Source: an uncultured Bdellovibrionales bacterium (GTDB lineage: Bacteria; Patescibacteriota; Minisyncoccia; Moranbacterales; UBA1568). Taken from it: a stretch of 64,000 bases of DNA. The stretch is from the NCBI GenBank assembly GCA_964624415.1, contig CAZUWR010000001.1:3855-67854 (forward strand). The letters are read 5' to 3'. Shown in pieces: positions 1 through 64,000 of the stretch. The notes below the pieces were generated by a model that was given only the letters and a program-made list of their open reading frames with translations, was not told the origin of the DNA and did no database searches. The position numbers were made by a program, and so were the translations under genes. Positions within the stretch are counted from its first letter, which is position 1. Each line of letters starts with the position of its first letter.

Positions 1-160
1 GGTGGAGGCGCCAGCTGATCGGGTGGCGTCTTTGGAAAAATACCAAGCACCGTCATACTTAGCAGGGTTTCCAATCGGGACTTTTTGAGGTATCGTGAAG
101 AAGTAGGCAGGAATAGGTTTTCATAGTACGGATTTTCATTCGACGTATAAGGATTTTTTT

Positions 161-1261
161 ATGCAATTCGCTCAACTCGACACAATACCACAGGTCGTCA
201 ACGTGCTCAAGGTGCTTTCCACCGGATTAATCGCTTTCATATTAGCTTTCGCTCTCACGCCATTATGGACGCATATTCTCTACAAATATAAAATCGGCAT
301 CAAGATCAAGAGTACGGATGTGAACGGTGAGAAATTGACCTATGTGAGCCAGTTGCATGCAAGCAAGTCAGGTACGCCGACAATGGGCGGGGTTATCGTG
401 TGGTTTTCCGTGTTCGTTCTGGCCTTCGCGTCACATTTTTTATTCCCCCTTATTGCCGAGTGGACGGGTAATAATGGTTGGGCGCGATTGGATTTTCTCC
501 GTCGTTCGCAGGTATGGCTGCCTTTGTTTGTGTTGGTGATGGGTGGGTTGCTGGGACTGCTCGATGACTGGATGAGCGTGCGCGGTATCGGCAAGAACAA
601 AGGTGGTGGTATGCGTTTCGCGATGCGCTTTTGGTGGCTCATCACCATAGCTTCCGCCGGCGCGTGGTGGTTTTATGCCAAGCTTGATTGGAATATACTC
701 CATATTCCCGGAGTGGGTGATTTTACCATCGGTTGGTGGTATATTCCTTTGTTTATTTTCGTCATCTTGTTTTCAGCGATTTCCTCCAATGAAACAGATG
801 GTTTGGATGGCCTCAATGGTGGCGTACTTTTGATCGCCTTCGCTTCATTCGCTCTCATCGCCTTTGCGCAGAATAAGATGGATCTTGCTTCGTTTTGCGT
901 GGCGACGACCGGGGCGCTCCTGGCCTTTTTGTGGTTCAATATCTATCCGGCGCGGTTTTTTATGGGAGACACCGGGGCGATGGCGCTCGGGACGACGCTG
1001 GGCGTGGTAGCGATGCTCACCAATTCCGTGATTGTGCTTTTCATTATTGTGTTTATCTATGTCTTGGAGTCGGGGAGCGCGGTTATTCAGCTCACCAGTA
1101 AACGGTTTTTCCATAAGAAGGTTTTTCTGGCAGCACCGTTGCACCATCATTTCGAGGCTCTGGGATGGCCAGAGCCCAAGGTGGTGATGCGCGCGTGGAT
1201 ATTTACGATTGTGACCGCGATGATCGGGGTTATTATCGGCATCCTCGGCATGGGTCGCTAG
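161..1261 (+). CDS. mraY: phospho-N-acetylmuramoyl-pentapeptide transferase (MraY)
   Basis: 366-aa polytopic membrane ORF carrying the MraY signature motifs NETDGLDGL and GDTGAMALG. Confidence 0.9.
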   Translation: MQFAQLDTIPQVVNVLKVLSTGLIAFILAFALTPLWTHILYKYKIGIKIKSTDVNGEKLTYVSQLHASKSGTPTMGGVIVWFSVFVLAFASHFLFPLIAEWTGNNGWARLDFLRRSQVWLPLFVLVMGGLLGLLDDWMSVRGIGKNKGGGMRFAMRFWWLITIASAGAWWFYAKLDWNILHIPGVGDFTIGWWYIPLFIFVILFSAISSNETDGLDGLNGGVLLIAFASFALIAFAQNKMDLASFCVATTGALLAFLWFNIYPARFFMGDTGAMALGTTLGVVAMLTNSVIVLFIIVFIYVLESGSAVIQLTSKRFFHKKVFLAAPLHHHFEALGWPEPKVVMRAWIFTIVTAMIGVIIGILGMGR

Positions 1262-1303
1262 AAAGAGGATTCTTCTATTTGGTACATTATTATAAAAATC
1301 TAT

Positions 1304-2359
1304 ATGAAATTACGAAATATCGGAGAGGTTAAAGAAATTGCGGGCAAGAAGATATTGGTGCGGGTGGATTTCAATATCGAGCTTGATGCCGCGCAGAATG
1401 CTGAAGAGCAATTCAAACTCGATGTCGCTAAAAAAACCATAGATTATCTTTTCAAGCGCGGCGCGGCAGCCATTGCTGTGGCGAGTCACTTCGGTCGTCC
1501 GGATGGTAAGCGTGATGAAAAGTTCTCTTTGCAGCCGCTTACGGATGATGCGCAGCGTGCCTTGGGTCGCCCGGTACGGTTCGTCGCCGATTGTCTCGGT
1601 GAGAATGTTGTCAAAGCGCTGGACGCTCTTCCAGTAGGAGAAGTGCTCCTCTTGGAAAACCTTCGTTTTTACGCCGGTGAGGAGGCGAATGATGTCGATT
1701 TCGCTGTTCGGCTTGCTGGACCGTTCGATATGTTCGTCAATGAAGCCTTCAGTGTCTGTCATCGCGCACATGCTTCCGTCGTAGCAATCACGCAGTACCT
1801 TCCCAGCTATGCCGGCTTCCGTTTGATTGAAGAAGTGGCGCAGTTGGAAACGCTGCGTGTCAGTCCGCAGCACCCGGCGGTCGCGATTATCGGGGGTGCC
1901 AAGATCGAAACGAAACTTCCGATTATCAGGATGTTTGAAAAATTATACGATTCAGTGTTGGTGGGTGGTATGATTGCTAATGAGGCAATCGATCAAAAAA
2001 TAGAGTTCGATAGCAATGTCATTTTGCCGCAGGATTTTGTCGGCGAGGGGCGTTTGGATATCGGAGCGAACACTATCGCGCAGTTTGCGGAAGTGATTGC
2101 GACCGCGAAGACTATCGTATGGAATGGCCCGATGGGTAAGTTTGAAGAGAAGCCCTACGATGCCGGTACGCATGGCGTCTTGCAGGCTATTTTGACCAAC
2201 AAGGATGCGCATGTGGTAATCGGCGGCGGAGAATCGCTCGCGGCGGTGGGACGGGAAAATGCCATCGATCGCATTGGTTTCGTGTCCACAGGAGGAGGAG
2301 CGATGCTGGACTTTTTCGGAGGTGTGACGATGCCGGGACTGGATGTATTGAAGGCTTAG
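1304..2359 (+). CDS. pgk: phosphoglycerate kinase
   Basis: 351-aa ORF; N-terminal KILVRVDFN substrate motif and C-terminal GPMGKFE...GGGES motifs typical of PGK. Confidence 0.9.
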   Translation: MKLRNIGEVKEIAGKKILVRVDFNIELDAAQNAEEQFKLDVAKKTIDYLFKRGAAAIAVASHFGRPDGKRDEKFSLQPLTDDAQRALGRPVRFVADCLGENVVKALDALPVGEVLLLENLRFYAGEEANDVDFAVRLAGPFDMFVNEAFSVCHRAHASVVAITQYLPSYAGFRLIEEVAQLETLRVSPQHPAVAIIGGAKIETKLPIIRMFEKLYDSVLVGGMIANEAIDQKIEFDSNVILPQDFVGEGRLDIGANTIAQFAEVIATAKTIVWNGPMGKFEEKPYDAGTHGVLQAILTNKDAHVVIGGGESLAAVGRENAIDRIGFVSTGGGAMLDFFGGVTMPGLDVLKA

Positions 2360-2383
2360 CAGAAGCATTTTCTGTTAATGAAC

Positions 2384-2412
2384 TTGACAAGAGGCTTTTC
2401 TTGATGTATAAT
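2384..2412 (+). promoter_or_regulatory. sigma-70 promoter for the downstream lipoprotein gene
   Basis: TTGACA, 17-nt spacer, TATAAT; perfect consensus about 70 nt upstream of the GTG start. Confidence 0.5.
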
Positions 2413-2483
2413 GGAAAATCGCCCTGGCAGTGTCTGGAGCGAGTTATTTACCAACAATCACAACTTACCCTAAGGAGGTCATT

Positions 2484-3032
2484 GTGAAAAAATGTGTGAG
2501 AGGAATGCTGATACTTTTGGCATCAGTAAGTTTGATCGGATGTTTTCCGCCGTATGATTTTGAACGCTCGGCCATCGAGAGTTCAAGCCGTTTCGATAAC
2601 AGCTTGATAGTAGATGATTTGGAACGCGAAGCGATGGAGAAGCAAGCTGGTGAAGCGATCATTTATCGCAACGGTGAGTTTGCTTATCAAGTCACACCAT
2701 TGCAAATGCGGTATGACAATCGCACGGGCAAAGTGTGTCGCGATTACCAGACCGATGTCATCTTCCGTGGCGATCAAAAATCCGCAAGGAAAACAGCTTG
2801 CAAGTATAGCGGGCAGTGGTATATCGTCAGTATCGATGGAAGATCCACGATACAGTCACGACCACGGTATGCTGTTGTGCAGAATTGGTATATGAATTAC
2901 GGCTCTCCGGGATTCGGTGTACCGGCATGGGCGCAGGGTTTCGGGTATGTCAGTCCGATGTTCGGCCCCATGTTCGGCGGATATCCCCGTACCGGTTTTG
3001 GAGGCGGGGTATATTTTAACGGACGATGGTGA
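2484..3032 (+). CDS. hypothetical lipoprotein with Gly-rich C-terminus
   Basis: GTG start 5 nt after an AAGGAGG SD; signal peptide ending in a LIGC lipobox; the ORF track extends the frame upstream to 2430 without an SD. Confidence 0.5.
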   Translation: MKKCVRGMLILLASVSLIGCFPPYDFERSAIESSSRFDNSLIVDDLEREAMEKQAGEAIIYRNGEFAYQVTPLQMRYDNRTGKVCRDYQTDVIFRGDQKSARKTACKYSGQWYIVSIDGRSTIQSRPRYAVVQNWYMNYGSPGFGVPAWAQGFGYVSPMFGPMFGGYPRTGFGGGVYFNGRW

Positions 3033-3154
3033 AGTATATGAGGCGTTTGGATGGAGTGATATTTGCACAAGCAAGTACGCTTTCATTCCAAACGCTTTTT
3101 TCTTTGGCAAAAAACACGCTGTCGTGCGCAAACAAAGTCTTCTACCGATATATA

Positions 3155-3163
3155 TGCTATACT
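3155..3163 (+). promoter_or_regulatory. extended -10 promoter element (TGcTATACT) upstream of eno
   Basis: the string ATATGCTATACT lies about 30 nt upstream of the eno start; the same 12-mer recurs at two other putative promoters (43.5 kb and 45.15 kb, minus strand). Confidence 0.35.
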
Positions 3164-3192
3164 ATGACCGTAATATGTTAAGGAGATAATGT

Positions 3193-4458
3193 ATGTCAAA
3201 GGTACAGACGATTGTAGGACGAGAGATCCTTGATTCACGAGGGAACCCGACCGTGGAAGTGGCAGTAACACTGGAAAGCGGCGTGTCCGCGGTGGCGATG
3301 GTGCCCTCCGGAGCCTCGACCGGCGAGTGGGAGGCAGTGGAGCTGCGTGATGGTGATGCCAAACGCTATGGCGGCAAGGGTGTTTTGAACGCCGTGAAGA
3401 ATGTGAATACGGAATTGGCGCAAGCGGTTATCGGTATGGACGCTTCCGAACAACGAGCGATCGATGAGGCGATGATTGCCGTGGATGGAACGGAAAATAA
3501 AGGACGATTGGGTGCTAACGCCATCTTGGGTGTTTCTTTGGCCGTGGCTCGCGCACATGCCCTCGATTCCAAACAAACCCTGTATACCCATATCAATACG
3601 CTGCTGGCAAATGAGAGCAAAGTTGCTTTGCCGGTGCCGATGTTTAATGTCCTCAATGGCGGTATGCACAGTGACTCCGGTCTTGCGATTCAGGAATTTA
3701 AGATTGTGCCGATCGGTATCAAGCCGTACGCTGAGCAGTTGCGTGCCGGGAGCGAAATCTTTCATGCGCTGAAAAAAATCCTCGAAAAGGACGGTTTTGT
3801 AACCAGTGTGGGCGATGAAGGCGGATTCGCGCCAAGACTCCAGAGCAATGCGCAGGCCTTCGAAGTCATCATCCAGGCTATCAAAGCGGCCGGTTATGAG
3901 CCGGGCACACAGGTGGCGCTCGGCATCGATGCAGCAGCCAGCTCTTTTTACAACGATACCGAAGATCAGTATGTGCTCAAGCCCGAAGGTGTGAATATGT
4001 CTCGTGAGAGTCTGATCGCAATGTATCGTGAGTGGATGAGTAAGTACTTCATCATTTCCATCGAGGATGGTCTGCACGAGAATGACTGGGAAGGCTGGGC
4101 TACGATGAAGGAGAAACTGGAGAAGGAAAATGCCGACATAATGCTTATCGGTGATGATCTACTCGTGACCAATCCGAAACGTTTGGCCCGTGCTATCGAG
4201 GAGAAGTCTTGCAATGCGGTGCTTATCAAGCTCAATCAGATCGGTACGCTGAGCGAAACACTTGAGTGTATCCGTATGGCCCAAGCGAACAACTATCGCG
4301 TGGTGGTGTCGCATCGCTCCGGTGAGACAACGGATGATTTTATCGCCGATCTGGCCGCAGGTACCGGCGCCGGCTTCATCAAAACCGGATCGCTGTCCCG
4401 AGGAGAGCGCCTGGCGAAGTACAATCGCTTGCTCGCGATCGAAACGGAAATCGCGTAA
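3193..4458 (+). CDS. eno: enolase
   Basis: 421-aa ORF with the SHRSGETED-type motif (SHRSGETTD) and conserved enolase N-terminus; AGGAG SD upstream. Confidence 0.95.
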   Translation: MSKVQTIVGREILDSRGNPTVEVAVTLESGVSAVAMVPSGASTGEWEAVELRDGDAKRYGGKGVLNAVKNVNTELAQAVIGMDASEQRAIDEAMIAVDGTENKGRLGANAILGVSLAVARAHALDSKQTLYTHINTLLANESKVALPVPMFNVLNGGMHSDSGLAIQEFKIVPIGIKPYAEQLRAGSEIFHALKKILEKDGFVTSVGDEGGFAPRLQSNAQAFEVIIQAIKAAGYEPGTQVALGIDAAASSFYNDTEDQYVLKPEGVNMSRESLIAMYREWMSKYFIISIEDGLHENDWEGWATMKEKLEKENADIMLIGDDLLVTNPKRLARAIEEKSCNAVLIKLNQIGTLSETLECIRMAQANNYRVVVSHRSGETTDDFIADLAAGTGAGFIKTGSLSRGERLAKYNRLLAIETEIA

Positions 4459-4486
4459 GCATACCGTATCGGAATCGGTTTCGAAT

Positions 4487-4520
4487 AAGACCCGGGAGCA
4501 ACATATGTTCCCGGGTCTTT
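4487..4520. terminator. bidirectional intrinsic terminator between eno and the convergent gene
   Basis: 9-bp GC-rich stem GACCCGGGA/TCCCGGGTC followed by a T run; A run upstream. Confidence 0.5.
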
Positions 4521-4546
4521 AGTTATTTCGATGGTTGTAATGCTAG

Positions 4547-5299
4547 TTAATAGCGAGTGCCTTTTGAACGGAGTTGTTGAGTAAAATAAGCGCGTAATTC
4601 GCCATAGGTTTCGATTGTTTTTGGAAATGTTATCCGCAAACTGCATCCCGGGCAGTGCACTATTTTTGATATACCATTTTCATAGCAAAAAATCAATTCG
4701 GAACCGCAGCCATGATTTTTATGAATCCCTAATACTTTCCCTTTTTTTGGCAGAGGATTCTCATCGCGTGTGTGATCAAATATGCCAGGAAGAAATCGAT
4801 CCGGGGGATTGTTCTTGTCCGGAGGAATTTCCGTCAGACAATCGCCCTCGGATGTGATGCGTATGAGTGGTAACGGTTGCGCACGCAGGATCTCTTCTTG
4901 TGTGCGTGATGCCAACACCTCATTGAGATTTTCTGTGCTGGTTTTTCGGGACACATCTGCCAGGATGCTGAACAGGCAATCCAGCCAACCCGTCATCCAT
5001 GCAGCGTTATCTCCTCTTCCGACACGCAGTATTATTTCATCGGAATACCTTGTTTGTGAAGTAAGAACGCGGAAGGGACAATGCGTGTTCACGGTAGCGT
5101 CCTCATAATCATATCCTCGTATTTCATCCATTTTTCCGACTTCGACATGATTCACATCGAAGCCTGCTGATTGCACGACCTCTAGGAGCAATGCCAGTAC
5201 TTCTTTGGAATAGGTATTCCCCTCTGAGGGACGTGTAAAGAATTTCGCGTAAAATTCTGCGAAACGTTTTGCAATATCGGTAACATTTTGAGTGTTCAT
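4547..5299 (-). CDS. hypothetical protein with C-terminal Cys cluster (HGCG...C...HCPGC)
   Basis: start set at the internal ATG (MNTQNV) preceded by a GGAGGG SD; the track ORF extends to 5476 with no SD; no recognisable family. Confidence 0.45.
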   Translation of the reverse strand: MNTQNVTDIAKRFAEFYAKFFTRPSEGNTYSKEVLALLLEVVQSAGFDVNHVEVGKMDEIRGYDYEDATVNTHCPFRVLTSQTRYSDEIILRVGRGDNAAWMTGWLDCLFSILADVSRKTSTENLNEVLASRTQEEILRAQPLPLIRITSEGDCLTEIPPDKNNPPDRFLPGIFDHTRDENPLPKKGKVLGIHKNHGCGSELIFCYENGISKIVHCPGCSLRITFPKTIETYGELRAYFTQQLRSKGTRY

Positions 5300-5609
5300 A
5301 TTCCCTCCAAAAGGAATGTAGTTGAAAGAACAAATACGTATCTTGGAAACAAGATAGCTATCAGACTCTAGCATAACAAGGCATATTTGTCCAATTGAAA
5401 GAACCGCCTCGTCCACTTGAGGCGATTTTTGAAGAATGCTATAGTAAAAGCATATCTCGGGTATTTTTTGAGGCAATGTAAGGAAGTCAGTTGTCCTAAA
5501 AAATCAGACAACTAAAATTGGAATGGGAGTGGTAGTGTAGTAAATAAGAAAAACATGAAAGTTTGACACAGCAAGCCGAGAAGTTTCTTATCAAATAAAA
5601 AATAATCGC

Positions 5610-6047
5610 ATGACCTTACATCAACTTCAAAAGATAGGTAACTCCTTAGACTGCCCCGTTGCCATTATTGTAAAAAATGGGAAAATTCTTCATGGTCTCA
5701 GGAATTATACTGAAGACAAGTGGAAAAAAATATCTGTCTGGACGCTTCCGGGAGGTCGATGTGACGAAGGTGAGACATTGGAACAAACTCTTCGCAGGGA
5801 AGTTGAGGAAGAGACCGGTATAACCGAGCTTAAAATTATGGATTATATCGGTGAGACTCCAGGCGCTAAAGAAGGGGATAATGCTTTTATATTTTTTGCA
5901 ACGACTAAACAGGAAGCGATACTTATGGAGCCGGAAAAATTTTCTGAATGGCGATGGGTATCGATTGATGAATACTTGCAAGGAGGCTTGTACAGCTTAA
6001 TGAATCCAGCTGCGCATGTGATGATTAGCAATTACTTAAAGAAATAA
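5610..6047 (+). CDS. NUDIX hydrolase
   Basis: Nudix box GGRCDEGETLEQTLRREVEEETGI (G-x5-E-x7-REUxEExGU). Confidence 0.8.
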   Translation: MTLHQLQKIGNSLDCPVAIIVKNGKILHGLRNYTEDKWKKISVWTLPGGRCDEGETLEQTLRREVEEETGITELKIMDYIGETPGAKEGDNAFIFFATTKQEAILMEPEKFSEWRWVSIDEYLQGGLYSLMNPAAHVMISNYLKK

Positions 6048-6051
6048 CCAT

Positions 6052-7056
6052 ATGTCAAAAATCATTTGTATCGGGTCGGCGTCGAAGGATATCTTCTTTC
6101 CTACGGGAGAGGGGATTTTGATGGACACTCCGGAAGATATCACCGCGCAGAAAAAGGTGGCTTTTGAAGTGGGAGCGAAGTATCAGGTGGAAGATCGTTT
6201 TGAGGCAGTGGGCGGTGTGGCGGCCAACTGCGCGCAGGGCTTGGCGCGTTTGGGGCTGGAAGTGTCGACGTATTCGTGTGTGGGCGATGATCAGATCGGC
6301 GATTGGGTGGTGGAGTCGCTACGCGATGAGCATGTCGGGACGGAGTTGGTTGAGCGAAGGCCAGGCGCGCAGACGGACCTTTCGGCTATTTTGGTGTTCA
6401 CTCAAAACGGCGAACGGACGATTTTTTTCAACCGCGATGCCAATGAGCTCTTGCAAGTAGATGGAGAGAAATTATCGGGTGCGGAGTGGATTTTTGTGAG
6501 TGCACTCAATGGGGCATGGCAGGAGAATCTGCGGACAGCAGTGGCTGCCGCACAAGAAAACAACATCAAGCTCGCCCTCAATCCCGGTCAGCGCAATATG
6601 AAAGACGATGTGGCGACAGTACTTGAAGCGGTGAAGGTAGCGGATGTATTGCTCGTGAATAAAGATGAAGCGATAGAGCTCGTGCTCGGCATGGGACAAG
6701 CTTCTTCGGAAGCCTTGCAGGATGAGTTGTTTCTTATTAAGTCATTGCACGCGTATGGCGCGAAAGTGATCGGGATGACGGACGGTATTCGTGGAGCGTG
6801 GGGCTATGATGGCGAGTGTATCATCTTTGTCGATGTGCTCAGGCAGAAGGCGGTCGATGCGACCGGATCGGGTGATGCGTTCGGGAGCGGATTTTTGGCA
6901 GCGCAGATACAGGGGCTCGGATTAGAGCAATCGCTCCGCTTCGGTATCGTGAATGGTGGCAATGTCGTGCGTTTCTATGGCGCCAAGGAAGGATTGCTTC
7001 ATGCGGATGTTATCGAGGCGCTGGCGCAGCAGGTGAATGTTACGACGCTCTTGTAG
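6052..7056 (+). CDS. PfkB-family carbohydrate kinase (ribokinase-like)
   Basis: PfkB C-terminal signature DATGSGDAFGSGFLA; 334 aa. Confidence 0.75.
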   Translation: MSKIICIGSASKDIFFPTGEGILMDTPEDITAQKKVAFEVGAKYQVEDRFEAVGGVAANCAQGLARLGLEVSTYSCVGDDQIGDWVVESLRDEHVGTELVERRPGAQTDLSAILVFTQNGERTIFFNRDANELLQVDGEKLSGAEWIFVSALNGAWQENLRTAVAAAQENNIKLALNPGQRNMKDDVATVLEAVKVADVLLVNKDEAIELVLGMGQASSEALQDELFLIKSLHAYGAKVIGMTDGIRGAWGYDGECIIFVDVLRQKAVDATGSGDAFGSGFLAAQIQGLGLEQSLRFGIVNGGNVVRFYGAKEGLLHADVIEALAQQVNVTTLL

Positions 7057-7116
7057 ACGCGTTTTGGTGCTATCAGGCTGGGAATAACCGATTAGAGAGG
7101 CTTTTTTGGTCACTTC

Positions 7117-7145
7117 TTGACAAAATTCGTTTTATGCGCTACACT
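7117..7145 (+). promoter_or_regulatory. sigma-70 promoter of the cold-shock gene
   Basis: TTGACA, 17 nt, TACACT, followed by an approximately 80-nt 5' UTR as is typical for csp genes. Confidence 0.5.
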
Positions 7146-7223
7146 GTAGAGGTGTATAGACACGAAAACAGAGTCGAGTTTTTAGCCGTTAGTATATAAA
7201 TAAGAAGTTTTAAGGAAAATCGT

Positions 7224-7421
7224 ATGCAAGGAACAATTAAGACGCTCACAGACAAGGGATTTGGTTTCATTTCTCGCGAAGGTGAGACAAAGGATCTTTT
7301 CTTCCACTCTAAGGAGTTGGTAGGAGTAACTTTCGAGGAATTGAAGGTTGGTGATGTGGTTACTTTCGAGTTGGTAGACACCCAGAAGGGTCCTGCCGCA
7401 ACAAACGTATCCCTCGCGTAA
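7224..7421 (+). CDS. cspA: cold-shock protein (CspA family)
   Basis: 65 aa; KGFGFI RNP1 motif and DLFFH RNP2-like motif. Confidence 0.9.
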   Translation: MQGTIKTLTDKGFGFISREGETKDLFFHSKELVGVTFEELKVGDVVTFELVDTQKGPAATNVSLA

Positions 7422-7444
7422 GCTTTTATAGCTTGAGAAAAAAC

Positions 7445-7469
7445 ACTCCCCTCACGGGGGGTGTTTTTT
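7445..7469 (+). terminator. intrinsic terminator after csp
   Basis: CTCCCC-TCAC-GGGGGG hairpin followed by a T7 run. Confidence 0.65.
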
Positions 7470-7646
7470 TGACGCTCATTTTCAAAGAAGCTATACTGAG
7501 AGGAGAAAGACCTTTTGAAAATAAAGTGTATTTCTTTATGAAAAGTATTTTTTCTCAGCCGAGGCGAGTACGCCAATGGCTTAAGAAAAAATCTTTTCAC
7601 AAGAAATACTATTCGAATTGTACGTATCACTAAAATAGTCTCAGCT

Positions 7647-8207
7647 ATGAATGTATCAAAGACAGCAATAGAAGGATTGCTCATTATCGAACCGAAGGCC
7701 TTTGCGGATGATCGGGGGTTTTTTATGGAAGTATATAATCACGATCGGTATGTGGAGGCAGGTATCACCGAACTGTTTGTGCAGGACAATGTCTCGGTGT
7801 CCAAGAAGGGGACACTGCGCGGACTGCATTATCAGGTGCCTCCGTTCGCTCAAGGTAAGCTGGTGCAGGTATTGCGCGGATCGGTACTCGATGTGGCAGT
7901 GGATATCCGAAGCGGCTCACCGACATTCGGGAAATATGTTGCGGTCGAGCTTTCGGCGGAGAACAAAAAACAGTTCTGGATTCCAGCGGGTTTCGCTCAT
8001 GGTTTTGTCGCTTTGGAAGACGAAACGATTTTCAGTTACAAGTGCACCAATCCGTATTCGCCGGAACATGATCGAGGTATTGTGTGGAGTGATTCGGAAA
8101 TCGGTATACAGTGGCCGTTTTCGGTTTCGGAGCTCTTGATTTCCGAGAAAGATGCCGCGCAGCCAAAGCTTAAGGATATCGCACGTGAATTCGTGCAATC
8201 GATTTGA
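7647..8207 (+). CDS. rfbC: dTDP-4-dehydrorhamnose 3,5-epimerase
   Basis: 186 aa; conserved RmlC cupin motifs (RGLHYQ, FWIPAGFAHGF). Confidence 0.85.
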   Translation: MNVSKTAIEGLLIIEPKAFADDRGFFMEVYNHDRYVEAGITELFVQDNVSVSKKGTLRGLHYQVPPFAQGKLVQVLRGSVLDVAVDIRSGSPTFGKYVAVELSAENKKQFWIPAGFAHGFVALEDETIFSYKCTNPYSPEHDRGIVWSDSEIGIQWPFSVSELLISEKDAAQPKLKDIAREFVQSI

Positions 8208-8255
8208 TTTTTCTCTGCTGTAATCGCTGGGGTATGCATAAGAAAATAGGGGCAA

Positions 8256-8306
8256 GAATTTTTCAGAACCACATGCGTACTCGCATCGGTCTTGAAAAAT
8301 TACTTG
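8256..8306. repeat. copy R1 of an approximately 50-nt imperfect-palindrome hairpin element
   Basis: TTTTTCAGAACC-ACATGCG-TACT-CGCAT-CGGTCTTGAAAAA; near-identical copy at 50794..50846 with compensatory changes. Confidence 0.4.
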
Positions 8307-8350
8307 AACATATTTTCTGACACACTTATACGAATAATAATTGTATTTTT

Positions 8351-9331
8351 ATGAAACTTTTAGTCACGGGCGGAGCGGGATTTATCGGGTCCAATTTCAT
8401 CCACTATATCCTCAAGAAATATCCCGAGTACAGCGTGGTCAATCTGGATGCTTTGACGTATGCAGGCAATCCGGAAAACGTGCGGGAGTGGGAAGGTGAC
8501 CCGCGGTATACTTTCGTTAAGGGGGATATTTGCGATGCAGAGCTTGTGGAAAAATTGGTGCAAGGTGTCGATGCTATCGTACACTTTGCTGCCGAGTCGC
8601 ATGTCGATCGCTCTATCTTGGATGCGCATTCATTCGTGCAGACCAATGTGATTGGAACGCAAACGCTTTTGGATGCCGCTCTGCACAATGACAAGAAGCG
8701 TTTTCATCATGTCTCGACCGACGAGGTCTTCGGTGCGCTCAAACCAGAAGATGAGCCGTTTTCAGAGAAGACACCCTATGACCCGCGCAGCCCGTACAGC
8801 GCTTCGAAGGCCGGATCCGATCATCTGGTGCGGGCGTATTTCCACACCCACGGACTACCGGTGACGATTTCCAATTGTTCCAATAATTATGGCCCGTATC
8901 ATTTTCCGGAAAAGCTGATACCACTGGCAATTACTAATCTAATGGAAGGGAAGCAGGTGCCGGTCTATGGCGACGGGATGCAGGTGCGCGATTGGCTTTT
9001 TGTCGAGGATCACTGCCGTGCCATCGATTTGATCGTGCATCAGGGGGCGCTCGGTGAGACCTACTGTGTGGGTGGGGCATCGGAGCGCGCCAATATCGAT
9101 ATCGTGAAGCAGCTGCTCAAGCTTATGGGCAAGGATGAAACGAGTATTGAGTATGTGACCGACCGGCTCGGGCATGATCGGCGCTATGCTATCGATTTTT
9201 CAAAAATCAAAAAAGAACTCGGATGGGAGCCGACCGTGACCCTCGAAGATGGACTCAAGCAGACCGTTGAGTGGTTTACAGAGAACGAAGGCTGGTGGCA
9301 GCGCATCAAGTCGGGGGAGTATAGAAAATAA
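8351..9331 (+). CDS. rfbB: dTDP-glucose 4,6-dehydratase
   Basis: MKLLVTGGAGFIGSNF Rossmann N-terminus; YxxxK catalytic dyad of the SDR family; 326 aa. Confidence 0.9.
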   Translation: MKLLVTGGAGFIGSNFIHYILKKYPEYSVVNLDALTYAGNPENVREWEGDPRYTFVKGDICDAELVEKLVQGVDAIVHFAAESHVDRSILDAHSFVQTNVIGTQTLLDAALHNDKKRFHHVSTDEVFGALKPEDEPFSEKTPYDPRSPYSASKAGSDHLVRAYFHTHGLPVTISNCSNNYGPYHFPEKLIPLAITNLMEGKQVPVYGDGMQVRDWLFVEDHCRAIDLIVHQGALGETYCVGGASERANIDIVKQLLKLMGKDETSIEYVTDRLGHDRRYAIDFSKIKKELGWEPTVTLEDGLKQTVEWFTENEGWWQRIKSGEYRK

Positions 9332-9340
9332 TGAAATAGT

Positions 9341-9829
9341 ATGCCTGATAAAAATACGGTAGTGTTACTCGAGAAAACATACCAAACAATGGTAAAGAAT
9401 AGCGAAGGAACGAAAATGTTCAACTCTCTTTTTGTTCAAACTAAAGAAACAGGGATGGTTCAGGATATTCTTCAGGACGGAATGTATTCGTGTGCGTTTT
9501 TTGTGAGTACGCTTCTTGTTATGTTTCGTGTTATTGATGAACCTTGCACGACAGTAAACTCATTACAGAAAAAAATTATTCAAGGTAAGCAAAAGTTTTA
9601 CCAAATTTCTCAGCCTGAATGTGGTGATATTGTTTTTTGGGAAGAGATTACTTTTGAGGATGGATCAAAAAACAAGCATGTCGGGCTTGCTCTCAATGCA
9701 CAAGAGGCAGTATCAACCAATTTTAGGGAAAAAAAGGTTTCTAAACATCATATAACCTTTGGAATGGATAAAGAGGGTAATCCAAAAAGAAAGATTATTG
9801 AAATGTATCGGATAAAATTTGAATCATAA
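9341..9829 (+). CDS. hypothetical protein, possible NlpC/P60-superfamily (papain-fold Cys/His) hydrolase
   Basis: AT-rich gene wedged between rmlB and rmlD; pattern YSCAFFVS ... GDIVFWEE ... HVGLAL matches the Cys ... GDLVFF ... HVGIY arrangement of NlpC/P60 enzymes; no signal peptide. Confidence 0.35.
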   Translation: MPDKNTVVLLEKTYQTMVKNSEGTKMFNSLFVQTKETGMVQDILQDGMYSCAFFVSTLLVMFRVIDEPCTTVNSLQKKIIQGKQKFYQISQPECGDIVFWEEITFEDGSKNKHVGLALNAQEAVSTNFREKKVSKHHITFGMDKEGNPKRKIIEMYRIKFES

Positions 9830-9835
9830 AAGACT

Positions 9836-10717
9836 ATGATTCAAAAAGTGTTGATTATAGGTGCACAGGGGATGCTCGGACAGGAATTGGTCCGGGTGTT
9901 TTCCGCTGACTTGCGGTATGAGGTGCACGGATGGGACAAAGATGAAATCGATGTGACGGATTTTGTTTCCGCGGAGGAGCAGATTCGCGCGCTCGGCCCG
10001 AGCATTATCCTCAATGCCGTGGCGTATAACGCTGTGGATGCATGCGAGGAAAATGATGAGGAATATGCCAAAGCGATGCTGCTCAATGCTGATGCGCCCA
10101 AGTTCTTGGCAGGCCTGTCCCGGGATATCGGAGCGATATTTGTGCACTATTCGACGGACTATGTTTTTGGCGGCAGTGAGGCGGGAGAAAACAACAAACA
10201 GGGCTTTGATGAAAGTATCGAGCCGATACCGGTGTGTCGGTACGCGGTCAGCAAACGCGAAGGGGAGAAACAAGTGCAGGCAGTGGGCGGAAAGCATTAT
10301 ATCATCCGTCTCTCGAAACTCTTCGGGAAACCAGCCTTGTCCGCAGCGGGTAAAAAGAGCTTCTTTGATGTGATGCTCGTGGCAGGCAAGACGAAGACGC
10401 AGGTCAGTGTGGTGGATGATGAAATGAGTTGTTTTACCTATGCGCCGGATCTGGCTCAAGCAAGCAAAGAACTCGTCGAATCGAGCGATGCGTATGGTGT
10501 GTATCATTTGATCAATGAGTCTCCGGTCACGTGGTTTGAAGGCGTGAAGGAACTGTATAAGCAGGCCGGAATCGCTACCGAGGTCATCCCTGTGACCAGC
10601 GATGCTTTCCCTCGCCCTGCCAAGCGCCCGACTTTTTCGGTGCTGCGCAATACTAAACGCCCACTTCTGCGTTCATATGAAAAAGCTTTGAAAGAGTTCT
10701 TACAGAAAATAGTCTAA
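9836..10717 (+). CDS. rfbD: dTDP-4-dehydrorhamnose reductase
   Basis: 293 aa; VLIIGAQGMLG N-terminus and YAxSK motif typical of RmlD. Confidence 0.85.
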   Translation: MIQKVLIIGAQGMLGQELVRVFSADLRYEVHGWDKDEIDVTDFVSAEEQIRALGPSIILNAVAYNAVDACEENDEEYAKAMLLNADAPKFLAGLSRDIGAIFVHYSTDYVFGGSEAGENNKQGFDESIEPIPVCRYAVSKREGEKQVQAVGGKHYIIRLSKLFGKPALSAAGKKSFFDVMLVAGKTKTQVSVVDDEMSCFTYAPDLAQASKELVESSDAYGVYHLINESPVTWFEGVKELYKQAGIATEVIPVTSDAFPRPAKRPTFSVLRNTKRPLLRSYEKALKEFLQKIV

Positions 10718-10722
10718 AAGAA

Positions 10723-10757
10723 AGGCCTCTTGGAAATTACCGAAGAGGCCTTTTTTT
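10723..10757. terminator. bidirectional intrinsic terminator shared by rmlD and the convergent sigma factor gene
   Basis: 9-bp stem AGGCCTCTT/AAGAGGCCT with an A run before and a T7 run after. Confidence 0.6.
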
Positions 10758-11640
10758 ACAGCAGATCACTGTATTGGTATCCTAATTCTTGAATTTTTTC
10801 CTGCATTAAAGCGAGTGCGGAATTTATTTTTTGGCGGATACTTTCACCAGAAACAGCATATATTTCCCCAATTTCAGCGTAGGTATGTTTGGAGTAAGTG
10901 TTCAATCCAAACTTTCGACATATCATCTCACGTATATTGGCATCGAATGTCGAGAGTACGTGATTGAGAAGAGTGGTTCTGAGTTCTTGTTTGTCGTTTA
11001 TGTCAGCGCCGATTACCTGTGTTTCTCTCCATTCACCATACTCTGATGAATGCATCAAAAGAGCGTCAAAAGATATCGCATCTTGTAAACATTTGAGAGT
11101 AAGAAGGTTTTGAACCCTATCAGCAGTCATTTTAGCAGAATCAGCCGCAGAATCTTTGTGATTCTTTGCTGCCTGTTCGTTAAGGTATTGAGCTATCTCT
11201 TCATTTGAGACATTTTCTTTGACTCTTTCAAGATAATTGCGCGCTTTAGCAGCTCTGCTTATTTGCAAAAATAAATCATGAGGGACTCCTATGAGGTTTG
11301 ATTGTTTTGCAGTGTCGCAACCGATAGCATCGCGTATCCACCATGTCGCGTAGGTGGCGAAACTAACTTCTTTTTGAGGATCGAATTTTTCTACTGCATT
11401 GATGAGTCCTAGAACACCCATCTGCCAGAGGTCATCTGCTTCAAGTAATCCTCCTTGTGTAGCCCTTTGGTATTTTGTAGTGTACCATATCACTGGTTTA
11501 TTGATGAGTCCGAGATTGGAAACAATCATTTTTTGAAACGCTTTTACATCTCCTTGTTGCGCCTGAATGCAAAGTTCGGTCTGTTCTTCTTGGTTGAGAT
11601 AAAACTTCTTTTTTGTAGCGCGTCTTTTAACGTTACTCAT
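10756..11640 (-). CDS. RNA polymerase sigma factor, sigma-70 family (short, RpoD-like regions 2-4)
   Basis: region 2.3/2.4 YATWWIRDAIG and region 4.2 helix-turn-helix TYAEIGEIYAVSGESIRQ; 294 aa with no region 1.1. Confidence 0.8.
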   Translation of the reverse strand: MSNVKRRATKKKFYLNQEEQTELCIQAQQGDVKAFQKMIVSNLGLINKPVIWYTTKYQRATQGGLLEADDLWQMGVLGLINAVEKFDPQKEVSFATYATWWIRDAIGCDTAKQSNLIGVPHDLFLQISRAAKARNYLERVKENVSNEEIAQYLNEQAAKNHKDSAADSAKMTADRVQNLLTLKCLQDAISFDALLMHSSEYGEWRETQVIGADINDKQELRTTLLNHVLSTFDANIREMICRKFGLNTYSKHTYAEIGEIYAVSGESIRQKINSALALMQEKIQELGYQYSDLL

Positions 11641-11782
11641 AACAATACTCCTTACGAGGTTGTATTTGGAAAGGTTCTGATGTTTTTCGGTTTAGAGTGT
11701 TGAGACCTCATAGACCTTAAAAGCGGTTTAAGTATACCATTTTTCGAAATCGTCTTCAAGGCGTGTCGAAGGCAGAAAAAAG

Positions 11783-11791
11783 TGGTATACT
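11783..11791 (+). promoter_or_regulatory. extended -10 promoter (TGgTATACT) upstream of glyA
   Basis: TGn-TATACT about 55 nt upstream of the glyA start. Confidence 0.35.
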
Positions 11792-11845
11792 GGTTTTGTA
11801 TTCAGGCAATCAGGTCAGTAATTCGTGAGAAATAAGAGTAAAAGT

Positions 11846-13090
11846 ATGTTTACCTATACGGCGATAAAAAAAGAGGATAAAGAGGTATTGAAGGCTATCA
11901 AGGGGGAAATGAAGCGTCAGGAAGAGGGATTGGAGATGATTGCTTCGGAGAATTATGCTTCGGAAGCGGTGATTGAGGCGCTCGGGACGGTTTTGACCAA
12001 TAAATACGCCGAAGGATATCCAGGAAAGCGCTACTATGGCGGACAGGAGTTTACGGATGCGGTGGAAATCTTGGCTATACAGCGAGCGAAGAAGCTCTTC
12101 GGTGCCGAGCATGCCAATGTGCAGCCACTATCGGGTGCGGCAGCCAATATCGCTGCGTATATGGCCGTGCTCGAGCCGGGGGATACGGTGCTCGGGATGG
12201 ATCTTTCGCACGGCGGACACTTGACCCACGGGCATCCGGTGACCTCGATGTCGAAGATCTACAATTTTGTGCGGTACAAAACCGAAGCGGACGGGACTAT
12301 CGATTACAAAAAACTCGAGGCGCTCGCGATGGAAGTGAAACCCAAGCTTATCTTGGCGGGATTTTCTTCGTACACAAGACAGTTGGACTACAAGAAGTTC
12401 GCCGCTATCGGCAAGAAAGTGAAAGCGATCACGATGATGGATATGGCGCATATCGCCGGTTTGGTGGCGGGAAAGGTCGTCGATAATCCGGTCGAGTATT
12501 TCGACATCGTGACCACGACGACACACAAGACACTGCGCGGACCTCGCGGAGGAATGATTTTGTGTCGGGAAAAATTTGCTCAAGCTATCGATAAATCGGT
12601 TTTCCCAGGATTTCAGGGCGGACCGCATATGAATATCATTGCCGCCAAAGCAATCGCTTTCGGAGAGGCTTTGCAGAAGGAATTCAAAAGCTATGCCAAA
12701 CAGACGCTGAAAAATGCCAAAACACTGGAGAATGAGCTGCGTAAGCGCGGATACGAAATCGCTTTTGGCGGGACGGAAAACCATATGGTAGTAGTGGATG
12801 TGTTTGCGACACTCGGTATCGGCGGCAAAGAAGCGCAGCATATTCTGGACGAAATCGGCATCTCGGTGAATAAAAATATGATTCCCGATGATACGCGCAG
12901 CCCGTTTGATCCGAGTGGTTTGCGTATCGGTGTGCCGGCGCTCACGACGCGCGGTATGAAGGAGCGGGAAGTGAAGCTTATCGTGCAGTGGATGGATGAA
13001 GCGCTTCGCGGTCGTGAGGTCAAGAAGGTTTCCCGCGCTTTGCATCGGGAGGTCAAAGATCTGTGCGCGCGATTTCCCCTGTATGCGTAA
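11846..13090 (+). CDS. glyA: serine hydroxymethyltransferase
   Basis: SHGGHLTHG pyridoxal-phosphate motif; start placed at MFTYT (the track ORF begins 7 codons earlier at 11825). Confidence 0.9.
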   Translation: MFTYTAIKKEDKEVLKAIKGEMKRQEEGLEMIASENYASEAVIEALGTVLTNKYAEGYPGKRYYGGQEFTDAVEILAIQRAKKLFGAEHANVQPLSGAAANIAAYMAVLEPGDTVLGMDLSHGGHLTHGHPVTSMSKIYNFVRYKTEADGTIDYKKLEALAMEVKPKLILAGFSSYTRQLDYKKFAAIGKKVKAITMMDMAHIAGLVAGKVVDNPVEYFDIVTTTTHKTLRGPRGGMILCREKFAQAIDKSVFPGFQGGPHMNIIAAKAIAFGEALQKEFKSYAKQTLKNAKTLENELRKRGYEIAFGGTENHMVVVDVFATLGIGGKEAQHILDEIGISVNKNMIPDDTRSPFDPSGLRIGVPALTTRGMKEREVKLIVQWMDEALRGREVKKVSRALHREVKDLCARFPLYA

Positions 13091-13141
13091 TCGATATCCT
13101 TGGTAGTATAAATAAAATTAATCAATTCTCATTGCGTTTTT

Positions 13142-13396
13142 ATGAATCAGGATATACAAAGTATACTTATTTTCACAGCATTTTTCATTTTTTTGAACGC
13201 AGTTTTTTTCGGTGGATTTATGAAGGGGAAGTTTGCCGACAAAGCTTATGATTGGAGAATGAAGCGACATTTGATAGTAGATGGCGTGAGCAAAGAAGAA
13301 TATGTTCGCAGTATAAAGAAAATCATCCCTATTTTGTTGTTTTTTGGAAATATGTTATACGCATTGTTCATCGTCGGTGTTTTATGGAGAGTTTAA
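13142..13396 (+). CDS. hypothetical small membrane protein (2 TM)
   Basis: 84 aa with two hydrophobic helices; no homology recognised. Confidence 0.3.
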   Translation: MNQDIQSILIFTAFFIFLNAVFFGGFMKGKFADKAYDWRMKRHLIVDGVSKEEYVRSIKKIIPILLFFGNMLYALFIVGVLWRV

Positions 13397-13556
13397 GTTA
13401 TCGTTGTAGCTTTTTATCAAGTCATATTTGTCAAAAATGGAAAGAAGTGGTACACTTGTTCCAGTAAGAGACGAGTGAAGACTTTCGTGTTGAATTTGTT
13501 TCTTTTTTGCTTTTAATAAGCAGATTTTACTGTATAACCCCGTTAAGTGATATTTT

Positions 13557-13757
13557 ATGCCGGTACAAAAGCAACACCACACCAAAATGCGTCAAAAGCG
13601 CGGACGAGTCGGCCTGAAGGTTGTGCTCAAAAATACGCAGGAATGCCCGAAATGTAAAGCTCCTGTGCTTTCTCACAAGATGTGCCCGAAATGCGGTACC
13701 TATAAGGGAAAAGAGTTTGTCGATACCCTCAAGAAAGTCGCTCCAAAAAAGAAATAA
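13557..13757 (+). CDS. rpmF: 50S ribosomal protein L32
   Basis: N-terminal basic MPVQKQHHTKMRQKRGR followed by a CPKC...CPKCG zinc ribbon, as in Gram-positive L32. Confidence 0.8.
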   Translation: MPVQKQHHTKMRQKRGRVGLKVVLKNTQECPKCKAPVLSHKMCPKCGTYKGKEFVDTLKKVAPKKK

Positions 13758-13774
13758 CAGTTTTTTAAAATACT

Positions 13775-14305
13775 ATGGCAAATCGTCATCTTCAGAGGTC
13801 GCTGGCTATGCAGTCGCTTTTTGAGTGGGATTTTCAAGGTCAAGACAAGAATCGGACGGAGGAAATCGTGGATCGAAACGTTTTGGAGTTCGCTCTCGGA
13901 CTCGAGGATGCTTCATTTACCAAAAAGCTGGTGCAGGGCGTGATGGATCATCAGGAAGCTATCGATGCGATGATTGTACAGTGTGCCCCCGAGTGGCCTT
14001 TGGATCAGGTGACGGTTATCGATCGCAATATCTTGCGCATTGGCATTTACGAATTGGTGCATGGCAGCTATGACGATGCGCCTCCGAAGGTGGCTATCAA
14101 TGAGGCGATAGAGCTTGCTAAGACGTTCGGCGGGGATAACTCAGCCCGTTTTGTCAATGGCGTGCTCGGGACAGTCTATCGCAATATCGGCGAGCCGCTC
14201 AAGGATGACTCGACGTTCAAGCGGAAAATAGCCAAGGGAAAGAAAATGAAGGAGGAGAAAAAGGAAGAGATTGAAGAAGTTGAAACGAAACCAGTTACCG
14301 AATAA
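13775..14305 (+). CDS. nusB: transcription antitermination factor NusB with K/E-rich C-terminal tail
   Basis: conserved NusB core (ARFVNGVLG) plus a low-complexity KKMKEEKKEE tail. Confidence 0.8.
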   Translation: MANRHLQRSLAMQSLFEWDFQGQDKNRTEEIVDRNVLEFALGLEDASFTKKLVQGVMDHQEAIDAMIVQCAPEWPLDQVTVIDRNILRIGIYELVHGSYDDAPPKVAINEAIELAKTFGGDNSARFVNGVLGTVYRNIGEPLKDDSTFKRKIAKGKKMKEEKKEEIEEVETKPVTE

Positions 14306-14309
14306 CAGT

Positions 14310-15002
14310 ATGGATATGTTTAATGCGGACAATGTAGCAAAAAAATTGGGCATCCTTATTCATAATAAGGATCTTTTTCAGATGGCGGTCACGCATCGTT
14401 CGTATCTGAATGAGCATCGTGATCACCCTCTTAATCACAATGAACGGCTTGAATTCTTGGGTGATGCGGTTTTGGAATTGATCGTAACGGAGTATCTGTA
14501 TCACAACTATCCGAATCCGGAAGGGGAATTGACCAGTTGGCGGGCGGCGCTGGTGAACGGCGAAATGCTGGCCGTGGTGGCGCGCAGTATCGGCGTGGAG
14601 GAGTTTTTGATGATGAGCAAGGGCGAGGCCAAAGATACGGGACGAGCGAGGCAATACCTTTTGGCCAATGCGATGGAGGCGATTATCGGGGCCATCTATT
14701 TGGATCAGGGGTATGACGCTGCCAAAGACTTTATCACCAAGACGGTCTTAATTCACCTTGATGAAGTATTGAAGAGCAAGTCCTATGCCGATCCCAAGAG
14801 CCGTTTCCAAGAAGAGGCTCAGGAGCGTATGGGCATCACGCCCAATTATCACGTGTTGCGCGAGAAGGGTCCCGATCACGACAAGCATTTCGTTTCCGGG
14901 GCTTTCCTTGGGGAAGAATTGATTGCGGAAGGCGAGGGTCAATCCAAGCAAGAGGCGCAACGAGAGGCTGCCAAGAACGCCCTGGAGAAGAAGGGGTGGT
15001 AG
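14310..15002 (+). CDS. rnc: ribonuclease III
   Basis: RNase III signature ERLEFLGDAVLEL plus a C-terminal dsRBD; start taken at the ATG 5 nt after the nusB stop (the track begins at 14271, overlapping nusB). Confidence 0.85.
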   Translation: MDMFNADNVAKKLGILIHNKDLFQMAVTHRSYLNEHRDHPLNHNERLEFLGDAVLELIVTEYLYHNYPNPEGELTSWRAALVNGEMLAVVARSIGVEEFLMMSKGEAKDTGRARQYLLANAMEAIIGAIYLDQGYDAAKDFITKTVLIHLDEVLKSKSYADPKSRFQEEAQERMGITPNYHVLREKGPDHDKHFVSGAFLGEELIAEGEGQSKQEAQREAAKNALEKKGW

Positions 15003-15052
15003 GGGTTTGGTGAAGTAGTATTTTTAACAACCAAAGTGAGAGAGGTGGGAAA

Positions 15053-15292
15053 ATGAAACAAGATGTGATGGCGTTTTTGTATTATGCGATTGGCAGGATA
15101 TTCTTTCAGAAGAAGGTGTATCCACCGCAAATGGGCACTATCGACTATTATATAGCCAATTTTCGAGAGGCTTATATCAACTGGCTCCGAAGCGAACTCG
15201 AGCGAGAAGACCCTGTTTTTAGGGAGCAGCAAGAAATGAGGGTCTTTGCGAATGCAGTAAAATCCGCGGAGAATCCAAGTAGCGGTAAATAG
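15053..15292 (+). CDS. hypothetical protein
   Basis: 79-aa ORF with a GAGGTGGG SD; no homology recognised. Confidence 0.3.
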   Translation: MKQDVMAFLYYAIGRIFFQKKVYPPQMGTIDYYIANFREAYINWLRSELEREDPVFREQQEMRVFANAVKSAENPSSGK

Positions 15293-15350
15293 CAGTCCAG
15301 TGGATGAATATTACCCTAACTGGAATTGAAAGTAACCTTTACGATTGTAG

Positions 15351-15383
15351 AGGCTGGTATGCAATATGACCAGCCTTTTTTTC
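15351..15383 (+). terminator. intrinsic terminator
   Basis: AGGCTGGT/ACCAGCCT stem followed by a T8 run. Confidence 0.55.
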
Positions 15384-15446
15384 TTTGCTTTTCTTCTCAG
15401 TCATAATAAGGTACACTGAAATAAAGTCATTTGTGGCCATTTTTCT

Positions 15447-17738
15447 ATGTATCTCAAAAAACTTGAAATTTCCGGGTTCAAATCATTCGCCAACAAAACT
15501 GTGTTGGATTTTTCGTGTGACGGCAAGAGCGGCATCACGGCGGTGGTGGGGCCCAATGGGTCGGGAAAGTCCAATATCGCAGACGCTATCCGTTGGGCGC
15601 TCGGCGAGCAATCGCTCAAGAATTTGCGCGGGAAAAAATCCGAGGACGTCATTTTTGCCGGCTCGGGTTTGAAGGCGCGTTTGGGCAGCGCCTCGGTGAC
15701 GCTTCATTTCGACAATACCGACAAACGCATCCCGCTTGAGTTCGCGGATGTCGCTATCACCCGGAAACTCTTCCGGAGCGGAGAGAGTGAATACCTCATC
15801 AATGGCAGTCGTGTACGCCTTTTGGATATCGTGGATGTTTTGGCCAAGTCCGGTATCGGCAAAGACAGCTACTGCGTCATCACACAGGGTATGTCGGACG
15901 CTATCCTCAATGCCTCGCCTCTGGAACGGCGTGGGATATTTGAGGATGCGGCGGGCGTGAAGCATTATCAGATTCAAAAAGAACGATCGCTTCGCAAAAT
16001 GGAGAGCACGAAGGACAATCTGATACGGGTGGACAGCCTGCTTTTGGAAATCGAACCGCATTTGAAGAATCTCAAGCGTCAAGCGGAAAAAGCATCGCAG
16101 GGCAAGGATGTGGCAGCGTTGCTCCGTGCCAAGCAGCTGCAACTCTTCGGTTTTTTGTGGCATCGTTTCGATAGCGAGCGCTCCGGATTGGCGAGTGAGC
16201 GCGATGCATTGACGGCTAAGCTTGCTTTAATCGAAGCTCAGGTTCAGGCGCTTGATGTATCGCTTGCCAATGAATCGATACAGGCGGAAGACCAGGGCGC
16301 TATCAATGCCCTCGAGCGGCGTATCCGGGATACGCGTATCCATCTCAATGATGCAGAGCGCAATATTGCTATTGTGGACGGACGCATACAAATTGAGCAG
16401 GAACGCCGCGCGCCCAAAGAAGTGACGCAGAGCACCCCTGTTGATTTGGCCTATGTGCGGACGCGTTTGGCGGAGTTTCGCAAGGATCAGGAAACATTGA
16501 TTACTCGGCTGGGCAATGTCGAAGACCTTTCGGAGCTTCAGGATTTGAAAGAATTGGCACGAGTCATTCAGACGCGGATGTTTGAGTTGCATGAGGACGC
16601 AGGCAAAGGCGTCATCGTGACCAAGCAGACGATTACGCTGCCGGAAGAAGAGCTGCGAGCGAGCGATGTCCGGCTGGCCGAGCTTCAGTCTAAGAAAGCT
16701 ACCTTGAAACAGGAAAGCGAAGTATTCAGGAAAGAAATAGGTGAGAGTGAGACAGCTATCGCCGATGAACGAGAAAAGAGCCGGGCGAGTCGTGAGAAGT
16801 TTTTTGCTTTGGAAAAGCAGGCTCGCGAGAAGCATCACGAGCTCACTCTTCTGAAGGATGCGCTCAATGAAGCCAAGGTGCGATTGGCGCGCGTGGAAGT
16901 GCGCGAGGAAGATCTGATGGCGCAGATTAAAGAAGAGCTCGCATTGGAACCGTCGCAATTGAAGCATGATGGCGCAGCGGTCGATAAGGAAAGTATGGAG
17001 CGCGATATCGCACGTCTGAAGGTACAGCTCGAGCATATCGGCACTATCGATCCTCTGATCGTAGACGAGTATCAGGAAACACAGCAACGTTTCGAATTTT
17101 TGACCCAGGAATCGGCTGATCTGAAAAAGGCGATGGAGGCTTTACGAGAAGTGGTGCGCGAAATGGACGAGCGTATCCGCAAGGAATTCGATGTGGCTTT
17201 CAAACAGATTAGTACGGCTTTCGAGCACTATTTCTCTCTTATCTTCGGTGGAGGAAAGGCGCAGCTCGCGAGAGTACGCATCACCTCCAGGCTAAAGGAT
17301 CAGGAAGCGGATATTTCCGACGATGCCGTAGCCGATGAAACTGCCGAAACACAAGGGGATGAAAGCGCAATGCAAACGGGTATCGAAATTTTTGCGTGTC
17401 CTCCGGGGAAAAAGATTGCCAACCTCGCGATGCTTTCGGGCGGGGAGCGCTCGCTTACGTCGCTCGCCTTGCTGTTTGCCATTATCTCTCACAATCCGCC
17501 GCCATTTGCCGTGCTCGACGAGGTGGAGGCTGCTTTGGATGAGGCGAATTCACGAAAACTCAGCCGTGTTTTGCAGGAGCTTTCGCATCACACGCAATTC
17601 GTCGCCATCACGCACAATCGCGAGACCATGCGCCAGGCAACGCTCTTGTACGGTGTGACGATGGGTGAAGACGGTATTTCCAAGCTACTCTCCGTCCGTC
17701 TCGATCAGGTCGCTGATGATGGGAAAGTATTAGGGTAA
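15447..17738 (+). CDS. smc: SMC-family chromosome-partition ATPase, short form with no recognisable hinge
   Basis: N-terminal head FKSF...ITAVVGPNGSGKSNIADAIRWALGEQS, C-terminal LSGGERSLTSLALLFA signature, VLDEVEAALD Walker B and ITHN; only 763 aa, with an uninterrupted coiled coil between the heads. Confidence 0.75.
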   Translation: MYLKKLEISGFKSFANKTVLDFSCDGKSGITAVVGPNGSGKSNIADAIRWALGEQSLKNLRGKKSEDVIFAGSGLKARLGSASVTLHFDNTDKRIPLEFADVAITRKLFRSGESEYLINGSRVRLLDIVDVLAKSGIGKDSYCVITQGMSDAILNASPLERRGIFEDAAGVKHYQIQKERSLRKMESTKDNLIRVDSLLLEIEPHLKNLKRQAEKASQGKDVAALLRAKQLQLFGFLWHRFDSERSGLASERDALTAKLALIEAQVQALDVSLANESIQAEDQGAINALERRIRDTRIHLNDAERNIAIVDGRIQIEQERRAPKEVTQSTPVDLAYVRTRLAEFRKDQETLITRLGNVEDLSELQDLKELARVIQTRMFELHEDAGKGVIVTKQTITLPEEELRASDVRLAELQSKKATLKQESEVFRKEIGESETAIADEREKSRASREKFFALEKQAREKHHELTLLKDALNEAKVRLARVEVREEDLMAQIKEELALEPSQLKHDGAAVDKESMERDIARLKVQLEHIGTIDPLIVDEYQETQQRFEFLTQESADLKKAMEALREVVREMDERIRKEFDVAFKQISTAFEHYFSLIFGGGKAQLARVRITSRLKDQEADISDDAVADETAETQGDESAMQTGIEIFACPPGKKIANLAMLSGGERSLTSLALLFAIISHNPPPFAVLDEVEAALDEANSRKLSRVLQELSHHTQFVAITHNRETMRQATLLYGVTMGEDGISKLLSVRLDQVADDGKVLG

Positions 17739-17744
17739 ATAAAA

Positions 17745-17773
17745 CCCCCCTCAGTCAGTGACTGAGGGGGGGG
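17745..17773. terminator. bidirectional intrinsic terminator between smc and the convergent gene
   Basis: perfect hairpin CCCCCCTCAGTCAGTGACTGAGGGGGGG flanked by A4 and T4 runs. Confidence 0.7.
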
Positions 17774-17794
17774 TTTTGTTGAGGTGAGAAAAAA

Positions 17795-18712
17795 TTAGAT
17801 TTTATCTTGCGGCCAATGGATGAACCAGGCGGGGACTTTTTCGATGAACGGATTGTGTACACTGATAGTAAGCTCACCGTCGTGAAAAGTCTTTTTCATC
17901 ATGAGTTCTTTTTGCCAAAACACAGAGCTTTCATCTATCATTTTAAAGGTATTTTCAATTCCTCTTTCAAAGGTATTTTCTTCAGTGGTATGTATAGACT
18001 CAGTATCTTCAGTGATAGCATATCTCAATAAAACATCTATGTAATTACCTGGAAATGACATATCTGATGAAAAATCGCTGTTTTCATGTTGCGGTGTGAT
18101 ATTTTCTACAGCGACACAATGCCATATCAGCATCAATTCCCACAGAGCCTTCGCCACCTTGGCCGTCCGATCAATTTTCGCTTCGACTTCAGCGATAACG
18201 CTCAAGAACCAATCGATATCTTCCTTTATCCCCGCAATCAAATCGTCCGTCTGCGCTTTGAAATGAGCGTACGAAGAGTAACTAGTTGGACACAGACTTG
18301 CTACAGAGAGCGCATTCTTCACATCCGTTTCCAAATTGCTGAGACCTTCTTTATCGAAACCGATACATTCAAGCGGATACTTCTCGAAAGATTCCCGCTT
18401 GGCATACGCATTTTTCAGTTCTTCCTCCCGGTATGTTTTTACGCTTTGAAATTCGCGAAGCGTTTTTAGTATTTTGGCATCGGCTAAAATATACCAACAC
18501 ACAATAAAAAAGAGCAGACACATTACCAAAATGGGAATCAGTGCCGATTTTATGGAATCTGCAAGCGCAATTTTACCTGACATGATAATCATTGGTACTA
18601 AAAAGAGTAGTACCGCGAGTAGATCTAAGCGAGGGTGTTTGTTCTTGAATGTCCATAAGGTTATTCTGACCTTCCAGATCAAAGCCGACAGTTTTTTAAG
18701 CAGAGTATTCAT
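17795..18712 (-). CDS. hypothetical membrane protein (2 N-terminal TM helices)
   Basis: start set at MNTLLKK, preceded by a GGAGG SD (the track ORF extends to 18775). Confidence 0.45.
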   Translation of the reverse strand: MNTLLKKLSALIWKVRITLWTFKNKHPRLDLLAVLLFLVPMIIMSGKIALADSIKSALIPILVMCLLFFIVCWYILADAKILKTLREFQSVKTYREEELKNAYAKRESFEKYPLECIGFDKEGLSNLETDVKNALSVASLCPTSYSSYAHFKAQTDDLIAGIKEDIDWFLSVIAEVEAKIDRTAKVAKALWELMLIWHCVAVENITPQHENSDFSSDMSFPGNYIDVLLRYAITEDTESIHTTEENTFERGIENTFKMIDESSVFWQKELMMKKTFHDGELTISVHNPFIEKVPAWFIHWPQDKI

Positions 18713-18903
18713 GATGCCTCCAATGAGCATATTTGCGTAGGAACTAGTTTGTTGCCATATTTCGCAACGATTCATACTACCATATCAAGCGGAAAAGTCA
18801 AGGACAGAGCCTAGAGAGAACGATTTTTGACATATACACAGCACTCCATTTCTTCCATTCTTTTTTTATGGTAGACTGAAAAGAGTTACAATAAAGCTTT
18901 CTT

Positions 18904-19557
18904 ATGCATCGATTGGCCACCCTCAAAACCGCCTACTTCTTCTTAATGTATGCACTGGTACTGATTATTGTCCTGACACCCTTCCTAATACGAGGCGGCG
19001 TCTCTATTTTTTCCGAAGAGTTTGTGGAAGGAGGGCTTATTCTGTGTCTTTTAGCGGTCGGAGTGGGCATTAATTTTTTTTATGAGAGGGAATTGGACAA
19101 GCAAGAGCAATCCCTTCAGGATGCCTGGAAGCATATCGGCGCAGTCAATCTTTTAGTGGAACGGTTTCGGCTCGCTTTGACCGATGACACGGAGTATCCG
19201 AAAAACAAGAAAGAACTCCAGCTCTTTACGGCAATGATGCTCGGGAAAATACGCGGTGTCGTGCCTTGCGATGCCTTACTGCTTCGTGTGGTGGAAACGC
19301 AGACGCTCAAGACGATGTTTGAGTACAGTGAAGGTGAGGAGGTTGCTGTCCCGAAAATAGGGAATAAGGAATTGGTGAAGGAAATCAACCCTTTAGCAGA
19401 AGATATCGTTTCATCACAGTCCGATGAGGTCAAGATCAAGACCTTTGTCGTGTTCTCATCGACCGATACCACTCTGACCGAAGACCGGAGGATGTTGATA
19501 CAAAAAATCGTCAATGATTTTACTACCGTATACGTTATTTCCACGTATATACTTTAA
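18904..19557 (+). CDS. hypothetical membrane protein
   Basis: 217 aa with two N-terminal TM helices; no family recognised. Confidence 0.4.
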   Translation: MHRLATLKTAYFFLMYALVLIIVLTPFLIRGGVSIFSEEFVEGGLILCLLAVGVGINFFYERELDKQEQSLQDAWKHIGAVNLLVERFRLALTDDTEYPKNKKELQLFTAMMLGKIRGVVPCDALLLRVVETQTLKTMFEYSEGEEVAVPKIGNKELVKEINPLAEDIVSSQSDEVKIKTFVVFSSTDTTLTEDRRMLIQKIVNDFTTVYVISTYIL

Positions 19558-19578
19558 TACCTATCTCTCGATATTCGT

Positions 19579-20292
19579 ATGAACGATGTTTTGAAGAACA
19601 GAAGGAAAGATATCATCGTTTCCGTGGATGATTTCGGTATACGCCAGGTAGCGGAGGCTATCTTGCCGCTTGCCCAGAAAGGGAAGTTGGATCGAGTCTC
19701 CGTATTGGTCAATTATGTCGCCTCCAAAGAGCAAGCAGAGGCGCTTTTGGCGACAGGTGTCAAGATCGATCTGCATATGGAATTGATTAAACTGGTGAAA
19801 AGCGGTGAAAAAATGGAAGAGGGTGCTATATTTCGTGGGTTGAATTTTGTCATCCGGTATATGCTTGGATTCATCAAAGAGATTGATGTTGAGCGGTCAT
19901 GGACGCAGCAGATAGAGCGTTTTCATGAGCTCTTCGGACGCTATCCCGACGGTCTCAATTCTCACGAGCACCTTCACTATTTTCCAAAATTTTTCCGCAT
20001 CGCGGTGGCATTAGGTGCCCGGTATGAGATTCCTTTTGTGCGCTTTGCCCGGAAAAGCGTCGTAAGGCGACCTTTTGTCGTGGTTTCCCGGGTCATTGAT
20101 TTCTTTTGGAAGGCTGATAATAAACATTACAGCGAGCAGCGTCGTCCGAGAGATGCAGCGGATTTCTTTGTCAGCTATGACTGGTTGGATGATTTTGATG
20201 ATTTTTTGCTTCATTTGCCGCACGGGACCACGGAGATAGTTTTCCATCCCGAGCGCCCTGCCGAAGCAGCTGTCATAGAGAAGTATTTTTAG
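19579..20292 (+). CDS. YdjC/ChbG-family carbohydrate deacetylase-like protein
   Basis: N-terminal VDDFG motif and metal-binding NSHEHLH motif characteristic of the YdjC/ChbG/HpnK family. Confidence 0.55.
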   Translation: MNDVLKNRRKDIIVSVDDFGIRQVAEAILPLAQKGKLDRVSVLVNYVASKEQAEALLATGVKIDLHMELIKLVKSGEKMEEGAIFRGLNFVIRYMLGFIKEIDVERSWTQQIERFHELFGRYPDGLNSHEHLHYFPKFFRIAVALGARYEIPFVRFARKSVVRRPFVVVSRVIDFFWKADNKHYSEQRRPRDAADFFVSYDWLDDFDDFLLHLPHGTTEIVFHPERPAEAAVIEKYF

Positions 20293-20315
20293 CAGTTGAT
20301 GTGTAAATAAGGGGT

Positions 20316-22184
20316 ATGTTGCAGTTATTGAAGAGAATCAAAAGTGAATGGATACTTTTTTGCCTTGTCATTGCTTTGGGTATTTTCGTACGATCCTATC
20401 ATTTTTCGGATTGGCTTCACTTCGAGATAGATCAGTCGTATGATACGCGATTAGTCTCTCCCGGTGTCGAAAACGGCATCAGTAGCCTTCCTTTGCTTGG
20501 TCCGACGGCTGGTGGAGGCAGGACTTTGCGTCTCGGACCCGCTTTCTATTATCTTGAGTATCTTAGCGCGAAAGTATTCGGCAACACGCCTTCCGGACAT
20601 GCCGGTATAGTCTTGGTGCTTTCGCTGCTTTCTTTGCCGCTTTTTTATCTCCTGTGCCGGCGGTATTTTTCGCGGTACCTCGCGCTCAGCTTGCTGGCGA
20701 TTTTTTCGGTTTCTTTGTATATGGTTCTGTATTCGCGATTTTCGTGGAGCCCCAATGTGCTGCCATTTTTCATGATGCTGATTATGTATGCGCTCTTGCG
20801 AAGCGTATCTTTCGATGAAAAAAGACGCGAAGTATGGTTTCTGACAGCGGTAGCAGCGGTTGCAATCATTACGCAGATACATTTCAATGCGTTTTTTATC
20901 GTACCGCCGGTTGTAGCGATTTTCCTTATGATTAAGCGACCGCGTTTCGGATGGCAGACATGGCTTTCGGCGGTCGCAATCGTCTTAGTGGTATATGCGC
21001 CGGTGATTATCAGCGATATCAAGATGAACGGACAAAACACGATGTATTTTGTTGAAAGACTTGAATTTGGAGGGCAACACAATACGAAAGCACTGGAAAA
21101 GTTGGTTCAGATAACGCAGTATCATGCTGCCGATTATTTTTTGATTGATACGGGTATCGATAAGATCAATGGAAAAAAACTGATAGGGTATGGATGGCAA
21201 CCGCGAGGAATACTTCCTTGGAGACTTATCGCGCTTGCGCTTTTATTCGGTGAGCTGTATGTGCTTACCAGCAATATCCGCAAAGAAAAGGATACACACA
21301 GAAAAGATTTTCTTATTTTCTGCGGACTGCTTTTCTCTCTTTCGTTTCTCTATTTCTTCTCGCTTGCCAAGAGCGGATTCAATATTTATCCGCGATTCTT
21401 TCTTTTGGTCAGTCCATTGGCGATTATACTGCTCGGACTAATGCTTGAGACGCTGCACCCGGAAAGAAATCGGAAGCGGTTGGCGGTGTTTGCGGCAGTT
21501 ATAGCGCTTCTTGTCACATCCAATCTTTATAAGATTAATACATATTTTTCCCAACTGTCGCATACGCAAGAGCAGCCAAGTAAAGTGATGACTGAGGATG
21601 TGCTCCCTAATACGGCGCGTGCAACGCTGTCGGAGCAGCTGGCGGTCGTTGATTTCATCCAGTCCAAGCAAGAGGAGAATGGTTTCCCGGTCTATATCAA
21701 TGCGAAACATGAGTATGAGCCGGTATTTTGGTATCATCTGGAAAGGCGCGGCATCGCGTTTCATGAATCCATCAAAAACGATGTCGCTTATCGGGAGGCG
21801 AACTATTTTCTTATCACCTTTGCCGACAAAGGATTGAAGAGCTATGCATCGCGTTTCACGATCGCGGACAAAAAAACATGTGGTGTATTCAGCGTGTATA
21901 TGCTACGTCCGAATACGGAGAGTATCACCGCAGAGCGACAAACATCGGTAGGGGAAACGCCTATACAAACCCTGCAGATAAACGAGCTTTTCACCTGGAA
22001 TAAGTTGAGGTCATCATGGAATGCTGCGACGGATGCGGCTATCGAGGCGAAAATCCAGCAAGCGGAAACAACAGATATTCAAAATGATGTGACTCAAGGA
22101 CTTTCCAGTAGTGATGAAAACACGAACGGAGATGGCTCTGGTTCTCCTGATACTCCCATCGGTGCAGTCGATGATCTGGAGTAG
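20316..22184 (+). CDS. GT-C fold glycosyltransferase (family 39 / ArnT-PMT-like) with C-terminal soluble domain
   Basis: 622 aa with about 11 TM helices in the N-terminal 420 aa, followed by a soluble domain; architecture of ArnT/PMT-type lipid-linked-sugar transferases. Confidence 0.5.
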   Translation: MLQLLKRIKSEWILFCLVIALGIFVRSYHFSDWLHFEIDQSYDTRLVSPGVENGISSLPLLGPTAGGGRTLRLGPAFYYLEYLSAKVFGNTPSGHAGIVLVLSLLSLPLFYLLCRRYFSRYLALSLLAIFSVSLYMVLYSRFSWSPNVLPFFMMLIMYALLRSVSFDEKRREVWFLTAVAAVAIITQIHFNAFFIVPPVVAIFLMIKRPRFGWQTWLSAVAIVLVVYAPVIISDIKMNGQNTMYFVERLEFGGQHNTKALEKLVQITQYHAADYFLIDTGIDKINGKKLIGYGWQPRGILPWRLIALALLFGELYVLTSNIRKEKDTHRKDFLIFCGLLFSLSFLYFFSLAKSGFNIYPRFFLLVSPLAIILLGLMLETLHPERNRKRLAVFAAVIALLVTSNLYKINTYFSQLSHTQEQPSKVMTEDVLPNTARATLSEQLAVVDFIQSKQEENGFPVYINAKHEYEPVFWYHLERRGIAFHESIKNDVAYREANYFLITFADKGLKSYASRFTIADKKTCGVFSVYMLRPNTESITAERQTSVGETPIQTLQINELFTWNKLRSSWNAATDAAIEAKIQQAETTDIQNDVTQGLSSSDENTNGDGSGSPDTPIGAVDDLE

Positions 22185-22223
22185 GAAAGGTATAATTTCG
22201 ATAGCATATAAAGAATTACGCGT

Positions 22224-23324
22224 ATGAAATCGTTGGTCATCAAAGTTGTGGTATGGATAGCCATTGTAAATATTTTTGCGTTCGTGGCGCTCAACCGATT
22301 CAATCTCAATGCCGATACGGCCTATCGTTGGATTTCTCCCTCGCAGTTTCCTGCAGTGCAGAGTTTCGATTTCGTGAATATGCACAATCGGTGGGATTCG
22401 TACTGGTATCTGGATATCATCCAAAACGGGTACTATTTGAAGCAGGATAATACGCTTTCCAATGTCGTCTTTTTTCCCTTGTATCCGATGTTGATGAAAC
22501 TGGTCGGGACGATTCTTTTTGGGCACTTTATCTTGGCCGGGTGGCTGATCAGTAGCGTTTCGCTGGTACTGGCCTGCACGTACCTGTATCGGATCATACG
22601 CGAGTTTCATCCTGATATCGATCCGGAGCTTCCAGTACTTCTGATGCTCGTCTTTCCAACCGCTTTTTTCCTTAACGTCGTGTATACGGAAGCCTTGTTC
22701 CTGCTACTGACAACCGGGTGTTTTTACTACACATTGCGCCGGCAATTCTGGCATGCGGGAGCCTTTGCTCTTTTCGGTGCATTGACACACAGCAACGGTG
22801 TTTTTCTGGCACTGCCTATTTTCTGGGAGACGGTCCAGCTACATGGATGGAAATCGCTTTTCACGCAGAGAATTTTTCCGATGGCGCTCGCTCCGATAGG
22901 GATGATCTCATTTCTCGCTTTCGATTATTTCAAATTTCACGACCCGCTTTTGTTCTTCAAGATCGAGAGCGCCTGGGGACGATCGTTTTCTATTAATTAT
23001 GATCATTTCTCGCTTTTTTCGCATCCGTCGATTATCAATATGGGTATCGATATCGTATTTACGATACTTATTATCACAGCGGTAGTGCTGGTATACCAGC
23101 GTCTTTCGAGGATGTATGCCGTATTTATGTCATTGACCGTTTTCGCCGCGCTCTCATCGGGGACGCTGATGAGTATCGGCCGCTATAGTCTCGCTTTGTT
23201 TCCACTTTTCATCCTTCTTGCCACCATCAAGAACAAAACCGTTCTGCAGGCGTGGATTTTCGGTTCAGCTCTTTTTCTTGCGATGGACATCACGCTCTTT
23301 GTGACGAATTATTGGGCAGGGTAG
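22224..23324 (+). CDS. polytopic membrane protein, probable GT-C mannosyltransferase-like (PIG-V/GT87-like)
   Basis: 366 aa with multiple TM helices; the N-terminal motif WDSYWYLDIIQNGY resembles bacterial PIG-V-type mannosyltransferase homologues. Confidence 0.4.
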   Translation: MKSLVIKVVVWIAIVNIFAFVALNRFNLNADTAYRWISPSQFPAVQSFDFVNMHNRWDSYWYLDIIQNGYYLKQDNTLSNVVFFPLYPMLMKLVGTILFGHFILAGWLISSVSLVLACTYLYRIIREFHPDIDPELPVLLMLVFPTAFFLNVVYTEALFLLLTTGCFYYTLRRQFWHAGAFALFGALTHSNGVFLALPIFWETVQLHGWKSLFTQRIFPMALAPIGMISFLAFDYFKFHDPLLFFKIESAWGRSFSINYDHFSLFSHPSIINMGIDIVFTILIITAVVLVYQRLSRMYAVFMSLTVFAALSSGTLMSIGRYSLALFPLFILLATIKNKTVLQAWIFGSALFLAMDITLFVTNYWAG

Positions 23325-23668
23325 AAAATGATACCGGCTGTTCCTATGAATGTGAAAATTTTCGTAATACGGCGGATATTCATAGTTTCTTCATATTGGA
23401 TAAGTAAACTATATTCAGTAGACTTTTTACGAGTATGTGAATTATGAAAATTGAAACCGCTTATTCGAAATCAAATCGAACAGTCGAGTATAAGGATGCA
23501 ACAAAAAATGTTAAACAAGGTGCCTGAGATAACATTGTATTTTTTGGGTTATCAAGGTGTTGTGTGCGACGGTGGGTGAGACTATTTCCGATTTCCCTAA
23601 TGTCAAAAAGACGGGAGCATATTAGTATGGAGGTATTGTATCGGGTAATCAGTAAGCCGTTTTGTTTT

Positions 23669-24115
23669 ATGAAAAAATATGCCTACATCATGACACTTGC
23701 AGGGATGGCGTTTATCAATGCGGCTTACCTGAGTTACAAGGCCTATGTGTTTCAATATGTGAGCAAGGTTGATTTCTCGACCTTCTGCAGTTTCTCGGGC
23801 ACTAATTCGTGCTCCAATGTCTTAGCGAGTCCGTATTCTTTGGTATTCGGTATCCCATTCCCATGGATCGCTCTGATCGTCTATCCTGTCTTATTTTTCT
23901 TGGCTTGGCAAGGCTTCCGGAAATCCTCGTATGCTCAGGCGGAGATCTTGGCTGTGTTAGCGGGTCTTGGGATGTGCTTCAACGGGTTTATCATTTATAG
24001 AGAGATCACTATCATTCACGCGTACTGCCTCTTATGCCTTCTTTGTTCTATAATCATTATAACTATCTTTACGCTCTCATTGCTTCTCTTACGCGAAGCG
24101 AAACGGCTGCTTTAA
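23669..24115 (+). CDS. vitamin K epoxide reductase (VKOR)-family membrane protein
   Basis: loop cysteine pair (FCSFSGTNSC) and active-site CLLC in the last TM helix; start taken at MKKYAYIM (the track ORF starts at 23564). Confidence 0.45.
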   Translation: MKKYAYIMTLAGMAFINAAYLSYKAYVFQYVSKVDFSTFCSFSGTNSCSNVLASPYSLVFGIPFPWIALIVYPVLFFLAWQGFRKSSYAQAEILAVLAGLGMCFNGFIIYREITIIHAYCLLCLLCSIIIITIFTLSLLLLREAKRLL

Positions 24116-24126
24116 AAAGATTGCAT

Positions 24127-24792
24127 ATGCGTATCCTTATTGTGGAAGATAATCAAAAATTGGCGACCTATCTGAAGAAAGCTTTGGAAAGCCAAAGCTA
24201 TGCTGTCGATGTGGTGCATGATGGAATAAAAGGAGAAATTCGCGCAAGGTGCGGCGAATACGATGCTGTCATTTTGGATGTGATGCTACCAGAAAAAGAT
24301 GGTATCGCTGTTTGTAAAGGTTTACGCGAAGGGAACATCAATATGCCGGTACTGATGCTCACTGCCAAAGGGGACATTGGCGATAGGGTTGAGGGATTGG
24401 ATAGTGGTGCCGATGATTATCTGGTAAAACCCTTTGAGTTGGAAGAATTGTTGGCACGTATCCGAGCACTGCTTCGCCGACCTCAGGAGAAATATCCAGA
24501 GATTTTGACAGTGCGGGATATTATAATCAATAACGCTACTCGTTCGGTTGAGAAAAACGGGAAAATGATTTTGCTGACACTCAAAGAATATGCGGTATTG
24601 GAATATCTTATACTTAATAAAGGCCGAGCGATGACGAGAGAGCAGATATTGGAACATTGTTGGGATTTCGCGTTCGATTCTTTCAGTAATATCGTGGATG
24701 TGTATATCAAACAGGTAAGAAAAAAACTCAATGACAAAGATGGAATATATATTAAGACCGTTCGAGGTATTGGTTACAAGTTTGAGGATTAG
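24127..24792 (+). CDS. two-component response regulator, OmpR/PhoB family
   Basis: MRILIVEDN receiver N-terminus, phospho-acceptor Asp in LDVMLP, and a winged-helix C-terminus (TVRGIGYKF); start is the ATG at 24127 within the longer track ORF. Confidence 0.85.
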   Translation: MRILIVEDNQKLATYLKKALESQSYAVDVVHDGIKGEIRARCGEYDAVILDVMLPEKDGIAVCKGLREGNINMPVLMLTAKGDIGDRVEGLDSGADDYLVKPFELEELLARIRALLRRPQEKYPEILTVRDIIINNATRSVEKNGKMILLTLKEYAVLEYLILNKGRAMTREQILEHCWDFAFDSFSNIVDVYIKQVRKKLNDKDGIYIKTVRGIGYKFED

Positions 24793-25780
24793 CGCTATCA
24801 ATATAGCAAGAATCAAACTGACGATTTTTTATGAAGCGGTCGTTTTTTTGATACTAGCGCTTTTCAGTGTTGGCGTATACGGGCTCTTCGATAAATCGTT
24901 GGGTGAGGATTTGGGATATCCTCAGTTAGGTATCGGTATTCAGTTGCTGGGACATACCAAGACAGAGCTCGCCAAGGATATCATTGTGGAGGAAAAACAG
25001 AGATTGTTAGTTATTCTCCTGCTATTGGATGGCGTTATTCTTGTAGTTGCCGGAGGAATGAGCTTTGTTTTGGCAGGATATACATTGAAACCGATTCAGG
25101 AAAGTTATGATCGCCAGAAGAAGTTTTTGGCCGACGCTGCTCATGAGTTTCGGACGCCGCTTTCGGTAATGAAGACAGGTATGCAGGTCGCACTCAAAGA
25201 AAGGTTGAATCATGATGGGTATGCACGGATCATGAAAGAGTCCGTCGAGGAAATCGATTTTCTGAACGCGATGGTCGATGACCTTCTCTTTTTGGCGAAG
25301 AGCGACTATTCGAAAAAAACACCATTTACCGAGGTTGATTTTGAGGCGATGATTGAAAAACAGGTCACAGTTATGCAATCGTATGCGAAAGAGAAGCAGG
25401 TTACGCTAACGATTGAAGGGCTCGAGGGTATGAGGGTGTTTGGCAATGAGGCGCATCTGAAACGGCTTCTGACAAATCTGATACACAATGCCATCGATTA
25501 TAATATTCCCGGGGGGAAGGTAGGCGTTTCCTGCTGGAAGGATAGGCATTGGGCACACTTAACAGTGTTTGATACCGGCGTCGGTATTTCGCAGGGCAAT
25601 CTGAAACATATATTCGATCGATTTTATAAGGCGGATTCTTCCCGCGCGAAAAAATCAGGCGGGGCGGGTCTGGGGCTGTCTATCGTACAAGGAATCGTCA
25701 GATCCCATCATGGGCAGATTCATCTTGAGAGTATTGTTGGACAAGGAACAACCGTATTCATAATGTTGCCATTGGCGTAA
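24731..25780 (+). CDS. sensor histidine kinase
   Basis: 2 TM helices; H-box AHEFRTPLSVM, N-box LIHNAIDYN and G2 box GGAGLGLSIV; the true start is uncertain (a TTG at 24782 would reduce the overlap with the regulator to 11 nt). Confidence 0.8.
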   Translation: MTKMEYILRPFEVLVTSLRISAINIARIKLTIFYEAVVFLILALFSVGVYGLFDKSLGEDLGYPQLGIGIQLLGHTKTELAKDIIVEEKQRLLVILLLLDGVILVVAGGMSFVLAGYTLKPIQESYDRQKKFLADAAHEFRTPLSVMKTGMQVALKERLNHDGYARIMKESVEEIDFLNAMVDDLLFLAKSDYSKKTPFTEVDFEAMIEKQVTVMQSYAKEKQVTLTIEGLEGMRVFGNEAHLKRLLTNLIHNAIDYNIPGGKVGVSCWKDRHWAHLTVFDTGVGISQGNLKHIFDRFYKADSSRAKKSGGAGLGLSIVQGIVRSHHGQIHLESIVGQGTTVFIMLPLA

Positions 25781-25906
25781 TGATCCCAGAGAGAATATCT
25801 TCATGTGATTTTCATCTTTGCGTTCTATACTGTCTTATGTAATCCTTTATACGGAGTTGTTGATGTGTAACATAATACGGTTATGCGCGGCGGACTCATA
25901 AGAAGT

Positions 25907-26239
25907 ATGAATAAGAAAAAAGCGATGATGGTAGGCGGACTGGCAATGGCCATTATGTTGTCGAGCAATGTTCTCGGTGCCCATGCTTCGACGACGAAAA
26001 GCACGAGCGACAAAACCGAAAAAGGAACAGTCGTATCGGTCTCTTCGGATTCATTTGATCTGAAGGCGAACAATAAGACTTATACGGTAAAAACGAGTGA
26101 TACGACGGTATTTAAGGATAAGAAGGGCGCTACCACTATGAAGTTGAGCGACATCAAAAAAGGCGACACCGTAAAGGCGAAGGGTGTTTTGACCAAGATG
26201 AAGCTGTCTGCCAAAAGCGTAACCGAATTTTCTCGGTAA
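25907..26239 (+). CDS. small secreted protein, DUF5666-like
   Basis: signal peptide; domain pattern SFDLK...TYTVKTSDTTVF...LSDIKKGDTVKAKG shared with the ORF at 39260. Confidence 0.45.
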   Translation: MNKKKAMMVGGLAMAIMLSSNVLGAHASTTKSTSDKTEKGTVVSVSSDSFDLKANNKTYTVKTSDTTVFKDKKGATTMKLSDIKKGDTVKAKGVLTKMKLSAKSVTEFSR

Positions 26240-26260
26240 GTAGCTCCCGGAAGAGTTTAT

Positions 26261-26300
26261 ACAGGGAGTGATGTTTATGCATTACACTCCCTGTGTTTTC
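26261..26300 (+). terminator. intrinsic terminator
   Basis: 10-bp stem ACAGGGAGTG/CACTCCCTGT followed by GTTTTC. Confidence 0.5.
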
Positions 26301-26342
26301 TATTCAGAAAGATGTCTTTTTAGAACCAAAAAACTGCGCATA

Positions 26343-26371
26343 TTGACAGTTTTGAGGCTATAGAGTAGACT
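26343..26371 (+). promoter_or_regulatory. sigma-70 promoter of rpsP
   Basis: TTGACA, 17 nt, TAGACT. Confidence 0.45.
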
Positions 26372-26408
26372 AGGGGAAGACTTTAAACGGTGTAATCGAT
26401 AGTATATT

Positions 26409-26729
26409 ATGTTGACGATTCGTTTCAATCGAACAGGGAAAAAGAACCATGCCCAATTCCGCGTGGTAGTACAGGAACACACGGTGGCTCCCGGAGGACG
26501 CCATGTCGAGGTGCTCGGAAGCTATGATCCCCATCAGAAAAAGGCTGTACTGAAGGCAGAACGTATCACTTATTGGTTGGGACAGGGTGCTCAGATGTCC
26601 GATTCCGCGTTCAACTTATGCGTCAAAGAAGGTGTGGTCAAGGCCGACAAGAAACGCGCTGTGAAAATAGCTCGTCCGGTCAAGGCGGTTGAAGAAGCCC
26701 CAGCTCCTGTGGCTGAAGTAAAAGCATAG
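26409..26729 (+). CDS. rpsP: 30S ribosomal protein S16
   Basis: MLTIRFNRTGKKNHAQFRVVV N-terminus and YWLGQGAQMSD motif; A/K-rich C-terminal extension. Confidence 0.85.
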   Translation: MLTIRFNRTGKKNHAQFRVVVQEHTVAPGGRHVEVLGSYDPHQKKAVLKAERITYWLGQGAQMSDSAFNLCVKEGVVKADKKRAVKIARPVKAVEEAPAPVAEVKA

Positions 26730-26916
26730 AGAGGCTTCTGTCATTGTGGACAGAGTGCTGTATCGAGGTTTTCCCGGTACACTACCTTGTTCAGAATGAT
26801 AGAGTACAATCGAATATTTTCCGTAGATCCAAGGCATTTGTAAGTCCTTGAGAGGAAGTGCCGATAAACGAATCTCTAGAGGGATAGTATATCGGGTCGA
26901 GCTCTTGCTCTTATGT

Positions 26917-26943
26917 ATCTGCGGAAAAGAACGCAGATTTTTT
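26917..26943 (+). promoter_or_regulatory. terminator-like hairpin in the rplJ leader (candidate L10-leader attenuator)
   Basis: ATCTGCG-GAAAAGAA-CGCAGAT followed by a T6 run, 60 nt upstream of the rplJ ATG within a 270-nt untranslated leader. Confidence 0.4.
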
Positions 26944-27000
26944 AATGGAATAAAACTTTCTCATTTGGCACTCAAATGAAAAAGTTTTAAAGAAGAATGT

Positions 27001-27522
27001 ATGCAAACAAAAGTACAGAAAGAAGAATTGATTGCTCGTATCGTCGAGAAAATCACCGCTTCGAAAGCTATGGTGTTTGCTGATTTCAAGGGATTGACCG
27101 TGAAGGAAGTGACAACGCTCAAGCGAGAGTTGCGCACGACCGGATCCAGTATGGTCGTTCTGAAGAAAACATTACTCAATATCGCTTTGGAAAAGGCTGG
27201 TGTTGAGGTTAATGGTCGCAAATTGCATGGTCAGGTAGCAGTTGCTTTCTCTGCTGACGAGGTATCTGCCGCAAAGGCGGTCGCCAACTTTGCCAAGCCG
27301 TTCAAGGATAAGAAGATTATCGTTGGGGGATCATTGGGAACGAAGGCGTTGTCAGTTGAGGAGGTGAAGGCTTTGGCACTTCTGCCAACGCAAGACGAGA
27401 TGCGCGCCAAGCTCTTGGGAACATTGCAGGCGCCTATTGCCAGCTTTGTCCGCGTATTGGATGGCAATATCAGTGGTTTTGTCCGCGTGTTGCAAGCAGT
27501 TGCTGATAGCAAGACCGCATAG
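27001..27522 (+). CDS. rplJ: 50S ribosomal protein L10
   Basis: 173 aa; conserved L10 N-terminal region. Confidence 0.9.
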   Translation: MQTKVQKEELIARIVEKITASKAMVFADFKGLTVKEVTTLKRELRTTGSSMVVLKKTLLNIALEKAGVEVNGRKLHGQVAVAFSADEVSAAKAVANFAKPFKDKKIIVGGSLGTKALSVEEVKALALLPTQDEMRAKLLGTLQAPIASFVRVLDGNISGFVRVLQAVADSKTA

Positions 27523-27585
27523 CAGGAAGGATTTACGCGTTTGAACGTGGTTTTATAAAGGATAATTTATTGTAAGTATAATCGT

Positions 27586-27987
27586 ATGACTGAAGAGAAA
27601 AAAGACGTAGTAGTGCCGGCAAAGTTCGAGAAGATCGTTGCTGAGATCGAAAAGATGAGCGTGCTTGATTTGTCTGAGCTCGTGAAGGTGCTTGAGGACA
27701 AGTTCGGTGTTAGCGCTGCTGCTCCTGTTATGATGGGTGCTGCTCCTGCTGCTGCCGCTGAAGCCGCTGAAGAGAAGAGCGATTTCGATGTTGAATTGAC
27801 TGCTGCCGGTGCTCAGAAGATTAATGTTATCAAAGCTGTCCGTGAAATCACCGGACTTGGTTTGAAAGAAGCTAAGGACCTTGTTGACGCTGCTCCAAAG
27901 GTAATCAAGGAGAAGGTTGCTAAGACCGATGCTGAAACCATGAAGAAGAAGTTGGAAGAAGCTGGTGCTACCGTAGTATTGAAATAG
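27586..27987 (+). CDS. rplL: 50S ribosomal protein L7/L12
   Basis: Ala-rich hinge plus a conserved C-terminal domain ([24 protein letters not shown]). Confidence 0.9.
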
Positions 27988-28024
27988 TCTTTACTTTCAA
28001 GTATCAGTCTCAATCGCGCATAAA

Positions 28025-28052
28025 AGACGAGCCTTTCGGCTCGTCTTTTTGT
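28025..28052 (+). terminator. intrinsic terminator after rplL
   Basis: AGACGAGCC-TTTC-GGCTCGTCT followed by a T5 run. Confidence 0.7.
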
Positions 28053-28107
28053 TGTTTTTATGGTATCATTAAGACATATCGTTTTTATTTTCTAACACTT
28101 TATTCTC

Positions 28108-28749
28108 ATGGAATTTTTCGGATTCAACCTTATCGATTTTGTGAAAGCAGCAGGGTATACGGGCGTCTTTGCGGTTATCTTTGCTGAGACCGGACTCTTT
28201 TTGGGATTTTTTTTACCGGGAGATAGTCTTTTATTTGTCGCGGGTTTTCTTGCGTCACAAGGACTGCTCAATATCTGGGTACTGACCATTTTGCTTTTTG
28301 TGGCAGCGGTAACCGGCAATATCTTGGGATATGCTTTCGGGTACAAGATCGGCCCGGCAATTTTCAATAAGGAAGACTCGCTTCTTTTCAAACAGTCTCA
28401 CGTACGGAAGGCCCAACTTTTCTATGACAGGTACGGCGGGAAGGTGGTTATGATTGCAAGGTTCATTCCCATTGTCCGTACCTTTGCTCCGATTTTGGCC
28501 GGCGTAGCACAGATGAAAAAATCGGTATTTCTCTTTTACAATATTGTAGGGGCTTTGGTGTGGACACTCGGATTGACCCTGCTTGGCTTTTGGCTGGGGA
28601 ATGTGATTCCCAATATCGACCACTATCTGTTGCCGATTGTCGGGGCGATTATTGTCGCGTCTATCCTTCCGGGTGTTATAGGGTATTTCCGAGAGCGAAA
28701 CAAAACTCGCAACACGGTCGACGAAACCATCACTGGCGAAACGTCTTAA
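28108..28749 (+). CDS. DedA-family membrane protein
   Basis: conserved DedA/SNARE-associated motif FAETGLFLGFFLPGDSLLFVAGFLA. Confidence 0.75.
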   Translation: MEFFGFNLIDFVKAAGYTGVFAVIFAETGLFLGFFLPGDSLLFVAGFLASQGLLNIWVLTILLFVAAVTGNILGYAFGYKIGPAIFNKEDSLLFKQSHVRKAQLFYDRYGGKVVMIARFIPIVRTFAPILAGVAQMKKSVFLFYNIVGALVWTLGLTLLGFWLGNVIPNIDHYLLPIVGAIIVASILPGVIGYFRERNKTRNTVDETITGETS

Positions 28750-28918
28750 TCAACTGGTTTGAGGTATATAAAAAGGCCTCACGTTCCCTTGATTCTCTAC
28801 ACCCACTCTGGGTCAGGAATCCTTTGAAATGAAGCCTCTCGGAGGTCGGCTGGGTACTTCTCAGACCACTGCCTCCTCTACCTCGTGATACGCATATATT
28901 TCCATTTTATTTCACCCT

Positions 28919-29488
28919 ATGCCATTTGATGCATTGTTTGAAAGCAAGTCAGATGAGGAAATTGCGGAACTTGTTCCTGATAACAAGGAGTATTTCGGCG
29001 TGATTATCCGTCGGTATGAGGGTAAGTTGATGCGCTATGTAAAACGTATCGGCGGAGGGAGGCAGGAGTCGGTCGAGGATGTCGTGCAGAATATTTTTAT
29101 TAAGGCATACGTAAATATAGAGAGTTTTCGGAAGGGACAGAAGTTCTCGAGCTGGCTATACGGTATCGCCCATAATGAATGTATCGATTACTGGCGTCGG
29201 AATAAGAAACACACCAATATTTCTTTGGATGAAAATGTTGAGTTGGCAGCGGTTTTAGCCTCGAGCGAAGATATCGAGCACGATCTTTTTGTGAAAGAAG
29301 AAGGCTTGCTGGTAAGGAAGGCGCTTGATCAGTTGCCGGTGAAATTCAAAGAAGTGCTGGTATTGCGGTACTTGGAAGATAAGGATTATCAGGAGATAAG
29401 CGATATTCTCAAAAAACCGGTTTCAACGGTCGGCACGCTTATTCATCGGGCGAAGGCTTTGCTTAAGCAACTTATCAAGAATACGTAA
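28919..29488 (+). CDS. ECF (group 4) RNA polymerase sigma factor
   Basis: region 2 (FIKAYVNIESFRKGQKFSSWLYGIAHNECIDYWRR) and region 4 helix-turn-helix (YQEISDILKKPVSTVGTLIHRAK). Confidence 0.8.
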   Translation: MPFDALFESKSDEEIAELVPDNKEYFGVIIRRYEGKLMRYVKRIGGGRQESVEDVVQNIFIKAYVNIESFRKGQKFSSWLYGIAHNECIDYWRRNKKHTNISLDENVELAAVLASSEDIEHDLFVKEEGLLVRKALDQLPVKFKEVLVLRYLEDKDYQEISDILKKPVSTVGTLIHRAKALLKQLIKNT

Positions 29489-29941
29489 ATGGACCTCGAA
29501 CACAAGATACTGCAAAAAATCGAAAAGGAAAATATCCGCACTCGGTCACGGTGGTTTTTTTATGGAAAAGATGGTGGTAAAATCGCTATCGCGCTTATTT
29601 TGATTGCTGTCTCAGCCATATTTTGCGGGATATCGATTGCCTTGACCGTTCATCTGGCCAGGGAGATTTCTTTCGCGAATTTTCCGTACAGTTTGGTCAT
29701 ATTCTCTATGATTGCGGCATTTTTAGCTTATGAATCATTCGTTCGATCATTTTCTTTTTATAAAACGCAGATATCATTCGGTGTCGCGATTTTGTGTTTG
29801 ATCACATTCTCATTCGGATATGCTTTATTCACTTTCGGCCACGCAGAGCGATTGGAGCGGCGATTTCAGCATTCACCCGTTTATCATCGGGCGGTACCGC
29901 ATTCATTTCCGGAACACGAGCGATTTGAGAGAAGGGATTGA
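29489..29941 (+). CDS. putative anti-sigma factor (membrane protein, translationally coupled to the ECF sigma)
   Basis: ATG immediately follows the sigma stop codon; 3 TM helices; assigned by position only. Confidence 0.35.
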   Translation: MDLEHKILQKIEKENIRTRSRWFFYGKDGGKIAIALILIAVSAIFCGISIALTVHLAREISFANFPYSLVIFSMIAAFLAYESFVRSFSFYKTQISFGVAILCLITFSFGYALFTFGHAERLERRFQHSPVYHRAVPHSFPEHERFERRD

Positions 29942-29998
29942 ATTTGGTATACTGAAAAAAGAATACGACGGTTTCAACTAGCAATATAAAATACTTCT

Positions 29999-30394
29999 AT
30001 GGCAAATATACAAGCGCGTCTTTTATTAACCCTTATCACTTTGGTAGCATTTACGGGGCCGTTTATCGGCGTTATGATCCTTGAGAATGTGAAGCGTGAT
30101 ACTAAATTGATCGCCAATCAGGAAGCAGTCGCATCCGTGAAAAAAGATACTGATGCGGCTCGGTATGAGTATTATTTGGGTATAGCAGAGCAGCGGGAAG
30201 TGCTTCGGAAATCGATGGCGGATGCGAAAACCGAGTATGATAAGCTCATTTCCGACCAACCCCAGCTGGTTAAAGACAACCAAAAAACTGTGACTCAGAC
30301 GACGACGGTACCGGTAGTGACACAAAAGGTGACAAGCGTTCCCGTGACAACCTATAGCGCGCCAAAGAGCTCCACCAAGACGAAGACTTCATAA
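29999..30394 (+). CDS. hypothetical membrane-anchored protein with Thr/Val-rich tail
   Basis: N-terminal TM helix, coiled-coil-like middle, TTVPVVTQKVTSVPVTT tail. Confidence 0.35.
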   Translation: MANIQARLLLTLITLVAFTGPFIGVMILENVKRDTKLIANQEAVASVKKDTDAARYEYYLGIAEQREVLRKSMADAKTEYDKLISDQPQLVKDNQKTVTQTTTVPVVTQKVTSVPVTTYSAPKSSTKTKTS

Positions 30395-30402
30395 AGATAC
30401 CT

Positions 30403-30912
30403 ATGATGATGCCTATGCGATTTTCATTGAAAGCATTTCTTTTTTTCGTAAGCGCCTCGATACTGGGTGTTGTTTCGGGTAATTTTGTGTCGAAATCTTT
30501 GTGGTATCAAGGCCCGGTCGTTTCCGTGGCATCGGCTGAAGATGATGAGTATGAAAATGAAAGTGATGATGATAATCGTTCGTCATCTTCCGGTACGTCG
30601 ACATCAGGCTCGAAAGCTACAGCGACAACTACGATGAAGCAAGTGGTACAGAATGTCACGACGTATAAGCAGGTCACCACAACCACAGAGGTTACTCCTG
30701 AAGAATATCAGAGGGATACGGATGGCGATGGGCTAGTGGATGCCATTGATCCCAATCCTTCCGTCAAGCAGAATGAGTTTTTTACTGATATTGATGGAGA
30801 TGGTGTCCCAAATGCCTTCGATAAGCACCATGATGAGGATGATTTTGCGTTTTTTGATGATATGGATACCGATACAAATAACAACGGCATACTCGATTCG
30901 TATGAGCAGTAA
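30403..30912 (+). CDS. secreted protein with thrombospondin-type-3-like calcium-binding Asp repeats
   Basis: signal peptide; repeats DTDGDGLVDAIDPNP and DIDGDGVPNAFDKHHDEDD (DxDxDG); acidic. Confidence 0.4.
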   Translation: MMMPMRFSLKAFLFFVSASILGVVSGNFVSKSLWYQGPVVSVASAEDDEYENESDDDNRSSSSGTSTSGSKATATTTMKQVVQNVTTYKQVTTTTEVTPEEYQRDTDGDGLVDAIDPNPSVKQNEFFTDIDGDGVPNAFDKHHDEDDFAFFDDMDTDTNNNGILDSYEQ

Positions 30913-30929
30913 TGGGTGAGTAATATTGT

Positions 30930-31856
30930 ATGGATGAATGGACGAGTGTCAGAAAAGAAGTGTTTGGGGATATTATGAACACGGACATTGTCTGTGAAAT
31001 TATGTGTATGAGGGGCGATGAGGACCAGGCCAAGCTTCTACTGGAAGAAACTTTCACGATGTTTCGTGATTTCGAGTCGCGGTATAGCCGATTTGTCAAG
31101 GAGAATGAATTGTGGCAGCTCAATATCAGCGAAAAAATAGCGGTTTCCGAGGAATTGTTCGAGATATTGCGTGAGGCGAAGCGGTATTATGAGATGACAG
31201 GAGGTATTTTTGATCCCAGTATACTGCAAGCGCTCGAGTCTTCCGGGTATGTTGGCGCGTACGATAGCCATTTTTTCTCTCAAGAACAGTGCGATTTTTC
31301 GCAAGTCATACTCGATGAATCAAAACTAATTATAACAAAACCCAAAAACCTGATGATTGATTTGGGGGGTATTGGTAAAGGATTCATAGTAGATAAGGCC
31401 GCACGCTTTCTTGGTACGCATTTTGAAAACGTGTTGGTTGATGCAGGTGGGGACATTGCGGTGCGAGGAGTGAATGTCAAGGAAGGGTATGCCTATTGGG
31501 CTGTTGATATTGAAGATCCAGAGCATCCGGAAGGATCCGTAGCGCTGCTTCTTTTGAAAGACTGCGCTGTGGCGACATCCGGCAGGAACCGCAAACGCTG
31601 GGTACAGGATGGTCGGACAAAGCATCATATTATCGATCCAGCGACCGGAGTGAGTGCTTCAGAGGAACTGCTCTCAGTGAGCGTCATCGCTCCGAACGCT
31701 ATAGAAGCCGATGTGTTTGCTAAGACGCTGTTTATCGCCGGCAAAGAAAAAGGGATGGCGATGGCCGAAGATTTGAAACTGCCGGCTGTATTCATCGACA
31801 AGGAAGGTCTGGTCACACGTAATCATTATACACAAACCTATGTTTGGAAACCGTAA
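30930..31856 (+). CDS. apbE: FAD:protein FMN transferase (ApbE family)
   Basis: ApbE signature DLGGIGKGFIVDKAA and a conserved C-terminal region. Confidence 0.7.
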   Translation: MDEWTSVRKEVFGDIMNTDIVCEIMCMRGDEDQAKLLLEETFTMFRDFESRYSRFVKENELWQLNISEKIAVSEELFEILREAKRYYEMTGGIFDPSILQALESSGYVGAYDSHFFSQEQCDFSQVILDESKLIITKPKNLMIDLGGIGKGFIVDKAARFLGTHFENVLVDAGGDIAVRGVNVKEGYAYWAVDIEDPEHPEGSVALLLLKDCAVATSGRNRKRWVQDGRTKHHIIDPATGVSASEELLSVSVIAPNAIEADVFAKTLFIAGKEKGMAMAEDLKLPAVFIDKEGLVTRNHYTQTYVWKP

Positions 31857-32295
31857 TATTTTTTCTTTAAGTTCACATTTACTCATTATTGCGGCAGTGT
31901 TTGCGATGAGCACATGTACGACGCATGCCGCACTCAAAGATAGCGATGTGGACGGTATCACCGATGAGGCGGAAACCGCCACCTATAACACCAATCCGCA
32001 GAAAAGCGATACGGACGGTGATGGTTTTGATGATGGATATGAGGTGGTCAACCACACTGATCCGCTCGATGCAAAAAGCACGCCGTTTGCGGTACCGGAA
32101 ACTTCTTCCGGCGTGGTTCGCATCGCGCATTCCATACCGAACACGTGGCTGCTGGGTATACTTGGCGGAATGACAGTCATAGTTTTGCTCTCAGTGATGT
32201 TGCTGAGGCGTTTTCGCCCTCAAACGGAATCAGCTGTAGCGGCGCCAACACCAATACCATCGGTATCGGCATCGACACCACCCACTGTACAATAG
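31840..32295 (+). CDS. secreted/anchored protein with TSP3-like Asp repeats and C-terminal TM helix
   Basis: signal peptide; DSDVDGITDEAE and SDTDGDGFDDGYE repeats; C-terminal TM helix and RRFR stop-transfer. Confidence 0.4.
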   Translation: MFGNRNIFSLSSHLLIIAAVFAMSTCTTHAALKDSDVDGITDEAETATYNTNPQKSDTDGDGFDDGYEVVNHTDPLDAKSTPFAVPETSSGVVRIAHSIPNTWLLGILGGMTVIVLLSVMLLRRFRPQTESAVAAPTPIPSVSASTPPTVQ

Positions 32296-32359
32296 GACTC
32301 TTTGTATCGGCGTGATATACTAAACGAGTCAATAATTCATATATAATAGAGTTACATTT

Positions 32360-32635
32360 ATGGAAAAGAAAAATGTGGGAAAATGCGATCGAATGATACG
32401 CATCGTAGTCGGTATCGTATTGATTGTTCTGGCATTCAATGTGCTCAAAGGATTATTCTCAGCGCTCGCTTATCTGGTGGCGGCAATCGTTTTGGTGACC
32501 GGCTTGGCAAGGTACTGCCCGATGTATAGGGTTTTTGGTTGTGACTCAACTAAGTGCTGCTGCAAGATGTGCGGATCGTGCAAGAATGAGAATAAAGATG
32601 TATCGGTAGAGGAAGAGAAGAAAATGCAGGAGTAA
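32360..32635 (+). CDS. DUF2892 (YgaP-like) membrane protein with Cys-rich tail
   Basis: GKCDRMIRIVVG...LVTGLARYCPMYRVFG matches the YgaP transmembrane-domain motif; CCCKMCGSC tail. Confidence 0.45.
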   Translation: MEKKNVGKCDRMIRIVVGIVLIVLAFNVLKGLFSALAYLVAAIVLVTGLARYCPMYRVFGCDSTKCCCKMCGSCKNENKDVSVEEEKKMQE

Positions 32636-32795
32636 TGTGTCTGATATAAGTAACCATCTATAATCTTTTCGTTTTTTGCTTTTGTATAGTGTTCTTTCGA
32701 ACTGCCGGGTCAAAGACGAAAGGTGAGAAAAAATACTATCAAAAGCCAAAAAACCAAGAGGTAGAAGATTTTGAACAGTTGCTAAGAGTATTATT

Positions 32796-33146
32796 ATGAA
32801 AAAATACACGGGCAGTTGCCACTGCGGAGCAGTTCGATATGAGGTTGAAACGGATCTGGCAAAGGTTATCTCCTGCAATTGTTCGCATTGTCATAAGAAA
32901 GGATTTCTGCTTCATTTTGTGCCTGCGACGCAGTTCATCCTGCTTTCCGGGGAAGAGAATCTGACGGATTATCGGTTCAATACCGAAAAGATTGCGCACT
33001 TGTTTTGCAAGACATGCGGGGTGCAGTCATTTGGAAGAGGCGCGGGCAAGGATGGCGTGCCTATGGTGGCGGTAAACGCGCGTTGTCTGGATAATGTAGA
33101 TACCGACACACTGGAAGTCACTAAGGTGGATGGCAAGAGTATGTGA
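32796..33146 (+). CDS. GFA-family (glutathione-dependent formaldehyde-activating / CENP-V-like) zinc protein
   Basis: cysteine pattern CHCGAV...CNCSHC...CKTCG characteristic of the GFA domain. Confidence 0.65.
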   Translation: MKKYTGSCHCGAVRYEVETDLAKVISCNCSHCHKKGFLLHFVPATQFILLSGEENLTDYRFNTEKIAHLFCKTCGVQSFGRGAGKDGVPMVAVNARCLDNVDTDTLEVTKVDGKSM

Positions 33147-33148
33147 CC

Positions 33149-33244
33149 TTGACAAAAGTCAATTATGGGTGTATAAAGAAATGTCTTATCAGTGAGATGC
33201 CTTACTGATCGAAAGACCAATGAAATTGAAATGAGGAGAAAAAG
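33149..33244 (+). promoter_or_regulatory. promoter-plus-leader cassette, copy A (consensus sigma-70 promoter, hairpin, strong SD)
   Basis: TTGACA, 17 nt, TATAAA, then ATCAGTGA...ACTGAT hairpin, GAAAGACCAATGAA and a GAGGAG SD; about 80 percent identical to 34172..34261. Confidence 0.5.
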
Positions 33245-33415
33245 ATGGCCCTGTTACCGTATCCCATTGAGTGTCTTATTTGTAAATACATGAAAATGGA
33301 GGATCCTTGCCCTAGGTGTAAGGGCGAGCGTTCAGAAGATCGAGAACCTTCTGATGTCGAGATACAAAAACAACTCTTTGAACAGGATGTTGAGGAGGTT
33401 GCACAAAATTGTTAA
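33245..33415 (+). CDS. small 4-Cys zinc-ribbon protein (56 aa) with acidic C-terminus
   Basis: CLIC and CPRC pairs; GAGGAG SD 7 nt upstream; below the ORF-track cutoff; driven by cassette copy A. Confidence 0.4.
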   Translation: MALLPYPIECLICKYMKMEDPCPRCKGERSEDREPSDVEIQKQLFEQDVEEVAQNC

Positions 33416-33457
33416 AAGGGTTCGCGTCGGAAGGTATATGCCATTCGACGCGCTTTT

Positions 33458-34168
33458 TTATTCCCGGATACTGATGGAATCGAGATAGGGAAGCATTGTT
33501 TTTCGGATGGCATGCAGGTCGAGCTTATGTGTACCGATACGCTCGCGGAGGGTTTCGTCGGCAATTTTGAGCGGGCGGAAAGCCTGGAGGACATAGCTTT
33601 CGGCGCCGGCGATCCACTGCGCGATATCGAGGAAATCTTCGGGCGTGTGGATGCTGGGGACGACGGTGGTACGAAATTCATACGGCATACCGGAGGACAT
33701 CAGCAGTTTCACGGACTTCTCGAAGCGTTTGATGGGGATGGATGTGACACCGGATGCGAGCGGATACTTTTTTTGGCTGTGCTTGATATCCATCGCCCAA
33801 AAGTCCACCAAACCCGTGGCGAGGAGCGCTTCCACCTTGTCGGGGAAGATGCCGTTGGTATCGAGCTTGACGAGAAAGCCAAGGTCTTTGACACGGCGGA
33901 TGAAGTCGAGCAGGTCGGCGTGCAAGGTGGGCTCGCCGCCGGTAATGACCACGCCCTCGAGCAGTCCTTGGCGGGTCGCGAGAAATTCGAAAAACTCCTC
34001 TTCGCGATTGACGGTGAACAATTCCGAGGGACTGCCCGGGACGGCAGTGATGAGCTCGGGGTTGTGGCAATAGGGGCAACGAAGCGCGCAACCGGGCGTG
34101 AACACGATAGTGGCCAAGTGATCAGGGTAGTCGATAAGGGTGAGCGGTTCGAAGCCAGCGATACGCAT
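33458..34168 (-). CDS. nrdG: anaerobic ribonucleoside-triphosphate reductase activating protein (radical SAM)
   Basis: GCALRCPYCHNPEL radical-SAM cluster motif of the NrdG/PflA activase type; adjacent to nrdD. Confidence 0.75.
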   Translation of the reverse strand: MRIAGFEPLTLIDYPDHLATIVFTPGCALRCPYCHNPELITAVPGSPSELFTVNREEEFFEFLATRQGLLEGVVITGGEPTLHADLLDFIRRVKDLGFLVKLDTNGIFPDKVEALLATGLVDFWAMDIKHSQKKYPLASGVTSIPIKRFEKSVKLLMSSGMPYEFRTTVVPSIHTPEDFLDIAQWIAGAESYVLQAFRPLKIADETLRERIGTHKLDLHAIRKTMLPYLDSISIRE

Positions 34169-34171
34169 AGG

Positions 34172-34261
34172 ATTGACAAAAGTCGGTTACGGGTGTATAA
34201 TACGGTGTCTTATCAGTGAGGAATCTGACTGAGGAAAGACCAATGAACGAGGAGAGTACAA
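34172..34261 (+). promoter_or_regulatory. promoter-plus-leader cassette, copy B
   Basis: TTGACA, 17 nt, TATAAT, then CAGTGAGG...CTGACTGAGG hairpin, GAAAGACCAATGAA and a GAGGAG SD; paralogue of 33149..33244. Confidence 0.5.
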
Positions 34262-34630
34262 ATGAATATAGCTTTTTTACAAGTACCAGAGATTGACGAT
34301 TTGGCCGCTTTTGAGGATTGGCTCAAAGGAGAGGGGTATTTTCTCTCACAGATAGCTATAGAAGCCACTGTGAAAGAAATGATAGAGATCGAGCATACAC
34401 CGTGTATCGTCGTGTCAGTAGATGATATTAGTTTAGATCCTAGTTTACTAGTGCTAGACTGTCACAATCAAAGATTTATTATTTGGAGCACTCTCGAAAA
34501 TGAACTTGCGAATATTTCTGATATGTTTGGCTACTCTTATTGGGTGGCGGTGAATGTGGAAAATCAAGAACAGGATCCTTTAACTGAATCAGATGATAAG
34601 GATGATTTGGAAAATTATCTTTGGAATTGA
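34262..34630 (+). CDS. hypothetical acidic protein (122 aa), AT-rich, lying between nrdD and nrdG on the opposite strand
   Basis: ORF with a strong SD driven by cassette copy B; no family recognised. Confidence 0.4.
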   Translation: MNIAFLQVPEIDDLAAFEDWLKGEGYFLSQIAIEATVKEMIEIEHTPCIVVSVDDISLDPSLLVLDCHNQRFIIWSTLENELANISDMFGYSYWVAVNVENQEQDPLTESDDKDDLENYLWN

Positions 34631-34686
34631 CGCCCGCGCGCCGGAGAGAGGTTAGCAACCTTTCTCCCGGCGCTGTTTTTTTATCC

Positions 34687-36900
34687 TCACATCCGTGTCG
34701 CTTCCGCAGTGGCGAGAGAGATGTCCGAGACATACTCATTGCGATCGCCATACTCGGCGCGCTTGCCATTGTTCCACTGCTCGACGGGGCGGATATAGCC
34801 CACGACGCGTGAGTAGACTTCGGCTGGGCGCTCGCAGTGCGGGCAGATCGGTTGTTCGCCGGTCAAGTAGCCGTGCTCGGCGCAGATGCTGAAGGTCGGT
34901 GTGAGGGTGAAGTATGGCAGACTGTATTTTTCGGTGATAAGCTTGACCAGTTTTTTGGCTGTTTCGATGCCGTTGATTTTCTCTCCCAAAAATCCGTGTA
35001 GCACCGTGCCTCCCGTGTAGAGGGTTTGGAGGCCGTCTTGCAGATCGAGCGCTTCGAAGATATCGCTCGTGTGCCCCACGGGAATATGCGATGAGTTGGT
35101 GTAGTATGGGGCGGTTTGCTCGGATTGTACGGAAGCCTCATTGGCCACGATAATGTCTGGGTGGAATTTCTTGTCCAAAAGAGCGAGGCGATAAGCGGTG
35201 CCTTCGGCCGGTGTGGCTTCGAGGTTGTAGAGATTGCCGGTTTCTTTCTGATAGCCTTCCAGACGCTTGCGCATATGCGTGAGGATTTTTTTCGCGAAGG
35301 CTTGGCCTTTGGCGGTAGTGATATCGACTTGCGCGCCGAGGAGATTTTGGATGGCTTCGTTGGTGCCGACCAAACCGATAGTGCCGAAGTGATTTTGCCA
35401 GTAGGTGCCGAAGCGTTCCTTGATAGCGGAGAGGTAGAATTTGGTGTAGGGGTACAGACCCTTGTCCGTGAGGCGCTCGACGACGGTGCGCTTCATCTCA
35501 AGGCTTGTCTTGGCAAGGTCCATCTGATGGTCGAGTCGCGCGAAGAAGTCTTTTTCACTGGAAGCAAGATAGCCCAGGCGAGGAAGGTTGATGGTCACCA
35601 CACCAATGGAACCGGTGAGGGGATTGGCGCCGAAGAGTCCGCCACCGCGCTTGCGCAGTTCGCGATTATCGAGGCGCAATCGACAACACATACTGCGTGC
35701 ATCATCGGGATGCATATCCGAATTGACGAAGTTGGCGAAGTATGGGATGCCGTATTTGACCGTCATCTCCCACACGGGATTGAAGCTCTTGTCGTCCCAA
35801 TCAAAGTCCTTGGTGATATTGTAGGTCGGAATCGGGAAAGTGAAGATGCGTCCCGAGGCATCGCCTTCTGTCATCACTTCGGCGAAGGCGCGGTTGATCA
35901 TCGCCATTTCTTTGGGAAAATCGGCGTAGGTTTCTTTCTGGACTTCGCCTCCGCGGACGACATGTTCTTTGGCGAGCATCGCGGGCGCGGTGATGTCCAT
36001 CGTGATATTGGAAAACGGTGTCTGGAAGCCGACGCGCGTGGCGACATTCATATTGAACACGAAGGATTGGATGTCTTGCTTGACCTGCGCGTAACTGAGT
36101 TTGTCGTAGCGGATGAACGGGGCGAGCAGGGTGTCGAAACTCGAGAAGGCCTGCGCTCCGGCCACTTCGCCTTGGAGAGTGTAGATGAAATTGACCATCT
36201 GCCCGAGGATGGCGCTGAAGTGTTTGGCGGGTTTGCACGCCACCTTGCCTGGGACACCGGTGAAGCCGCGACGGATAAGGTCTTGCAGATCCCAACCGCA
36301 ACAGTATGCGGCGACGAGCTGCAAATCGTGGATGTGCAGGTCGCCCGATTCGTGCGCTTCGCGGATATCGGCCGTGTAGATGCGATTCATCCAGTACTTG
36401 GCACTGATAGCAGACGAAACATAGTTGTTCAGTCCCTGGAGAGAATAAGCCATATTGGCATTTTCTTTGACCTTCCAGTCGAGATTGCCGAGATAGTTGT
36501 CGATGAGCGAGACAGCATTGTCCAGAGCGGTTTCCGCTTCGCGTGCTTGACGCCTTTGCTCGCGGTAGAGGATGTAGGCTTTGGCGGTTTCTTCGAAGTC
36601 CAGTATCATCAGGACTTTTTCGGTGCAGTCCTGTACATTCTCGATAGTCGGCACAAAGGATTTCTTGGTGGCTTTGTGAAAGGTGCGCGCCTGTTTGTCT
36701 AGGAGTGCGACGACTTTTTTTGAAATACGTCGCGCATCCTTAAGAGATCCTTCCTGAGTAGCTTTGAAAGCCTTGCTGACGGCTTGGGTTATTTTGTCCG
36801 CTTTGAAAGAAACTCTGCGGCCGTCGCGTTTGATGAGGTGTTTGACACAGACGGCTTTGGACGAAACAGTGGCGGACGGCGTGGCGATAGTGCGTGGCAT
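34687..36900 (-). CDS. nrdD: anaerobic ribonucleoside-triphosphate reductase (class III)
   Basis: N-terminal ATP cone (VIKRDGRRVSF), C-terminal CPHC zinc site and glycyl-radical motif SRVVGYIRP; start at MPRTIA (the track extends to 36960). Confidence 0.85.
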   Translation of the reverse strand: MPRTIATPSATVSSKAVCVKHLIKRDGRRVSFKADKITQAVSKAFKATQEGSLKDARRISKKVVALLDKQARTFHKATKKSFVPTIENVQDCTEKVLMILDFEETAKAYILYREQRRQAREAETALDNAVSLIDNYLGNLDWKVKENANMAYSLQGLNNYVSSAISAKYWMNRIYTADIREAHESGDLHIHDLQLVAAYCCGWDLQDLIRRGFTGVPGKVACKPAKHFSAILGQMVNFIYTLQGEVAGAQAFSSFDTLLAPFIRYDKLSYAQVKQDIQSFVFNMNVATRVGFQTPFSNITMDITAPAMLAKEHVVRGGEVQKETYADFPKEMAMINRAFAEVMTEGDASGRIFTFPIPTYNITKDFDWDDKSFNPVWEMTVKYGIPYFANFVNSDMHPDDARSMCCRLRLDNRELRKRGGGLFGANPLTGSIGVVTINLPRLGYLASSEKDFFARLDHQMDLAKTSLEMKRTVVERLTDKGLYPYTKFYLSAIKERFGTYWQNHFGTIGLVGTNEAIQNLLGAQVDITTAKGQAFAKKILTHMRKRLEGYQKETGNLYNLEATPAEGTAYRLALLDKKFHPDIIVANEASVQSEQTAPYYTNSSHIPVGHTSDIFEALDLQDGLQTLYTGGTVLHGFLGEKINGIETAKKLVKLITEKYSLPYFTLTPTFSICAEHGYLTGEQPICPHCERPAEVYSRVVGYIRPVEQWNNGKRAEYGDRNEYVSDISLATAEATRM

Positions 36901-37111
36901 AATTGTGTTTTTATTAGGCAACCTGATGAATAAATTCCCCCAATAAACATTTTTCAACACGACGTCTTGTGGTAAAAAATGAAGAAACGCTACGACAGGT
37001 AGTGGTTTCTGACTCTATTATAGTCCTCTTGAGAAACTGCGCAAGTTTGGCTTTGCAGGGCTTAGGGTGTAAGATGGAAGGGAACTTCGTAACCATTTTT
37101 GTATCAATCAT

Positions 37112-37552
37112 ATGGAGATAAAAGAACTCGGACACATCGTTTTGTACGTGACCAATTTGGCTCGTTTGGCCGATTTTTACCGAGATACCCTAGGGTTTCG
37201 GGAAATCTCCCGCGACCGGCAGACAGCGCTTTTTTCCTCCGGTCGTACGCATCACGAGTTGCTCTTGATCGAAATCGGGGGCGCGCCGAAAAGCAAGCAC
37301 GGCGTCGAGCCCGGACTCTACCATATCGGGCTGAAAATAGGGGATAGCACGGAGAGTGTGAAGCAGGCCTACCAGGAATTGACAGAAAAGGGCGTGACCA
37401 TCGTCGGATCCGCCGATCACAGTGTTACTCACAGCCTCTATATTCTCGATCCTGACGGCAATGAACTGGAACTGTATGCTGATGTGTCCGATGAGTGGAA
37501 AACGAACCCCAAGGCCATTCTGAAACCGACGCAGTACCTTTCTTTGGAATAA
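37112..37552 (+). CDS. VOC-family protein (glyoxalase/bleomycin-resistance/dioxygenase fold)
   Basis: GHIVLYVTNLARLADFYRDTLGF N-terminus typical of the VOC beta-alpha-beta-beta-beta module. Confidence 0.65.
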   Translation: MEIKELGHIVLYVTNLARLADFYRDTLGFREISRDRQTALFSSGRTHHELLLIEIGGAPKSKHGVEPGLYHIGLKIGDSTESVKQAYQELTEKGVTIVGSADHSVTHSLYILDPDGNELELYADVSDEWKTNPKAILKPTQYLSLE

Positions 37553-37556
37553 TCGT

Positions 37557-38132
37557 ATGATTTACACAGAGAAAATACTGCGAGCAATCAAATTCGCTAT
37601 CAAGACGCACGACGTCTATCAGAAGCAGACCCGCAAAGGAAAGGGTATTGCGTATATCACGCATCCTTTGACTGCAGGGATTATCCTCTCGAGCGCTGGT
37701 GCCTCCGAGGATGTGGTGGTGGCGGGGATTTTGCACGATACCATCGAAGATAGTATTTCCGAGAAAAAAGTGACCGAGGCGATGCTTTCAGAGCGATTTG
37801 GTGCGCATGTATCGCAATTGGTCTCAAGCGTAACAGAACACGATAAGGATTTGTCCTGGGATGAACGCAAGCAGGCAGCGCTCGAACATATCACACACTT
37901 TTCGCATGATTCGCTTCTGGTGAAATCGGCGGATATCGTCAGTAATGTGTCCGAGCTTATTGATGATTACGCACGGCATAAGGATGCGGTATTTTCCCGC
38001 TTCAATGCTCCGAAAGAAAAAGTGCTCAGACACCAAATAGCGATTATTGATGCCATTCTTTTGTGTTGGCCGGACAATCCTTTGGCGGCGGACCTGGCAT
38101 ATTTGCAGGATGGCTTGAGGATGATGCAATGA
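37557..38132 (+). CDS. HD-domain hydrolase, RelA/SpoT-type (small alarmone hydrolase-like)
   Basis: YITHPLTAGIIL and GILHDTIEDS motifs match the (p)ppGpp hydrolase HD domain; 191 aa with no synthetase domain. Confidence 0.5.
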   Translation: MIYTEKILRAIKFAIKTHDVYQKQTRKGKGIAYITHPLTAGIILSSAGASEDVVVAGILHDTIEDSISEKKVTEAMLSERFGAHVSQLVSSVTEHDKDLSWDERKQAALEHITHFSHDSLLVKSADIVSNVSELIDDYARHKDAVFSRFNAPKEKVLRHQIAIIDAILLCWPDNPLAADLAYLQDGLRMMQ

Positions 38133-38219
38133 GATCGTTTGCGATAAGGAAAAAGATTGACACTCGTTTTGATGTGGCGTACGATGGGAGCAGTTCTTTT
38201 TGAGAGGGTAGGTATAGGT

Positions 38220-38876
38220 ATGAAAAGGGTTATTGTAACCTGCGGCCCGCGTGGGGCTGGAAAATCAACGTTTTGTGATGCTGTAGCAGAAGCGTATCCT
38301 CATATACGCATAGTCAGCCGGGATGCGATCTCTTTAGAGCGTTTTGGAACCGTCTGTTTGGATCCACGTTCCGGATTGCAAGAGCGCGTGATGAAGCTGT
38401 CATATGCGGCAGTGCAGAATATTTTATCGGATACGTTTAGTGACAGTTTTATTATCTTCGATTGTTGGAACGGGTTTCCTCAGCAGCGCAGACAGATAGT
38501 GCGCAAACTCAGAAGACTAGGGGCTGAGAGCGTATGGGCATGGTATTTTATAACGCCGGTGGAGGTGTGTTCTGATTGGTTTTGCAAGCGTGAGTCTTTG
38601 GAGTACGGAGCACTGAGTGCAGAAGTTCTCGCGCAAAGATGCGTTGTGGGCTATGATCTGTTTCATGGTCAAGCGTATGATTTGAAGGAACAGTGCGATA
38701 CTTTGCTCGATAATAAGTACGAGGCTGGCTTGCCGCGAAGCTGCTCTGATGATGACGCATTCGATTATGTGCAATGCATCAACCCTGCGCAGAATCTATC
38801 ATTATTATCGGAGGTCTTACTCCCTATGAATCATAGTGGCATAAGCGGTTTTCACGATTATGCCAACATACATTAA
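38220..38876 (+). CDS. P-loop NTPase / kinase-like protein
   Basis: Walker A CGPRGAGKST immediately after the start MKRVIV (the track ORF begins upstream at 38157). Confidence 0.5.
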   Translation: MKRVIVTCGPRGAGKSTFCDAVAEAYPHIRIVSRDAISLERFGTVCLDPRSGLQERVMKLSYAAVQNILSDTFSDSFIIFDCWNGFPQQRRQIVRKLRRLGAESVWAWYFITPVEVCSDWFCKRESLEYGALSAEVLAQRCVVGYDLFHGQAYDLKEQCDTLLDNKYEAGLPRSCSDDDAFDYVQCINPAQNLSLLSEVLLPMNHSGISGFHDYANIH

Positions 38877-38940
38877 TATATAGCTAGAGCACAATGGTGC
38901 CCTAGCTATTTTTTGTAAAAGAGTATCATTTGTAGGGATG

Positions 38941-39108
38941 TTACATTCCCCGAGCAAACTTATACGCGAAGTAGATGCCGGCGATGCCTCCGACACCGCT
39001 CCAAAAGACGGATTCCATCGAGAAAGCGCTACCACCCCACAAAAGAGGGAGGACACTGCCCGCGTAGGTGCCGATCATACCCCCCGTCATAACAATGGTT
39101 TTTTGCAT
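38941..39108 (-). CDS. possible small Gly-zipper membrane protein (55 aa)
   Basis: GGMIGTYAGSVLPLLWGGSAFS...GVGGIAGIYFAYKF; start at the internal ATG; the longer track ORF would overlap the upstream region of the 39260 gene. Confidence 0.25.
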   Translation of the reverse strand: MQKTIVMTGGMIGTYAGSVLPLLWGGSAFSMESVFWSGVGGIAGIYFAYKFARGM

Positions 39109-39259
39109 ATCGCAAGTGTTAATACGTATGCTTTCAGTATAGCGTGATGCGGCTTTTGTGTCTAAAAGATGAGAAAGCGTGAGATTTTTCCCCTGCGGAT
39201 GCGTATGAGACTGTGTGGCAGATACAGAGTCTGGCACGTTAATATAATGTAATACAGAG

Positions 39260-39748
39260 ATGAGTATGAATAAGAAACAAGTAATCATCGCTTTTGTCGG
39301 CGGTGTGTTGGTTTTGGTAGTCGGTGTTGGCGCTGGCTTTTACGGTGGGATGAAGGCATCGTCTAAGCGCAGCGCGTTTGCTGGCATATCACAGAATGAG
39401 GGAGGATATTCTCGCGGTATGATGAATGGTCAGGGCCCTCAACAGGGTCGCCAGTGGAGCAATGATGCCGATGGTCAGCGAGGAGCTGGTCGTCAGGGCG
39501 GTATGATGGGTAATCGCGGCGGTCTGCTGATGGGAGAAATCGTCTCCAAGGATGATAAGAGCTTCAATGTGAAGATGGCGGATGGAAGTTCGAAAATCAT
39601 CTTTTACGCGGATGCGACTACGGTGGGCAAGTCGACACCGGCAACCGCTTCCGATCTTTCGGTCGGGCAGCAGGTGAGGATCAATGGTCAGGATAATGCC
39701 GATGGCAGTGTCCTCGCACAGAATATCCAGATTACGCAGGGACAGTAA
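39260..39748 (+). CDS. secreted Gly/Met/Gln-rich protein with C-terminal DUF5666-like domain
   Basis: signal peptide; low-complexity GMMNGQGPQQGRQ region; C-terminal SFNVKMADGSSKIIFYADATTV...LSVGQQVRINGQ resembles the 25907 gene. Confidence 0.45.
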   Translation: MSMNKKQVIIAFVGGVLVLVVGVGAGFYGGMKASSKRSAFAGISQNEGGYSRGMMNGQGPQQGRQWSNDADGQRGAGRQGGMMGNRGGLLMGEIVSKDDKSFNVKMADGSSKIIFYADATTVGKSTPATASDLSVGQQVRINGQDNADGSVLAQNIQITQGQ

Positions 39749-39787
39749 TTGTATTCCCGCTCTCCATTTGGAGTGTAGAGAATAACC

Positions 39788-39818
39788 AAAAAACCACCTT
39801 TTCGGAGCGTGGTTTTTT
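39788..39818. terminator. bidirectional terminator
   Basis: AAAAACCAC / GTGGTTTTTT stem around an 11-nt loop, between convergent genes. Confidence 0.5.
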
Positions 39819-39826
39819 GGTGTAGT

Positions 39827-40660
39827 TTATTTGTCGGATTCCGATTCAATGAGATTTATCGGTTCTATGTCGTGACGAAACTCAAGCGCTGCCAGTGTTG
39901 TTTTATCAAACTTCGTTACCGCTCCAATAGCATTGCGCAATTTTTTTCTTCGTAAAGTAAGACTATTAAATTGTTCTTCGGTTAGATCTCCATTTGAATT
40001 CCATTGTCTCAGAGATTCTCCGGGTGTTATTTTACTCAGAGTTTGTATTTGTGTAGTAATACTGTTAAGAAGAGGCTTTACTTCTTCTCGGATCGATCTG
40101 GCGAGTTCGATATTTGTTTGCTCTCGAGCTATCACATCGTCGAGGTTTGTGGATCCGAAAATTTGCTCCGCTTCAGTGAGTACGTTTTCTAAATGAGTAA
40201 TAGCAAGCTCGATGCTTTCTGCGTCGATATTTTCGTTTGGCAATTCCGTCTCTTGTGATACTTTTTGAGATAATTCATTCGTTTTTTTATCGATATTTTT
40301 AGCAATATCTGTCCATGACTCAGTGGTTTCATCATACTCAGATATATTTTCTGCACTGCACGGATAGCCAGTCTCCAATGTTCCTACATAGTATGCGACA
40401 TCAATACAGGTTTGCGCCGATTGAGTTTCTAAATAATCGCCTTTGCGTTTGTAGGTATATTGTGAAGCATCGCCGGCTTCGTCTACGGTCGCAACTTCGT
40501 AAAGATACACGCCTTTTTCATCTTCAAGCGTGCGCAACACTTCGAAATTTTCTTGACCGATAAGACTTTCCATCTTTACTTTGATTTCCTCCAAAGAGGG
40601 GATGTGAGGTTCTGTTTCGATGTTTGGCGTTGGGTTTTCAAAAGGATTTCCAAAAGACAT
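39827..40660 (-). CDS. hypothetical acidic cytoplasmic protein
   Basis: 277 aa, AT-rich; no family recognised. Confidence 0.45.
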   Translation of the reverse strand: MSFGNPFENPTPNIETEPHIPSLEEIKVKMESLIGQENFEVLRTLEDEKGVYLYEVATVDEAGDASQYTYKRKGDYLETQSAQTCIDVAYYVGTLETGYPCSAENISEYDETTESWTDIAKNIDKKTNELSQKVSQETELPNENIDAESIELAITHLENVLTEAEQIFGSTNLDDVIAREQTNIELARSIREEVKPLLNSITTQIQTLSKITPGESLRQWNSNGDLTEEQFNSLTLRRKKLRNAIGAVTKFDKTTLAALEFRHDIEPINLIESESDK

Positions 40661-40880
40661 AGGCGTATATGGAAGGAAGTTATGCGAGAGGGAAGCGACT
40701 TAAACTTAGCTATGAAGCATGATAAAAGCGACAAGCTTGGGTACCCAGAACTTGGTCGTGGCCAAAAGCCCAATACCGAGGATGATGAGAACAAGCAGAA
40801 TGATCTGCAAGGTGCTCGGATGCGCGTGCTCGCAGTTTTCTTGTTGGCAGTTGAGGTGCATAGAGGTTATTGTTAGTTTT

Positions 40881-41552
40881 TTAAAGCCTAATTCTTGCTA
40901 ATTTTTTTAATTTTTGACCTATAACACTGAATGAGATGTTTAAATTTAAGTCTTTTATGTGTTGTTTGGCGTCATTAATTGGCTTCATTGGCTTATAATC
41001 AGCGATATATTGTCTTTGCATAAAAGCGTCGTCAAATATCTTTGTTCTTTGAAAAAAATCATTAATTTTTTCTTCCGCATTTCCAGGTGAGTCAATAAAC
41101 TCTTTTGTATAGTCAGCAAAAATTCTGTATTTATTGGCCCTTATTTGCTCTTCGTTTTTCTGAAAAAACGTTTTATTATATCTTATCGCCTCATCAATTA
41201 GTGCACATTTATTATAGAAATCGGTTATTGTATCCCATTCATCCCTATCGAAATCTTTGATAAATTGGTACTTATATTTACTCCAACTTTCTGTTTGCAT
41301 TGGATATATATTTTCTAATAGGAATGACGGTTCTTGATCAAGAGTGTCCTTGATTATTCTTAATGTTTTTTCCGCACTTCTTAATTCATAAAAGATAGTA
41401 TTTGCTGCTGCTCTTTTGTGATCACCTTGCTGTATGCGATAGAGTAAAAAAATTCCTAATCCTACAATAGCAACAAAGAAATTCGAGTCAAAAAATCGGA
41501 TTAAGACTGTAAATAATTCTGAATGAAGAATACTGGAAAGTACTTGAACCAT
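40881..41552 (-). CDS. hypothetical membrane-anchored protein, very AT-rich
   Basis: 223 aa with an N-terminal TM helix; Lys/Asp/Phe/Tyr-rich. Confidence 0.4.
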   Translation of the reverse strand: MVQVLSSILHSELFTVLIRFFDSNFFVAIVGLGIFLLYRIQQGDHKRAAANTIFYELRSAEKTLRIIKDTLDQEPSFLLENIYPMQTESWSKYKYQFIKDFDRDEWDTITDFYNKCALIDEAIRYNKTFFQKNEEQIRANKYRIFADYTKEFIDSPGNAEEKINDFFQRTKIFDDAFMQRQYIADYKPMKPINDAKQHIKDLNLNISFSVIGQKLKKLARIRL

Positions 41553-41609
41553 TTTATAGAATCATAGTGTTTATGGTTTGTTGGTGTTTACACACAAGGA
41601 TATTGTTGT

Positions 41610-41680
41610 TGGGGAGGAAGGGATCGAACCTTCGCATGGGGGCTTCAAAGGCCCCTGCCTTACCGCTTGGCTACTCCCCA
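41610..41680 (-). tRNA. tRNA-Gln (anticodon UUG)
   Basis: 71-nt cloverleaf on the minus strand: acceptor TGGGGAG/CTCCCCA with U1-A72; T arm GAAGG-TTCGATC-CCTTC; anticodon stem GGGGC/GCCCC with loop CUUUGAA; 3-bp D stem as in bacterial tRNA-Gln; CCA not encoded. Confidence 0.8.
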
Positions 41681-41707
41681 ATAATGACTTTTTCTCTTAT
41701 AGACAAA

Positions 41708-41734
41708 GATCCTTCGACTACGCTCAGGATGACA
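41708..41734 (+). repeat. dispersed 27-nt repeat, copy 1
   Basis: GATCCTTCGACTACGCTCAGGATGACA between dnaX and tRNA-Gln; identical copy at 59189..59215 and a 20/21 inverted copy at 51643..51663. Confidence 0.6.
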
Positions 41735-41843
41735 ATCATGAGTTTTTTGTAAATATTCAGAGAAGAGACTCTGAAACGACCTGCCCGAAATGCAACGCAT
41801 AACTTTGCAGGCGGGGTTCAGAATAACATCCTCATTTCAAAAA

Positions 41844-43508
41844 TCAGGCGACGATCTCACCACCGAGAATGCTCATCGCTTCGGTCAAAATCGGGCTGAT
41901 CGGAGCTTGCGCGACGGGTGCTGATTGAGGTGTCGCGCTCTCGTCCAAGACCACTTTGATCTTTGTTTTTGACTCTAAAATTGTATCAAAAGCGCTCTCT
42001 ACTGTCAATTTGTTCTCGACGGCATTGATTTTGTCTTTGTACATCGGGAACTTGGCGCCGAGCACGACACTACCGCCATCGCCGATATACAAGGGTCTGC
42101 AATTGCCGAGAGTGAGGGCGAGCGAGGAGTTGAGCTCGCGCACTTTGGCGATGATAGATTGCCAGTGGTCTTTGACCGTGTCTATGCTTACGGCAGCTGT
42201 TTCTGTGGGTGCAGTTGTTGGTATGACCGGTTCGGCGGCTGGCGAGGTGAGGGGTTGTGTGCCGATTACATAGGGGGCTGCGGGTTCTTTAACAAGCGAT
42301 GCTTGAGTAAGTGTTGTTTGTTGTTTGTTGTTTGTTGTTAATTGTTGACTGTTCTCCGTTTTCTGTTTATTGTTCACTGTTTGCTGTTGATTGCTCACGG
42401 ACTCAGGCACAAGAAACTTGACCACAGCGATTTCGAGCGGGAACTGGGCGATGGAGGCAATACGGATTTCTTTGCGCGCCGATGAGAAGAGATCGATGAG
42501 CGTGATGATCCCGGAGGTGGTGAGGCTTTCCGCACAAGCGGTGAGCGTATCGATGTGCTCTCGCGTCATTTCGAGGGCGAGGGTGTCGGCAAGGGTGCGG
42601 TCGACACTGATAAGAAGCATCTGCCGAAGCGAGTGTAGGAGGGAATTGACGAAGATATACAGATCGGCACCAGTTTCCACCAGTTGATTGATAAGGGCGA
42701 TAGCATTTTCCATCTCCCCGTGCGTGAGATGCGCCAGAAGCGTATCGACTTTTTGTTGATCGGTGATGCCGAGTATGGAGGAGACTTCGTCGGTCGTGAT
42801 AGTTTTGTCTTCGAGACTGATGACCTGCGTGAGGAGGGATTCGGCATCGCGCATACCACCCTCGGCGGCAAGGGCGATCATCTCGAGCGCAGGCTTGTCG
42901 ATAGCTACTCCCTCGCTTGCAGCGATACCGGCGAGCTTTTCGATGATATGATCGAGCGGAAGGCGTGAGAAATCGAAGCGCTGGCAGCGGGAAAGGATGG
43001 TCTCGGGGACTTTGTGTAAAGAGGTGGTAGCGAGAATGAAGATGACATGCTTGGGTGGCTCCTCGAGTGTCTTAAGGAGCGCGTTGAAAGCGCCGATGGA
43101 GAGCATATGTACTTCATCGATGATATAGACCTTGAAGGGCGCTTGTGTTGGGAGGAGTTTGATAGAGTCGCGCAGTTCGCGAATATTGTCCACGCCGGTA
43201 TTGGAAGCGGCATCGATTTCAATTACATCAAGCGAGCTTCCGCTCGCCATAGCGAGGCAGTGAGCGCACTGAAGACAGGGTTCCACACCTTTCCGATCAA
43301 GACAGGTGACTGCTTTTGCCAAAAGCCTGGCAGTGGTGGTTTTACCGGTACCGCGCGGCCCCGTAAAGAGATAAGCCTGGCCGAGGCGATCGTTTTTGAG
43401 GGCATTGGTGATGGTTTTGATGATATGGGTTTGCCCGATGACATCGGAAAATTGTTGCGGGCGGTATTTGCGGTACAGTGTATTGGTAGACATAAGGAAT
43501 AGGGTCAA
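41844..43508 (-). CDS. dnaX: DNA polymerase III subunit gamma/tau
   Basis: YRPQQFSDVIGQ, Walker A GPRGTGKTT and zinc module CLQCAHC; start may instead be MSTNT at 43493. Confidence 0.85.
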   Translation of the reverse strand: MTLFLMSTNTLYRKYRPQQFSDVIGQTHIIKTITNALKNDRLGQAYLFTGPRGTGKTTTARLLAKAVTCLDRKGVEPCLQCAHCLAMASGSSLDVIEIDAASNTGVDNIRELRDSIKLLPTQAPFKVYIIDEVHMLSIGAFNALLKTLEEPPKHVIFILATTSLHKVPETILSRCQRFDFSRLPLDHIIEKLAGIAASEGVAIDKPALEMIALAAEGGMRDAESLLTQVISLEDKTITTDEVSSILGITDQQKVDTLLAHLTHGEMENAIALINQLVETGADLYIFVNSLLHSLRQMLLISVDRTLADTLALEMTREHIDTLTACAESLTTSGIITLIDLFSSARKEIRIASIAQFPLEIAVVKFLVPESVSNQQQTVNNKQKTENSQQLTTNNKQQTTLTQASLVKEPAAPYVIGTQPLTSPAAEPVIPTTAPTETAAVSIDTVKDHWQSIIAKVRELNSSLALTLGNCRPLYIGDGGSVVLGAKFPMYKDKINAVENKLTVESAFDTILESKTKIKVVLDESATPQSAPVAQAPISPILTEAMSILGGEIVA

Positions 43509-43592
43509 AAATCAAAGCATATACACCTAGTATAGCATATGCAAAACCTCCCTGTTCAGGAGGCTTTGTAGAAAGATGATATGTCTGCGCTC

Positions 43593-44201
43593 TTATCGTT
43601 TGAATACCCAGAGTTTGTACCCGATGAAGTTCCAGGTCAGGACGAGTATGGAAGCGGTGGCGGAAGCGATGGAAGCCCAGGCTTTGTCGGTGATATTTCC
43701 GGGAGAGGTGACGATGTTGATCATTATCCAGGTGATACCGGCATTGATAACGAGGCCGACGATACTGACGAGCCAGAATTGGAGCACTTCTTTGCTCTTC
43801 GCCTCGCCTTGTTTTTCAAATGACCAGTACTTGTTCCAGATAAAGCTATTGATGATAGCAGCATTGACCGAGACGATTTTGAATCCGAGTATCGCGTTTC
43901 CGGTCGCGATATCCGTCATATAGATGAAAACATTGAAAATACCCAAATCAATAATGGTATTGGTCACGCCGATGATGCCGAATTTGCTGAGTTGGAAAAA
44001 AAACCTGAGGCGGTTGATGCGAGAGGCGATGAAATACGCGAGACTGATGCCGAGTGTGGCGAGAAGCGCGATGATAAAAACGAAAGCGAGATAGGGGATA
44101 GGAATTTTTGATCCGAGATTGGTGATGATGATAGGAGCTAAAAGTCCGATAAAGGCGCCGTTGATAGCGGCGAATGACAGGTCACGGAGGCGTAGGGTCA
44201 T
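43593..44201 (-). CDS. GtrA-family membrane protein
   Basis: FGIIGVTNTIIDLGIFNVF GtrA-like motif; 4-6 TM helices. Confidence 0.45.
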   Translation of the reverse strand: MTLRLRDLSFAAINGAFIGLLAPIIITNLGSKIPIPYLAFVFIIALLATLGISLAYFIASRINRLRFFFQLSKFGIIGVTNTIIDLGIFNVFIYMTDIATGNAILGFKIVSVNAAIINSFIWNKYWSFEKQGEAKSKEVLQFWLVSIVGLVINAGITWIMINIVTSPGNITDKAWASIASATASILVLTWNFIGYKLWVFKR

Positions 44202-44259
44202 AGCGGTGAGGGTAAGTGTGATGAGTTAGGGATGAGGATGAGAGTGATGTGCTGTATTA

Positions 44260-45075
44260 CTATTCGCTTTTTTTCATTTCATTTTCGATTTCTTCAAGAT
44301 CCTTGACCCACTCATCGACGACCGCCTGCTTGTCTTCATCAGGAGCAGCTTCTTTGGCTTTGGATTTCTTGGCTGGTTTGGCTTTTTCTTCTGTTTCTTC
44401 TGGGTCGGTGGCTTCCGTATGAGTCGGCGCATCATCGTGCAAGTCTTCTTTCCACGCATGCATATCTTGCGGAGCAGCGTGCTCTCGAGGAGGCATCCAA
44501 TGCGACATTTTTTGGCTGCCTTTCTGGAGGATGTTTTCGATCGATGCCCAGGTGGCCTCGGTATCGCGCGGGAAGACGATAGCGACTTCATCGCCCGGCT
44601 CGCCCTTGAAATATGTGACGGATGCGAGAAGGACTTTGTATGGCCGTCCATCAGCGAGGATGCAGTAGTTGCCGTTTTCATCCTGACTGATGATACCCAA
44701 AGCGTGCTTGCGCTCGACTGGGCCGATCTGCTTGTAGATGAAAGAACCTTCGGGAGTGATGGTCAATTTGAGTACATCGCCTTCGATGAGTTTTGATTTG
44801 GAAGCGTAGTTGGCAGGGACAGGGTATTGCTTGCCATCGGTACCGAGCATGATCTGCCCGTCAAACATGCCTTCAACGACGGTGCCATCGGTCACTTCTT
44901 CTACCTTTCGTTTGCGACCGACTTTCTTCTTGCCTTCAATCTGAAGCAGCATGGCCTTGGCGCCCTGTATGGTTTTTTCCGCGCTGTTGATCATATCGCG
45001 CAGAGCCTGAATTTTTTGAGTAGCCTCTTTTTCTTTGGTTTCCGCGTCTTGAGGCGCATCGTTGTGTTGTATCAT
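44260..45075 (-). CDS. hypothetical protein with N-terminal coiled coil and acidic/Lys-rich C-terminus
   Basis: 271 aa; no family recognised; preceded by a minus-strand TGCTATACT promoter element at about 45150. Confidence 0.45.
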   Translation of the reverse strand: MIQHNDAPQDAETKEKEATQKIQALRDMINSAEKTIQGAKAMLLQIEGKKKVGRKRKVEEVTDGTVVEGMFDGQIMLGTDGKQYPVPANYASKSKLIEGDVLKLTITPEGSFIYKQIGPVERKHALGIISQDENGNYCILADGRPYKVLLASVTYFKGEPGDEVAIVFPRDTEATWASIENILQKGSQKMSHWMPPREHAAPQDMHAWKEDLHDDAPTHTEATDPEETEEKAKPAKKSKAKEAAPDEDKQAVVDEWVKDLEEIENEMKKSE

Positions 45076-45247
45076 CTTGTTTGCGGCGAATCACTTTTCA
45101 TTTCTCTAAAGTATGAAAAGCGTCTGCTTTTTTATTTTTATTTTACATATTCAGTATAGCATATTCTCTCTCAAGCGAGCAAGAGAATTTTAGTATAGAG
45201 TTTGCGACGGTAAATTTTGTAATGTATAGTGAAGTTAATTATTTATT

Positions 45248-47218
45248 ATGAATTATATGTATACACGAAGAGTATTATTGGCAGGCATCGGAGTATGTGT
45301 AGGTCTGTTTATTCTGGCGTGGTTTTGGGTAGCTCGATCGATATTTTTTCGCTCTACCGATATGACTATTCCTACGCAGAACATCTCTTCAGTTCACGTA
45401 CCTTCCTCAACGAAGGATGTAGAAAATATAACGGTGCCTGTTGGTGAATCCTCTGCATACGCACCTCCGGAAATGAAAACCTTCACAGAGTTTTCCAAGG
45501 ACGATATCCGTAAGGGGCAAGTGACATGGCAGGAACCTCAGGATATGGGTGATTTGGGGTGGACCTCTCACGATGTGTATACTGGAAAATATCAGAGTAA
45601 GAATGGGTATGCTTACTCCGGGGGTGTTAAATATTTGAAAGTTGGTACAGTGAAAGAGGGGATGTACACCGGGTCTGAAGTCATCGTCGTTTTTTCTTGG
45701 CTCTACACCGGAGATTTTCCAAGGGGTGAGTCGCCTGATATTCAGCATTACTTACGAAAAGATGGTAAGGTAACGCTGCTTACACATGCTGCTACGGCTA
45801 ATGGAGTCGAAGTTCCTTTGCCGACTTCAGATGTTAAGGCTGATGATTCCTCTCAAGATGATGATGCAAAAGCATTAATCCTGAAAGCTTCGAATGAAGT
45901 TGTTGATAATGAAACAAGAATTGAGGATTTAGCTCTGTATCCAACCGAATTCCAGGGTAGGAATAGCCGTGAAACATTTGTTAATAATGGGTATGCTGAT
46001 AGAGCGGTTTTTTCAAGTAAGGGTCTTAAGCTAGCGTTTGAAAGTTTGGAATTTGGACAGGTGTGGATGACGGATACGTCGTTCAAGGGAGAAATCCGCA
46101 CAGAGTTAAATAGTTATCAGGGTCGCGTGTATGATTCTAAGCCAGATAAAGATGGTAAAGACACTTTTAAAAGAGTAAAGAAGTATTACGATCCAGTTGT
46201 ATCGGGTGGATTTTATCTGAAACGTCCGGATGGTATTATGGAGGCGTACCGTTTGAAGTTCGATATTTTCGATATATTTGATCGACAAGGTGTACTCCAG
46301 GCGACATGGAATGATGGCTCAAAGAACACAACTTCGTATGAAGAATATCCGGGAGGATGTGGTATGACGGAGTATGTGTACGATAAGACAAACAGTGTCA
46401 GTATTAAAAAGGATTTAGTGATAATCGGAAAGACGGAGCAAGGAGATCTTTTGTATGGGTATAGGGAAAGCAATTCTGCATTGAAAAAGTATTTTGATGA
46501 AACATACTTACCGTCCCTTGGCAGGCAATCAAGTGCGGATTTGGGCATGGACAGAAATCAGCTTTGGAAAGAATTTCTGCAGAAGCGCCCAATAGTGTTG
46601 TGGCAGGATTCTTTTGGCCGCTTACTGGCGTTCTATAATACTGATACCATACCTTTGGCTGAATGCGGTAAACCGGTAGTATATCTGTACCCGGAAAAGA
46701 GTGCGGATGTTTCGGTAAGAGTCTTTCCGAGCGAAGGTGTGAGTGTTTCTGATCCTGCTTACAATGATGGTTGGGATGTTGTGGCGCAGCCAGATGGTAC
46801 CCTTATGAATAAGATGGATGGAAAAAATTACCCCTATCTATTTTGGGAAGGCGGAAGTGATACGCTTTACCAGACTCCTGAACAAGGATTTGTGGCTGCA
46901 AAAGAAGATCTGAGTGTATTTTTTGATGAGAAATTAAGCCAGCTTGGACTCTCAGCTAAAGAATCATCTGATTTCAAAGAATTTTGGATTCCGAAGATGA
47001 CCGAGAAAAGTAAGCCTTACTATTTCATTACTTTTCTTTCTCGTGCACAAATTGATAGATTGGCTCCTCTTGCAATAAATCCGAAGCCAGATACGATTAT
47101 CCGTGTCATGATGGATTATGAAGGACTGGATTCGTGGAAGGCTGTGCCGGGTTATGCTATCAAAACACCGAAGAGAGAAGGGTTTACCGCGGTTGAATGG
47201 GGGGGAAGAATGAAATAA
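45248..47218 (+). CDS. hypothetical large membrane-anchored extracytoplasmic protein
   Basis: 656 aa with a single N-terminal TM helix; 8 nt upstream of the Memo/CapA-like gene (likely an operon). Confidence 0.5.
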   Translation: MNYMYTRRVLLAGIGVCVGLFILAWFWVARSIFFRSTDMTIPTQNISSVHVPSSTKDVENITVPVGESSAYAPPEMKTFTEFSKDDIRKGQVTWQEPQDMGDLGWTSHDVYTGKYQSKNGYAYSGGVKYLKVGTVKEGMYTGSEVIVVFSWLYTGDFPRGESPDIQHYLRKDGKVTLLTHAATANGVEVPLPTSDVKADDSSQDDDAKALILKASNEVVDNETRIEDLALYPTEFQGRNSRETFVNNGYADRAVFSSKGLKLAFESLEFGQVWMTDTSFKGEIRTELNSYQGRVYDSKPDKDGKDTFKRVKKYYDPVVSGGFYLKRPDGIMEAYRLKFDIFDIFDRQGVLQATWNDGSKNTTSYEEYPGGCGMTEYVYDKTNSVSIKKDLVIIGKTEQGDLLYGYRESNSALKKYFDETYLPSLGRQSSADLGMDRNQLWKEFLQKRPIVLWQDSFGRLLAFYNTDTIPLAECGKPVVYLYPEKSADVSVRVFPSEGVSVSDPAYNDGWDVVAQPDGTLMNKMDGKNYPYLFWEGGSDTLYQTPEQGFVAAKEDLSVFFDEKLSQLGLSAKESSDFKEFWIPKMTEKSKPYYFITFLSRAQIDRLAPLAINPKPDTIIRVMMDYEGLDSWKAVPGYAIKTPKREGFTAVEWGGRMK

Positions 47219-47225
47219 AGCGGAT

Positions 47226-48836
47226 ATGAAAATATTGAGTGACCGCAAAATCATATACTATCTGTTGTTGGCTGGTGGCATAATCGCTACCAGCCTTTCG
47301 TACGCTTTTTTGAAAAGTGTTGATATTCAATCAAGCCTTACAAATGGAACGGAAAAAAAGAGCAGTGAACAATCTTTGTCAATCGTTTCTTTTATTACGC
47401 CCCATCATCTCGCTGCTAAAGAGTTTATGCATAAGATTTTTCATGATGTCAGCGATGCGGTCGGAGGTGATTCAATCGATCGTGTTATCTTGATAAGTCC
47501 GAATCATTTTAATATCGGAAAAAGTTGGGTGATCGGTTCTGAAAAAAGTTGGGAGACTCCCTTTGGTATGTTGTATGCGGATGCTGGTATGAGCAGTCAT
47601 CTTAAGGATGGGGTTTTTTTTGGCCAAGATATTTTTGAGCGTGAACATGGGATAAGGAATATCCTACCCTTCGTAAAAGAGTATTTTCCACAGGCTGCTG
47701 TAGTACCATTGGCTTTACGCGATGGATTTTCTGATGAAGGGGTAGATGCATTAGCACAAAGACTTGCACAATTATCAAGTCCGCATACGATCCTCATTGT
47801 TTCAGCTGACTTTTCTCATTACTTAGACTGGAATTTTTCTCGTTTTCATGATGCTAAAGCTAAAGAGATTCTCAGTCGTATGGATATGGATCATATCGGG
47901 TTACTGGACGTGGATTGCGCATCATGTTTGCGTGTCGCTATGCAATATTCAAGAATTCGCCATGCTGATCATTTTCAATTTGTTTCCCGATCGAGTTCTT
48001 TGGAGCTGGCTGGGTCAAATAGAGTCGGCGAAGAAACAAGTCATATAACCGGGTATTTTTCTTCGCAACTATCGCAGTCAGATGATGCATTGGATACAAC
48101 ACGTCTTCTGTTTTCCGGACAAGTCACACCGCAGGCCATGACTGAAAGTGCAAGAAGAATGTTTATGGGTCAAGATTTCAATATTTTTGAACAGGATGGC
48201 AGTATTGTATCGAATGTTTTCGATGACACTTCTTACAACTCGTCTTTGCATGTTTTGCAAAATTATTCACTGATGGATGATAAAGAATTATCTTCCGCAC
48301 GGATAATACACGGAAAACGGTTTGTGTTTGTTGATGCTGATATGCGAATTTCCGATGATGCCTCCGCGCAACGCGTATTGAATGAGGTGAGCGAGGCAAA
48401 ACAGCACAGTGATTTTGTGGTGGCTTTGTGGAGCAAAGATAAACAATCCCGAGGTTCTATGGGAAATGCTGACGCACAAAGGAAGCAGGCTCATGATCTT
48501 ATCGATGCAGGAGCGGATGTTGTGATTGGTTTGCGGGCTCAGAATTTTGAACCGATCGAGATATATAATAATAAAGCGATTTTTTCTTCTTTGGGCTATA
48601 ATGCCTCGCAGTGTAGGCTTTACAATCGTATGTGTGCAGGCGTGCAACTAGGGATAGGTTTTTCTTCGGATGCGATAGAATATGTTCTTATGCCCATTAT
48701 GAAGCAAAAAGATGGGCAAATTGTATTAGCAAAAAGTCCGGAAAGGGATATTATCCTTAAAAAGTTATCGGATACAAGGATCAGTAATTCGATGAAGCAA
48801 TCACTGCAAGAGGGGATGTTTACCTTACATAAATAG
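47226..48836 (+). CDS. Memo-like (AmmeMemoRadiSam protein B family) domain fused to a degenerate CapA/PGA_cap-like domain
   Basis: N-terminal half has Memo motifs (ITPHHLAAKEF, DRVILISPNH, SADFSHY); C-terminal half resembles CapA (LIDAGADVVIG...IFSSLGYN) but lacks the HWG/HHPH metal-binding histidines. Confidence 0.5.
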   Translation: MKILSDRKIIYYLLLAGGIIATSLSYAFLKSVDIQSSLTNGTEKKSSEQSLSIVSFITPHHLAAKEFMHKIFHDVSDAVGGDSIDRVILISPNHFNIGKSWVIGSEKSWETPFGMLYADAGMSSHLKDGVFFGQDIFEREHGIRNILPFVKEYFPQAAVVPLALRDGFSDEGVDALAQRLAQLSSPHTILIVSADFSHYLDWNFSRFHDAKAKEILSRMDMDHIGLLDVDCASCLRVAMQYSRIRHADHFQFVSRSSSLELAGSNRVGEETSHITGYFSSQLSQSDDALDTTRLLFSGQVTPQAMTESARRMFMGQDFNIFEQDGSIVSNVFDDTSYNSSLHVLQNYSLMDDKELSSARIIHGKRFVFVDADMRISDDASAQRVLNEVSEAKQHSDFVVALWSKDKQSRGSMGNADAQRKQAHDLIDAGADVVIGLRAQNFEPIEIYNNKAIFSSLGYNASQCRLYNRMCAGVQLGIGFSSDAIEYVLMPIMKQKDGQIVLAKSPERDIILKKLSDTRISNSMKQSLQEGMFTLHK

Positions 48837-48930
48837 CTTGTTTGGTTATAGTAGTTAAGTGCCCCTCTCAGTTTTTGAGTATAAAAATAGCGGCTCAACA
48901 TACACAATCGTATGTTTCGCCGCACTCATT

Positions 48931-49272
48931 TCAATCTTCGCAGATAGTTCGTTTATTGCATTGTCGCCATTGGAGCACACATTTTTCTAGAACATCCAAA
49001 TAGTGTCGGACACAAATACCCTTACCACCCGATTCCAGGTCTAAAGGATTGCCTCTGGTGACCTGAAAGCTATTATCGTCATCCGGCGTCTCATGACAGA
49101 TGATTTTACCTTTGACTACGACGTAGCAGGCACCGCCGCCCATCATACCAATGTATGGTCCTGGCACCTCGACGGTTTGCCCTGGCGGAATCGCAACATC
49201 TTCGCCGTATCCTACTCTGGTATCAAAGCAGAACGCGATGATTGCATAACCCGTGTTATTTGTGACTTGCAT
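48931..49272 (-). CDS. hypothetical protein
   Basis: 113-aa ORF; no family recognised. Confidence 0.3.
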   Translation of the reverse strand: MQVTNNTGYAIIAFCFDTRVGYGEDVAIPPGQTVEVPGPYIGMMGGGACYVVVKGKIICHETPDDDNSFQVTRGNPLDLESGGKGICVRHYLDVLEKCVLQWRQCNKRTICED

Positions 49273-49502
49273 CTGTATCTTCTCTGAAAATGTCGGTAAC
49301 TTTCCGACAGCGTATTGTAGGACAGTAAGCCTTCGATGTCAATATATGGGGTATAGCGTGTTTCGTTTGACAATAAGGAATGATTGGAGTACACTGGTGA
49401 ATAGAAAAGCCTGTGGGGGCTTTTTAAAAAACCCAAATTTCCATATTTCCGTAAAGTGGCTTATACAAGCATTTTATAGACATATCGGACCCAATACACG
49501 CT

Positions 49503-49691
49503 ATGAGCAACATCCTGAAGTTTATACAAGAAGCGAAAGTCGAGCTGATGAAGGTCACCTGGCCAAACAAGCAGCAGATCATCCAAAGCACGGTGCTGGT
49601 GGTCGGTTTGACCTTTGTGATGGCGGTTTTCCTCGGAGGACTGGACTATGGTTTTGGATATATTCTCAAATCATTTATCACCACAAAGTAG
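49503..49691 (+). CDS. secE: preprotein translocase subunit SecE
   Basis: 62 aa, a single TM helix and conserved KVTWP motif; immediately upstream of nusG. Confidence 0.75.
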   Translation: MSNILKFIQEAKVELMKVTWPNKQQIIQSTVLVVGLTFVMAVFLGGLDYGFGYILKSFITTK

Positions 49692-49748
49692 GACTTTTGA
49701 ATTTGGCACCTAATACATCGGTTTAAACATATTTTTAAATAACATCGT

Positions 49749-50294
49749 ATGGCAAAGCAAACTCAACATCACGGACGCGCCTGGTATGTGCTCCATACCT
49801 ATTCGGGATACGAGGACAATGTGTCCCGCAACCTCAAGCAGCGTATCGAATCTATGGATATGCAGGAGCTCATCTTCGATGTCATCGTCCCGAAGGAGAA
49901 GAAGATCAAGATCAAGGCGGGTAAGCGCACAGTGATCGAGGAGCGCATTTATCCGGGGTATGTGCTGGTGGATATGGTGGTGACGGACGCATCCTGGTAT
50001 GTGGTACGCAATACGCCAAATGTGACCGGTTTCATCGGACTGGGTACGACACCGACACCGGTAGACCCACGAGAAATCGAGCAGCTCAAGAAGCGTATGG
50101 GTGTGGAAGAGCCGAAGTACAAGATGGACGTCAAGCTCAATGATCCTGTCAAAATCACCGAAGGACCGTTCAAGAACTTCGAGGGCAAGATTCAGGAAGT
50201 GGACGAAGAGCGAGGCAAGGTTAAAGTGTTGGTTTCCTTGTTCGGACGTGAGACACCGGTTGAATTGGACTTCCTCCAGATTAAAAAGGTGTAA
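49749..50294 (+). CDS. nusG: transcription termination/antitermination factor NusG
   Basis: NGN domain AWYVLHTYSGYE and a C-terminal KOW domain. Confidence 0.9.
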   Translation: MAKQTQHHGRAWYVLHTYSGYEDNVSRNLKQRIESMDMQELIFDVIVPKEKKIKIKAGKRTVIEERIYPGYVLVDMVVTDASWYVVRNTPNVTGFIGLGTTPTPVDPREIEQLKKRMGVEEPKYKMDVKLNDPVKITEGPFKNFEGKIQEVDEERGKVKVLVSLFGRETPVELDFLQIKKV

Positions 50295-50339
50295 TGACAG
50301 TATTTCAGGTATAATAAGGTTTGCTAAAGAATTAAAGTT

Positions 50340-50765
50340 ATGGCGAAGAAAATCAAGACGATTATCAAGTTGCAAATCCAGGGCGGAAAGGCGAATCCAG
50401 CTCCTCCAGTCGGACCAGCACTCGGTCAGCACGGTCTCAATATCCAGGATTTTTGCGCGAAGTTCAATGACGCGACCCGGGATAAGATGGGCGATGTGAT
50501 TCCTGCAGAAATCACCGTATACGATGATCGCACTTTCACGTTCGTACTCAAGACTCCTCCTGCTGCTGAGCTGCTCAAGAAGGCTGCCAAGGCAACTAAG
50601 GGTGCTGCTAATCCGCTCAAAGAAAAGGTGGGAACGGTTACAACAGAGCAGTTGCGAGAAATCGCGGAGACCAAGATGGAGGATTTGAACGCGAACGATG
50701 TGGATATGGCGATGCGAATCGTCGCCGGAACTGCCCGTTCGATGGGTATTAAGGTAAGCGAGTAG
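50340..50765 (+). CDS. rplK: 50S ribosomal protein L11
   Basis: [33 protein letters not shown]-terminus. Confidence 0.9.
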
Positions 50766-50793
50766 TTTTTGTAAGTAATTTTCTTGTGAAAAA

Positions 50794-50846
50794 GATTTTT
50801 TCATGACCACATGTGTACTCACATCGGTCTGGAAAAAATACTTTTT
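50794..50846. repeat. copy R2 of the approximately 50-nt hairpin element
   Basis: TTTTTTCATGACC-ACATGTG-TACT-CACAT-CGGTCTGGAAAAAA; inner stem differs from R1 by paired substitutions (GCG/CGC to GTG/CAC). Confidence 0.4.
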
Positions 50847-50942
50847 TAGCAAGAAAATAGCAACATTAAATATTGAGGAAGAGATTAATTTTTATCACAG
50901 TGGGAGCTTCGTTCGGCGAGGCGTCTGTACCACAACAAACAT

Positions 50943-51632
50943 ATGATACGAGGAAAAAAATACCGCGCAGCCGTTGAGAAGATCGAGAAGGAAAAAGACT
51001 ATTCTTTGGAAGAAGCTTTGACTTTCGTGAAGAGCAATGTGCTTGCAAAATTCGACGAGTCTGTTGAAGTGCACTTTAAGCTCGGCATCAACCCAAGCAA
51101 GGGTGAGGAGCAGGTCCGCTCTACCGCTATTTTGCCGCACGGTGTCGGACGATCCAAGAAGGTGGCCGTCATCACGACGACCAAGATGTCTGAGGCCAAG
51201 GAGGCTGGCGCCGATCTGATCGGTGGCGAAGAATTGATCGAGGATATCAAAAACGGGAAAGTGGTCGCCGGTGTCGATTTTGATATCGTTGTGGCTACTC
51301 CGGAAGCGATGCCGAAGCTCGCGAGTGTCGCGAAAATCCTCGGACCGAAAGGTTTGATGCCGAACCCGAAGACGGAAACGGTGACGACCAAGGTCAAGGA
51401 CGTCGTGGATGCCTTGAAGAAGGGAAGTAAGGTAAGCTTCAAAAACGACAAGAGCGGAAACATCCATCAGGTGATCGGTAAGCTTTCATTTGATGTCGCG
51501 CAGCTCAAAGACAATTATCAGGCAGTATTCGATGTTCTGCAAAAAGCCAAGCCCGAGACGATGAAGGGTTGCTATATCCAGTCTATCGCTCTGTGCTCGA
51601 CTATGGGACCGGCTGTCAAAATCAAGGCGTAA
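50943..51632 (+). CDS. rplA: 50S ribosomal protein L1
   Basis: 229 aa; conserved L1 motifs. Confidence 0.9.
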   Translation: MIRGKKYRAAVEKIEKEKDYSLEEALTFVKSNVLAKFDESVEVHFKLGINPSKGEEQVRSTAILPHGVGRSKKVAVITTTKMSEAKEAGADLIGGEELIEDIKNGKVVAGVDFDIVVATPEAMPKLASVAKILGPKGLMPNPKTETVTTKVKDVVDALKKGSKVSFKNDKSGNIHQVIGKLSFDVAQLKDNYQAVFDVLQKAKPETMKGCYIQSIALCSTMGPAVKIKA

Positions 51633-51642
51633 CGTTTGGCGC

Positions 51643-51663
51643 TGTCATACTGAGCGTAGTCGA
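51643..51663 (-). repeat. dispersed repeat, copy 3 (inverted, 20/21 core)
   Basis: TGTCATACTGAGCGTAGTCGA just after rplA; reverse complement of the 41708 and 59189 core with one mismatch. Confidence 0.45.
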
Positions 51664-51748
51664 CCGCGTGTCGCCTTTAGCTTTAGCGGTGGCACAAGGA
51701 TCTTAAGTTGATAGAAGATGTCAAAATGAATTCGGCATGACAGACAAG

Positions 51749-51775
51749 AATCGCTCTTTTGGGAGCGGTTTTTTG
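51749..51775 (+). terminator. intrinsic terminator downstream of rplA
   Basis: ATCGCTC-TTTTGG-GAGCGGT followed by a T6 run. Confidence 0.5.
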
Positions 51776-51804
51776 TTGACAATCAAGTGATAGTGGGTAA
51801 TAAT
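51776..51804 (+). promoter_or_regulatory. sigma-70 promoter
   Basis: TTGACA, 17 nt, AATAAT, directly after the terminator. Confidence 0.4.
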
Positions 51805-51863
51805 GGAATATCCATTCGTGGATAGGCAGACAGTTATTTTCAAATTAAATAGAGGGGGATGAT

Positions 51864-52190
51864 ATGGATGATAGATTATCTGAGGAAATAGTGTCTCATA
51901 AAGAGTGCCAGCGATTGTTCTACGAAGCTATTTTACGGGTCTTGGGAGAAAAACAGGTAAACAGACTTTCCTATACGGAAGTCCAGAGAATATTTGTAGA
52001 AAGTGGTTTTTGTAAGATATCTGGACATAGGGGCTCTCAGTTGGCGATTGTTTTATATGCCGGAAAAGTTTCAAGAAGTCGCAAGAAGGTATATTTTGAA
52101 GAACTGGGTATATGCGAACGCGCATATACCTTTAATGTGGCGATAATTCGTCAAAAACTTGAAATTGAGGAGATACAAAATGAAAAATAA
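51864..52190 (+). CDS. hypothetical protein
   Basis: 108 aa, AT-rich; stop overlaps the start of the next gene. Confidence 0.4.
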   Translation: MDDRLSEEIVSHKECQRLFYEAILRVLGEKQVNRLSYTEVQRIFVESGFCKISGHRGSQLAIVLYAGKVSRSRKKVYFEELGICERAYTFNVAIIRQKLEIEEIQNEK

Positions 52191-52947
52191 TCCATATATC
52201 GGAGTAACTGGTTTTATGCAGAGAGGGGAAGTGGATGCAGTTCTCCAATCTGTTCCCGAAGAAGCGAAGCGATGGCTGATGATCGGCGTCCTGGTCAGCT
52301 CCAAAACGCTCGATGGTGTTCCGAATAAGTGGCCGGGAAGATATCCGAGTGTCGATACGATTGCAGGAATTTTTCACGAACATCCGGCGGCGTTTAATCT
52401 CGTCCATTTTTCTACCGATACGCCCGAGCGATTGCTTGAGCAGATGGTGAGAATTACAGAATTGGGTGGCGAGCATTTCCATGGCTTTCAGTTGAATATG
52501 AAATGGCCGGATTCTGGAATTATCCGTAGATATAAGGATGAGTTCCCTGATAAAGCTATCGTGCTTCAATGCGGTCACTCGGCCTTGAAGGCGGTTGGTT
52601 TTAATCCATCACGACTTTCTGCGGCGGTGAGAAATTACGAGGGTATCTGCGACTATGTACTCATTGATCTTAGTGGCGGCCTTGGAAAACCGCTGGATGT
52701 TTATGATAGTGCCCGGTACTTGGCCTATTTGAATGTTGATATCTCGATGAATCTGGGAATTGCCGGTGGATTGAACGCGGATACGCTTACCGAATTGTTT
52801 GTGCCGATTGCGAGGGCATTTCCAAATATAAGTATAGATGCGGAGGGGAAGCTTCGTACTGATACTGACAATCTCGATATTCAAAAGGCAAAAGCCTTTG
52901 TCTCTTCTGCTTATGATATTTGTAGCAAGTATGATGATGAATTCTAA
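52180..52947 (+). CDS. TrpF-like TIM-barrel protein (phosphoribosylanthranilate isomerase family)
   Basis: YIGVTGF (compare KICGIT), VLIDLSGGLGKPLD (compare LLDS.GGTGK.FDW) and IAGGLNADTL (compare LAGGLNPENV); start at MKNNPY preceded by a GAGGAG SD. Confidence 0.4.
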   Translation: MKNNPYIGVTGFMQRGEVDAVLQSVPEEAKRWLMIGVLVSSKTLDGVPNKWPGRYPSVDTIAGIFHEHPAAFNLVHFSTDTPERLLEQMVRITELGGEHFHGFQLNMKWPDSGIIRRYKDEFPDKAIVLQCGHSALKAVGFNPSRLSAAVRNYEGICDYVLIDLSGGLGKPLDVYDSARYLAYLNVDISMNLGIAGGLNADTLTELFVPIARAFPNISIDAEGKLRTDTDNLDIQKAKAFVSSAYDICSKYDDEF

Positions 52948-53125
52948 ATAGCTGCCAATGAGCGGTACGGTCGAAAGCGAGGTGTCTTATATAAGCACCT
53001 TGCTTTTTTCTTTCTACTCGAAAGTGAGAGCATCTTTTCGCCTGATGAGGGCGGTTTTTTGTTTTGTCCGGATATGATACAATAGGTGAGTAGAGTCAAA
53101 TATAAGCCTTTAAAGAGATACTGCT

Positions 53126-53806
53126 ATGGCGCATTTTGAGATAGAAATCAAAAGTTTACTGGGTGATGTGGCTAATGCCGACGCTTTTCGCGAGAAGCTT
53201 TTCGCCTTGCCGGACGGCGCGAAATTGAAAGGGAAAAACTCCCAATTGAATCACTACTTCATCCTGGACGATGCTCAGACATTGCTTGATGCCGTGGCGC
53301 ATTTTTTTTCCGAGGAACATCAGGCGAGTTTGAAAAAAGTTTTGCTAGAAGGAAAGAAGCATTCTATTCGGACACGCGAAGTCGATGGGAAAGTCCTGCT
53401 CGTCGTGAAAGCATCCATTGGTGATGATGGATCGAGCTCGAACGGCATATCGAGAATGGAATTTGAGCAGGAAGTCCCGGGCGTTTCTTTGGTGGCATTG
53501 GACGAGGTGCTCTTGAAGGCTGGTCTGAAGTATCAGGCGAAGTGGTCTCGGGAGCGCGAGGAATACACGCTGGGCGATGTGTCTGTGTGTCTGGATAAGA
53601 ATGCCGGCTACGGGTATCTGGTCGAATTTGAGAAGGTGATCCACGATGCGAGCGAAGCGGAGGAGACAAAGCGATCGCTCTTTGAGTTGATGGAGAAGCT
53701 TGATGTCGAAGAATTACCGCAGGATCGATTGGAGAGGATGTTCGCCCATTACAATGCGCACTGGGATGAATACTACGGGACAGATAATGTGTTTACTATA
53801 GAATAA
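53126..53806 (+). CDS. CYTH-domain (triphosphate tunnel metalloenzyme) protein
   Basis: N-terminal EIEIK motif diagnostic of CYTH/CyaB-like proteins; 226 aa. Confidence 0.5.
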   Translation: MAHFEIEIKSLLGDVANADAFREKLFALPDGAKLKGKNSQLNHYFILDDAQTLLDAVAHFFSEEHQASLKKVLLEGKKHSIRTREVDGKVLLVVKASIGDDGSSSNGISRMEFEQEVPGVSLVALDEVLLKAGLKYQAKWSREREEYTLGDVSVCLDKNAGYGYLVEFEKVIHDASEAEETKRSLFELMEKLDVEELPQDRLERMFAHYNAHWDEYYGTDNVFTIE

Positions 53807-53834
53807 ACAATAAATCATTTATTACAGTACGACT

Positions 53835-54398
53835 ATGTTTCTTTCGGATATCGATATACGCAAAGCGGTTGAGGATGGACGGATAACTATCAAGGATTTC
53901 GATGAGACGCGGTTGCAGCCGGCCAGTTACGATGTGCTCTTGGGGAATAAGTTTGTGATCACCGATGCTCACTCTACGGAGGCGATCGATCCAGTGAAAA
54001 AGGTTTTTCCCAAGACACGGGAGATTATCGTGGAGGACGGCGAGAGTTTCGTGCTGCATCCGCATATGTCGGTGCTCGGTACGCTCAAAGACTATGTCGG
54101 CACAAAAGAATTCCTCATTCAGCTGTCGGGCAAGAGCAGCTTGGCGCGTATAGGCCTGGCGGTGCACAATACGGCTGGCATCATCAATCCGGGTCATTTC
54201 CTGCATATGACGCTCGAGCTCGCCAATTTCAATACCGTGCCGATTATTTTGCGGCCTGGTATGCCGATCGCGCAGTTCACTTTCTCGGAACTGACGCATT
54301 CGGTGCAGCACGATTACAGCGAGGTCGGTCGGTTTAACGGCGATAACTGGAAAAAGAATTTCGCCCCTCCGAAGAAAAGAAAAGCCGTCAAAAAATAA
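53835..54398 (+). CDS. dcd: dCTP deaminase (dUTPase superfamily)
   Basis: 187 aa; trimeric dUTPase-fold motifs (GKSSLARIGL, IINPGH). Confidence 0.75.
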   Translation: MFLSDIDIRKAVEDGRITIKDFDETRLQPASYDVLLGNKFVITDAHSTEAIDPVKKVFPKTREIIVEDGESFVLHPHMSVLGTLKDYVGTKEFLIQLSGKSSLARIGLAVHNTAGIINPGHFLHMTLELANFNTVPIILRPGMPIAQFTFSELTHSVQHDYSEVGRFNGDNWKKNFAPPKKRKAVKK

Positions 54399-54417
54399 CT
54401 GATTTTCAAACACCATT

Positions 54418-55413
54418 ATGACTCCAAATAAACATCCTGAGCAGCAGTATCTGGATCTGTTGCAAGACATTCTCGACAATGGCATCAAACAGACGGATAA
54501 AGGCACGGGCGATGTGACATACAGCGTCTTTGGTCGGCAGATCCGATTCGATTTGAAAGACGGGTTCCCATTGCTCACAACCAAGAAAGTGTATTGGAAG
54601 GGTGTGCTGCATGAGTTGTATTGGTTCTTGTCAGGACAATCGAATGTGGAATACCTCATCGATAACGATGTGCATATTTGGGATGATTATCCATACAAGA
54701 TATATCGTGAGCGTGTGCTCAAAGAGGGTTTGCAAGAAATGACCAAAGAGGAATTTGTGGAGAAGGTAAAGACTGACGATGTGTTTGCAGAGAAGTATGG
54801 CACTCTGAAGCATATCTACGGTGAAATGTGGCGGCACTGGCCAGCTAAGGACGGCCGCGGAATCGACCAGCTTCGTTGGGCGGTCAACGAAATCACACAG
54901 GATCCGGATTGTCACAATGCTATTGTGAATTCATGGAATCCTGAATACTTGTACGCGATGGCAAAACCGGAAGAAGCATCGCGATTCCCGATCTGCCACA
55001 GTATGTATCAGCTCAATGTCAAAGATGGCAAAGTATCGCTTCAACTCTATCAACGATCGGCTGATATGTTTTTGGGTGTGCCGTTCAATATCGCCAGCTA
55101 TGCTTTGCTTGTATTGATTATTGCGCGAGCGACAGGTTATGAGCCTGGGGAATTCATCCACACGTTTGGGGATGTGCATATTTACGGTGATCATATCGAG
55201 CAGGTAAAAGAACAATTGGCGCGCAATCCTCATCCGTTTCCAACAGTAAATATCAGTGAAGACGTGAAAGATATCGATGACTTCCGACCTGAACACGCTA
55301 CGCTTTCGAACTATGTCTCGCATGACCCTATCAAAGCGAAGCTTGCCGCAGTGGGTGGTGTGACGACCGATGACTGGAAGCAGCATGTTGGTAAGAAAGA
55401 TAAAAATGCCTAA
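54418..55413 (+). CDS. thyA: thymidylate synthase (long form with insertions)
   Basis: active-site region CHSMYQLNV and DMFLGVPFNIASYALL; 331 aa. Confidence 0.85.
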   Translation: MTPNKHPEQQYLDLLQDILDNGIKQTDKGTGDVTYSVFGRQIRFDLKDGFPLLTTKKVYWKGVLHELYWFLSGQSNVEYLIDNDVHIWDDYPYKIYRERVLKEGLQEMTKEEFVEKVKTDDVFAEKYGTLKHIYGEMWRHWPAKDGRGIDQLRWAVNEITQDPDCHNAIVNSWNPEYLYAMAKPEEASRFPICHSMYQLNVKDGKVSLQLYQRSADMFLGVPFNIASYALLVLIIARATGYEPGEFIHTFGDVHIYGDHIEQVKEQLARNPHPFPTVNISEDVKDIDDFRPEHATLSNYVSHDPIKAKLAAVGGVTTDDWKQHVGKKDKNA

Positions 55414-55434
55414 GTTTGTATCAAAAGAACCTCT

Positions 55435-55929
55435 ATGAGACTTTCTATCATCGCCGCCATCGGCAAGCATCGCGAACTGGGCAAAAACAATGCGCTTCTG
55501 TGGGATATACCCGAGGATATGCGTCATTTTCGCGAGCTCACCACCGGGCATACGGTGCTGATGGGGCAGAAGACCTATGAATCCATCGGAAGGCCTCTGC
55601 CGAATCGCCGCAATATCATCCTGACGATAGACAAAAGTTTCACGGCCGAGGGGTGCATCATTTGCTATTCGCTGGAAGAAGCCTTGGCGAAAGCGCGGGA
55701 AATTGAGCCGGAAGAGGCGTTTGTTATCGGCGGAGGCTCAGTCTATGCGCAGGCGCTCCCTTTCGCGGAGAGACTGTACCTGACCCTGGTGGATGGTACA
55801 TTCGAAGCAGATGTCTTTTTCCCTTATTACAAAGCCTTTTCTCGGGTTATCGAGCGCAGGGATGGTGGTGATGAGAATTATAAGTATTCCTTTATTGTAT
55901 TGGAAAAGGTGGTTAAAGATTGTAAATAA
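55435..55929 (+). CDS. folA: dihydrofolate reductase
   Basis: IAAIGKHRELGKNNALLW and VLMGQKTYESIG motifs; 164 aa; 21 nt after thyA. Confidence 0.85.
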   Translation: MRLSIIAAIGKHRELGKNNALLWDIPEDMRHFRELTTGHTVLMGQKTYESIGRPLPNRRNIILTIDKSFTAEGCIICYSLEEALAKAREIEPEEAFVIGGGSVYAQALPFAERLYLTLVDGTFEADVFFPYYKAFSRVIERRDGGDENYKYSFIVLEKVVKDCK

Positions 55930-55953
55930 GCTCTAGTTGTGATATTTTAGGAA

Positions 55954-56277
55954 GTGAAGACCCTGTTAAATTTGAGGTGTATATGTATGGGAGAATTGGT
56001 TTGGAGAAGAATTATTGTTATATCATTGGTGAGTGTGATTATAGGTGGTTTTGCCGAAATCATTCTTATGCCAGTATTTTATAGGATCAGCTACTCTTTT
56101 GGTGGAGTGACCATGTTTTATTTTCCAGTTATTGCGAGTATACTTGGCGCTGTCATCTTATCATGCAGGAAGACTGATCGACACCGCATTCTTACTGGTA
56201 TCGTAACCTTTCTCATTTCGATCGCACTATTTTTTTTGTCTTTTCCTATCCTTTGGTATCTTTATTTTGGACTTTAG
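55954..56277 (+). CDS. hypothetical small membrane protein (3 TM)
   Basis: 107-aa hydrophobic ORF. Confidence 0.35.
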   Translation: MKTLLNLRCICMGELVWRRIIVISLVSVIIGGFAEIILMPVFYRISYSFGGVTMFYFPVIASILGAVILSCRKTDRHRILTGIVTFLISIALFFLSFPILWYLYFGL

Positions 56278-56304
56278 TTTTATTAAGCTGTTATCTGAAC
56301 TTTT

Positions 56305-57774
56305 ATGAAATACACACCTGTCATCGGCATGGAAGTGCATGTCGAATTGAAGACCAAATCCAAGATGTTTTGCTCGTGCAAGAACGGCTTGGGACTGGAG
56401 AAAACCCCCAATGTCAATATCTGCCCCGTGTGCACCGCGCAGCCGGGGACACTGCCCGTGCCCAATCGCCAGGCGATAGAATTCGTGCAGAAGGCCGGAC
56501 TGGCACTCAATTGTGATATACGCCTCTTGTCGAAATTCGATCGCAAGAACTATTTTTACCCGGATATTCCCAAGGGCTATCAGATTTCCCAGTACGATGA
56601 GCCGCTGTGCGAGAAAGGCGTCATCAGTATCGACGGGAAGGACATCCGCATCACGCGTATCCATATGGAGGAGGATACCGGGAAATCCAATCATCCCAAT
56701 GGCGCAGACTATACACTGGTAGATTTCAATCGTGCCGGTGTGCCGCTGATGGAATTGGTGACCGAGGCAGACTTGTCGAATGGCAAGGAAACTCGCGCTT
56801 TCTGTCAGCGCCTGCAGCAGACGCTGCGCTATATCGGTATCTCGGATGCGGATATGGAGAAAGGGCAGATGCGTTGCGAGGTGAACATATCCCTCCACAA
56901 GGAGGGTGCCGATCGCTTGAGCGGTACCAAAGCGGAGATCAAAAATATCAATTCATTCCGCGCTGTCGAACGGGCTATCGATTTCGAAATCAAGCGCCAG
57001 TCGGAGCTTTTGGATGCGGGAGAAAAAGTGGTGCAAGAAACTCGCGGGTGGGATGAAAACAAGAGCGCGACCGTCTCGCAGCGCAAGAAGGAATCCGCGC
57101 ATGACTATCGCTACTTCCCGGAGCCGGATATCCCGCCGCTTCACTTCACGCAAGACTATGTGGAGGCATTGCGCGCTTCTTTGCCGGAGCTTCCGCAGGC
57201 CAAAGAAGTGCGTTTCCAGGAGGAATACAAGCTCAATGTCGATGACGCGATTATGCTCGCTTCCGATAAGGATTTGGCGGCATATTTTGAAAATGTCATT
57301 ACCGAACTTTCAGCCAAGATCGATGCCAAAGAAGTGAGCGCGACCCTGGAGAAACTTGTCAAGCTCACCGCTAACTATATCATTTCAGAACTGCGCAAGC
57401 ACTTTATCAAGACCGGCGAAACCATCCGCGATATCCGTATCACTCCCGAGAACTTCGCCGAGCTCATCGGTTTCATCGGGGATGGCAAGATCAACTCCAG
57501 TGCCGCCCAGACGGTACTTGAAATTATGTATCAGGGTGAGGATAGCGATCCATCGCATATCATCGAGGAAAAAAACCTGGGACAGATGAGTGATGCCTCT
57601 GCGCTCGAAACCGTCGTAGATGCTGTCTTGGCAGCCAATCAGCAGTCGGTGGAGGACTACAAGAATGGCAAACAAGCGGCCTTCCAGTTCCTTATCGGGC
57701 AGGTGATGAAGGAAACCAAAGGCAAGGCCAATCCGCAGGTGGCGGGCGAATCGCTCAAGAAGCGTCTTCAGTAG
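56305..57774 (+). CDS. gatB: Asp-tRNA(Asn)/Glu-tRNA(Gln) amidotransferase subunit B
   Basis: MKYTPVIGMEVHVEL N-terminus; 489 aa with a conserved GatB/YqeY C-terminal domain. Confidence 0.9.
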   Translation: MKYTPVIGMEVHVELKTKSKMFCSCKNGLGLEKTPNVNICPVCTAQPGTLPVPNRQAIEFVQKAGLALNCDIRLLSKFDRKNYFYPDIPKGYQISQYDEPLCEKGVISIDGKDIRITRIHMEEDTGKSNHPNGADYTLVDFNRAGVPLMELVTEADLSNGKETRAFCQRLQQTLRYIGISDADMEKGQMRCEVNISLHKEGADRLSGTKAEIKNINSFRAVERAIDFEIKRQSELLDAGEKVVQETRGWDENKSATVSQRKKESAHDYRYFPEPDIPPLHFTQDYVEALRASLPELPQAKEVRFQEEYKLNVDDAIMLASDKDLAAYFENVITELSAKIDAKEVSATLEKLVKLTANYIISELRKHFIKTGETIRDIRITPENFAELIGFIGDGKINSSAAQTVLEIMYQGEDSDPSHIIEEKNLGQMSDASALETVVDAVLAANQQSVEDYKNGKQAAFQFLIGQVMKETKGKANPQVAGESLKKRLQ

Positions 57775-57795
57775 ATGTGCGATACAAAGAATACA

Positions 57796-57828
57796 AAAAC
57801 CGCTTTCCGGCTCAGGAGAGCGGTTTTT
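57796..57828 (+). terminator. intrinsic terminator after gatB
   Basis: AAAAACCGCT / AGCGGTTTTT stem around a 14-nt loop. Confidence 0.55.
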
Positions 57829-57851
57829 AAGTACACTTTTGTCACTATCTC

Positions 57852-57880
57852 TTGACAAAATGAGGAGAGGGTGCTATAGT
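57852..57880 (+). promoter_or_regulatory. consensus sigma-70 promoter of the small-ORF island
   Basis: TTGACA, 17 nt, TATAGT. Confidence 0.5.
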
Positions 57881-57939
57881 GAAGGAGCAGTACCCAAAAG
57901 ACAATAATTACATAAAAATCAAAAAACAGGAGAAGTGCT

Positions 57940-58038
57940 ATGAGCACGTTTTTAGAATTAGTATTTCTAGGGGTTATTTTTTTCTTTGTATTGAAGGCGC
58001 ATAAAAATAATACGGCGCCCTTAAATACTGATGAGTAG
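57940..58038 (+). CDS. small hydrophobic peptide (32 aa, one TM helix, charged C-terminus)
   Basis: AGGAG SD 6 nt upstream; MSTFLELVFLGVIFFFVLKAHKNNTAPLNTDE; below the ORF-track cutoff. Confidence 0.35.
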   Translation: MSTFLELVFLGVIFFFVLKAHKNNTAPLNTDE

Positions 58039-58047
58039 GAGAACGAA

Positions 58048-58224
58048 ATGACTGTAAAACAAATACTGGCTAAATTTTCAGCAAAAGAAGAGGGTGATAA
58101 TGGGAATTTTGGACTGGAAGATGCTCAAGAGCACAATGTCCAAGAGCATCAAAAAACTCTTCCCGCATTGCTCTTGCGGGATGCTGAAAATTTCAAAGAT
58201 TACCAGTGGCAACACTTTTTTTAA
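58048..58224 (+). CDS. small acidic protein (58 aa)
   Basis: AGGAGA SD; translationally close-coupled to the 32-aa ORF. Confidence 0.35.
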   Translation: MTVKQILAKFSAKEEGDNGNFGLEDAQEHNVQEHQKTLPALLLRDAENFKDYQWQHFF

Positions 58225-58309
58225 ATAGAGCTAGGCGCCGCGTACTGAACTTCAGTCCGGCGCCAAAAATTTTATTTGACAACTTTCTTAGGAGGAGTAT
58301 ACTTGAAAC

Positions 58310-58382
58310 TAATGAAAAGAAAGCTCAACATTTTAGCAGTCTATACGAAGTGATATCATCACCCCTGTGGGTGATTTTTTTT
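58310..58382 (+). ncRNA. candidate small RNA (about 70 nt) defined by a promoter and an intrinsic terminator
   Basis: TTGACA (58276), 17 nt, ATACTT, then about 50 nt, then hairpin ATCACCC-CTGT-GGGTGAT followed by a T9 run; contains only a 13-codon ORF. Confidence 0.3.
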
Positions 58383-58447
58383 GAGCCGATTTTCGCACTT
58401 GTTGTTTAACAACAGAATAATCAAATATTGAGTAAGGAGAATGTGTT

Positions 58448-58741
58448 ATGAATGATTCTAAAATGAGACAACCATCATTAAACTTTCTGGTAGAATCTCC
58501 AGCTTGTGACCTGATGCCCGATGGTGGTTGGTGTGATGTGCCTTTTCTACGGAGTTTACTCCCTTCAGAGCAAAGATGTAATTGCGCAAAGTACGGAAAG
58601 TGCATTATACGGGAATTGCCAAAAATCGATAATCATTCTATGGTTACGATACTTTTTTATAATCAAGCACAGGGAACCCCTGTTCCTGTTGATAAAATTC
58701 GATCAGCAATCAGTTTATATTGTGAAGCTCACAGTGTTTGA
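58448..58741 (+). CDS. small Cys-rich protein (97 aa)
   Basis: AAGGAG SD; 8 Cys including CNCAKYGKC; no family recognised. Confidence 0.4.
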   Translation: MNDSKMRQPSLNFLVESPACDLMPDGGWCDVPFLRSLLPSEQRCNCAKYGKCIIRELPKIDNHSMVTILFYNQAQGTPVPVDKIRSAISLYCEAHSV

Positions 58742-58752
58742 ATGGCACAATA

Positions 58753-58786
58753 AAAGGTGATGATATAAAATTCATCACCTTTTAGC
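58753..58786. terminator. bidirectional terminator between the Cys-rich ORF and miaA
   Basis: AAAGGTGATGA-TATAAAAT-TCATCACCTTT hairpin with flanking T runs. Confidence 0.55.
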
Positions 58787-58789
58787 TTT

Positions 58790-59779
58790 TTAGAAGAAGA
58801 TCTCTGTTTCCGAGGCAGCCTCTATCCAGTGGATATCAGCGCCCTGTTTTTCCCATCGGCGCAGCCAAGTGCGCTGTCTTTTGGCATAGTGGACGATGTC
58901 GAAGAAAAGTTTTTCTTTCATTGTCGGTTCGTCGATGTTTCCCTGCAAGAAGCGAGCTATCCATCGGTATTCAAGACCGAAGGCCTCCAGTTTTTCCCAT
59001 GCCGCGCCATGCTCGTGGAGGCGCCGCACTTCTTCGATCATGCCCTGATCGAAGCGTTCGTCCAGGCGTTTTCGTATATTCGCATCCAGGATGTCTTTTG
59101 GAGGATTGAACGCGATAATGAAATAGTTGCTTTGATTGATATATTGAGGTTTGGGATGTGTCATTCCGATCGTAGCGGAGGAATCCGAGATCCTTCGACT
59201 ACGCTCAGGATGACATATCATGGGGTTGCTCTGCAGTGAAGGGACTTTTCCAAGTGATTGTACGATTTCCAGAGCCCGGATAAGCCGGATGGGATTGTTT
59301 CTATCGATAGTTAGGGCTCTTTCCGGATCGATGGCTTGCAGTTTTGCAAAGAGTTCTTGGATAGAAAGGTGCGAAAGTTCTTTGCGCAGTATGAGATCGG
59401 GCAAGACCTCCGGGAAGGATTGGTTATCGATGAGCGCCTGCGCCCAAAAAAGCGTACCTCCGCAGAGGATGGGGAGTTTGCCGCGGCTTCGGATGTCTCG
59501 GATGATTGCTTGGGCATCACATTTGAAGTCCGTGACATTGTACTCCTCGTGCGGCTCGCGAATATCGAGGAGGTGATGCTGAGCGAGCGACTGCTCTTCG
59601 GTAGTCACCTTACCCGTCCCGATATCCATTCCGCAGTACACCTGTCGGCTGTCGGCTGAAATAATCTCGCCATCGTATTTGAGGGCCAGTGAAATTGCCA
59701 AAGAAGACTTGCCCGAGGCTGTCGGCCCGACGATGGCAAGGGTTTGTGATCTGTCGAATTTTCTTGACGTATGATTCAT
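58790..59779 (-). CDS. miaA: tRNA dimethylallyltransferase
   Basis: P-loop GPTASGKSS and DSRQVY motif; 329 aa; carries an approximately 20-aa insertion (CHPERSRRISDSSATIGMTHP) encoded by the dispersed repeat. Confidence 0.8.
   Translation of the reverse strand: MNHTSRKFDRSQTLAIVGPTASGKSSLAISLALKYDGEIISADSRQVYCGMDIGTGKVTTEEQSLAQHHLLDIREPHEEYNVTDFKCDAQAIIRDIRSRGKLPILCGGTLFWAQALIDNQSFPEVLPDLILRKELSHLSIQELFAKLQAIDPERALTIDRNNPIRLIRALEIVQSLGKVPSLQSNPMICHPERSRRISDSSATIGMTHPKPQYINQSNYFIIAFNPPKDILDANIRKRLDERFDQGMIEEVRRLHEHGAAWEKLEAFGLEYRWIARFLQGNIDEPTMKEKLFFDIVHYAKRQRTWLRRWEKQGADIHWIEAASETEIFF
59189..59215 (+). repeat. dispersed 27-nt repeat, copy 2 (inside the miaA coding sequence, in frame)
   Basis: identical to 41708..41734; on the miaA strand it reads CHPERSRRI. 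Confidence 0.6.
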
Positions 59780-59806
59780 AGTATGTTAGTATAGGCTATT
59801 CAGAAT

Positions 59807-59873
59807 GGAAATGCAAGCGGTTTTCTGAACGTAGAAAAAGTACTTGCTGAACGGGCTGAAGTTTGGCTCTTTA
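59807..59873 (+). promoter_or_regulatory. conserved structured 5' leader, E1
   Basis: GGAAATGCAAGCGG...; nested stems GCAAG/CTTGC and TTTTCT/AGAAAA; paralogues at 60731 and 61042. Confidence 0.45.
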
Positions 59874-59896
59874 TCAATTGAATACGAGGTAATGAT

Positions 59897-60280
59897 ATGC
59901 ATACTGTAGCGCAAAAATTGGCATTGCTAACAGCCATCGTAACGGTGATAGGAGGAGTTACAGCAAGTCTGTATTATAGGCAAGTATGGATACTACCTTT
60001 GACTGTGTTTGTCATGAGGGGAACAGAGATGCTTCTTCATATTGAAACAGAGATGACATTGATATATTCTTCGGAGGAACTCGGAAAAAGGGTTGCTCGA
60101 TGGATATTTATCTTGACTGTTCTTGCGGCGGTAATCGGTATTTTTGATACCACTACAGCAGGTATAGTCTGTTTTGTAATGATATTTCTCGTCTCATGTA
60201 AACTCGCTCAAACTCTGGCAATCTACATCAAAAAATATGATCAAATTTACGATTTCCACAAGGTTTTTAGTGAGGAATAA
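59897..60280 (+). CDS. hypothetical membrane protein (4 TM)
   Basis: 127-aa ORF with a GAGGT SD. Confidence 0.45.
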   Translation: MHTVAQKLALLTAIVTVIGGVTASLYYRQVWILPLTVFVMRGTEMLLHIETEMTLIYSSEELGKRVARWIFILTVLAAVIGIFDTTTAGIVCFVMIFLVSCKLAQTLAIYIKKYDQIYDFHKVFSEE

Positions 60281-60288
60281 GGAGTAGT

Positions 60289-60591
60289 GTGATGAAGAGA
60301 AAACAAAAAACGAAAACAAAAAAATGCATATCTATCTCCGAGGAGTATTTTCAGGAACTCCTAAACTTTCTTCAAAAATCGTATAAGAACTTACTCGAAT
60401 ACGCGTTTTATAAAGAGGCTGAGATCTTTTTGGGCGCTATAAAAGCCATGAAGAAAGGGTGTTTCGGAAAGGCAAAAAAACTTTTTCAAAGGTTAACTGC
60501 CGATGTCCAAAGAACTCTTAGCGAAGGGTATCAGGAGGATGATTACATGCGATCAGTACGTAATCTTAAGCCCGCGATAGATGAATTGTGA
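60289..60591 (+). CDS. hypothetical basic protein (100 aa)
   Basis: ORF 8 nt after the previous stop. Confidence 0.4.
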   Translation: MMKRKQKTKTKKCISISEEYFQELLNFLQKSYKNLLEYAFYKEAEIFLGAIKAMKKGCFGKAKKLFQRLTADVQRTLSEGYQEDDYMRSVRNLKPAIDEL

Positions 60592-60687
60592 TTTGAAAGA
60601 TGAAGATGTAAAGCCGAAACGTCAATGACGGAGTAGGCTTTTATACTACCCGAAAATGCTTCTTTGAGCCGTATTTGTCAGATATGA

Positions 60688-60716
60688 TTGACAAATGTTG
60701 CGGCGTATGCTATACT
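60688..60716 (+). promoter_or_regulatory. consensus sigma-70 promoter upstream of leader E2
   Basis: TTGACA, 17 nt, TATACT with an extended TGc. Confidence 0.55.
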
Positions 60717-60730
60717 GGGTTTTTCACGTC

Positions 60731-60794
60731 AGCAATGCGGGCAGTTTTCCCAAGACGGAAAAGCGCTTGCGAACTAACCTGAAAACAGGTTTTT
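60731..60794 (+). promoter_or_regulatory. conserved structured 5' leader, E2, with a terminator-like hairpin (candidate attenuator/riboswitch)
   Basis: stems GCGGGC/GCTTGC (with G-U pairs) and TTTTCC/GGAAAA, then CCTG-AAAA-CAGG followed by a T6 run, then a GGAGGA SD. Confidence 0.45.
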
Positions 60795-60819
60795 TGAAAC
60801 TCTTATGGAGGATGCAGCT

Positions 60820-60972
60820 ATGACGCTGTCAACAATACTGATATGGGTAGTTTTCCTTTTTATTGTCTATTTATTTTATCTGGCGATGAAGGGAACGAAA
60901 CCAGTAGGGTGTTCTGTGTGGGTACAAATGAATAAATATGCCCCGCACAAAACCGATACCACGTTCGATTAA
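60820..60972 (+). CDS. small membrane protein (50 aa, one TM helix)
   Basis: MTLSTILIWVVFLFIVYLFYLAMKG...; GGAGGA SD; below the ORF-track cutoff. Confidence 0.35.
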   Translation: MTLSTILIWVVFLFIVYLFYLAMKGTKPVGCSVWVQMNKYAPHKTDTTFD

Positions 60973-61041
60973 AATCAGTAGTCGACGACGGAGGTCTCAT
61001 ATTCTTACATCAAGAAGAGGCCTCCGAAAATTATTCACACC

Positions 61042-61107
61042 GGAAATGCGAGCGGTTTTCCGAAACGGAACAAATGCTTGCCGACCGGGCTGAAGTTTGG
61101 CTCTTTA
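61042..61107 (+). promoter_or_regulatory. conserved structured 5' leader, E3
   Basis: GGAAATGCGAGCGG...; stems GCGAG/CTTGC and TTTTCC/GGAACA; about 85 percent identical to E1. Confidence 0.45.
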
Positions 61108-61123
61108 AAAATTTTACGAGGAT

Positions 61124-61411
61124 ATGATTATGAATGTTGTATTTATGATAGAGTGTATAACACTTTGCGTAATGGGTCATGGACACGGATATGCTATGAA
61201 TTGGCTGGTAATTGAGGATATGACAGAAAATGATTTTAAAGACGAAAATATTCAAGAATGGATTCTATTGAATATTTTCAAAAAAGGAACAATACCAATT
61301 GGCCAGGATATTGTGACCGTGAAAAAATCGATGTTTTCTGATGGGCATGAAGTTGACGGATTCAGTGAATCCAAGAGCTTTAAGGTGAAGTTTTCACTAG
61401 AAAGAGTGTAG
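61124..61411 (+). CDS. hypothetical protein (95 aa)
   Basis: ORF with a GAGGA SD downstream of leader E3. Confidence 0.4.
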   Translation: MIMNVVFMIECITLCVMGHGHGYAMNWLVIEDMTENDFKDENIQEWILLNIFKKGTIPIGQDIVTVKKSMFSDGHEVDGFSESKSFKVKFSLERV

Positions 61412-61476
61412 TCAGCGATAAAGTCGCAAGAGCCTGCTTAAACATAAAAGCAGGCTCTTAAAAATGTGCAAAAAAC

Positions 61477-64000
61477 CTACTCCACACTGGCAACTCCGGC
61501 AATATCCGCGAGTTGTTTTTTTGTATCTTCGGTCGCTTCGATGGTGTGCGGGGTGTGTATGGTGGCGCCCTGGACGCGGACATAGACGGGCGTCTCGCCC
61601 TTGGGGAGACGGGCGAGGGTAGCGGAGACGGTTTCGAGGAGCTGTTTGCTTACAGCGCTGTCTTGGAGAGTGATGGTGAGGCGGAGATTTTTACCGGATC
61701 CCGCATCAAGTACGGGATGACTTAGATGATGTTGTCCGTTGGTTGTTGGTTGTTGATTGTTGACTGTCTGTGGTTCGTTTTTCGCTCGTGTCAAGAGGAC
61801 TCGCTTGAAAGTCTCGACGGACTGCAAATCGACTTTCTCGGCATCCTCGGCGAGTATTTTTGGGACGCCGTCTTCATTGGAAAGTCTGCCCTGCACGATG
61901 ACGAGTTCGTCTTCTATCCACATACCGCCGGTTTTTTCTACAGCGCGCGGGAAGACGAGCACTTCGACGCGCCCGGTCAGGTCTTCGAGGCTGACGAAAA
62001 ACATTTCTTGCTGGCGTTTGGTGTAGGTTTTGCGCACGGTGCTGATGACACCGCCCACTTTGACGCTGATACCGCTCTCTCGCTTTTCCAAATCATGAAT
62101 CGGAATGGTAATCTGATCGAAGTATTCCTTGAAATCGCTGACCGGATGATCGCTGACATAGAGGCCGAGGAGTTCCTTTTCCCACTTGAGCTTTTGTTTT
62201 TTCTCGATAGGTGGCACGTTTTCGAGGCGTAGCTCGGAGGTTTCGATCGGCATGCTTCCGAAGAGGCTGTCGGTGTGAGTTTCTTTTATCTTCTGCAGAT
62301 TGCGGGAGTGTTTGAGGATTTTGTCGATGCTGGCAAGGAGCTGACTGCGCTCGCCGAAAGCATCGAGGGCGCCCACTTTTGAGAGAGCTTCGAGGGATTT
62401 CTTGTTGAGGTCTTTGGTCTGGACACGCTCGACGAAATCGGCGATGGAGCGGAACTTTCCACCGCGCTTGCGCTCTTTGACGATTTCTTCAGCAGCTACT
62501 TTGCCGACGTTTTTGATGGCATTGAGTCCGAAGCGGATACGCTCTTTTCCTTCGGCATCCGGGACAACGGCAAATTCCTCGAAGCTTTCATTGACATCCG
62601 GTGGCAAGACCTCGATGCCCATCTCGCGGCATTCATTGACCTCGATAGCGATGCGATCCGTCGTGTCCTGGTCGGAGGTGAGGAGGGCGGCCATAAAGGA
62701 TGCCGGGTAATGTGCTTTAAGGTAGGCGGTCTGATAGCCGATGAGCGCATAGCAGGCAGCGTGCGAACGGTTGAAACCATATCCGGCGAACGGTTCGATA
62801 AACGCGAAGACTCCCTCGGCTATATCTTTGCTGATGCCTTGCTCACCGCAACGCGCCACGAATTTGATGCGCTGCTCTTGAATGAGCTCGAGGATTTTTT
62901 TGCCCATCGCTTTGCGAAGCACATCGGCTTCGCCGAGGGTGAAGCCGGCCAGGTCGCGGGCGATTTGCATCACTTGCTCCTGATAGACGGCCACGCCATA
63001 GGTAGTGGCGAGTATCGGTTCAAGTTTCGGGTGCAGGTACTTCACGGTTTTGCGTCCGTGTTTGCCATCGATAAAATCAGGGATCCAGTCCATCGGTCCC
63101 GGACGGTAGAGGGCGACCATAGCGATGATGTCTTCGAGGACGGTCGGCTTAAGCTGGCGCAGGTAGCGCTTCATACCATTGCTTTCCAGCTGGAAGACGC
63201 CGGTCGTGTGGGCCTTTTGGAGTAGCTCATAGGTTTTTTCGTCATCGATAGGGAGGCGATCCATAATGTCGGAAATGGAAGCGGTCTTCGGGTCAAGGCC
63301 GATACGGATGATGAGTTCGTCGAGTTTGCCCAATGCGCGGATGATGCGGATGGTGTTTTGCATGATGGTGAGGTTTTTGAGTCCCAAAAAGTCCATCTTG
63401 AGCAAGCCGATCTTTTCCACGGCGCTGAATTTGGTGGAGGAAGCATACTGTGTCACGGTGCCTTCTCGTGTGCCGGAGATTTTTTGGATGGGGGTGTATT
63501 CGGTGACCGGGTCTTTGGTGATCACCACGCCGCAGGCATGCATCGAGGCATGGCGCGCGAGACCTTCGAGGTTTTTGGCCACGTCGATGAGCTTGCGCGC
63601 TTCCGGATCCGCATCGTAGAGTTTTTTGAAATCCACCGCTTCTTCGAGCGCTTTTTTCATCGTGGAAAACATCGGGATGAGTTTGGCGACTTGATCGCAG
63701 AGCGCATACGAATAGCCCAGTGCACGACCCGTGTCGCGGATAGCCGCGCGCGCCGCCATTGTTCCGAAGGTGATGATCTGTGCGACGTGATCGTGGCCGT
63801 ATTTTTCGCGGACATAGTTGAGCACATCATCGCGACGATCATCGGCGAAGTCCATATCGACATCGGGCATCGAGATACGTTCCGGATTGAGGAATCGCTC
63901 GAAGAGGAGATCGTATTCGATTGGATCCATGTTGGTGATACCGGTGAGGTAGGCGACGAAACTTCCCGCCGCCGAGCCGCGTCCCGGCCCCACCATGATC
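61477..64000 (-). CDS. dnaE: DNA polymerase III alpha subunit, C-terminal part (5' end lies beyond the window)
   Basis: PHP domain (MPDVDMDFADDRRDDV), polymerase core and OB-fold regions; the ORF runs to the window edge. Confidence 0.85.
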   Translation of the reverse strand, partial: IMVGPGRGSAAGSFVAYLTGITNMDPIEYDLLFERFLNPERISMPDVDMDFADDRRDDVLNYVREKYGHDHVAQIITFGTMAARAAIRDTGRALGYSYALCDQVAKLIPMFSTMKKALEEAVDFKKLYDADPEARKLIDVAKNLEGLARHASMHACGVVITKDPVTEYTPIQKISGTREGTVTQYASSTKFSAVEKIGLLKMDFLGLKNLTIMQNTIRIIRALGKLDELIIRIGLDPKTASISDIMDRLPIDDEKTYELLQKAHTTGVFQLESNGMKRYLRQLKPTVLEDIIAMVALYRPGPMDWIPDFIDGKHGRKTVKYLHPKLEPILATTYGVAVYQEQVMQIARDLAGFTLGEADVLRKAMGKKILELIQEQRIKFVARCGEQGISKDIAEGVFAFIEPFAGYGFNRSHAACYALIGYQTAYLKAHYPASFMAALLTSDQDTTDRIAIEVNECREMGIEVLPPDVNESFEEFAVVPDAEGKERIRFGLNAIKNVGKVAAEEIVKERKRGGKFRSIADFVERVQTKDLNKKSLEALSKVGALDAFGERSQLLASIDKILKHSRNLQKIKETHTDSLFGSMPIETSELRLENVPPIEKKQKLKWEKELLGLYVSDHPVSDFKEYFDQITIPIHDLEKRESGISVKVGGVISTVRKTYTKRQQEMFFVSLEDLTGRVEVLVFPRAVEKTGGMWIEDELVIVQGRLSNEDGVPKILAEDAEKVDLQSVETFKRVLLTRAKNEPQTVNNQQPTTNGQHHLSHPVLDAGSGKNLRLTITLQDSAVSKQLLETVSATLARLPKGETPVYVRVQGATIHTPHTIEATEDTKKQLADIAGVASVE

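Follow-up and report, generated by a model that had tools for sequence, protein, structure and literature searches.

The gap between gatB and miaA in the genome of an uncultivated Candidatus Moraniibacteriota bacterium (CPR) is best explained as the shared site of two transcription units, a P1 unit (ORF1-ORF2) and a P2 unit in which a leader precedes a third small gene, ORF3. The leader is a conserved arrangement of promoter, tiny ORF and terminator that, judged from sequence, has about an even chance of being a ribosome-dependent transcription attenuator. The gene that it would gate is most likely the small Cys-rich ORF3. The small genes of the gap are genuine, fast-evolving and strongly signalled, and they were overlooked by annotation.

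Almost nothing is known of gene regulation in Patescibacteria/CPR, because these bacteria are uncultivated, and we know of no regulatory leader described in them. A clade-conserved module of promoter, leaderless uORF and terminator is concrete, sequence-defined and testable in a heterologous host and, if our reading is right, would mean that ribosome-coupled attenuation operates in reduced CPR genomes. The locus also adds three unannotated or orphan small-protein genes, which encode a membrane peptide, an acidic protein and a Cys4 family without a fold match.

The gatB–miaA gap and its small genes

We examined the gap within a 64-kb window, the whole stretch of this genome that was analysed. 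The gap spans ~1 kb and is AT-rich, with a GC content of 0.36-0.40 against 0.50-0.55 in the flanking genes. The principal signals listed in the initial annotation were recovered at their positions (Table 1): three small ORFs, each with an AGGAG-type SD 6-8 nt upstream; two near-consensus promoters, P1 and P2; and terminators, present as stable hairpins with U-runs after gatB, ORF2, the small RNA and ORF3. This island has two promoters scoring 11/12 within 1 kb; the rest of the window has roughly one per 6 kb.

Table 1. Features in and around the gatB–miaA gap (window positions).
Feature	Position	Strand	Details
gatB terminator hairpin	57795-57828	+	A-run/U-run on both sides; -21.8 kcal/mol, z -6.1; kept in L082
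Promoter P1	57852-57880	+	TTGACA-17-TATAGT, extended TG; 11/12
ORF1	57940-58038	+	32 aa, SD-preceded; single TM, basic then acidic tail (MSTFLELVFLGVIFFFVLKAHKNNTAPLNTDE)
ORF2	58048-58224	+	58 aa, SD-preceded; acidic, 9 nt after ORF1
T1 hairpin	58234-58264	+	End of P1 operon; -20.7 kcal/mol, z -3.95; 85% identical in L082
Promoter P2	58276-58303	+	TTGACA-16-TATACT; 11/12
uORF1	58312-58353	+	Putative leaderless micro-ORF, 13 codons + UGA (MKRKLNILAVYTK); AUG 8 nt after -10
AAGUGAU box	58348-58354	+	Holds uORF1 stop codon; in 9/10 leaders whatever the reading frame
T2 intrinsic terminator	58358-58382	+	AUCACCC-CUGU-GGGUGAU + U8; 7 bp, 4 GC; -10 kcal/mol
Post-terminator boxes	58381-58413	+	UUGAGC 58381-58386, AUUUUC 58389-58394, palindromic GUUGUUUAACAAC 58401-58413; from alignment with L084, L002, L007
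ORF3	58448-58741	+	97 aa, 6 Cys; SD AAGGAG at 58434-58439
T3 hairpin	58751-58784		Common to convergent ORF3 and miaA; -18.4 kcal/mol, z -5.7; 83% identical in L082

One relative, L082, has a GatB of 93% amino-acid identity, a dS of about 1 relative to the window and the same gene order (gatB, ORF1, ORF2, RNA, ORF3, miaA). Between the two, synonymous sites in gatB, dnaE and miaA differ at 52-57% (dS 0.9-1.1). Despite this near-saturation, relatives keep the promoter hexamers, the SDs, the RNA and both ORF1 and ORF3, a retention that suggests more than chance behind the signals of the gap.

The island had been described as lineage-specific accessory DNA inserted among housekeeping genes, and part of that description stands. 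The gap is a variable slot in relatives, with unrelated content in L003-L009 and none in L005. A recent insertion does not fit: the layout of promoter, leader and small ORF beside miaA is ancestral to a clade that reaches down to 66-70% GatB identity (L002, L007), so the locus is old and fast-evolving.

P1 would drive a fast-evolving operon for two small proteins, the ORF1 membrane peptide and ORF2, terminated at T1. Its hexamers are kept in L082, L098 and L087, with differing spacers. ORF1, whose hydrophobic stretch is FLELVFLGVIFFFVL, is matched in L082 by a 36-aa homologue (pairwise E 1e-6; 30 aa compared, 43% identity) in which a basic stretch and then an acidic tail still come after the TM helix. 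Over its 32 codons, dN/dS is about 0.26. ORF1 was seen in the window and L082 only, and we take it to be a real small membrane peptide. At the position of ORF2, L082 has a 67-aa ORF with an SD. BLASTP found no similarity between the two; a C-terminal F-[KQ]-D-[YF]-Q-x-x-H patch alone aligns, and ORF2 appears to be conserved by position only. In L098 and L107 its place is taken by one ORF of 63-67 aa that differs from both ORF1 and ORF2, and the hairpin at the place of T1 has a different inner stem. In the window, an A/T-rich AAAAATTTTATT follows T1 immediately 5' of the P2 -35. Neither ORF1 nor ORF2 occurs in a protein collection of about 15 billion entries, and an exact look-up of ORF2 also gave no record; thus they have never been called as genes.

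ORF3 contains 6 Cys, not the 8 first counted, and four of them are invariant (C20, C29, C46 and C52). It belongs to an orphan family with 7 members among 1.84 billion representatives, has a dN/dS of 0.21 and gave an AF2 model with a pLDDT of 78.6, for which no fold or family match was found. ORF3 is probably a small metal-binding Cys4 protein. By eye, no consistent -35/-10 pair that could serve as an internal ORF3 promoter was found across loci, the sole match in the window scoring 9/12.

Anatomy and conservation of the leader

What is directly observed in the attenuator model is the anatomy of the leader and its conservation. The leader, formerly a "candidate sRNA", is the most constrained element of the gap, with 76/82 nt identical between the window and L082. 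It is 81-92% identical in L086, L098 and L107; the ORF that follows is ~36% identical in L086 and unrelated in L098 and L107. The locus turns over its coding content and keeps its regulatory frame.

Ten leaders were found, all on the same strand as, and 30-110 nt 5' of, an SD-preceded ORF, which is convergent with miaA wherever the contig reaches that far. None of the ten loci has a leader without a nearby same-strand downstream ORF; all ten come from one family-level clade with conserved synteny, so this constant context is not fully independent. The leader also recurs at loci that lack both ORF1 and ORF2. The downstream ORFs fall in at least five unrelated families, and Pfam searches with the relatives' ORFs on either side of the leader returned nothing meaningful. 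Of the 33 loci that a metagenome pattern scan for the leader yielded, 30 proved to be GGGTGAT-hairpin terminators unrelated to it, and a scan of viral contigs gave 0 matches to the leader core. No Rfam family matched the leader at E <= 1 between 55.5 and 61.5 kb; at gathering thresholds, the whole window gave one tRNA at 41.6 kb and nothing else.

The -35 and -10 hexamers of P2 are conserved, with variable spacers, in 9/9 loci covering the region, and in all nine an AUG lies 8-9 nt beyond the -10. The micro-ORF that begins there is open for 13-20 codons in 10/10 loci. The chance of its staying open is 0.25-0.54 per lineage, and the product over 6 lineages is about 0.002. Its peptide is not conserved beyond the close clade, being Lys-rich and otherwise unrelated, and its stop codon falls between -8 and +12 nt from the terminator stem across loci. 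Elsewhere in the 64-kb window, one other TTGAC-type promoter has an ATG/GTG 6-10 nt past its -10, an incidental GTG at 6 nt ahead of a cold-shock-like gene. A TTG-initiated 16-aa micro-ORF with an AGGAGG "SD" was also considered and rejected: both TTG and AGGAGG lie inside the promoter and are unconserved in L098/L107.

In 10/10 loci a GC-rich terminator stem of 7-8 bp is followed by U7-U8, 9/10 leaders share exactly the same 3' arm (GGGUGAU), and T2 is the sole consensus structure found by RNAalifold across 8 leaders, with 0 compensatory pairs. T2 is the weakest of the four local hairpins, which agrees with a regulated terminator. The AAGUGAU box upstream is a repeat of the T2 3' arm that could base-pair with AUCAC in the 5' arm; this GUGAU:AUCAC pairing is 5 bp only, is absent from the MFE and consensus folds, and shows one parallel U-to-C change in L007. 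Sequence 3' of the U-tract is conserved in every lineage; read-through RNA therefore appears to matter.

A possible attenuator and its parallels

With the transcription start taken from promoter geometry alone, the P2 transcript would begin at the AUG or 1-2 nt before it, creating a leaderless 13-codon micro-ORF whose stop would lie 7 nt ahead of the U8 intrinsic terminator. By default T2 would form, an RNA of about 70-75 nt would be released, and ORF3 would stay off. A ribosome at the stop codon, close behind RNA polymerase, would instead cover or unwind the 5' arm of T2; with T2 blocked, transcription would run on past the conserved boxes to reach the SD and ORF3. That transcription starts there, that the micro-ORF is translated and that the ribosome antiterminates are all inferred.

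No run of Cys or other regulatory codons, and no arrest motif, was found among the micro-ORFs of the leaders, and their codons show no bias tying the leader to the downstream genes. Because there is no amino-acid-specific run, what the element reports would be the general capacity for translation, coupling or peptide arrest. A link to MiaA through i6A37-dependent UNN codons in the leader was set aside, since inspection by eye showed no obvious enrichment of UNN codons. In five genomes the micro-ORF is invariant over its first 24 nt, synonymous sites included, which points to an RNA-level function that plain translation to open the terminator does not explain. Further observations count against the attenuator model: the AAGUGAU box is kept whichever reading frame it falls in, the candidate antiterminator has just 5 bp and is not in the MFE fold, and in L083 and L085 the micro-ORF stops 10-12 nt before the core stem, at the edge of a terminating ribosome's reach.

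A more elaborate version, which we think unlikely, is a CPR-specific relay from the leaderless micro-ORF to a second micro-ORF that feeds a hypervariable small Cys4 gene. Here 70S ribosomes on the leaderless micro-ORF, right behind RNA polymerase, would melt the terminator; the T2 3' arm GGGUGAU would act as the SD for a second micro-ORF starting at the UUG of the U-tract, which would in turn hand ribosomes to the gene for the small Cys4 protein. If so, the locus would be a fixed expression socket by miaA for rapidly diversifying small metal-binding proteins of Moraniibacteriota, and its leader would define a new family of regulatory RNAs, besides being the first attenuator reported from Patescibacteria. 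A possible second micro-ORF runs from the UUG at 58381 to 58431.

The simpler attenuator has known parallels. In the trp, his and leu attenuators, as in E. coli pyrBI and pyrE, a short translated leader ORF precedes a Rho-independent terminator, and in pyrBI and pyrE a ribosome that follows RNA polymerase closely and arrives at the leader ORF's end stops the terminator hairpin from forming. We propose that a ribosome finishing the micro-ORF would likewise block the terminator here. Unlike the classical attenuators, the leader ORF here appears leaderless and lacks an SD, and the leader has no clear 1:2, 2:3 and 3:4 alternative helices and no regulatory codons; no nucleotide-sensitive pause was identified in it, and the downstream gene is an orphan in place of a biosynthetic operon.

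The leader also resembles the ermC, cat, bmrCD and vmlR attenuators (PMC9226507 for vmlR) in that a short Lys-rich uORF stands directly before a terminator and read-through is proposed to hinge on ribosome behaviour on that uORF. It differs from them in that small Cys-rich orphans, not resistance determinants, lie downstream, no arrest motif is conserved and no anti-antiterminator logic is evident. In mycobacteria, leaderless short ORFs (LL-sORFs) serve as attenuators (bioRxiv 10.1101/834739); in their polycysteine LL-sORFs, stalling at Cys codons opens a duplex that sequesters the RBS, which is translational control (Canestrari et al., bioRxiv 10.1101/834739). There, as we propose for our leader, the transcript opens with an unannotated short ORF that serves as the unit's first cistron, and ribosome position on that ORF sets downstream expression. 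The structure that would be regulated here is instead a canonical intrinsic terminator, the micro-ORF has no run of Cys or other diagnostic codons, and the host is a CPR bacterium.

Other readings of the small RNA

The initial annotation had tentatively likened ORF1 to a type I toxin and suggested that the adjacent candidate sRNA strengthened the analogy; in such a model the RNA would be the antitoxin. Type I loci such as tisB/istR-1, zor/orz and hok/sok do pair a gene for a tiny hydrophobic single-TM peptide with a short, strongly promoted RNA. ORF1 fits that outline, with 32 aa (<60 aa), one TM helix, a charged tail and conservation in L082, and with a strongly promoted candidate small RNA 270 nt downstream. 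Unlike at type I loci, neither antisense nor trans complementarity was found. The RNA is co-directional with ORF1 and does not overlap it, and in neither the window nor L082 was it more complementary than shuffled controls to the ORF1-ORF2 mRNA or the region where ORF3 initiates; in both genomes the RNA-mRNA duplex energy equalled that of shuffles (fraction of shuffles at least as good 0.32-0.84). The RNA goes with the downstream ORF, not with ORF1, and is present without ORF1 in L083, L085, L002 and L007 as well as in L098 and L107, where the P1 unit is a different single ORF. The ORF1 mRNA is predicted to be bicistronic with ORF2, with an unstructured 5' UTR that leaves the SD exposed, and searches of Pfam, NCBIfam and PADLOC with ORF1-3 gave no match. 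The conserved membrane peptide is supported and the type I analogy is not; we regard a toxin-antitoxin pair as hardly credible. For annotation, the lesson is that a "candidate sRNA" beside a small hydrophobic ORF need not mean such a pair. A riboswitch that senses a ligand, for example a metal or thiol, on a terminator platform and controls the Cys-rich gene is very improbable too. Such switches classically have a promoter followed by a leader, a terminator and the gene, as here, and the Cys-rich downstream proteins may bind metal. The terminator aside, however, the leader has no conserved secondary structure, no covarying pairs and no Rfam family at E <= 1, and the A-rich 45 nt upstream of T2 show no more folding than shuffled sequence (z -0.4) and vary freely from one lineage to another. 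With no conserved aptamer present, this reading is unlikely.

Rather unlikely, though it accounts for several features, is that the P2 product is a free small RNA of ~75 nt, acting by trans base-pairing or serving a dual function by also encoding a 13-aa peptide. The functional part would then be the single-stranded A-rich 5' half, and ORF3 a mere next gene reached by leaky read-through. The RNA has its own consensus promoter and U8 terminator, an unstructured 5' half and a terminator hairpin as its 3' end; the invariance of its first 24 nt at all codon positions is typical of a seed or binding site, not of coding sequence; and the families of downstream genes are interchangeable. Yet its complementarity to the local mRNAs was no better than in shuffled controls, and across the whole 64-kb window its longest match was 11 nt, against 10-13 nt for shuffles. 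It has no Rfam match. The seed-like block is conserved within the close clade only: L083, L085, L092, L002 and L007 do not keep it, but they do keep the terminator, an open frame and an AUG at the usual position. Conservation extends past the terminator, and a close same-strand ORF follows in 10/10 loci.

The gap between gatB and miaA

The window belongs to a CPR/Patescibacteria genome, since the best matches of its GatB are Candidatus Moraniibacteriota MAGs (65–70% identity among species representatives). Between gatB and the convergent miaA lies an AT-rich gap of 1015 bp (GC 0.36–0.40 vs 0.50–0.55 in the flanks) with three small ORFs, each behind an AGGAG-type SD as initially annotated: ORF1 (32 aa, one TM helix), ORF2 (58 aa, acidic) and ORF3 (97 aa), in which we count six Cys instead of the reported eight. 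A promoter scan recovered both proposed promoters, and folding supports four hairpin/U-run terminators where three had been claimed. ORF1 and ORF2 are not called as genes anywhere in a collection of ~15 billion proteins; ORF3 is called there and nameless.

Features of the gap and of its surroundings (window coordinates)
Feature	Position	Strand	Remark
Cold-shock-like gene with promoter	7118-7230	+	
107-aa ORF	55954-56277	+	multi-TM
gatB	56305-57774	+	
Terminator after gatB	57795-57828	+	-21.8 kcal/mol (folding)
P1	57852-57880	+	sigma-70, 11/12 (promoter scan)
ORF1	57940-58038		
ORF2	58048-58224		
T1, after ORF2	58234-58264	+	-20.7 kcal/mol (folding)
P2	58276-58303	+	sigma-70, 11/12 (promoter scan)
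Leaderless micro-ORF	58312-58353	+	13 codons + UGA
T2, after short RNA	58358-58382	+	-10 kcal/mol, U8 (folding)
Second candidate micro-ORF	58381-58431	+	
ORF3	58448-58741		
T3, common to ORF3 and miaA	58751-58784		-18.4 kcal/mol (folding)
miaA	58790-59779	-	convergent with gatB
Imperfect palindrome	59155-59219		65 nt, inside miaA
Third promoter	60688-60716	+	11/12 consensus
55-aa ORF	60805-60972		one TM helix

By word-index search ORF3 has one homologue only, on contig L082. GatB and DnaE of L082 and the window share 93–95% amino acid identity over aligned codons (tblastn of GatB, 91%), synonymous sites are near saturation (dS 0.9–1.1), and gene order matches: gatB, counterparts of ORF1 and ORF2, the RNA from P2 to T2, a counterpart of ORF3, miaA. 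In distant Moraniibacteriota gatB and miaA are still convergent, and the gap holds unrelated genes or is empty; it is a variable slot across the phylum (loci L002–L009). The proposed lineage-specific accessory insertion is thus right about variable content, but the leader core is shared and the locus is old: a hypervariable slot for small genes, built around a conserved leader that has not been described before. To our knowledge, gene regulation in this phylum is essentially uncharted.

The small genes

ORF1 is 43% identical to its L082 homologue (pairwise E 1e-6; dN/dS ~0.26), which likewise has a TM helix and, after it, a tail that turns from basic to acidic. In L082 the place of ORF2 is taken by an ORF of similar size, also behind an SD; BLASTP finds no similarity between the two, and their alignment is limited to a C-terminal patch, F-[KQ]-D-[YF]-Q-x-x-H. 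The P1 unit evolves fast and is not always present: there are two ORFs in the window and L082, a single 63–67-aa ORF whose N-terminus is amphipathic in L098 and L107, a 99-aa ORF in L002, a 78-aa Cys-rich ORF in L087, and nothing in L083, L085 and L007.

At 56–61% identity to L082, ORF3 has a dN/dS of 0.21 and is therefore clearly coding. Its family comprises only seven proteins (full HMM search, 1.84 billion representatives) with four invariant Cys (C20, C29, C46, C52). The AF2 model is mostly helical (pLDDT 78.6), and structure and family searches gave no match to any solved fold or family. ORF3 can reasonably be guessed to be a small cytoplasmic metal-binding protein of the Cys4 type.

A conserved leader and its possible function

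Conservation between the window and L082 is by far the strongest in the segment that runs from T1 across P2 and ends with T2. The RNA is identical at 76/82 nt where neutral sites differ at >50%; the candidate sRNA of the initial annotation is therefore real, and the island's most constrained element. On ORF3-family contigs the ORF3 homologue directly follows the same RNA: in L083 the order is gatB, RNA, ORF3 counterpart, miaA, without ORF1 or ORF2, L085 has an ABC transporter upstream, and L084 and L086 carry the RNA too. A metagenome pattern scan added leaders in L092, L098 and L107, and a profile search of loci already collected found weak copies in the gatB–miaA gaps of L002 and L007. Behind these leaders the ORF differs. 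L098 and L107 encode proteins of one Cys-rich family (46% mutual identity; hhalign gives a probability of 0.4% vs ORF3), L092 and L002 other Cys-rich proteins, and L007 a protein of >150 aa. Judged by this arrangement, the RNA belongs with the downstream gene, not with ORF1.

Counts that follow are over ten copies of the leader. The -35/-10 hexamers are kept, spacers vary freely, and an AUG follows the -10 by 8–9 nt (9/9 loci that include the promoter region), so the transcript would begin at the start codon or 1–2 nt before it. The micro-ORF is open for 13–20 codons in all ten, with a chance of staying open of 0.25–0.54 per lineage and ~0.002 over six lineages. Its peptides start MK (MS in L007) and are Lys-rich and otherwise unconserved (MKRKLNILAVYTK, MKTNPAQFLNRGK, MKTQLHTLFLKKTKN, MKYSQRKVEYISNKKVI, MKNFELKKEEFKISDLKNRP, MSPKKKTIQNAFFSKA). 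Leaders carry an AAGUGAU box (9/10) and a hairpin of A/G-UC-A/G-CCC, a 4-nt loop, GGGUGAU and U7–U8; relative to the terminator stem, the micro-ORF stop falls at -8 to +12 nt. After the hairpin come the boxes UUGAGC, AUUUUC and GUUCUUGAACAA (GUUGUUUAACAAC in the window), then SD and gene.

The most likely reading, at about even odds, is that the leader works as a ribosome-dependent transcription attenuator whose leader ORF is itself leaderless. In the default state, transcription would end at T2. If a ribosome reached the micro-ORF stop codon (58351-58353) close behind RNA polymerase, it would cover or melt the start of the T2 5' arm, which begins 7 nt downstream; with that arm blocked, transcription would read through into ORF3. 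Transcription start, micro-ORF translation and antitermination are all putative. The proposed logic is like that of the coupling attenuators pyrBI and pyrE. The leader also resembles mycobacterial leaderless short-ORF attenuators (bioRxiv 10.1101/834739), with a terminator as output here. It would be a new variant of known leader-ORF/terminator attenuators.

A free-standing or dual-function sRNA is rather unlikely, and stays alive because several features fit an attenuator poorly: five genomes agree at each of the micro-ORF's first 24 nt, synonymous sites included, the AAGUGAU box is conserved whatever the reading frame, the possible antiterminator pairing is 5 bp only, and the distance from stop codon to stem is 10–12 nt in two lineages. 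Pairing of the RNA is at chance level throughout the 64-kb window, and predicted duplexes with local mRNAs (ORF1–ORF2 mRNA, ORF3 initiation region) do not surpass those of shuffled sequences in either the window or L082. With no complementarity above chance, an RNA tied to the downstream gene and found without ORF1, and an ORF1 5' UTR that folding predicts to be unstructured, the type I toxin–antitoxin analogy fails its defining tests; the initial observation was right in large part, and this reading of it is unsupported. A riboswitch is also unlikely, because RNAalifold finds no conserved structure in the leader besides the terminator and Rfam gives no match.

The leader may hold a second device. 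Both GGGUGAU and GUGAU could base-pair with the 3' tail of canonical 16S rRNA; the window itself holds no rRNA. A UUG at the U-tract end opens a second candidate micro-ORF in 8/10 leaders (MSRFSHLLFNNRIIKY in the window; counterparts in L082, L084, L085, L086, L098, L107 and L007), beginning M-S-x-F-S-[YHF] in six loci with partly synonymous-looking variation. GGGUGAU, 5 nt upstream of the UUG, is a possible SD, and the window's stop falls 2 nt before the ORF3 SD. The complementarity and the UUG micro-ORF together suggest a possible translational relay.

Other features of the window and its relatives

Individual gatB–miaA gaps hold a 179-aa transposase-like ORF (L004), a 116-aa ORF, endonuclease-like by eye, with a 192-aa ORF (L008), a 310-aa ORF, aspartate carbamoyltransferase-like by eye (L009), 92-aa and 321-aa ORFs (L006), or 64 bp only (L005). 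The third promoter precedes the 55-aa ORF on the plus strand, which has a clear 56-aa homologue between miaA and dnaE in L098 (oriented 2851-3021); it looks like a conserved small membrane protein and is probably unannotated. The palindrome coincides with a ~27-aa in-frame MiaA insertion (…MICHPERSRRISDSSATIGMTHPKPQYIN…) absent in L082. The insert that L098 MiaA has at this site is different, and inserts of similar appearance are present at the C-terminus of DnaE in both the window and L098; the MiaA and DnaE inserts look like in-frame insertions of MITE/RPE-like palindromic elements. Between DHFR and gatB, the 107-aa ORF sits in a low-GC pocket (GC 0.37), where L082 has MazG and thymidylate kinase instead. 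The cold-shock-protein-like gene (MQGTIKTLTDKGFGFISREGETKDLFFH…) follows a consensus-like promoter, TTGACA-17-TACACT, and a ~70-nt 5' UTR; a GTG 6 nt after the -10 is incidental.

What the first reader, a model, noticed from the sequence alone, without database searches (positions are those of the whole stretch)
58276..58382. Promoter-to-terminator unit of about 70 nt: candidate small RNA
A near-consensus promoter (TTGACA at 58276, 17-nt spacer, ATACTT/TATACT) is followed after about 50 nt by a clean intrinsic terminator (ATCACCC-CTGT-GGGTGAT plus T9, 58356-58382). The interval holds only a 13-codon ORF (MKRKLNILAVYTK) with no correctly spaced SD. A strong promoter and a strong terminator bracketing about 70 nt is the canonical signature of a bacterial sRNA, or of a very short leader peptide.

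The unit sits inside an island of small ORFs and just upstream of a Cys-rich protein gene, so it could be a trans-acting regulator of neighbouring genes, or the antitoxin of a type I-like pair together with the 32-aa hydrophobic peptide at 57940.
Basis: seen in the sequence. Interest (0 to 1): 0.5.

Follow-up and report, generated by a model that had tools for sequence, protein, structure and literature searches.

The report
Translated mini-leader with built-in terminator
The promoter-to-terminator unit is real and strongly conserved in a group of uncultured ultra-small bacteria, but it looks less like a free-standing small RNA than like a tiny translated leader whose terminator gates expression of the small cysteine-rich gene behind it.

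Summary

The organism is a Candidatus Moraniibacteriota-like CPR bacterium. In a syntenic relative, silent sites in flanking genes are only 33-57% identical. The 160-nt unit is about 90% identical. Changes cluster in the promoter spacer and the middle of the ORF.

I found 23 such units, almost all between gatB and a convergent miaA. They share four features:
- A strong promoter.
- An ATG 6-10 nt after the -10 box, so the mRNA is leaderless or nearly so.
- A 13-28-codon, Lys/Asn-rich ORF whose stop lies from 11 nt before to 14 nt inside the terminator hairpin. This is far more often than shuffles predict.
- A small gene with its own ribosome-binding site 27-65 nt after the U-tract, which is too close for a promoter of its own.

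These downstream genes are mostly Cys-rich and fall into at least 13 unrelated clusters.

Best reading (about 0.5): a ribosome-dependent transcription attenuator, in which translating the mini-ORF blocks the terminator. Terminated copies would be the predicted ~70-nt RNA.

Rivals are a trans-acting or dual-function sRNA and a functional micropeptide. The type I antitoxin idea is not supported. There is no Rfam match. The sensed signal is unknown.

The parts
58234..58264 (+). GC-rich hairpin (GGCGCCG...CGGCGCC) closing the upstream two-gene small-ORF operon. It probably terminates or insulates transcription coming from the 57852 promoter.
   Evidence: Sequence. Present with 3 substitutions in L001. 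At the same place L120 has a different hairpin sequence (GCGCCTTATGTT...AACATAAGGCGC). In L177 I read a further hairpin-like palindrome by eye only. The U-run is displaced by an A5 tract, so it is not a canonical terminator.
58265..58275 (+). A5T4AT tract directly upstream of the -35 box, resembling an UP element
   Evidence: AAAAATTTTAT is conserved in window, L001, L120 and L177. The UP-element function is inferred from general knowledge, not tested.
58276..58303 (+). Sigma-70-type promoter: TTGACA, 16-nt spacer, TATACT (11 of 12 consensus matches)
   Evidence: The hexamers and spacer length are invariant in window, L001, L120 and L177, while the spacer sequence varies. Equivalent promoters are found in 21 units.
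58312..58353 (+). Leaderless or near-leaderless mini-ORF MKRKLNILAVYTK. The ATG lies 8 nt after the -10 box and the stop TGA is at 58351-53, with 4 nt between it and the hairpin.
   Evidence: ATG 6-10 nt after the -10 box in all 21 promoter-bearing units. The ORF ends between -11 and +14 of the hairpin start in 20 of 21 units, against shuffle nulls of 0.03-0.44.
58348..58354 (+). AAGTGAT, the family motif AARGYG(A). It is complementary to the first 5 nt of the terminator's 5' arm and contains the mini-ORF stop codon.
   Evidence: Present in 22 of 23 units and in five different reading frames. It forms 3-5 consecutive pairs with the 5' arm, against 1.6 in slid controls. The helix is weak and its function is unresolved.
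58358..58382 (+). Intrinsic terminator: 7-bp stem ATCACCC/GGGTGAT, loop CTGT, then a U-tract
   Evidence: hairpin present in both MFE and centroid. Identical in L001. The stem shows A-U, G.U and G-C variants across the family.
58383..58394 (+). Conserved post-terminator block GAGCCGATTTTC. Together with the last two U of the tract it is complementary to the RNA 5' end (AUGAAAA...GCUCAA).
   Evidence: Conserved in window, L001, L120 and L177. Predicted helix of -11 to -13 kcal/mol against -5 for non-cognate pairs, rank 0 of 17, in this subgroup only. It can only form in read-through transcripts.
58395..58447 (+). Remaining 5' UTR of the downstream gene, with SD AAGGAG at 58434-58439. No conserved promoter.
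   Evidence: Poorly conserved except for AGGAGAATGTGTTATGA. Only a 9-of-12 promoter-like site at 58392, which is not conserved in L001.
58448..58741 (+). The gene the unit appears to gate: a 97-aa protein with 6 Cys and no known domain
   Evidence: only one homologue, at 56% identity, among 5.8 billion proteins. The equivalent position in relatives holds small, mostly Cys-rich proteins of at least 13 BLAST clusters, none with a Pfam match.
58751..58784 (.). 13-bp hairpin between the Cys-rich gene and convergent miaA, a likely shared terminator
   Evidence: Conserved in L001.

Best explanation
The unit is the 5' leader of the downstream small Cys-rich gene. It is a ribosome-dependent transcription attenuator built around a leaderless mini-ORF.

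**Proposed steps**
1. A strong, UP-assisted sigma-70 promoter starts transcription at or 1 nt before the AUG at 58312.
2. RNA polymerase reaches a strong intrinsic terminator only about 46 nt later.
3. If no ribosome is on the RNA, the hairpin forms and a ~70-nt RNA is released.
4. If a 70S ribosome has started on the 5'-terminal AUG and reached the stop codon, its footprint covers the 5' arm of the hairpin. The stop ends 4 nt before the hairpin here, and lies inside the hairpin in some relatives. The terminator then fails and polymerase reads on into the 97-aa gene, which has its own SD but no promoter.
5. Output of the gated gene therefore depends on a race between translation initiation and elongation on the mini-ORF and polymerase speed.

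**Shown by sequence and comparison:** the promoter, the ATG position, the conserved ORF-to-terminator geometry, and the lack of a downstream promoter.

**Inferred:** the transcription start site, that the ORF is translated, that a ribosome suppresses this terminator, and that read-through is regulated. The sensed signal is unknown.
For: 1. **Selection on the unit.** It is about 90% identical to L001 over 163 nt, against 33-57% identity at four-fold sites of the flanking genes. Substitutions fall in the promoter spacer, ORF codons 8-10 and the 3 nt between AAGTGAT and the hairpin.
2. **ATG at the predicted start site.** It lies 6-10 nt after the -10 box in all 21 promoter-bearing units. This includes lineages not selected on that ATG: L003 and L008, found through gatB synteny, and the ATGTC subgroup, whose first ATG lay outside the search pattern.
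3. **ORF geometry.** A 5'-proximal ORF ends between -11 and +14 of the hairpin start in 20 of 21 units. The product of shuffle nulls over about 9 lineages is roughly 2e-7. A TAG in the hairpin loop is in frame with the mini-ORF in 6 of the 6 mini-ORF units that have one (my reading).
4. **Peptide is variable.** Peptide length and sequence differ between units, and the one conserved nucleotide motif sits in five different frames. This is typical of regulatory uORFs.
5. **Dependent downstream gene.** In 22 of 22 units with room, an SD plus start codon follows 27-65 nt after the U-tract.
6. **Mini-ORF is replaceable.** In L158 and L140 the mini-ORF is replaced by the end of an ordinary gene whose stop lies 8-10 nt before the same terminator. 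What matters seems to be a translated stop next to the hairpin.
7. **Experimental precedent.** In E. coli a terminator is almost fully repressed when only several bp downstream of a translated gene. It regains full efficiency (~0.9) beyond 30 bp and works well within the first 100 bp of a coding region (PMC4824070). Leaderless short ORFs act as attenuators in mycobacteria (bioRxiv 10.1101/834739).
Against: - There are no transcript, start-site or translation data for any member.
- Eight nt between the -10 box and the ATG is at the long end for an exactly leaderless start.
- No convincing antiterminator exists. The AAGYGA/5'-arm helix is only 3-5 bp.
- The mini-ORF has no codon run that matches the downstream genes. 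There is no Cys tract, only Lys/Asn richness that could simply reflect an A-rich 5' end.
- In one subgroup (L089, L097, L122, L124, L186) the first ATG opens only a 2-8-codon ORF, and a second ATG without an SD carries the ORF that reaches the terminator.
- The first 23 nt of the ORF are invariant at the nucleotide level in four relatives, which suggests an RNA-level constraint as well.
Confidence: 0.5

Rival explanations
1. The ~70-nt terminated transcript is itself the functional product. It would be a trans-acting small RNA, possibly dual-function and also encoding the mini-peptide, that pairs with mRNAs elsewhere in the genome. Read-through into the Cys-rich gene would be incidental.
For: - The strong promoter and strong terminator bracket about 70 nt.
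- The 5' 23 nt are invariant at the nucleotide level in four relatives with saturated silent sites, as expected for a seed region.
- That 5' part is predicted to be largely unstructured.
- Attenuator-derived RNAs can act in trans, as rnTrpL does (PMC6614838).
Against: - The 5' sequence is not conserved between subfamilies, whereas the ORF geometry is.
- No outstanding complementary site exists in the 64-kb window or in neighbouring genes, although most of the genome was not available.
- A dependent gene always follows.
- There is no Rfam match.
Confidence: 0.15
2. The mini-ORF is a genuine gene for a cationic micropeptide of 13-28 aa that is made at high level. The hairpin is simply its terminator. 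It is leaky enough to give low-level co-expression of the Cys-rich partner gene, in the way a structural gene is followed by accessory genes in some peptide operons.
For: - The ORF and its ATG are conserved features.
- Within subgroups the peptides resemble each other and keep the same length, for example MKNFELKKEEFKISDLKNRP, MKKMEHKKIALQKSDLRNRP and MNNLKHKKTVLKKSDLGNRP, including Leu encoded by CTA versus TTG.
- All are basic with a hydrophobic centre.
Against: - Peptide length (13-28 aa) and sequence vary widely between subgroups.
- A 1-nt indel shifts the C-terminus in L120.
- Closely related pairs differ mostly by non-synonymous changes (L089/L097, L106/L164).
- In L158 and L140 the module exists without any mini-ORF.
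- The only family-wide motif is at the nucleotide level and is read in five frames.
Confidence: 0.2
3. There is no regulatory device. The terminator is the leftover terminator of gatB or the upstream small genes. The promoter merely drives the downstream gene, and the terminator in between is tolerated because it is inefficient in this organism.
For: - In L158 the same terminator sits directly at the end of gatB.
- Within the window alone, a promoter-terminator pair this close is not statistically unusual.
Against: - A promoter placed upstream of a 7-8-bp GC-rich stem plus U7-9 would be self-defeating, yet this order is kept in more than 20 units.
- The ATG position and the placement of the stop codon are conserved beyond chance.
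- The whole block is under strong purifying selection.
Confidence: 0.07
4. The unit encodes the RNA antitoxin of a type I toxin-antitoxin pair whose toxin is the 32-aa hydrophobic peptide at 57940.
For: A small hydrophobic peptide gene lies about 340 nt upstream on the same strand. It is conserved as a 36-aa single-helix peptide in L001.
Against: - The unit lies on the same strand as the peptide gene and does not overlap it, so it is not antisense.
- Duplex energies with 57900-58040 rank at the 18-36th percentile of all window segments.
- In L008, L089, L123, L124, L161 and others the unit follows gatB within about 120 nt, with no peptide gene between.
Confidence: 0.02

Closest known systems
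pyrBI (pyrL) leader of enteric bacteria, and the general effect of a ribosome at a stop codon on a nearby intrinsic terminator
   Same: A short leader ORF runs up to or into a strong intrinsic terminator that precedes the structural gene. A ribosome close behind the polymerase physically prevents hairpin formation. No stable antiterminator hairpin is needed. Experiments show near-complete terminator repression when the stop codon is only several bp away (PMC4824070, which also cites the pyrBI work).
   Different: The mini-ORF here is leaderless and 13-28 codons long, against an SD-led 44 codons in pyrL (from my own knowledge). The downstream genes are unrelated to pyrimidine synthesis. U-rich pause tracts are present in many family members but only as TTTT in this window. 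Their role was not tested.
Leaderless short-ORF attenuators of mycobacteria (the 'Cys ribulon', bioRxiv 10.1101/834739)
   Same: The mRNA starts with AUG. An unannotated short ORF is the first cistron and controls the genes behind it through ribosome position. The same design is used with different downstream genes.
   Different: The mycobacterial elements carry polycysteine tracts and act by unmasking a sequestered ribosome-binding site, which is translational control. Here there is no Cys tract, and the structure in question is an intrinsic terminator. The Cys richness lies in the downstream proteins, not in the leader.
Classical amino-acid operon leader peptides (trpL, hisL, pheL and others)
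   Same: Promoter, short ORF, terminator and structural gene in that order, with a terminated leader RNA of about 70-140 nt as by-product.
   Different: Those have alternative 1:2, 2:3 and 3:4 hairpins and runs of the regulatory codon. Neither was found here: only a 3-5-bp competitor helix and no pathway-matched codons.
Attenuator-derived and dual-function small RNAs (rnTrpL/peTrpL of Sinorhizobium, PMC6614838; SgrS/SgrT and RNAIII/hld from my own knowledge)
   Same: A short terminated transcript that also carries a tiny ORF. It could act both in cis and in trans.
   Different: No target or seed could be identified here. Trans action is purely hypothetical.

Membership tests
Trans-acting bacterial sRNA | Own promoter and Rho-independent terminator bracketing a short transcript | tested here: met
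   Conserved in relatives. Sequence-level evidence only.
Trans-acting bacterial sRNA | Non-coding, with no conserved reading frame | tested here: not met
   ATG at the predicted start in 21 of 21 units. The ORF reaches the terminator in 20 of 21, against nulls of 0.03-0.44.
Trans-acting bacterial sRNA | Conserved seed with complementary target sites | tested here: inconclusive
   No outstanding site in the 64-kb window. The 5' region is conserved only within the closest subgroup. The rest of the genome was not available.
Trans-acting bacterial sRNA | Stand-alone gene, not the 5' part of a downstream mRNA | tested here: not met
   An SD plus start codon follows 27-65 nt after the U-tract in 22 of 22 units, with no conserved promoter between.
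Ribosome-mediated transcription attenuator (leader peptide class) | Short translated ORF in the leader, upstream of an intrinsic terminator that precedes the structural gene | tested here: met
   The geometry is conserved. Translation itself is inferred, not shown.
Ribosome-mediated transcription attenuator (leader peptide class) | Alternative antiterminator structure competing with the terminator | tested here: inconclusive
   AAGYGA pairs with the 5' arm over 3-5 bp in 22 of 22 units that carry the motif, against 1.6 in controls. The helix is too short to be stable alone. Direct ribosome occlusion would make it unnecessary.
Ribosome-mediated transcription attenuator (leader peptide class) | Regulatory codons matching the controlled pathway | tested here: not met
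   The mini-ORFs are Lys/Asn/Arg-rich, with 0-3 Cys and no Cys tract in any. The downstream proteins have no known function.
Ribosome-mediated transcription attenuator (leader peptide class) | Read-through changes with translation of the leader ORF | not testable with these tools
   Needs reporter fusions or a coupled transcription-translation assay.
pyrBI-type attenuator | Leader ORF stop within ribosome reach of, or inside, the terminator hairpin | tested here: met
   The stop begins at -7 relative to the hairpin start in the window, and between -11 and +14 across the family.
pyrBI-type attenuator | UTP-sensitive pause sites and pyrimidine genes downstream | tested here: not met
   The downstream genes are small Cys-rich proteins. 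T-runs are present in many leaders, but pausing cannot be tested here.
Mycobacterial leaderless Cys-sORF attenuators | mRNA begins with the start codon | tested here: inconclusive
   The ATG lies 6-10 nt after the -10 hexamer. The exact start site is unknown, and a 1-2-nt leader is possible in the window.
Mycobacterial leaderless Cys-sORF attenuators | Polycysteine tract in the sORF, with an RBS-sequestering duplex released by a stalled ribosome | tested here: not met
   There is no Cys tract. The controlling structure here is a terminator.
Type I toxin-antitoxin | Antitoxin RNA antisense to, or extensively complementary with, the toxin mRNA | tested here: not met
   Same strand, no overlap, and duplex energies ordinary. 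The unit occurs without the peptide gene in relatives.
Any Rfam 15 family | Covariance-model match | tested here: not met
   Nothing at gathering score in the window except one tRNA. Nothing relevant at E<=10 in 57700-58900.

The most novel reading that the evidence does not exclude
A lineage-specific 'expression platform' of CPR bacteria sits at a fixed chromosomal hotspot between gatB and miaA. It consists of a strong promoter, a leaderless mini-ORF and a terminator, and it is kept while the small Cys-rich gene behind it is repeatedly exchanged (at least 13 unrelated clusters, differing even between genomes with 84-87% identical GatB). The platform would tie expression of fast-evolving, possibly host-interaction or defence proteins to the cell's translational state. 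Its abundant terminated product would double as a trans-acting RNA or peptide. This would be the first described ribosome-sensing attenuator class, and the first candidate regulatory RNA family, specific to Patescibacteria.
Probability: 0.2. Interest if true: 0.7.

Novelty: new variant of a known kind. Interest (0 to 1): 0.5.

Why it matters
Almost nothing is known about gene regulation in the Candidate Phyla Radiation, because these bacteria are uncultured and have very few recognisable regulators. A conserved leader that appears to use the ribosome itself as the sensor would be a cheap control device suited to such reduced genomes.

It would also add a terminator-based, non-amino-acid-specific case to the small set of leaderless uORF attenuators known so far.

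The unit marks a hotspot where small Cys-rich genes of unknown function turn over quickly. It offers a handle, in the form of one shared promoter and leader, for finding out when those genes are expressed.

The element is short and self-contained. It can be tested directly in a heterologous reporter.

Tried and rejected
- **Rfam.** The whole window at gathering score and the locus at E<=10 gave no relevant family.
- **Type I antitoxin or antisense idea.** No complementarity to the 32-aa peptide mRNA or other neighbours.
- **SD-led start.** An in-frame TTG at 58303 with AGGAG 5 nt upstream would give a 16-aa peptide from read-through transcripts. The TTG is TTA in L120 and L177, so it is not conserved.
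- **Stable antiterminator.** The AAGYGA/5'-arm pairing is real as a sequence pattern but only 3-5 bp. The apparent three-way Y/R/Y covariation rests on too few independent events.
- **Long-range helix between the RNA 5' end and the post-terminator motif.** It is strong and specific in the window subgroup only. It is not a family-wide feature: cognate -6.3 against non-cognate -5.1 kcal/mol.
- **Whole-transcript fold of the 75-nt RNA.** No better than shuffles (z = -0.57). Only the terminator is structured.
- **Other copies.** The covariance model R1 found no second copy in the window. Among the 80 gatB-nearest species genomes it hit only L003 and L008. There were none in IMG/VR viral contigs.
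- **Function of the gated gene.** No Pfam domain for the 97-aa protein or for ten cargo proteins from relatives. Only one homologue in 5.8 billion proteins. Structure prediction was not attempted because the alignment would have had two rows.
- **Metagenome pattern.** Family members were separated afterwards by promoter geometry, motif and gatB/miaA synteny.
Full report
**1. What is in the sequence**

The region reads as follows.
- A GC-rich hairpin at 58234-58264.
- An A5T4AT tract.
- TTGACA at 58276-81, a 16-nt spacer, and TATACT at 58298-303.
- Eight nucleotides, then ATG at 58312.
- A 13-codon ORF (MKRKLNILAVYTK) with stop TGA at 58351-53.
- Four nucleotides, then the hairpin ATCACCC-CTGT-GGGTGAT at 58358-75.
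- A T run that ends at 58382.

Sixty-five nucleotides further on, an SD (AAGGAG) and ATG at 58448 open a 97-aa protein with six cysteines. A shared hairpin and convergent miaA follow.

The 75-nt transcript is not more structured than shuffles (z = -0.57). Only the terminator folds. Rfam has nothing here.

Within this window alone, one promoter-terminator pair this close is roughly what chance would give. The case therefore rests on comparison with other genomes.

**2. Organism and setting**

The closest GatB proteins among 185,579 species genomes are 65-70% identical. Several of them carry the label Candidatus Moraniibacteriota, which belongs to the Parcubacteria within Patescibacteria/CPR.

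The unit lies in a 1-kb stretch of 36-42% GC, between core genes of 50-55% GC. The gene order is thyA, folA, gatB, two small ORFs with their own promoter at 57852, the unit, the Cys-rich gene, then miaA on the other strand.

**3. Selection on the unit**

The 97-aa protein has a single homologue in 5.8 billion proteins, at 56% identity. Its contig, L001, is syntenic.

| Comparison, window vs L001 | Identity |
|---|---|
| GatB, amino acids | 93% |
| MiaA, amino acids | 75% |
| Cys-rich protein, amino acids | 61% |
| Four-fold degenerate sites of flanking genes | 33-57% |
| Unit block 58230-58390, nucleotides | about 90% over 163 nt |

The differences within the block fall where a promoter-leader-terminator model predicts freedom:
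- 7 of 16 spacer positions
- codons 8-10 of the ORF
- two of the three bases between AAGTGAT and the hairpin

Two further close relatives (L177 with GatB 87%, L120 with 84%) keep TTGACA, the 16-nt spacer length, TATACT and the first 23 nt of the ORF exactly. Their spacer sequence varies. This pattern argues for purifying selection rather than recent transfer.

**4. A family of units**

Two of the seven nearest species genomes (L003, L008) carry an analogous unit just after gatB.

I then scanned metagenomes with the pattern ATGA-N30-60-RTCRCCC-N3-5-GGGYGAT-T7. Filtering by promoter geometry, by a short motif and by synteny left 23 units, plus the variants L137 and L140.

Where the contig is long enough:
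- gatB lies 26-1281 nt upstream on the same strand, often about 120 nt.
- miaA lies 300-720 nt downstream on the opposite strand. One locus, L097, has it 1295 nt away.

A covariance model of the 3' module found no second copy in the window. It hit only L003 and L008 among the 80 GatB-nearest species genomes. The motif is absent from IMG/VR. The family is therefore patchy and lineage-restricted, and it is not phage-borne.

Caveat: the scan pattern imposed an ATGA somewhere 30-60 nt upstream and the stem sequence. Those two features are partly ascertained in the metagenome-derived members.

**5. Features shared by the units**

(a) A sigma-70-type promoter with 9-12 of 12 consensus matches.

(b) An ATG 6-10 nt after the -10 hexamer in all 21 promoter-bearing units.
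- This position was not imposed by the search.
- It holds in lineages found independently of the pattern: the window itself, L001, L003 and L008.
- It also holds for the first ATG of the ATGTC subgroup, which lay outside the pattern range.
- By my estimate, about 9% of random A/T-rich sequences would have an ATG in such a 5-nt range.

(c) A 5'-proximal ORF of 13-28 codons whose stop begins between -11 and +14 of the hairpin start.
- This holds in 20 of 21 units. The one failure has its stop at -11, one nt outside the -10 cut-off the test used.
- Dinucleotide shuffles that keep the ATG and the hairpin give 0.03-0.44 per unit.
- The product over about nine independent lineages is roughly 2e-7.
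- Where the hairpin loop contains TAG, it is in frame with the mini-ORF in all six mini-ORF units that have one. This is my own reading of the sequences.

(d) Peptides that are basic and Lys/Asn-rich but poorly conserved in sequence and length.
- The one family-wide nucleotide motif, AARGYG(A), lies 3-7 nt before the hairpin.
- It is read in five different frames.

(e) An SD plus start codon 27-65 nt after the U-tract in 22 of 22 units with room.
- This leaves no space for a separate promoter in the shorter cases.
- The window has only a 9-of-12 promoter-like site there, and it is not conserved in L001.

(f) Downstream proteins that are small (53-154 aa), mostly Cys-rich (4-10 Cys), and fall into at least 13 BLAST clusters.
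- L120 and L177 carry a different one from the window.
- None has a Pfam match.

(g) Two loci without a mini-ORF.
- In L158 and L140 the same motif, terminator and post-terminator sequence follow the end of an ordinary gene, which is gatB itself in L158.
- Its stop lies 8-10 nt before the hairpin.

**6. Interpretation**

Four observations argue against a purely non-coding, stand-alone sRNA:
- the ATG at the predicted start site
- the ORF that always ends at the terminator
- the indifference to peptide sequence
- the dependent downstream gene

They fit a translated leader that gates read-through.

The simplest mechanism is direct occlusion. A ribosome at, or just before, the stop codon covers the 5' arm of the hairpin.

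This effect has been measured in E. coli (PMC4824070):
- Terminator tR2 is almost fully repressed when it lies only several bp from a translated gene.
- It reaches full efficiency (~0.9) beyond 30 bp.
- Terminators within the first 100 bp of a coding region work efficiently.

In this unit the hairpin starts only 46 nt after the ATG. Termination is therefore probably the default, and read-through requires fast initiation on the 5'-terminal AUG or slow or paused polymerase. The unit would act as a kinetic sensor of translational capacity, and perhaps of NTP or Lys/Asn-tRNA supply.

Leaderless short ORFs that control the genes behind them through ribosome position are known in mycobacteria. There they work through Cys codons and RBS unmasking (10.1101/834739).

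I put this reading at about 0.5. Its weakest links are that the start site, the translation and the regulation are all inferred, and that the sensed signal is unknown.

**7. What remains unexplained**

- **The AARGYG(A) motif.** It is complementary to the first 3-5 nt of the terminator's 5' arm (4.2 pairs against 1.6 in slid controls). It also resembles the 3' arm. The helix is too short to be a stand-alone antiterminator. It may fine-tune hairpin folding or be a pause or recognition signal.
- **The post-terminator block in the window subgroup.** GAGCCRATTTTC is conserved. With the last two U of the tract it pairs with the RNA 5' end (AUGAAAA...GCUCAA; -11 to -13 kcal/mol against about -5 for non-cognate pairs). 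This helix can exist only in read-through transcripts and would bury the mini-ORF start. Both strands are invariant, so there is no covariation test. It probably explains why the first 23 nt are frozen at the nucleotide level.
- **More distant members.** A pyrimidine-rich motif (G/C)TCTTTAAC follows the U-tract instead. It is not specifically complementary to the cognate 5' end.

**8. Rival readings**

- **Trans-acting or dual-function sRNA (0.15).** It remains possible because the terminated product should be abundant and its 5' end is frozen in close relatives. I found no target in the window, and the 5' sequence is not conserved across the family.
- **Functional cationic micropeptide with a leaky terminator (0.2).** It shares the translation evidence and has some support from equal-length, similar peptides within subgroups. 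A frame-shifting indel, mostly non-synonymous differences between close pairs, and the ORF-less L158 and L140 variants count against it.
- **No regulatory meaning (0.07).** This conflicts with the conserved order, ATG and stop placement.
- **Type I antitoxin (0.02).** This is contradicted by strand, lack of complementarity and occurrence without the peptide gene.

**9. Novelty and score**

The kind, a leader-peptide or ribosome-dependent transcription attenuator, is long known. Four things are new:
- the combination of a leaderless mini-ORF with direct terminator occlusion and no matched regulatory codons
- its occurrence as a conserved, syntenic family in CPR bacteria
- its association with rapidly exchanged small Cys-rich genes
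- its absence from Rfam

I rate it a new variant of a known kind, with interest 0.5.

Noticed in passing
window 59792-59899, 60718-60824, 61026-61134; L001 11294-11399: Three copies of a different ~100-nt leader lie in the miaA-dnaE island. Each ends in a terminator-like hairpin plus a U/CUCUUUA stretch and is followed by the SD and ATG of a small ORF (127-aa membrane protein, 55 aa, 95 aa). Copy 2 has its own TTGACA-17-TATACT promoter at 60688-60716. A fourth copy sits at the syntenic place in L001 (nhmmer E=5e-25). RNAalifold predicts a stem enclosing a hairpin, with 3 compensatory pairs. There is no Rfam match. This is a candidate second cis-regulatory RNA family in the same genome.
   Followed up: partly
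window 59155-59219 (inside miaA, - strand gene 58790-59779): miaA carries an in-frame 24-aa insertion relative to its L001 orthologue (ICHPERSRRISDSSATIGMTHP...). It is formed by an imperfect palindrome with 31-nt arms that are 74% complementary and 3 nt apart. It looks like a small palindromic repeat element inserted into a coding region without breaking the frame.
   Followed up: partly
window 57800-58790 and 59800-61450: Two islands of small ORFs flank miaA. They have 36-42% GC, against 50-55% in the surrounding core genes. Their gene content differs even between close relatives, which suggests hotspots for gene turnover.
   Followed up: partly
window 58234-58264; L120 and L177 at the equivalent place: The hairpin just upstream of the unit's promoter is kept as a structure. 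L120 has a different hairpin sequence at the same place (GCGCCTTATGTT...AACATAAGGCGC), and L177 has a palindrome I read by eye only. It is always followed by an A-tract and then TTTTATTTGACA. It probably ends the upstream small-ORF operon, although its U-run is displaced by 4-5 nt.
   Followed up: partly
window 57852-58224: A two-gene operon has its own TTGACA-17-TATAGT promoter. It encodes a 32-aa single-helix hydrophobic peptide (57940-58038) and a 58-aa acidic protein (58048-58224). Both are conserved in L001 as 36-aa and 67-aa versions, with no known domains.
   Followed up: partly
L100 (- strand, hairpin near 8750) and L136 (hairpin near 3295): A similar promoter, ATG and terminator arrangement with the same stem sequence precedes a gene whose product I judged by eye to look like a class II aminoacyl-tRNA synthetase (…GFxEVFPPKI…). 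The arrangement lacks the AARGYG motif, and the gene was not run through any tool. It may be an unrelated leader that the loose search pattern picked up.
   Followed up: no
Downstream proteins of window, L001, L196 and L084: Several of the otherwise unrelated cargo proteins share a short C-D-[IV]-P-x-[FY] motif: WCDVPFL, KCDVPFL, ECDIPDF and WCDIPEYF. Some 'unrelated' clusters may therefore be very divergent versions of one fast-evolving Cys-rich family.
   Followed up: no
window 58290-58305: AGGAGGAG lies inside the promoter spacer, 5 nt before an in-frame TTG at 58303. It could start a 16-aa version of the peptide on transcripts reading through from upstream. The TTG is present in L001 but is TTA in L120 and L177, so this is probably fortuitous.
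   Followed up: yes

Follow-up and report, generated by a model that had tools for sequence, protein, structure and literature searches.

Three paralogous elements of about 70 nt, E1, E2 and E3, are present on the forward strand of the window, i.e. the whole 64-kb stretch of DNA that was analysed. Each is found 5′ of small orphan open reading frames and displays the potential to form a long RNA hairpin, here termed the rod. These elements are best read as a cis-acting leader or attenuator that is new, restricted to one lineage and apparently undescribed. The full proposal, which is tentative and to which slightly less than an even chance is given, is that E1–E3 are copies of a 5′ leader RNA restricted to one lineage, that this RNA can switch between two folds, and that it is part of a promoter-leader module. 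The coordinates of leaders, promoters, T hairpins and cargo genes given below are all on the forward strand.

The segments first reported at 59807–59873 (E1), 60731–60794 (E2) and 61042–61107 (E3) are found at these places in the sequence, and an alignment of the three shows a mean column identity of 78% across about 120 nt. A 17-nt core, AATGCRRGCRGTTTTCY, has three mismatch-free occurrences in the window and no others. Two stems had been described and both are present. P2 consists of GCAAG/CTTGC in E1, GCGGGC/GCTTGC in E2 and GCGAG(CG)/(TG)CTTGC in E3. The inner stem, P3, consists of TTTTCT/AGAAAA in E1, TTTTCC/GGAAAA in E2 and TTTTCC/GGAACA in E3 (one mismatch), with loops of 5–6 nt. However, the element is larger than had been thought, as folds and the covariance model both add an outer helix, P1, which had been missed. 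P1 begins at about 59799 in E1, 60723 in E2 and 61034 in E3, and its partner strand is the CTGAA of a further conserved block that had been noted in E1 and E3 and is present in both. The rod thus starts with P1 (UUCAG.../...CUGAA), followed by a 4 × 3 internal loop (AAAU/YRA), P2 (GCAAGC/GCUUGC) and the variable P3. P1 is about 10 bp long with a conserved base, UUCAG/CUGAA, the internal loop is purine-rich and conserved, and P3 forms a variable cap.

The E1 rod is at positions 59797–59866 (covariance-model match of 72.8 bits, with its fold and covariation in agreement). Its P1 pairs 59799–59803 with 59856–59860 and 59806–07 with 59852–53; the internal loop is AAAU at 59809–12 opposite UGAA at 59848–51; P2 is 59813–17/59843–47 and P3 is 59821–27/59832–38. 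The E2 rod is at positions 60721–60789 (68.2 bits, and folds). Here P1 is weak, 60723–26/60780–83, and is followed by P2 at 60737–42/60765–70 and P3 at 60745–50/60757–62. The E3 rod, at positions 61032–61100, gives the highest score (82.4 bits, and fold). P1 of E3 is 61034–37/61091–94 plus 61040–43/61085–88, the internal loop is AAAU at 61044–47 opposite CGA at 61082–84, P2 is 61048–54/61075–81 and P3 is 61058–62/61066–70. Comparison of the internal loop with K-turn and loop-E motifs, by eye only, led to no assignment, and the loop is unlike the K-turn pattern.

The earlier note had claimed selection on RNA structure from the three copies of the window. Three copies alone are weak evidence: 2 of 18 pairs are compensatory, and the single-sequence fold z-scores of E1–E3 are only −0.7 to −1.6. 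The support comes from relatives. Sixteen distinct copies of the leader are present on about ten contigs of related Moranbacteria, every one of them in a variable island between miaA and dnaE. Across the 16 copies 85.6% of the pair cells are paired, compared with 29.6–55.7% when the partners are slid, and in 12 of the 24 pairs both partners have changed. RNAalifold gives the same rod from this larger alignment, with nine compensated pairs. The covariation score is 0.319 versus 0.249 for shuffles and was reached in 0 of 500 shuffles; these statistics overstate the significance, because all 16 copies are from one narrow lineage and are not independent.

The fold can be assigned to a strand. Among the pairs there are 49 G·U and 14 A·C, and 85% are paired on the sense strand compared with 74% on the antisense strand. 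The excess of G·U over A·C assigns the fold to the sense RNA. Covariance-model scores are likewise 34–83 bits on the forward strand and 13–24 bits on the reverse strand. A covariance-model search of related genomes, as had been suggested, found further copies, and those outside the training of the model (L024, L025, L026a/b, L041, L053 and L054) score 34–60 bits. Models R1 and R2 gave no extra copies when run on the 64-kb window and on the 6–10-kb flanks of the relatives, and in L029, where MiaA is 59% identical and synteny is different, the covariance-model search detected no element.

Conservation within the module is uneven. The conserved parts are P1a (a part of P1), the internal loop and the P2 base; P3 and the loops are variable, with compensatory changes. 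The leader is kept across lineages in which MiaA is only 60–74% identical and the cargo open reading frames are unalignable; e.g. the leaders of E3 and L019 are 91% identical and the MiaA proteins 69%. Sequence similarity is limited to the promoter and leader and drops to the shuffled level inside the open reading frames. Thus there are further instances, the identity is not uniform and there is no conserved coding sequence, so that selection on structure stands against each of the three objections that the earlier note had itself raised.

The leader corresponds to no family in Rfam. The comparison with Rfam that had been recommended (Rfam 15, gathering threshold) returned only a tRNA at 41609–41680 from the window. 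With E-values up to 10, region 59700–61500 gave chance snoRNA/sRNA matches only, none overlapping E1–E3 in sense. A pattern scan of genome contigs (AATGCRRGCRGTTTTCY...CTTGC, which proved too strict on P3) gave 16 matches, all in coding or unrelated flanking sequence and about the number expected by chance. The scan of metagenome contigs gave 23 stretches, with L041, which shares the lineage and the island, as the sole real one; the 25 stretches from viral contigs contained no real copy, and BLASTN against phage records showed no match. A full-text literature search on Patescibacteria, structured RNA and riboswitches listed no work on structured RNAs of Patescibacteria. To our knowledge hardly anything is known about gene regulation in bacteria of the candidate phyla radiation (CPR), and we know of no structured regulatory RNAs specific to them. 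The leader is a covariation-supported RNA in such a bacterium.

A promoter scan shows TTGACG-17-TAGTAT with the TG of an extended −10 at positions 59764–59792 (unit 1), and TTGACA-17-TATACT with TG, matching at 11 of 12 positions, at 60688–60716 (unit 2). The extended −10 pattern has ten matches in the window where 1.1 are expected. A promoter had been proposed before each leader; this applies to E1 and E2, but none is recognisable before E3, and the E3 rod may therefore not be 5′-terminal. The site expected for an E3 promoter is occupied by a hairpin, GGAGGTCTC...GAGGCCTCC, with no U-run (60990–61025, forward strand), which follows the 50-aa gene directly upstream of E3 and is conserved in L020. 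Where a promoter is present (15 copies, type TTGACA-17-TGnTAnnnT), P1 always starts exactly 6 nt past the −10 hexamer. This distance would place the rod at the 5′ end of the transcript, with a predicted 5′ overhang of 0–2 nt. The earlier view that only the leaders are paralogous needs correction, as the repeated stretch takes in the promoter as well as some 45 nt upstream. The repeated unit is thus a promoter-leader expression module, and it illustrates how orphan genes can acquire expression signals ready-made.

In 12 of the 16 copies the 3′ strand of P1 doubles as the 5′ arm of a short hairpin, T, which is followed by a U-run. The rod and T are thus mutually exclusive. T of E1 is GGGCUGA/UUGGCUC followed by UUU (59853–59872), and a terminator scan flags a stem at 59846–59867 which overlaps it. 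T of E3 is the same pair of arms followed by UUUA (61087–61107). T of E2 (60776–60795) lies in a U6 run and reads AACCUG-aaaa-CAGGUU; it overlaps the P1 3′ strand, has the clearest intrinsic-terminator shape of the three and is the terminator-like hairpin, CCTGAAAACAGG plus T6, that had been seen in E2 and is present in the sequence. The arms of T show compensatory changes among copies, i.e. GGGCU/GGCUC, GGCC/GGCC, AGCCU/AGGCU and ACCUGA/UCAGGU, with U3–U7 after T. An aptamer with an expression platform had been suggested for this arrangement. A hairpin is indeed predicted to compete with a terminator-like hairpin; however, the competing strand is that of P1 and not of P2/P3, which was the proposed aptamer and is the inner part of the longer rod.

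The energies of the two folds are close in some copies: −16.4 (rod) versus −15.6 kcal/mol (T-fold) in E1, −22.0 versus −21.9 in E2, and −24.9 versus −24.5 in L026a. In L022a, L022c, L026b and L054 the rod is 7–13 kcal/mol more stable than the T-fold, so that T would never form in these without an active disruptor. T is weak in most copies (4–5 bp, U3) and a convincing T is absent in four of the 16 (L018, L022b, L020_2 and L025a).

According to the proposed mechanism, transcription would start about 6–7 nt past the extended −10, and the RNA would open nearly at P1. In the rod state the 5′ end would be paired and T blocked, which would allow read-through into the Shine-Dalgarno (SD) sequence and open reading frame, and the rod could also shield the 5′ end of the mRNA. 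In the alternative state P2/P3 and T would form, resulting in premature termination and an exposed 5′ end. A trans-acting factor, more probably a protein than a small molecule, may bind at the conserved internal loop and the P2 base and so choose the fold. No candidate regulator was identified. The outcome would be co-regulation of the orphans encoded in the miaA–dnaE island, which are small membrane or secreted proteins. If this switch is true, it offers a direct handle on a regulator or signal in genetically intractable organisms.

Enzymes of 5′-end-dependent decay require unpaired 5′ nucleotides, and mRNAs are stabilised by 5′-terminal stem-loops (reviewed in PMC3997798). As in the ompA and papA 5′ UTRs of E. 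coli and the aprE and ermC leaders of B. subtilis, the hairpin would lie about 0–2 nt from the predicted 5′ end, which is the geometry that blocks entry of RppH, RNase E and RNase J (PMC3997798). The rod could be a passive 5′-terminal stabiliser or insulator that standardises expression of the module with no switching, T being incidental or a leaky pause. This is unlikely, although it agrees with the invariant 6 nt between −10 and P1, with the large advantage in stability of the rod over T in many copies and with the four copies in which T is missing, and it has the precedent of the stem-loops cited. What it leaves unexplained is the sequence conservation of the AAAU/YRA loop and P2 base compared with the freely varying P3, the compensatory changes that hold T complementary to the P1 3′ strand, and the near-equal fold energies in E1, E2 and L026a. 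The ompA, papA, aprE and ermC hairpins differ from the leader in that they are simple, without a conserved internal loop, a competing terminator or repetition as a module before different genes.

In the RAT (BglG/LicT-type) and PyrR-type attenuators, RNA-binding proteins control leaders with a terminator and antiterminator. The switching leader proposed here is similar to these in having a hairpin after the promoter, a conserved asymmetric internal loop, and a 3′ side that overlaps the 5′ arm of a terminator, which is the overlap looked for in BglG/LicT-type sites and by which a stabilised hairpin would prevent termination. It differs in that its sequence is unlike that of RAT or PyrR sites, that it is a long 5′-terminal rod with a very weak T in most copies, that its cargo consists of orphans and not of sugar or pyrimidine genes, and that Pfam lists show no CAT/PRD, PyrR or ANTAR gene within 10 kb in L019, L020 and L022.

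The pbuE adenine riboswitch is an ON-type transcriptional riboswitch whose P1 competes with the terminator, and nhaA-I/Li+, NMT1/xanthine and folE/THF-II are small riboswitch candidates that are shaped like rods and contain a single conserved internal loop. The leader resembles such RNAs in that a P1 strand is also the terminator arm, that a conserved loop lies in the rod, and that some of the cargo genes encode membrane proteins. It differs in the absence of an Rfam match, the very narrow distribution and the incoherent cargo. A metabolite or ion riboswitch would consist of the loop and P2 as a small aptamer, with a ligand that stabilises P1 and blocks T (ON switch). The P1–terminator competition, the covarying P1-P2-P3 rod, which with its conserved internal loop has the structure expected of an aptamer, and the enrichment of small membrane proteins in the cargo are in its favor. 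Even so it is distinctly improbable, because the leader is confined to one island of one lineage (the pattern scans added only L041), the conserved core is very small and the orphan cargo shows no common or metabolic function; Rfam, even with E-values up to 10, also gave no match. The earlier alternatives were a riboswitch or attenuator and a binding site for a regulator. The attenuator-like arrangement, the covariation in 16 copies and the sense G·U bias support a structured RNA leader, but nothing is specific to a metabolite riboswitch. On a more speculative reading, the rod would act as the aptamer in a riboswitch or regulon that is restricted to the CPR and controls hypervariable surface proteins.

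E1 drives two open reading frames in an operon at 59886–60591, where the SD sequence is GAGG at 59886–89. The first cistron (59897–60280) encodes a 127-aa protein with 3–4 TM segments, and the second (starting at 60289 or 60292 and ending at 60591) a lysine-rich helical protein of 99–100 aa. E2 is followed by a single-TM peptide of 50 aa (60807–60972; SD sequence GGAGG at 60807–11, ATG at 60820), which has an ortholog of 48% identity behind the equivalent leader in L020/L021. The E3 gene (61118–61411, SD sequence GAGG at 61118–21) had been described as encoding a soluble protein of 95 aa. This length would require a start at 61124. The ATG at 61130, with an SD spacing of 8 nt, is more likely and gives 93 aa, and the protein has a hydrophobic segment at residues 1–17.

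The open reading frames downstream had been considered unrelated, and this had been taken as an argument against duplication of whole genes. The three first cistrons indeed display no BLASTP similarity to one another. However, several of the cargo proteins in relatives are distant paralogs of one family, and thus duplication of whole units contributed in part. A search of 1.84 billion representatives gave no relative of the 127-aa protein, the 93/95-aa protein returned only itself from a database of 5.8 billion proteins, and no Pfam, PHROG or PADLOC family was found for the cargo proteins. They are orphans with N-terminal hydrophobic segments, many of them small membrane proteins, and they lack the functional coherence that would point to a ligand. 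The profile of a type I toxin (hydrophobic, under about 60 aa) fits the E2 cargo only (50 aa, one TM), the other cargos having 93–179 aa, and the promoter scan of the window flagged no antisense promoter opposite the leaders. The leader marks what would be a small co-regulated set of orphans, i.e. strain-specific membrane or secreted proteins encoded at a hot spot with a fixed place in the genome. They are plausible candidates for functions at the cell surface, on which episymbionts of this kind rely.

Island content is different in every relative between syntenic flanks. A terminator module, AAAGCCgaaacgtcaatgacggagtaGGCTTTTAT, is present in a single copy in the window (60610–60645, forward strand) and is common to cassette ends in relatives. 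These features would fit a function at the DNA level, i.e. that promoter-leader and terminator modules, or an attC-like hairpin, are recombination sites for orphan cassettes. As in integron cassette arrays, small unrelated co-oriented orphan open reading frames lie between structured repeats of about 60–70 nt at a hot spot that varies between strains, and the rod has the layout of attC, i.e. stem, unpaired spacer, stem and variable cap. There are also possible traces of exchange. E3 opens exactly at P1 and is promoterless, L025 has a hybrid leader with its 3′ half duplicated, L020 contains a remnant with P1 alone, and L022a and L022c are identical in promoter and P1 and different in P2/P3.

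A cassette junction as the explanation of the element is nevertheless very unlikely. The G·U over A·C bias fits a sense-strand RNA, and the elements are 5′ of the open reading frames, not 3′, in fixed register with promoter and SD sequence. The ends, TATTCAG...CTGAAR, read by eye, are unlike the attC core sites (R″ RYYYAAC, R′ GTTRRRY), and there is no integrase domain in the annotated genes up to 10 kb away in L019, L020 and L022. An attC site of an integron was rejected on these grounds, i.e. core sites, position and integrase. The four observations above on E3, L025, L020 and L022a/c point to a broader, and still improbable, proposal: the promoter-leader and terminator modules would make up a cassette platform that works without an integrase in a CPR bacterium, with the leader both switching on orphan envelope genes and serving as a swap junction.

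The proper short terminator directly behind the rod in E2 and L026a and the strong promoter directly upstream would also fit a trans-acting small RNA of about 75–90 nt (5′ rod and T with a U tail), the open reading frame being reached by read-through only. We regard this as highly unlikely, since the rod and T overlap and no single molecule can have both complete, most copies have a T that is weak or missing, and an SD sequence and open reading frame follow every copy at a fixed short distance. Duplication of promoter and leader as one would be expected of a functionless relic of recent segmental duplication, but the uneven identity, with compensation in the variable parts, and retention of the element where MiaA has diverged and the cargo is unalignable make such a relic exceedingly improbable. 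A leader peptide, in which the AUG of GAAAUGC opens a short uORF whose translation sets the fold, is hardly credible and was rejected: 13 of the 15 copies that were checked have the AUG at the same site and several uORFs end at the UGA of CUGAA, but two copies have no AUG, length (5 to 25 codons; 8 versus 16 in the near-identical orthologs L018 and L022b) and frame are unconserved, the GGA just 1 nt upstream of the AUG is too close to be a usable SD sequence, the lengths of the indels are not divisible by three, and it is base pairs and not codons that the substitutions keep.

Two regions bordering the units may be mentioned. The stretch that separates the last cassette from the convergent dnaE stop (61477) contains a hairpin, GAGCCTGCTT...AAGCAGGCTC followed by TTAAAAA, at 61430–61463. 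At the other end of the island, in the copies next to miaA, a part of the conserved GAAATGCAAG could also serve as a weak −35 on the other strand (TTGCAT-17-TATACT) for a leaderless miaA; this possible −35 was read by eye and was not flagged by the promoter scan. The miaA start codon (CAT on the forward strand, 59777–59779) lies inside the spacer of the unit 1 promoter.

The E1–E3 region of the window is flanked on one side by miaA (58790–59779, − strand, Pfam IPPT) and on the other by the 3′ end of dnaE (61477 onward, − strand). E1, E2 and E3 are three copies of a leader element of approximately 70 nt, and reading of the sequence places them, on the + strand, at the positions given in the earlier note. 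An alignment of the three gives a mean column identity of 78% across about 120 nt, a stretch that runs from promoter to start codon. Without mismatch, the degenerate 17-mer core AATGCRRGCRGTTTTCY is found three times in the 64-kb window and nowhere outside of E1–E3. Folding confirms the two stems first recognized, P2 and P3. The evidence for structure from these three copies alone is weak; two of 18 predicted pairs are compensated, and 100-nt folds have z-scores of just −0.7 to −1.6.

The best named relatives of the window MiaA are Candidatus Moranbacteria (Patescibacteria/CPR), the nearest showing 60–74% identity. Ten contigs, chosen via the MiaA relatives, were compared (L018 to L054; a letter or _2 marks separate leader copies on one contig). 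Where MiaA is at least 60% identical and the contig reaches far enough upstream of miaA, the order dnaE–[small genes]–miaA–small genes–gatB is kept. The dnaE–miaA interval has a different content on every contig and consists of one to four small ORFs, all directed away from miaA. The element is present one to three times on such contigs, and one copy always adjoins miaA. The covariance-model search of relatives that had been suggested did yield further instances: a model trained on nine copies recovered seven untrained ones at 34–60 bits, and there are 16 distinct copies in all. The same model shows no further copy in the window or in the 6–10-kb flanks of relatives, and L029 (MiaA 59% identical, different neighbourhood) is the only relative without the element. 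A comparison with Rfam places it in no curated RNA family. The element is a real, lineage-restricted cis-acting leader RNA, apparently previously undescribed; its structure and context are well founded and out of the ordinary among CPR bacteria, and its distribution is narrow.

Comparison of the relatives shows that the two stems of the originally described hairpin are real, however the element is larger and an outer helix, P1, had been missed. P1 is about 10 bp long and encloses both stems. Its 5′ strand, UAUUCAGnnnnG, is the first part of the element, and its 3′ strand, CnnnnCUGAA, is within a block already noted as conserved. P1 and P2 (GCAAGC/GCUUGC) are separated by an asymmetric internal loop that is conserved, with AAAU in its 5′ strand versus YRA (CGA, CAA, UGA or GAA) in its 3′ strand. 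The cap, P3 with its loop, varies freely in sequence and length. In L054 at 2200–2330 (− strand), a divergent rod (P1 UUCAAG/CUUGAA) comes after a second cassette promoter, TTGATT-17-TATGAT; the rod has no GAAAUGCAAG core and is undetected by the covariance models. The leader family may be broader than these models can see.

Variants of P1 preserve pairing, e.g. UUCAGG/CCUGAA in L022a and L022c, CCAG/CUGG in L022b and L018, and UCAAAUU/AAUUUGA in L020. The P2/P3 of L022a is a perfect 14-bp helix, AGGUGUUUUCUU/AAGAAAACACCU, and that of L022c is G+C-rich (UGCC/GGCG). In an alignment of the 16 copies, which are of one narrow lineage and non-independent, a limit on all covariation and strand statistics here, 85.6% of pair cells are paired versus 29.6–55.7% with partners slid by 1–3 columns. 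Changes on both sides are found in 12 of the 24 pairs of this alignment (30 cells versus 14.0 ± 3.3 in shuffles), and the covariation score of 0.319 is reached by none of 500 shuffles. RNAalifold independently predicts the same rod. The claim of selection on structure made from the window copies is thereby upheld. Paired positions hold 49 G·U versus 14 A·C, and covariance-model scores are far lower on the reverse strand, thus the structure is that of a sense-strand RNA and not of DNA or an antisense transcript.

In 12 of the 16 copies the P1 3′ strand doubles as the 5′ arm of a second, short hairpin (T) with a U-run after it; the outer helix of the rod and this covarying hairpin are mutually exclusive. 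T is GGGCUGA/UUGGCUC then UUU in E1, E3 and L019, AACCUG/CAGGUU within a U6 run in E2, and GACCUGA/UCAGGUU then U5 in L026a; other variants are GGCC/GGCC, GGCC/GGCU and AGCCU/AGGCU. A convincing T is absent in L018, L022b, L020_2 and L025a. The arms of T covary and its 3′ arm resembles the P1 5′ strand, as would follow from competition of both for one partner. With pairing of the first 13 nt forbidden, all T-bearing leaders refold to P2/P3 plus T. The energy gap between the rod and the T fold varies widely, i.e. 0.1 kcal/mol in E2, 0.4 in L026a, 0.8 in E1, 4.9 in E3 and 7–13 in L022a, L022c, L026b and L054.

The conserved rod keeps a constant spacing to a strong promoter. Upstream of 15 of the 16 copies there is TTGACA-N17-TAnnAT with an extended −10 (TG), and in all 15 the −10 hexamer is exactly 6 nt from the first paired U of P1. 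Because of this spacing, the predicted start site leaves 0–2 unpaired nt before P1. With 10 matches in the window versus 1.1 expected, this promoter type appears clearly to be used by the organism. The earlier note had a promoter-like region before each leader, which holds for E1 and E2 but not for E3, where the promoter scan finds none; a U-less hairpin (60990–61025, + strand) occupies the expected site. Probably E3 either shares a transcript with the 50-aa gene or is served by a promoter that went unrecognized.

Within 59764–59815 (both strands) the spacer of the divergent cassette promoter contains the miaA start codon, and 8 nt separate the miaA ATG from the end of a − strand TTGCAT-17-TATACT. 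The miaA mRNA may thus be leaderless, with a back-to-back promoter that overlaps the cassette promoter and has its −35 in the conserved GAAATGCAAG of the leader. The scan did not flag this candidate because its −35 matches at only 3 of 6 positions.

Similarity among copies spans the promoter and leader (mean pairwise identity 0.61 and 0.65; shuffled 0.50 and 0.48), drops past T, in the platform behind the leader (0.54; shuffled 0.48), and over the first 90 nt of the ORFs is no higher than in the shuffled control (0.50 for both). The cassettes also have in common a terminator module, AAAAGCC...GGCUUUUA, with the consensus AAAAGCCgaaacgtcaatgacggagtaGGCTTTTA(t/a)A(c/a)TAC. It is present as a single copy in the 64 kb, at 60610–60645, and in relatives at L019 ~5125–5165, L026 ~4745–4790, L024 ~3030–3075 and three sites in L022, whose variants retain the stem through compensatory changes.

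The window cargo proteins belong to no family in Pfam, PHROG or PADLOC; searches of 5.8 billion clusters with the 95-aa protein and of 1.84 billion representatives with the 127-aa protein give no homolog. A hydrophobic segment is present at the N-terminus of each of the three first cistrons. Five of the cargo proteins in relatives are distantly paralogous (23–45% identity) members of one single-TM family, and L020 encodes an ortholog of the 50-aa peptide, thus whole-unit duplication contributed to the array. The view that the cargo is unrelated stands for the window ORFs, but the accompanying argument against whole-gene duplication needs amending. The leader is still recognizable although coding parts have diverged beyond recognition or been replaced. 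Between E3 and L019, leader identity is 91% with unrelated cargo and with MiaA proteins 69% identical, which argues for either purifying selection or repeated module exchange.

Several cassettes show rearranged forms. A degenerate leader adjoins miaA in L020 (9925–9984, − strand) and L021 (2880–2940, − strand); it has P1 only (UCAGACU/AGUCUGA) around a short unstructured stretch, without P2/P3 or a following ORF, and looks like a decayed copy. L025 at 540–760 (− strand) has a complete leader, a 13-codon remnant ORF and a second P2-like stem, followed by a further P1 3′ strand, T, an SD and a 106-aa gene. Due to this duplication one P1 5′ strand has two possible 3′ partners, and the arrangement looks like a product of recombination or deletion between two leaders. 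Two leaders of the one L022 genome (9915–9987 and 8726–8792, − strand) are identical over 42 nt of promoter plus P1 5′ strand, and again in the P1 3′ strand, but have wholly dissimilar P2/P3; this points to gene conversion or to selection for a P1 specific to the genome. In L018 (37–860, − strand) the cargo ORF is cut off after 15 codons and is followed by a 258-aa ORF which by eye resembles the nuclease (C-terminal) portion of a phage terminase large subunit. Either prophage insertion at the hot spot or a chimeric 3.7-kb contig may account for this.

It is tentatively proposed, at somewhat less than an even chance, that the rod would act as an antiterminator and 5′-end protector and T as a short intrinsic terminator, with a trans-acting factor that would recognize the internal loop and P2 base and set the balance between the two folds. 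Enzymes of 5′-end-dependent decay require unpaired 5′ nucleotides (PMC3997798). The scheme follows terminator/antiterminator leaders, whether of the protein-dependent RAT or PyrR type or ON-type riboswitches, with an additional likeness to a 5′-terminal stabilizing stem-loop, but without the gene associations of those systems. The nearest rival, in which the rod is a passive stabilizer only and T an incidental or leaky pause site, is unlikely. A small-molecule riboswitch, the ON type of which shares the leader logic, is improbable. A trans-acting small RNA has very little in its favor, and the same is true of a DNA-level cassette junction; the likeness to attC is limited to a general stem/spacer/stem/cap outline, and an attC site is rejected since every other checkable criterion failed. 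A relic of duplication is remote. Least probable is a translated region or uORF, which fails since its length varies from 5 to 25 codons, it is missing in two copies and it has no usable SD.

The window miaA contains an in-frame palindromic MITE-like repeat, tgtcattccgatcgtagcggaggaatc...gatccttcgactacgctcaggatgaca, at 59150–59225 (− strand), which is also found at L019 ~5010–5100 and L022 ~8170–8250. It adds about 28 residues (…ICHPERSRRISDSSATIGMTHP…), and due to this the window MiaA has 329 aa versus 288–301 aa in relatives. Copies of the same repeat family are in the intergenic region adjoining dnaE in relatives. Just past gatB (57852–58790, + strand) there is a second strong extended −10 promoter, TTGACAaaatgaggagagggTGcTATAGT, with no leader copy and only small ORFs (32–97 aa) in the approximately 900 nt after it. 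Relatives have small unannotated genes at the matching position, and this may be another variable small-gene region.
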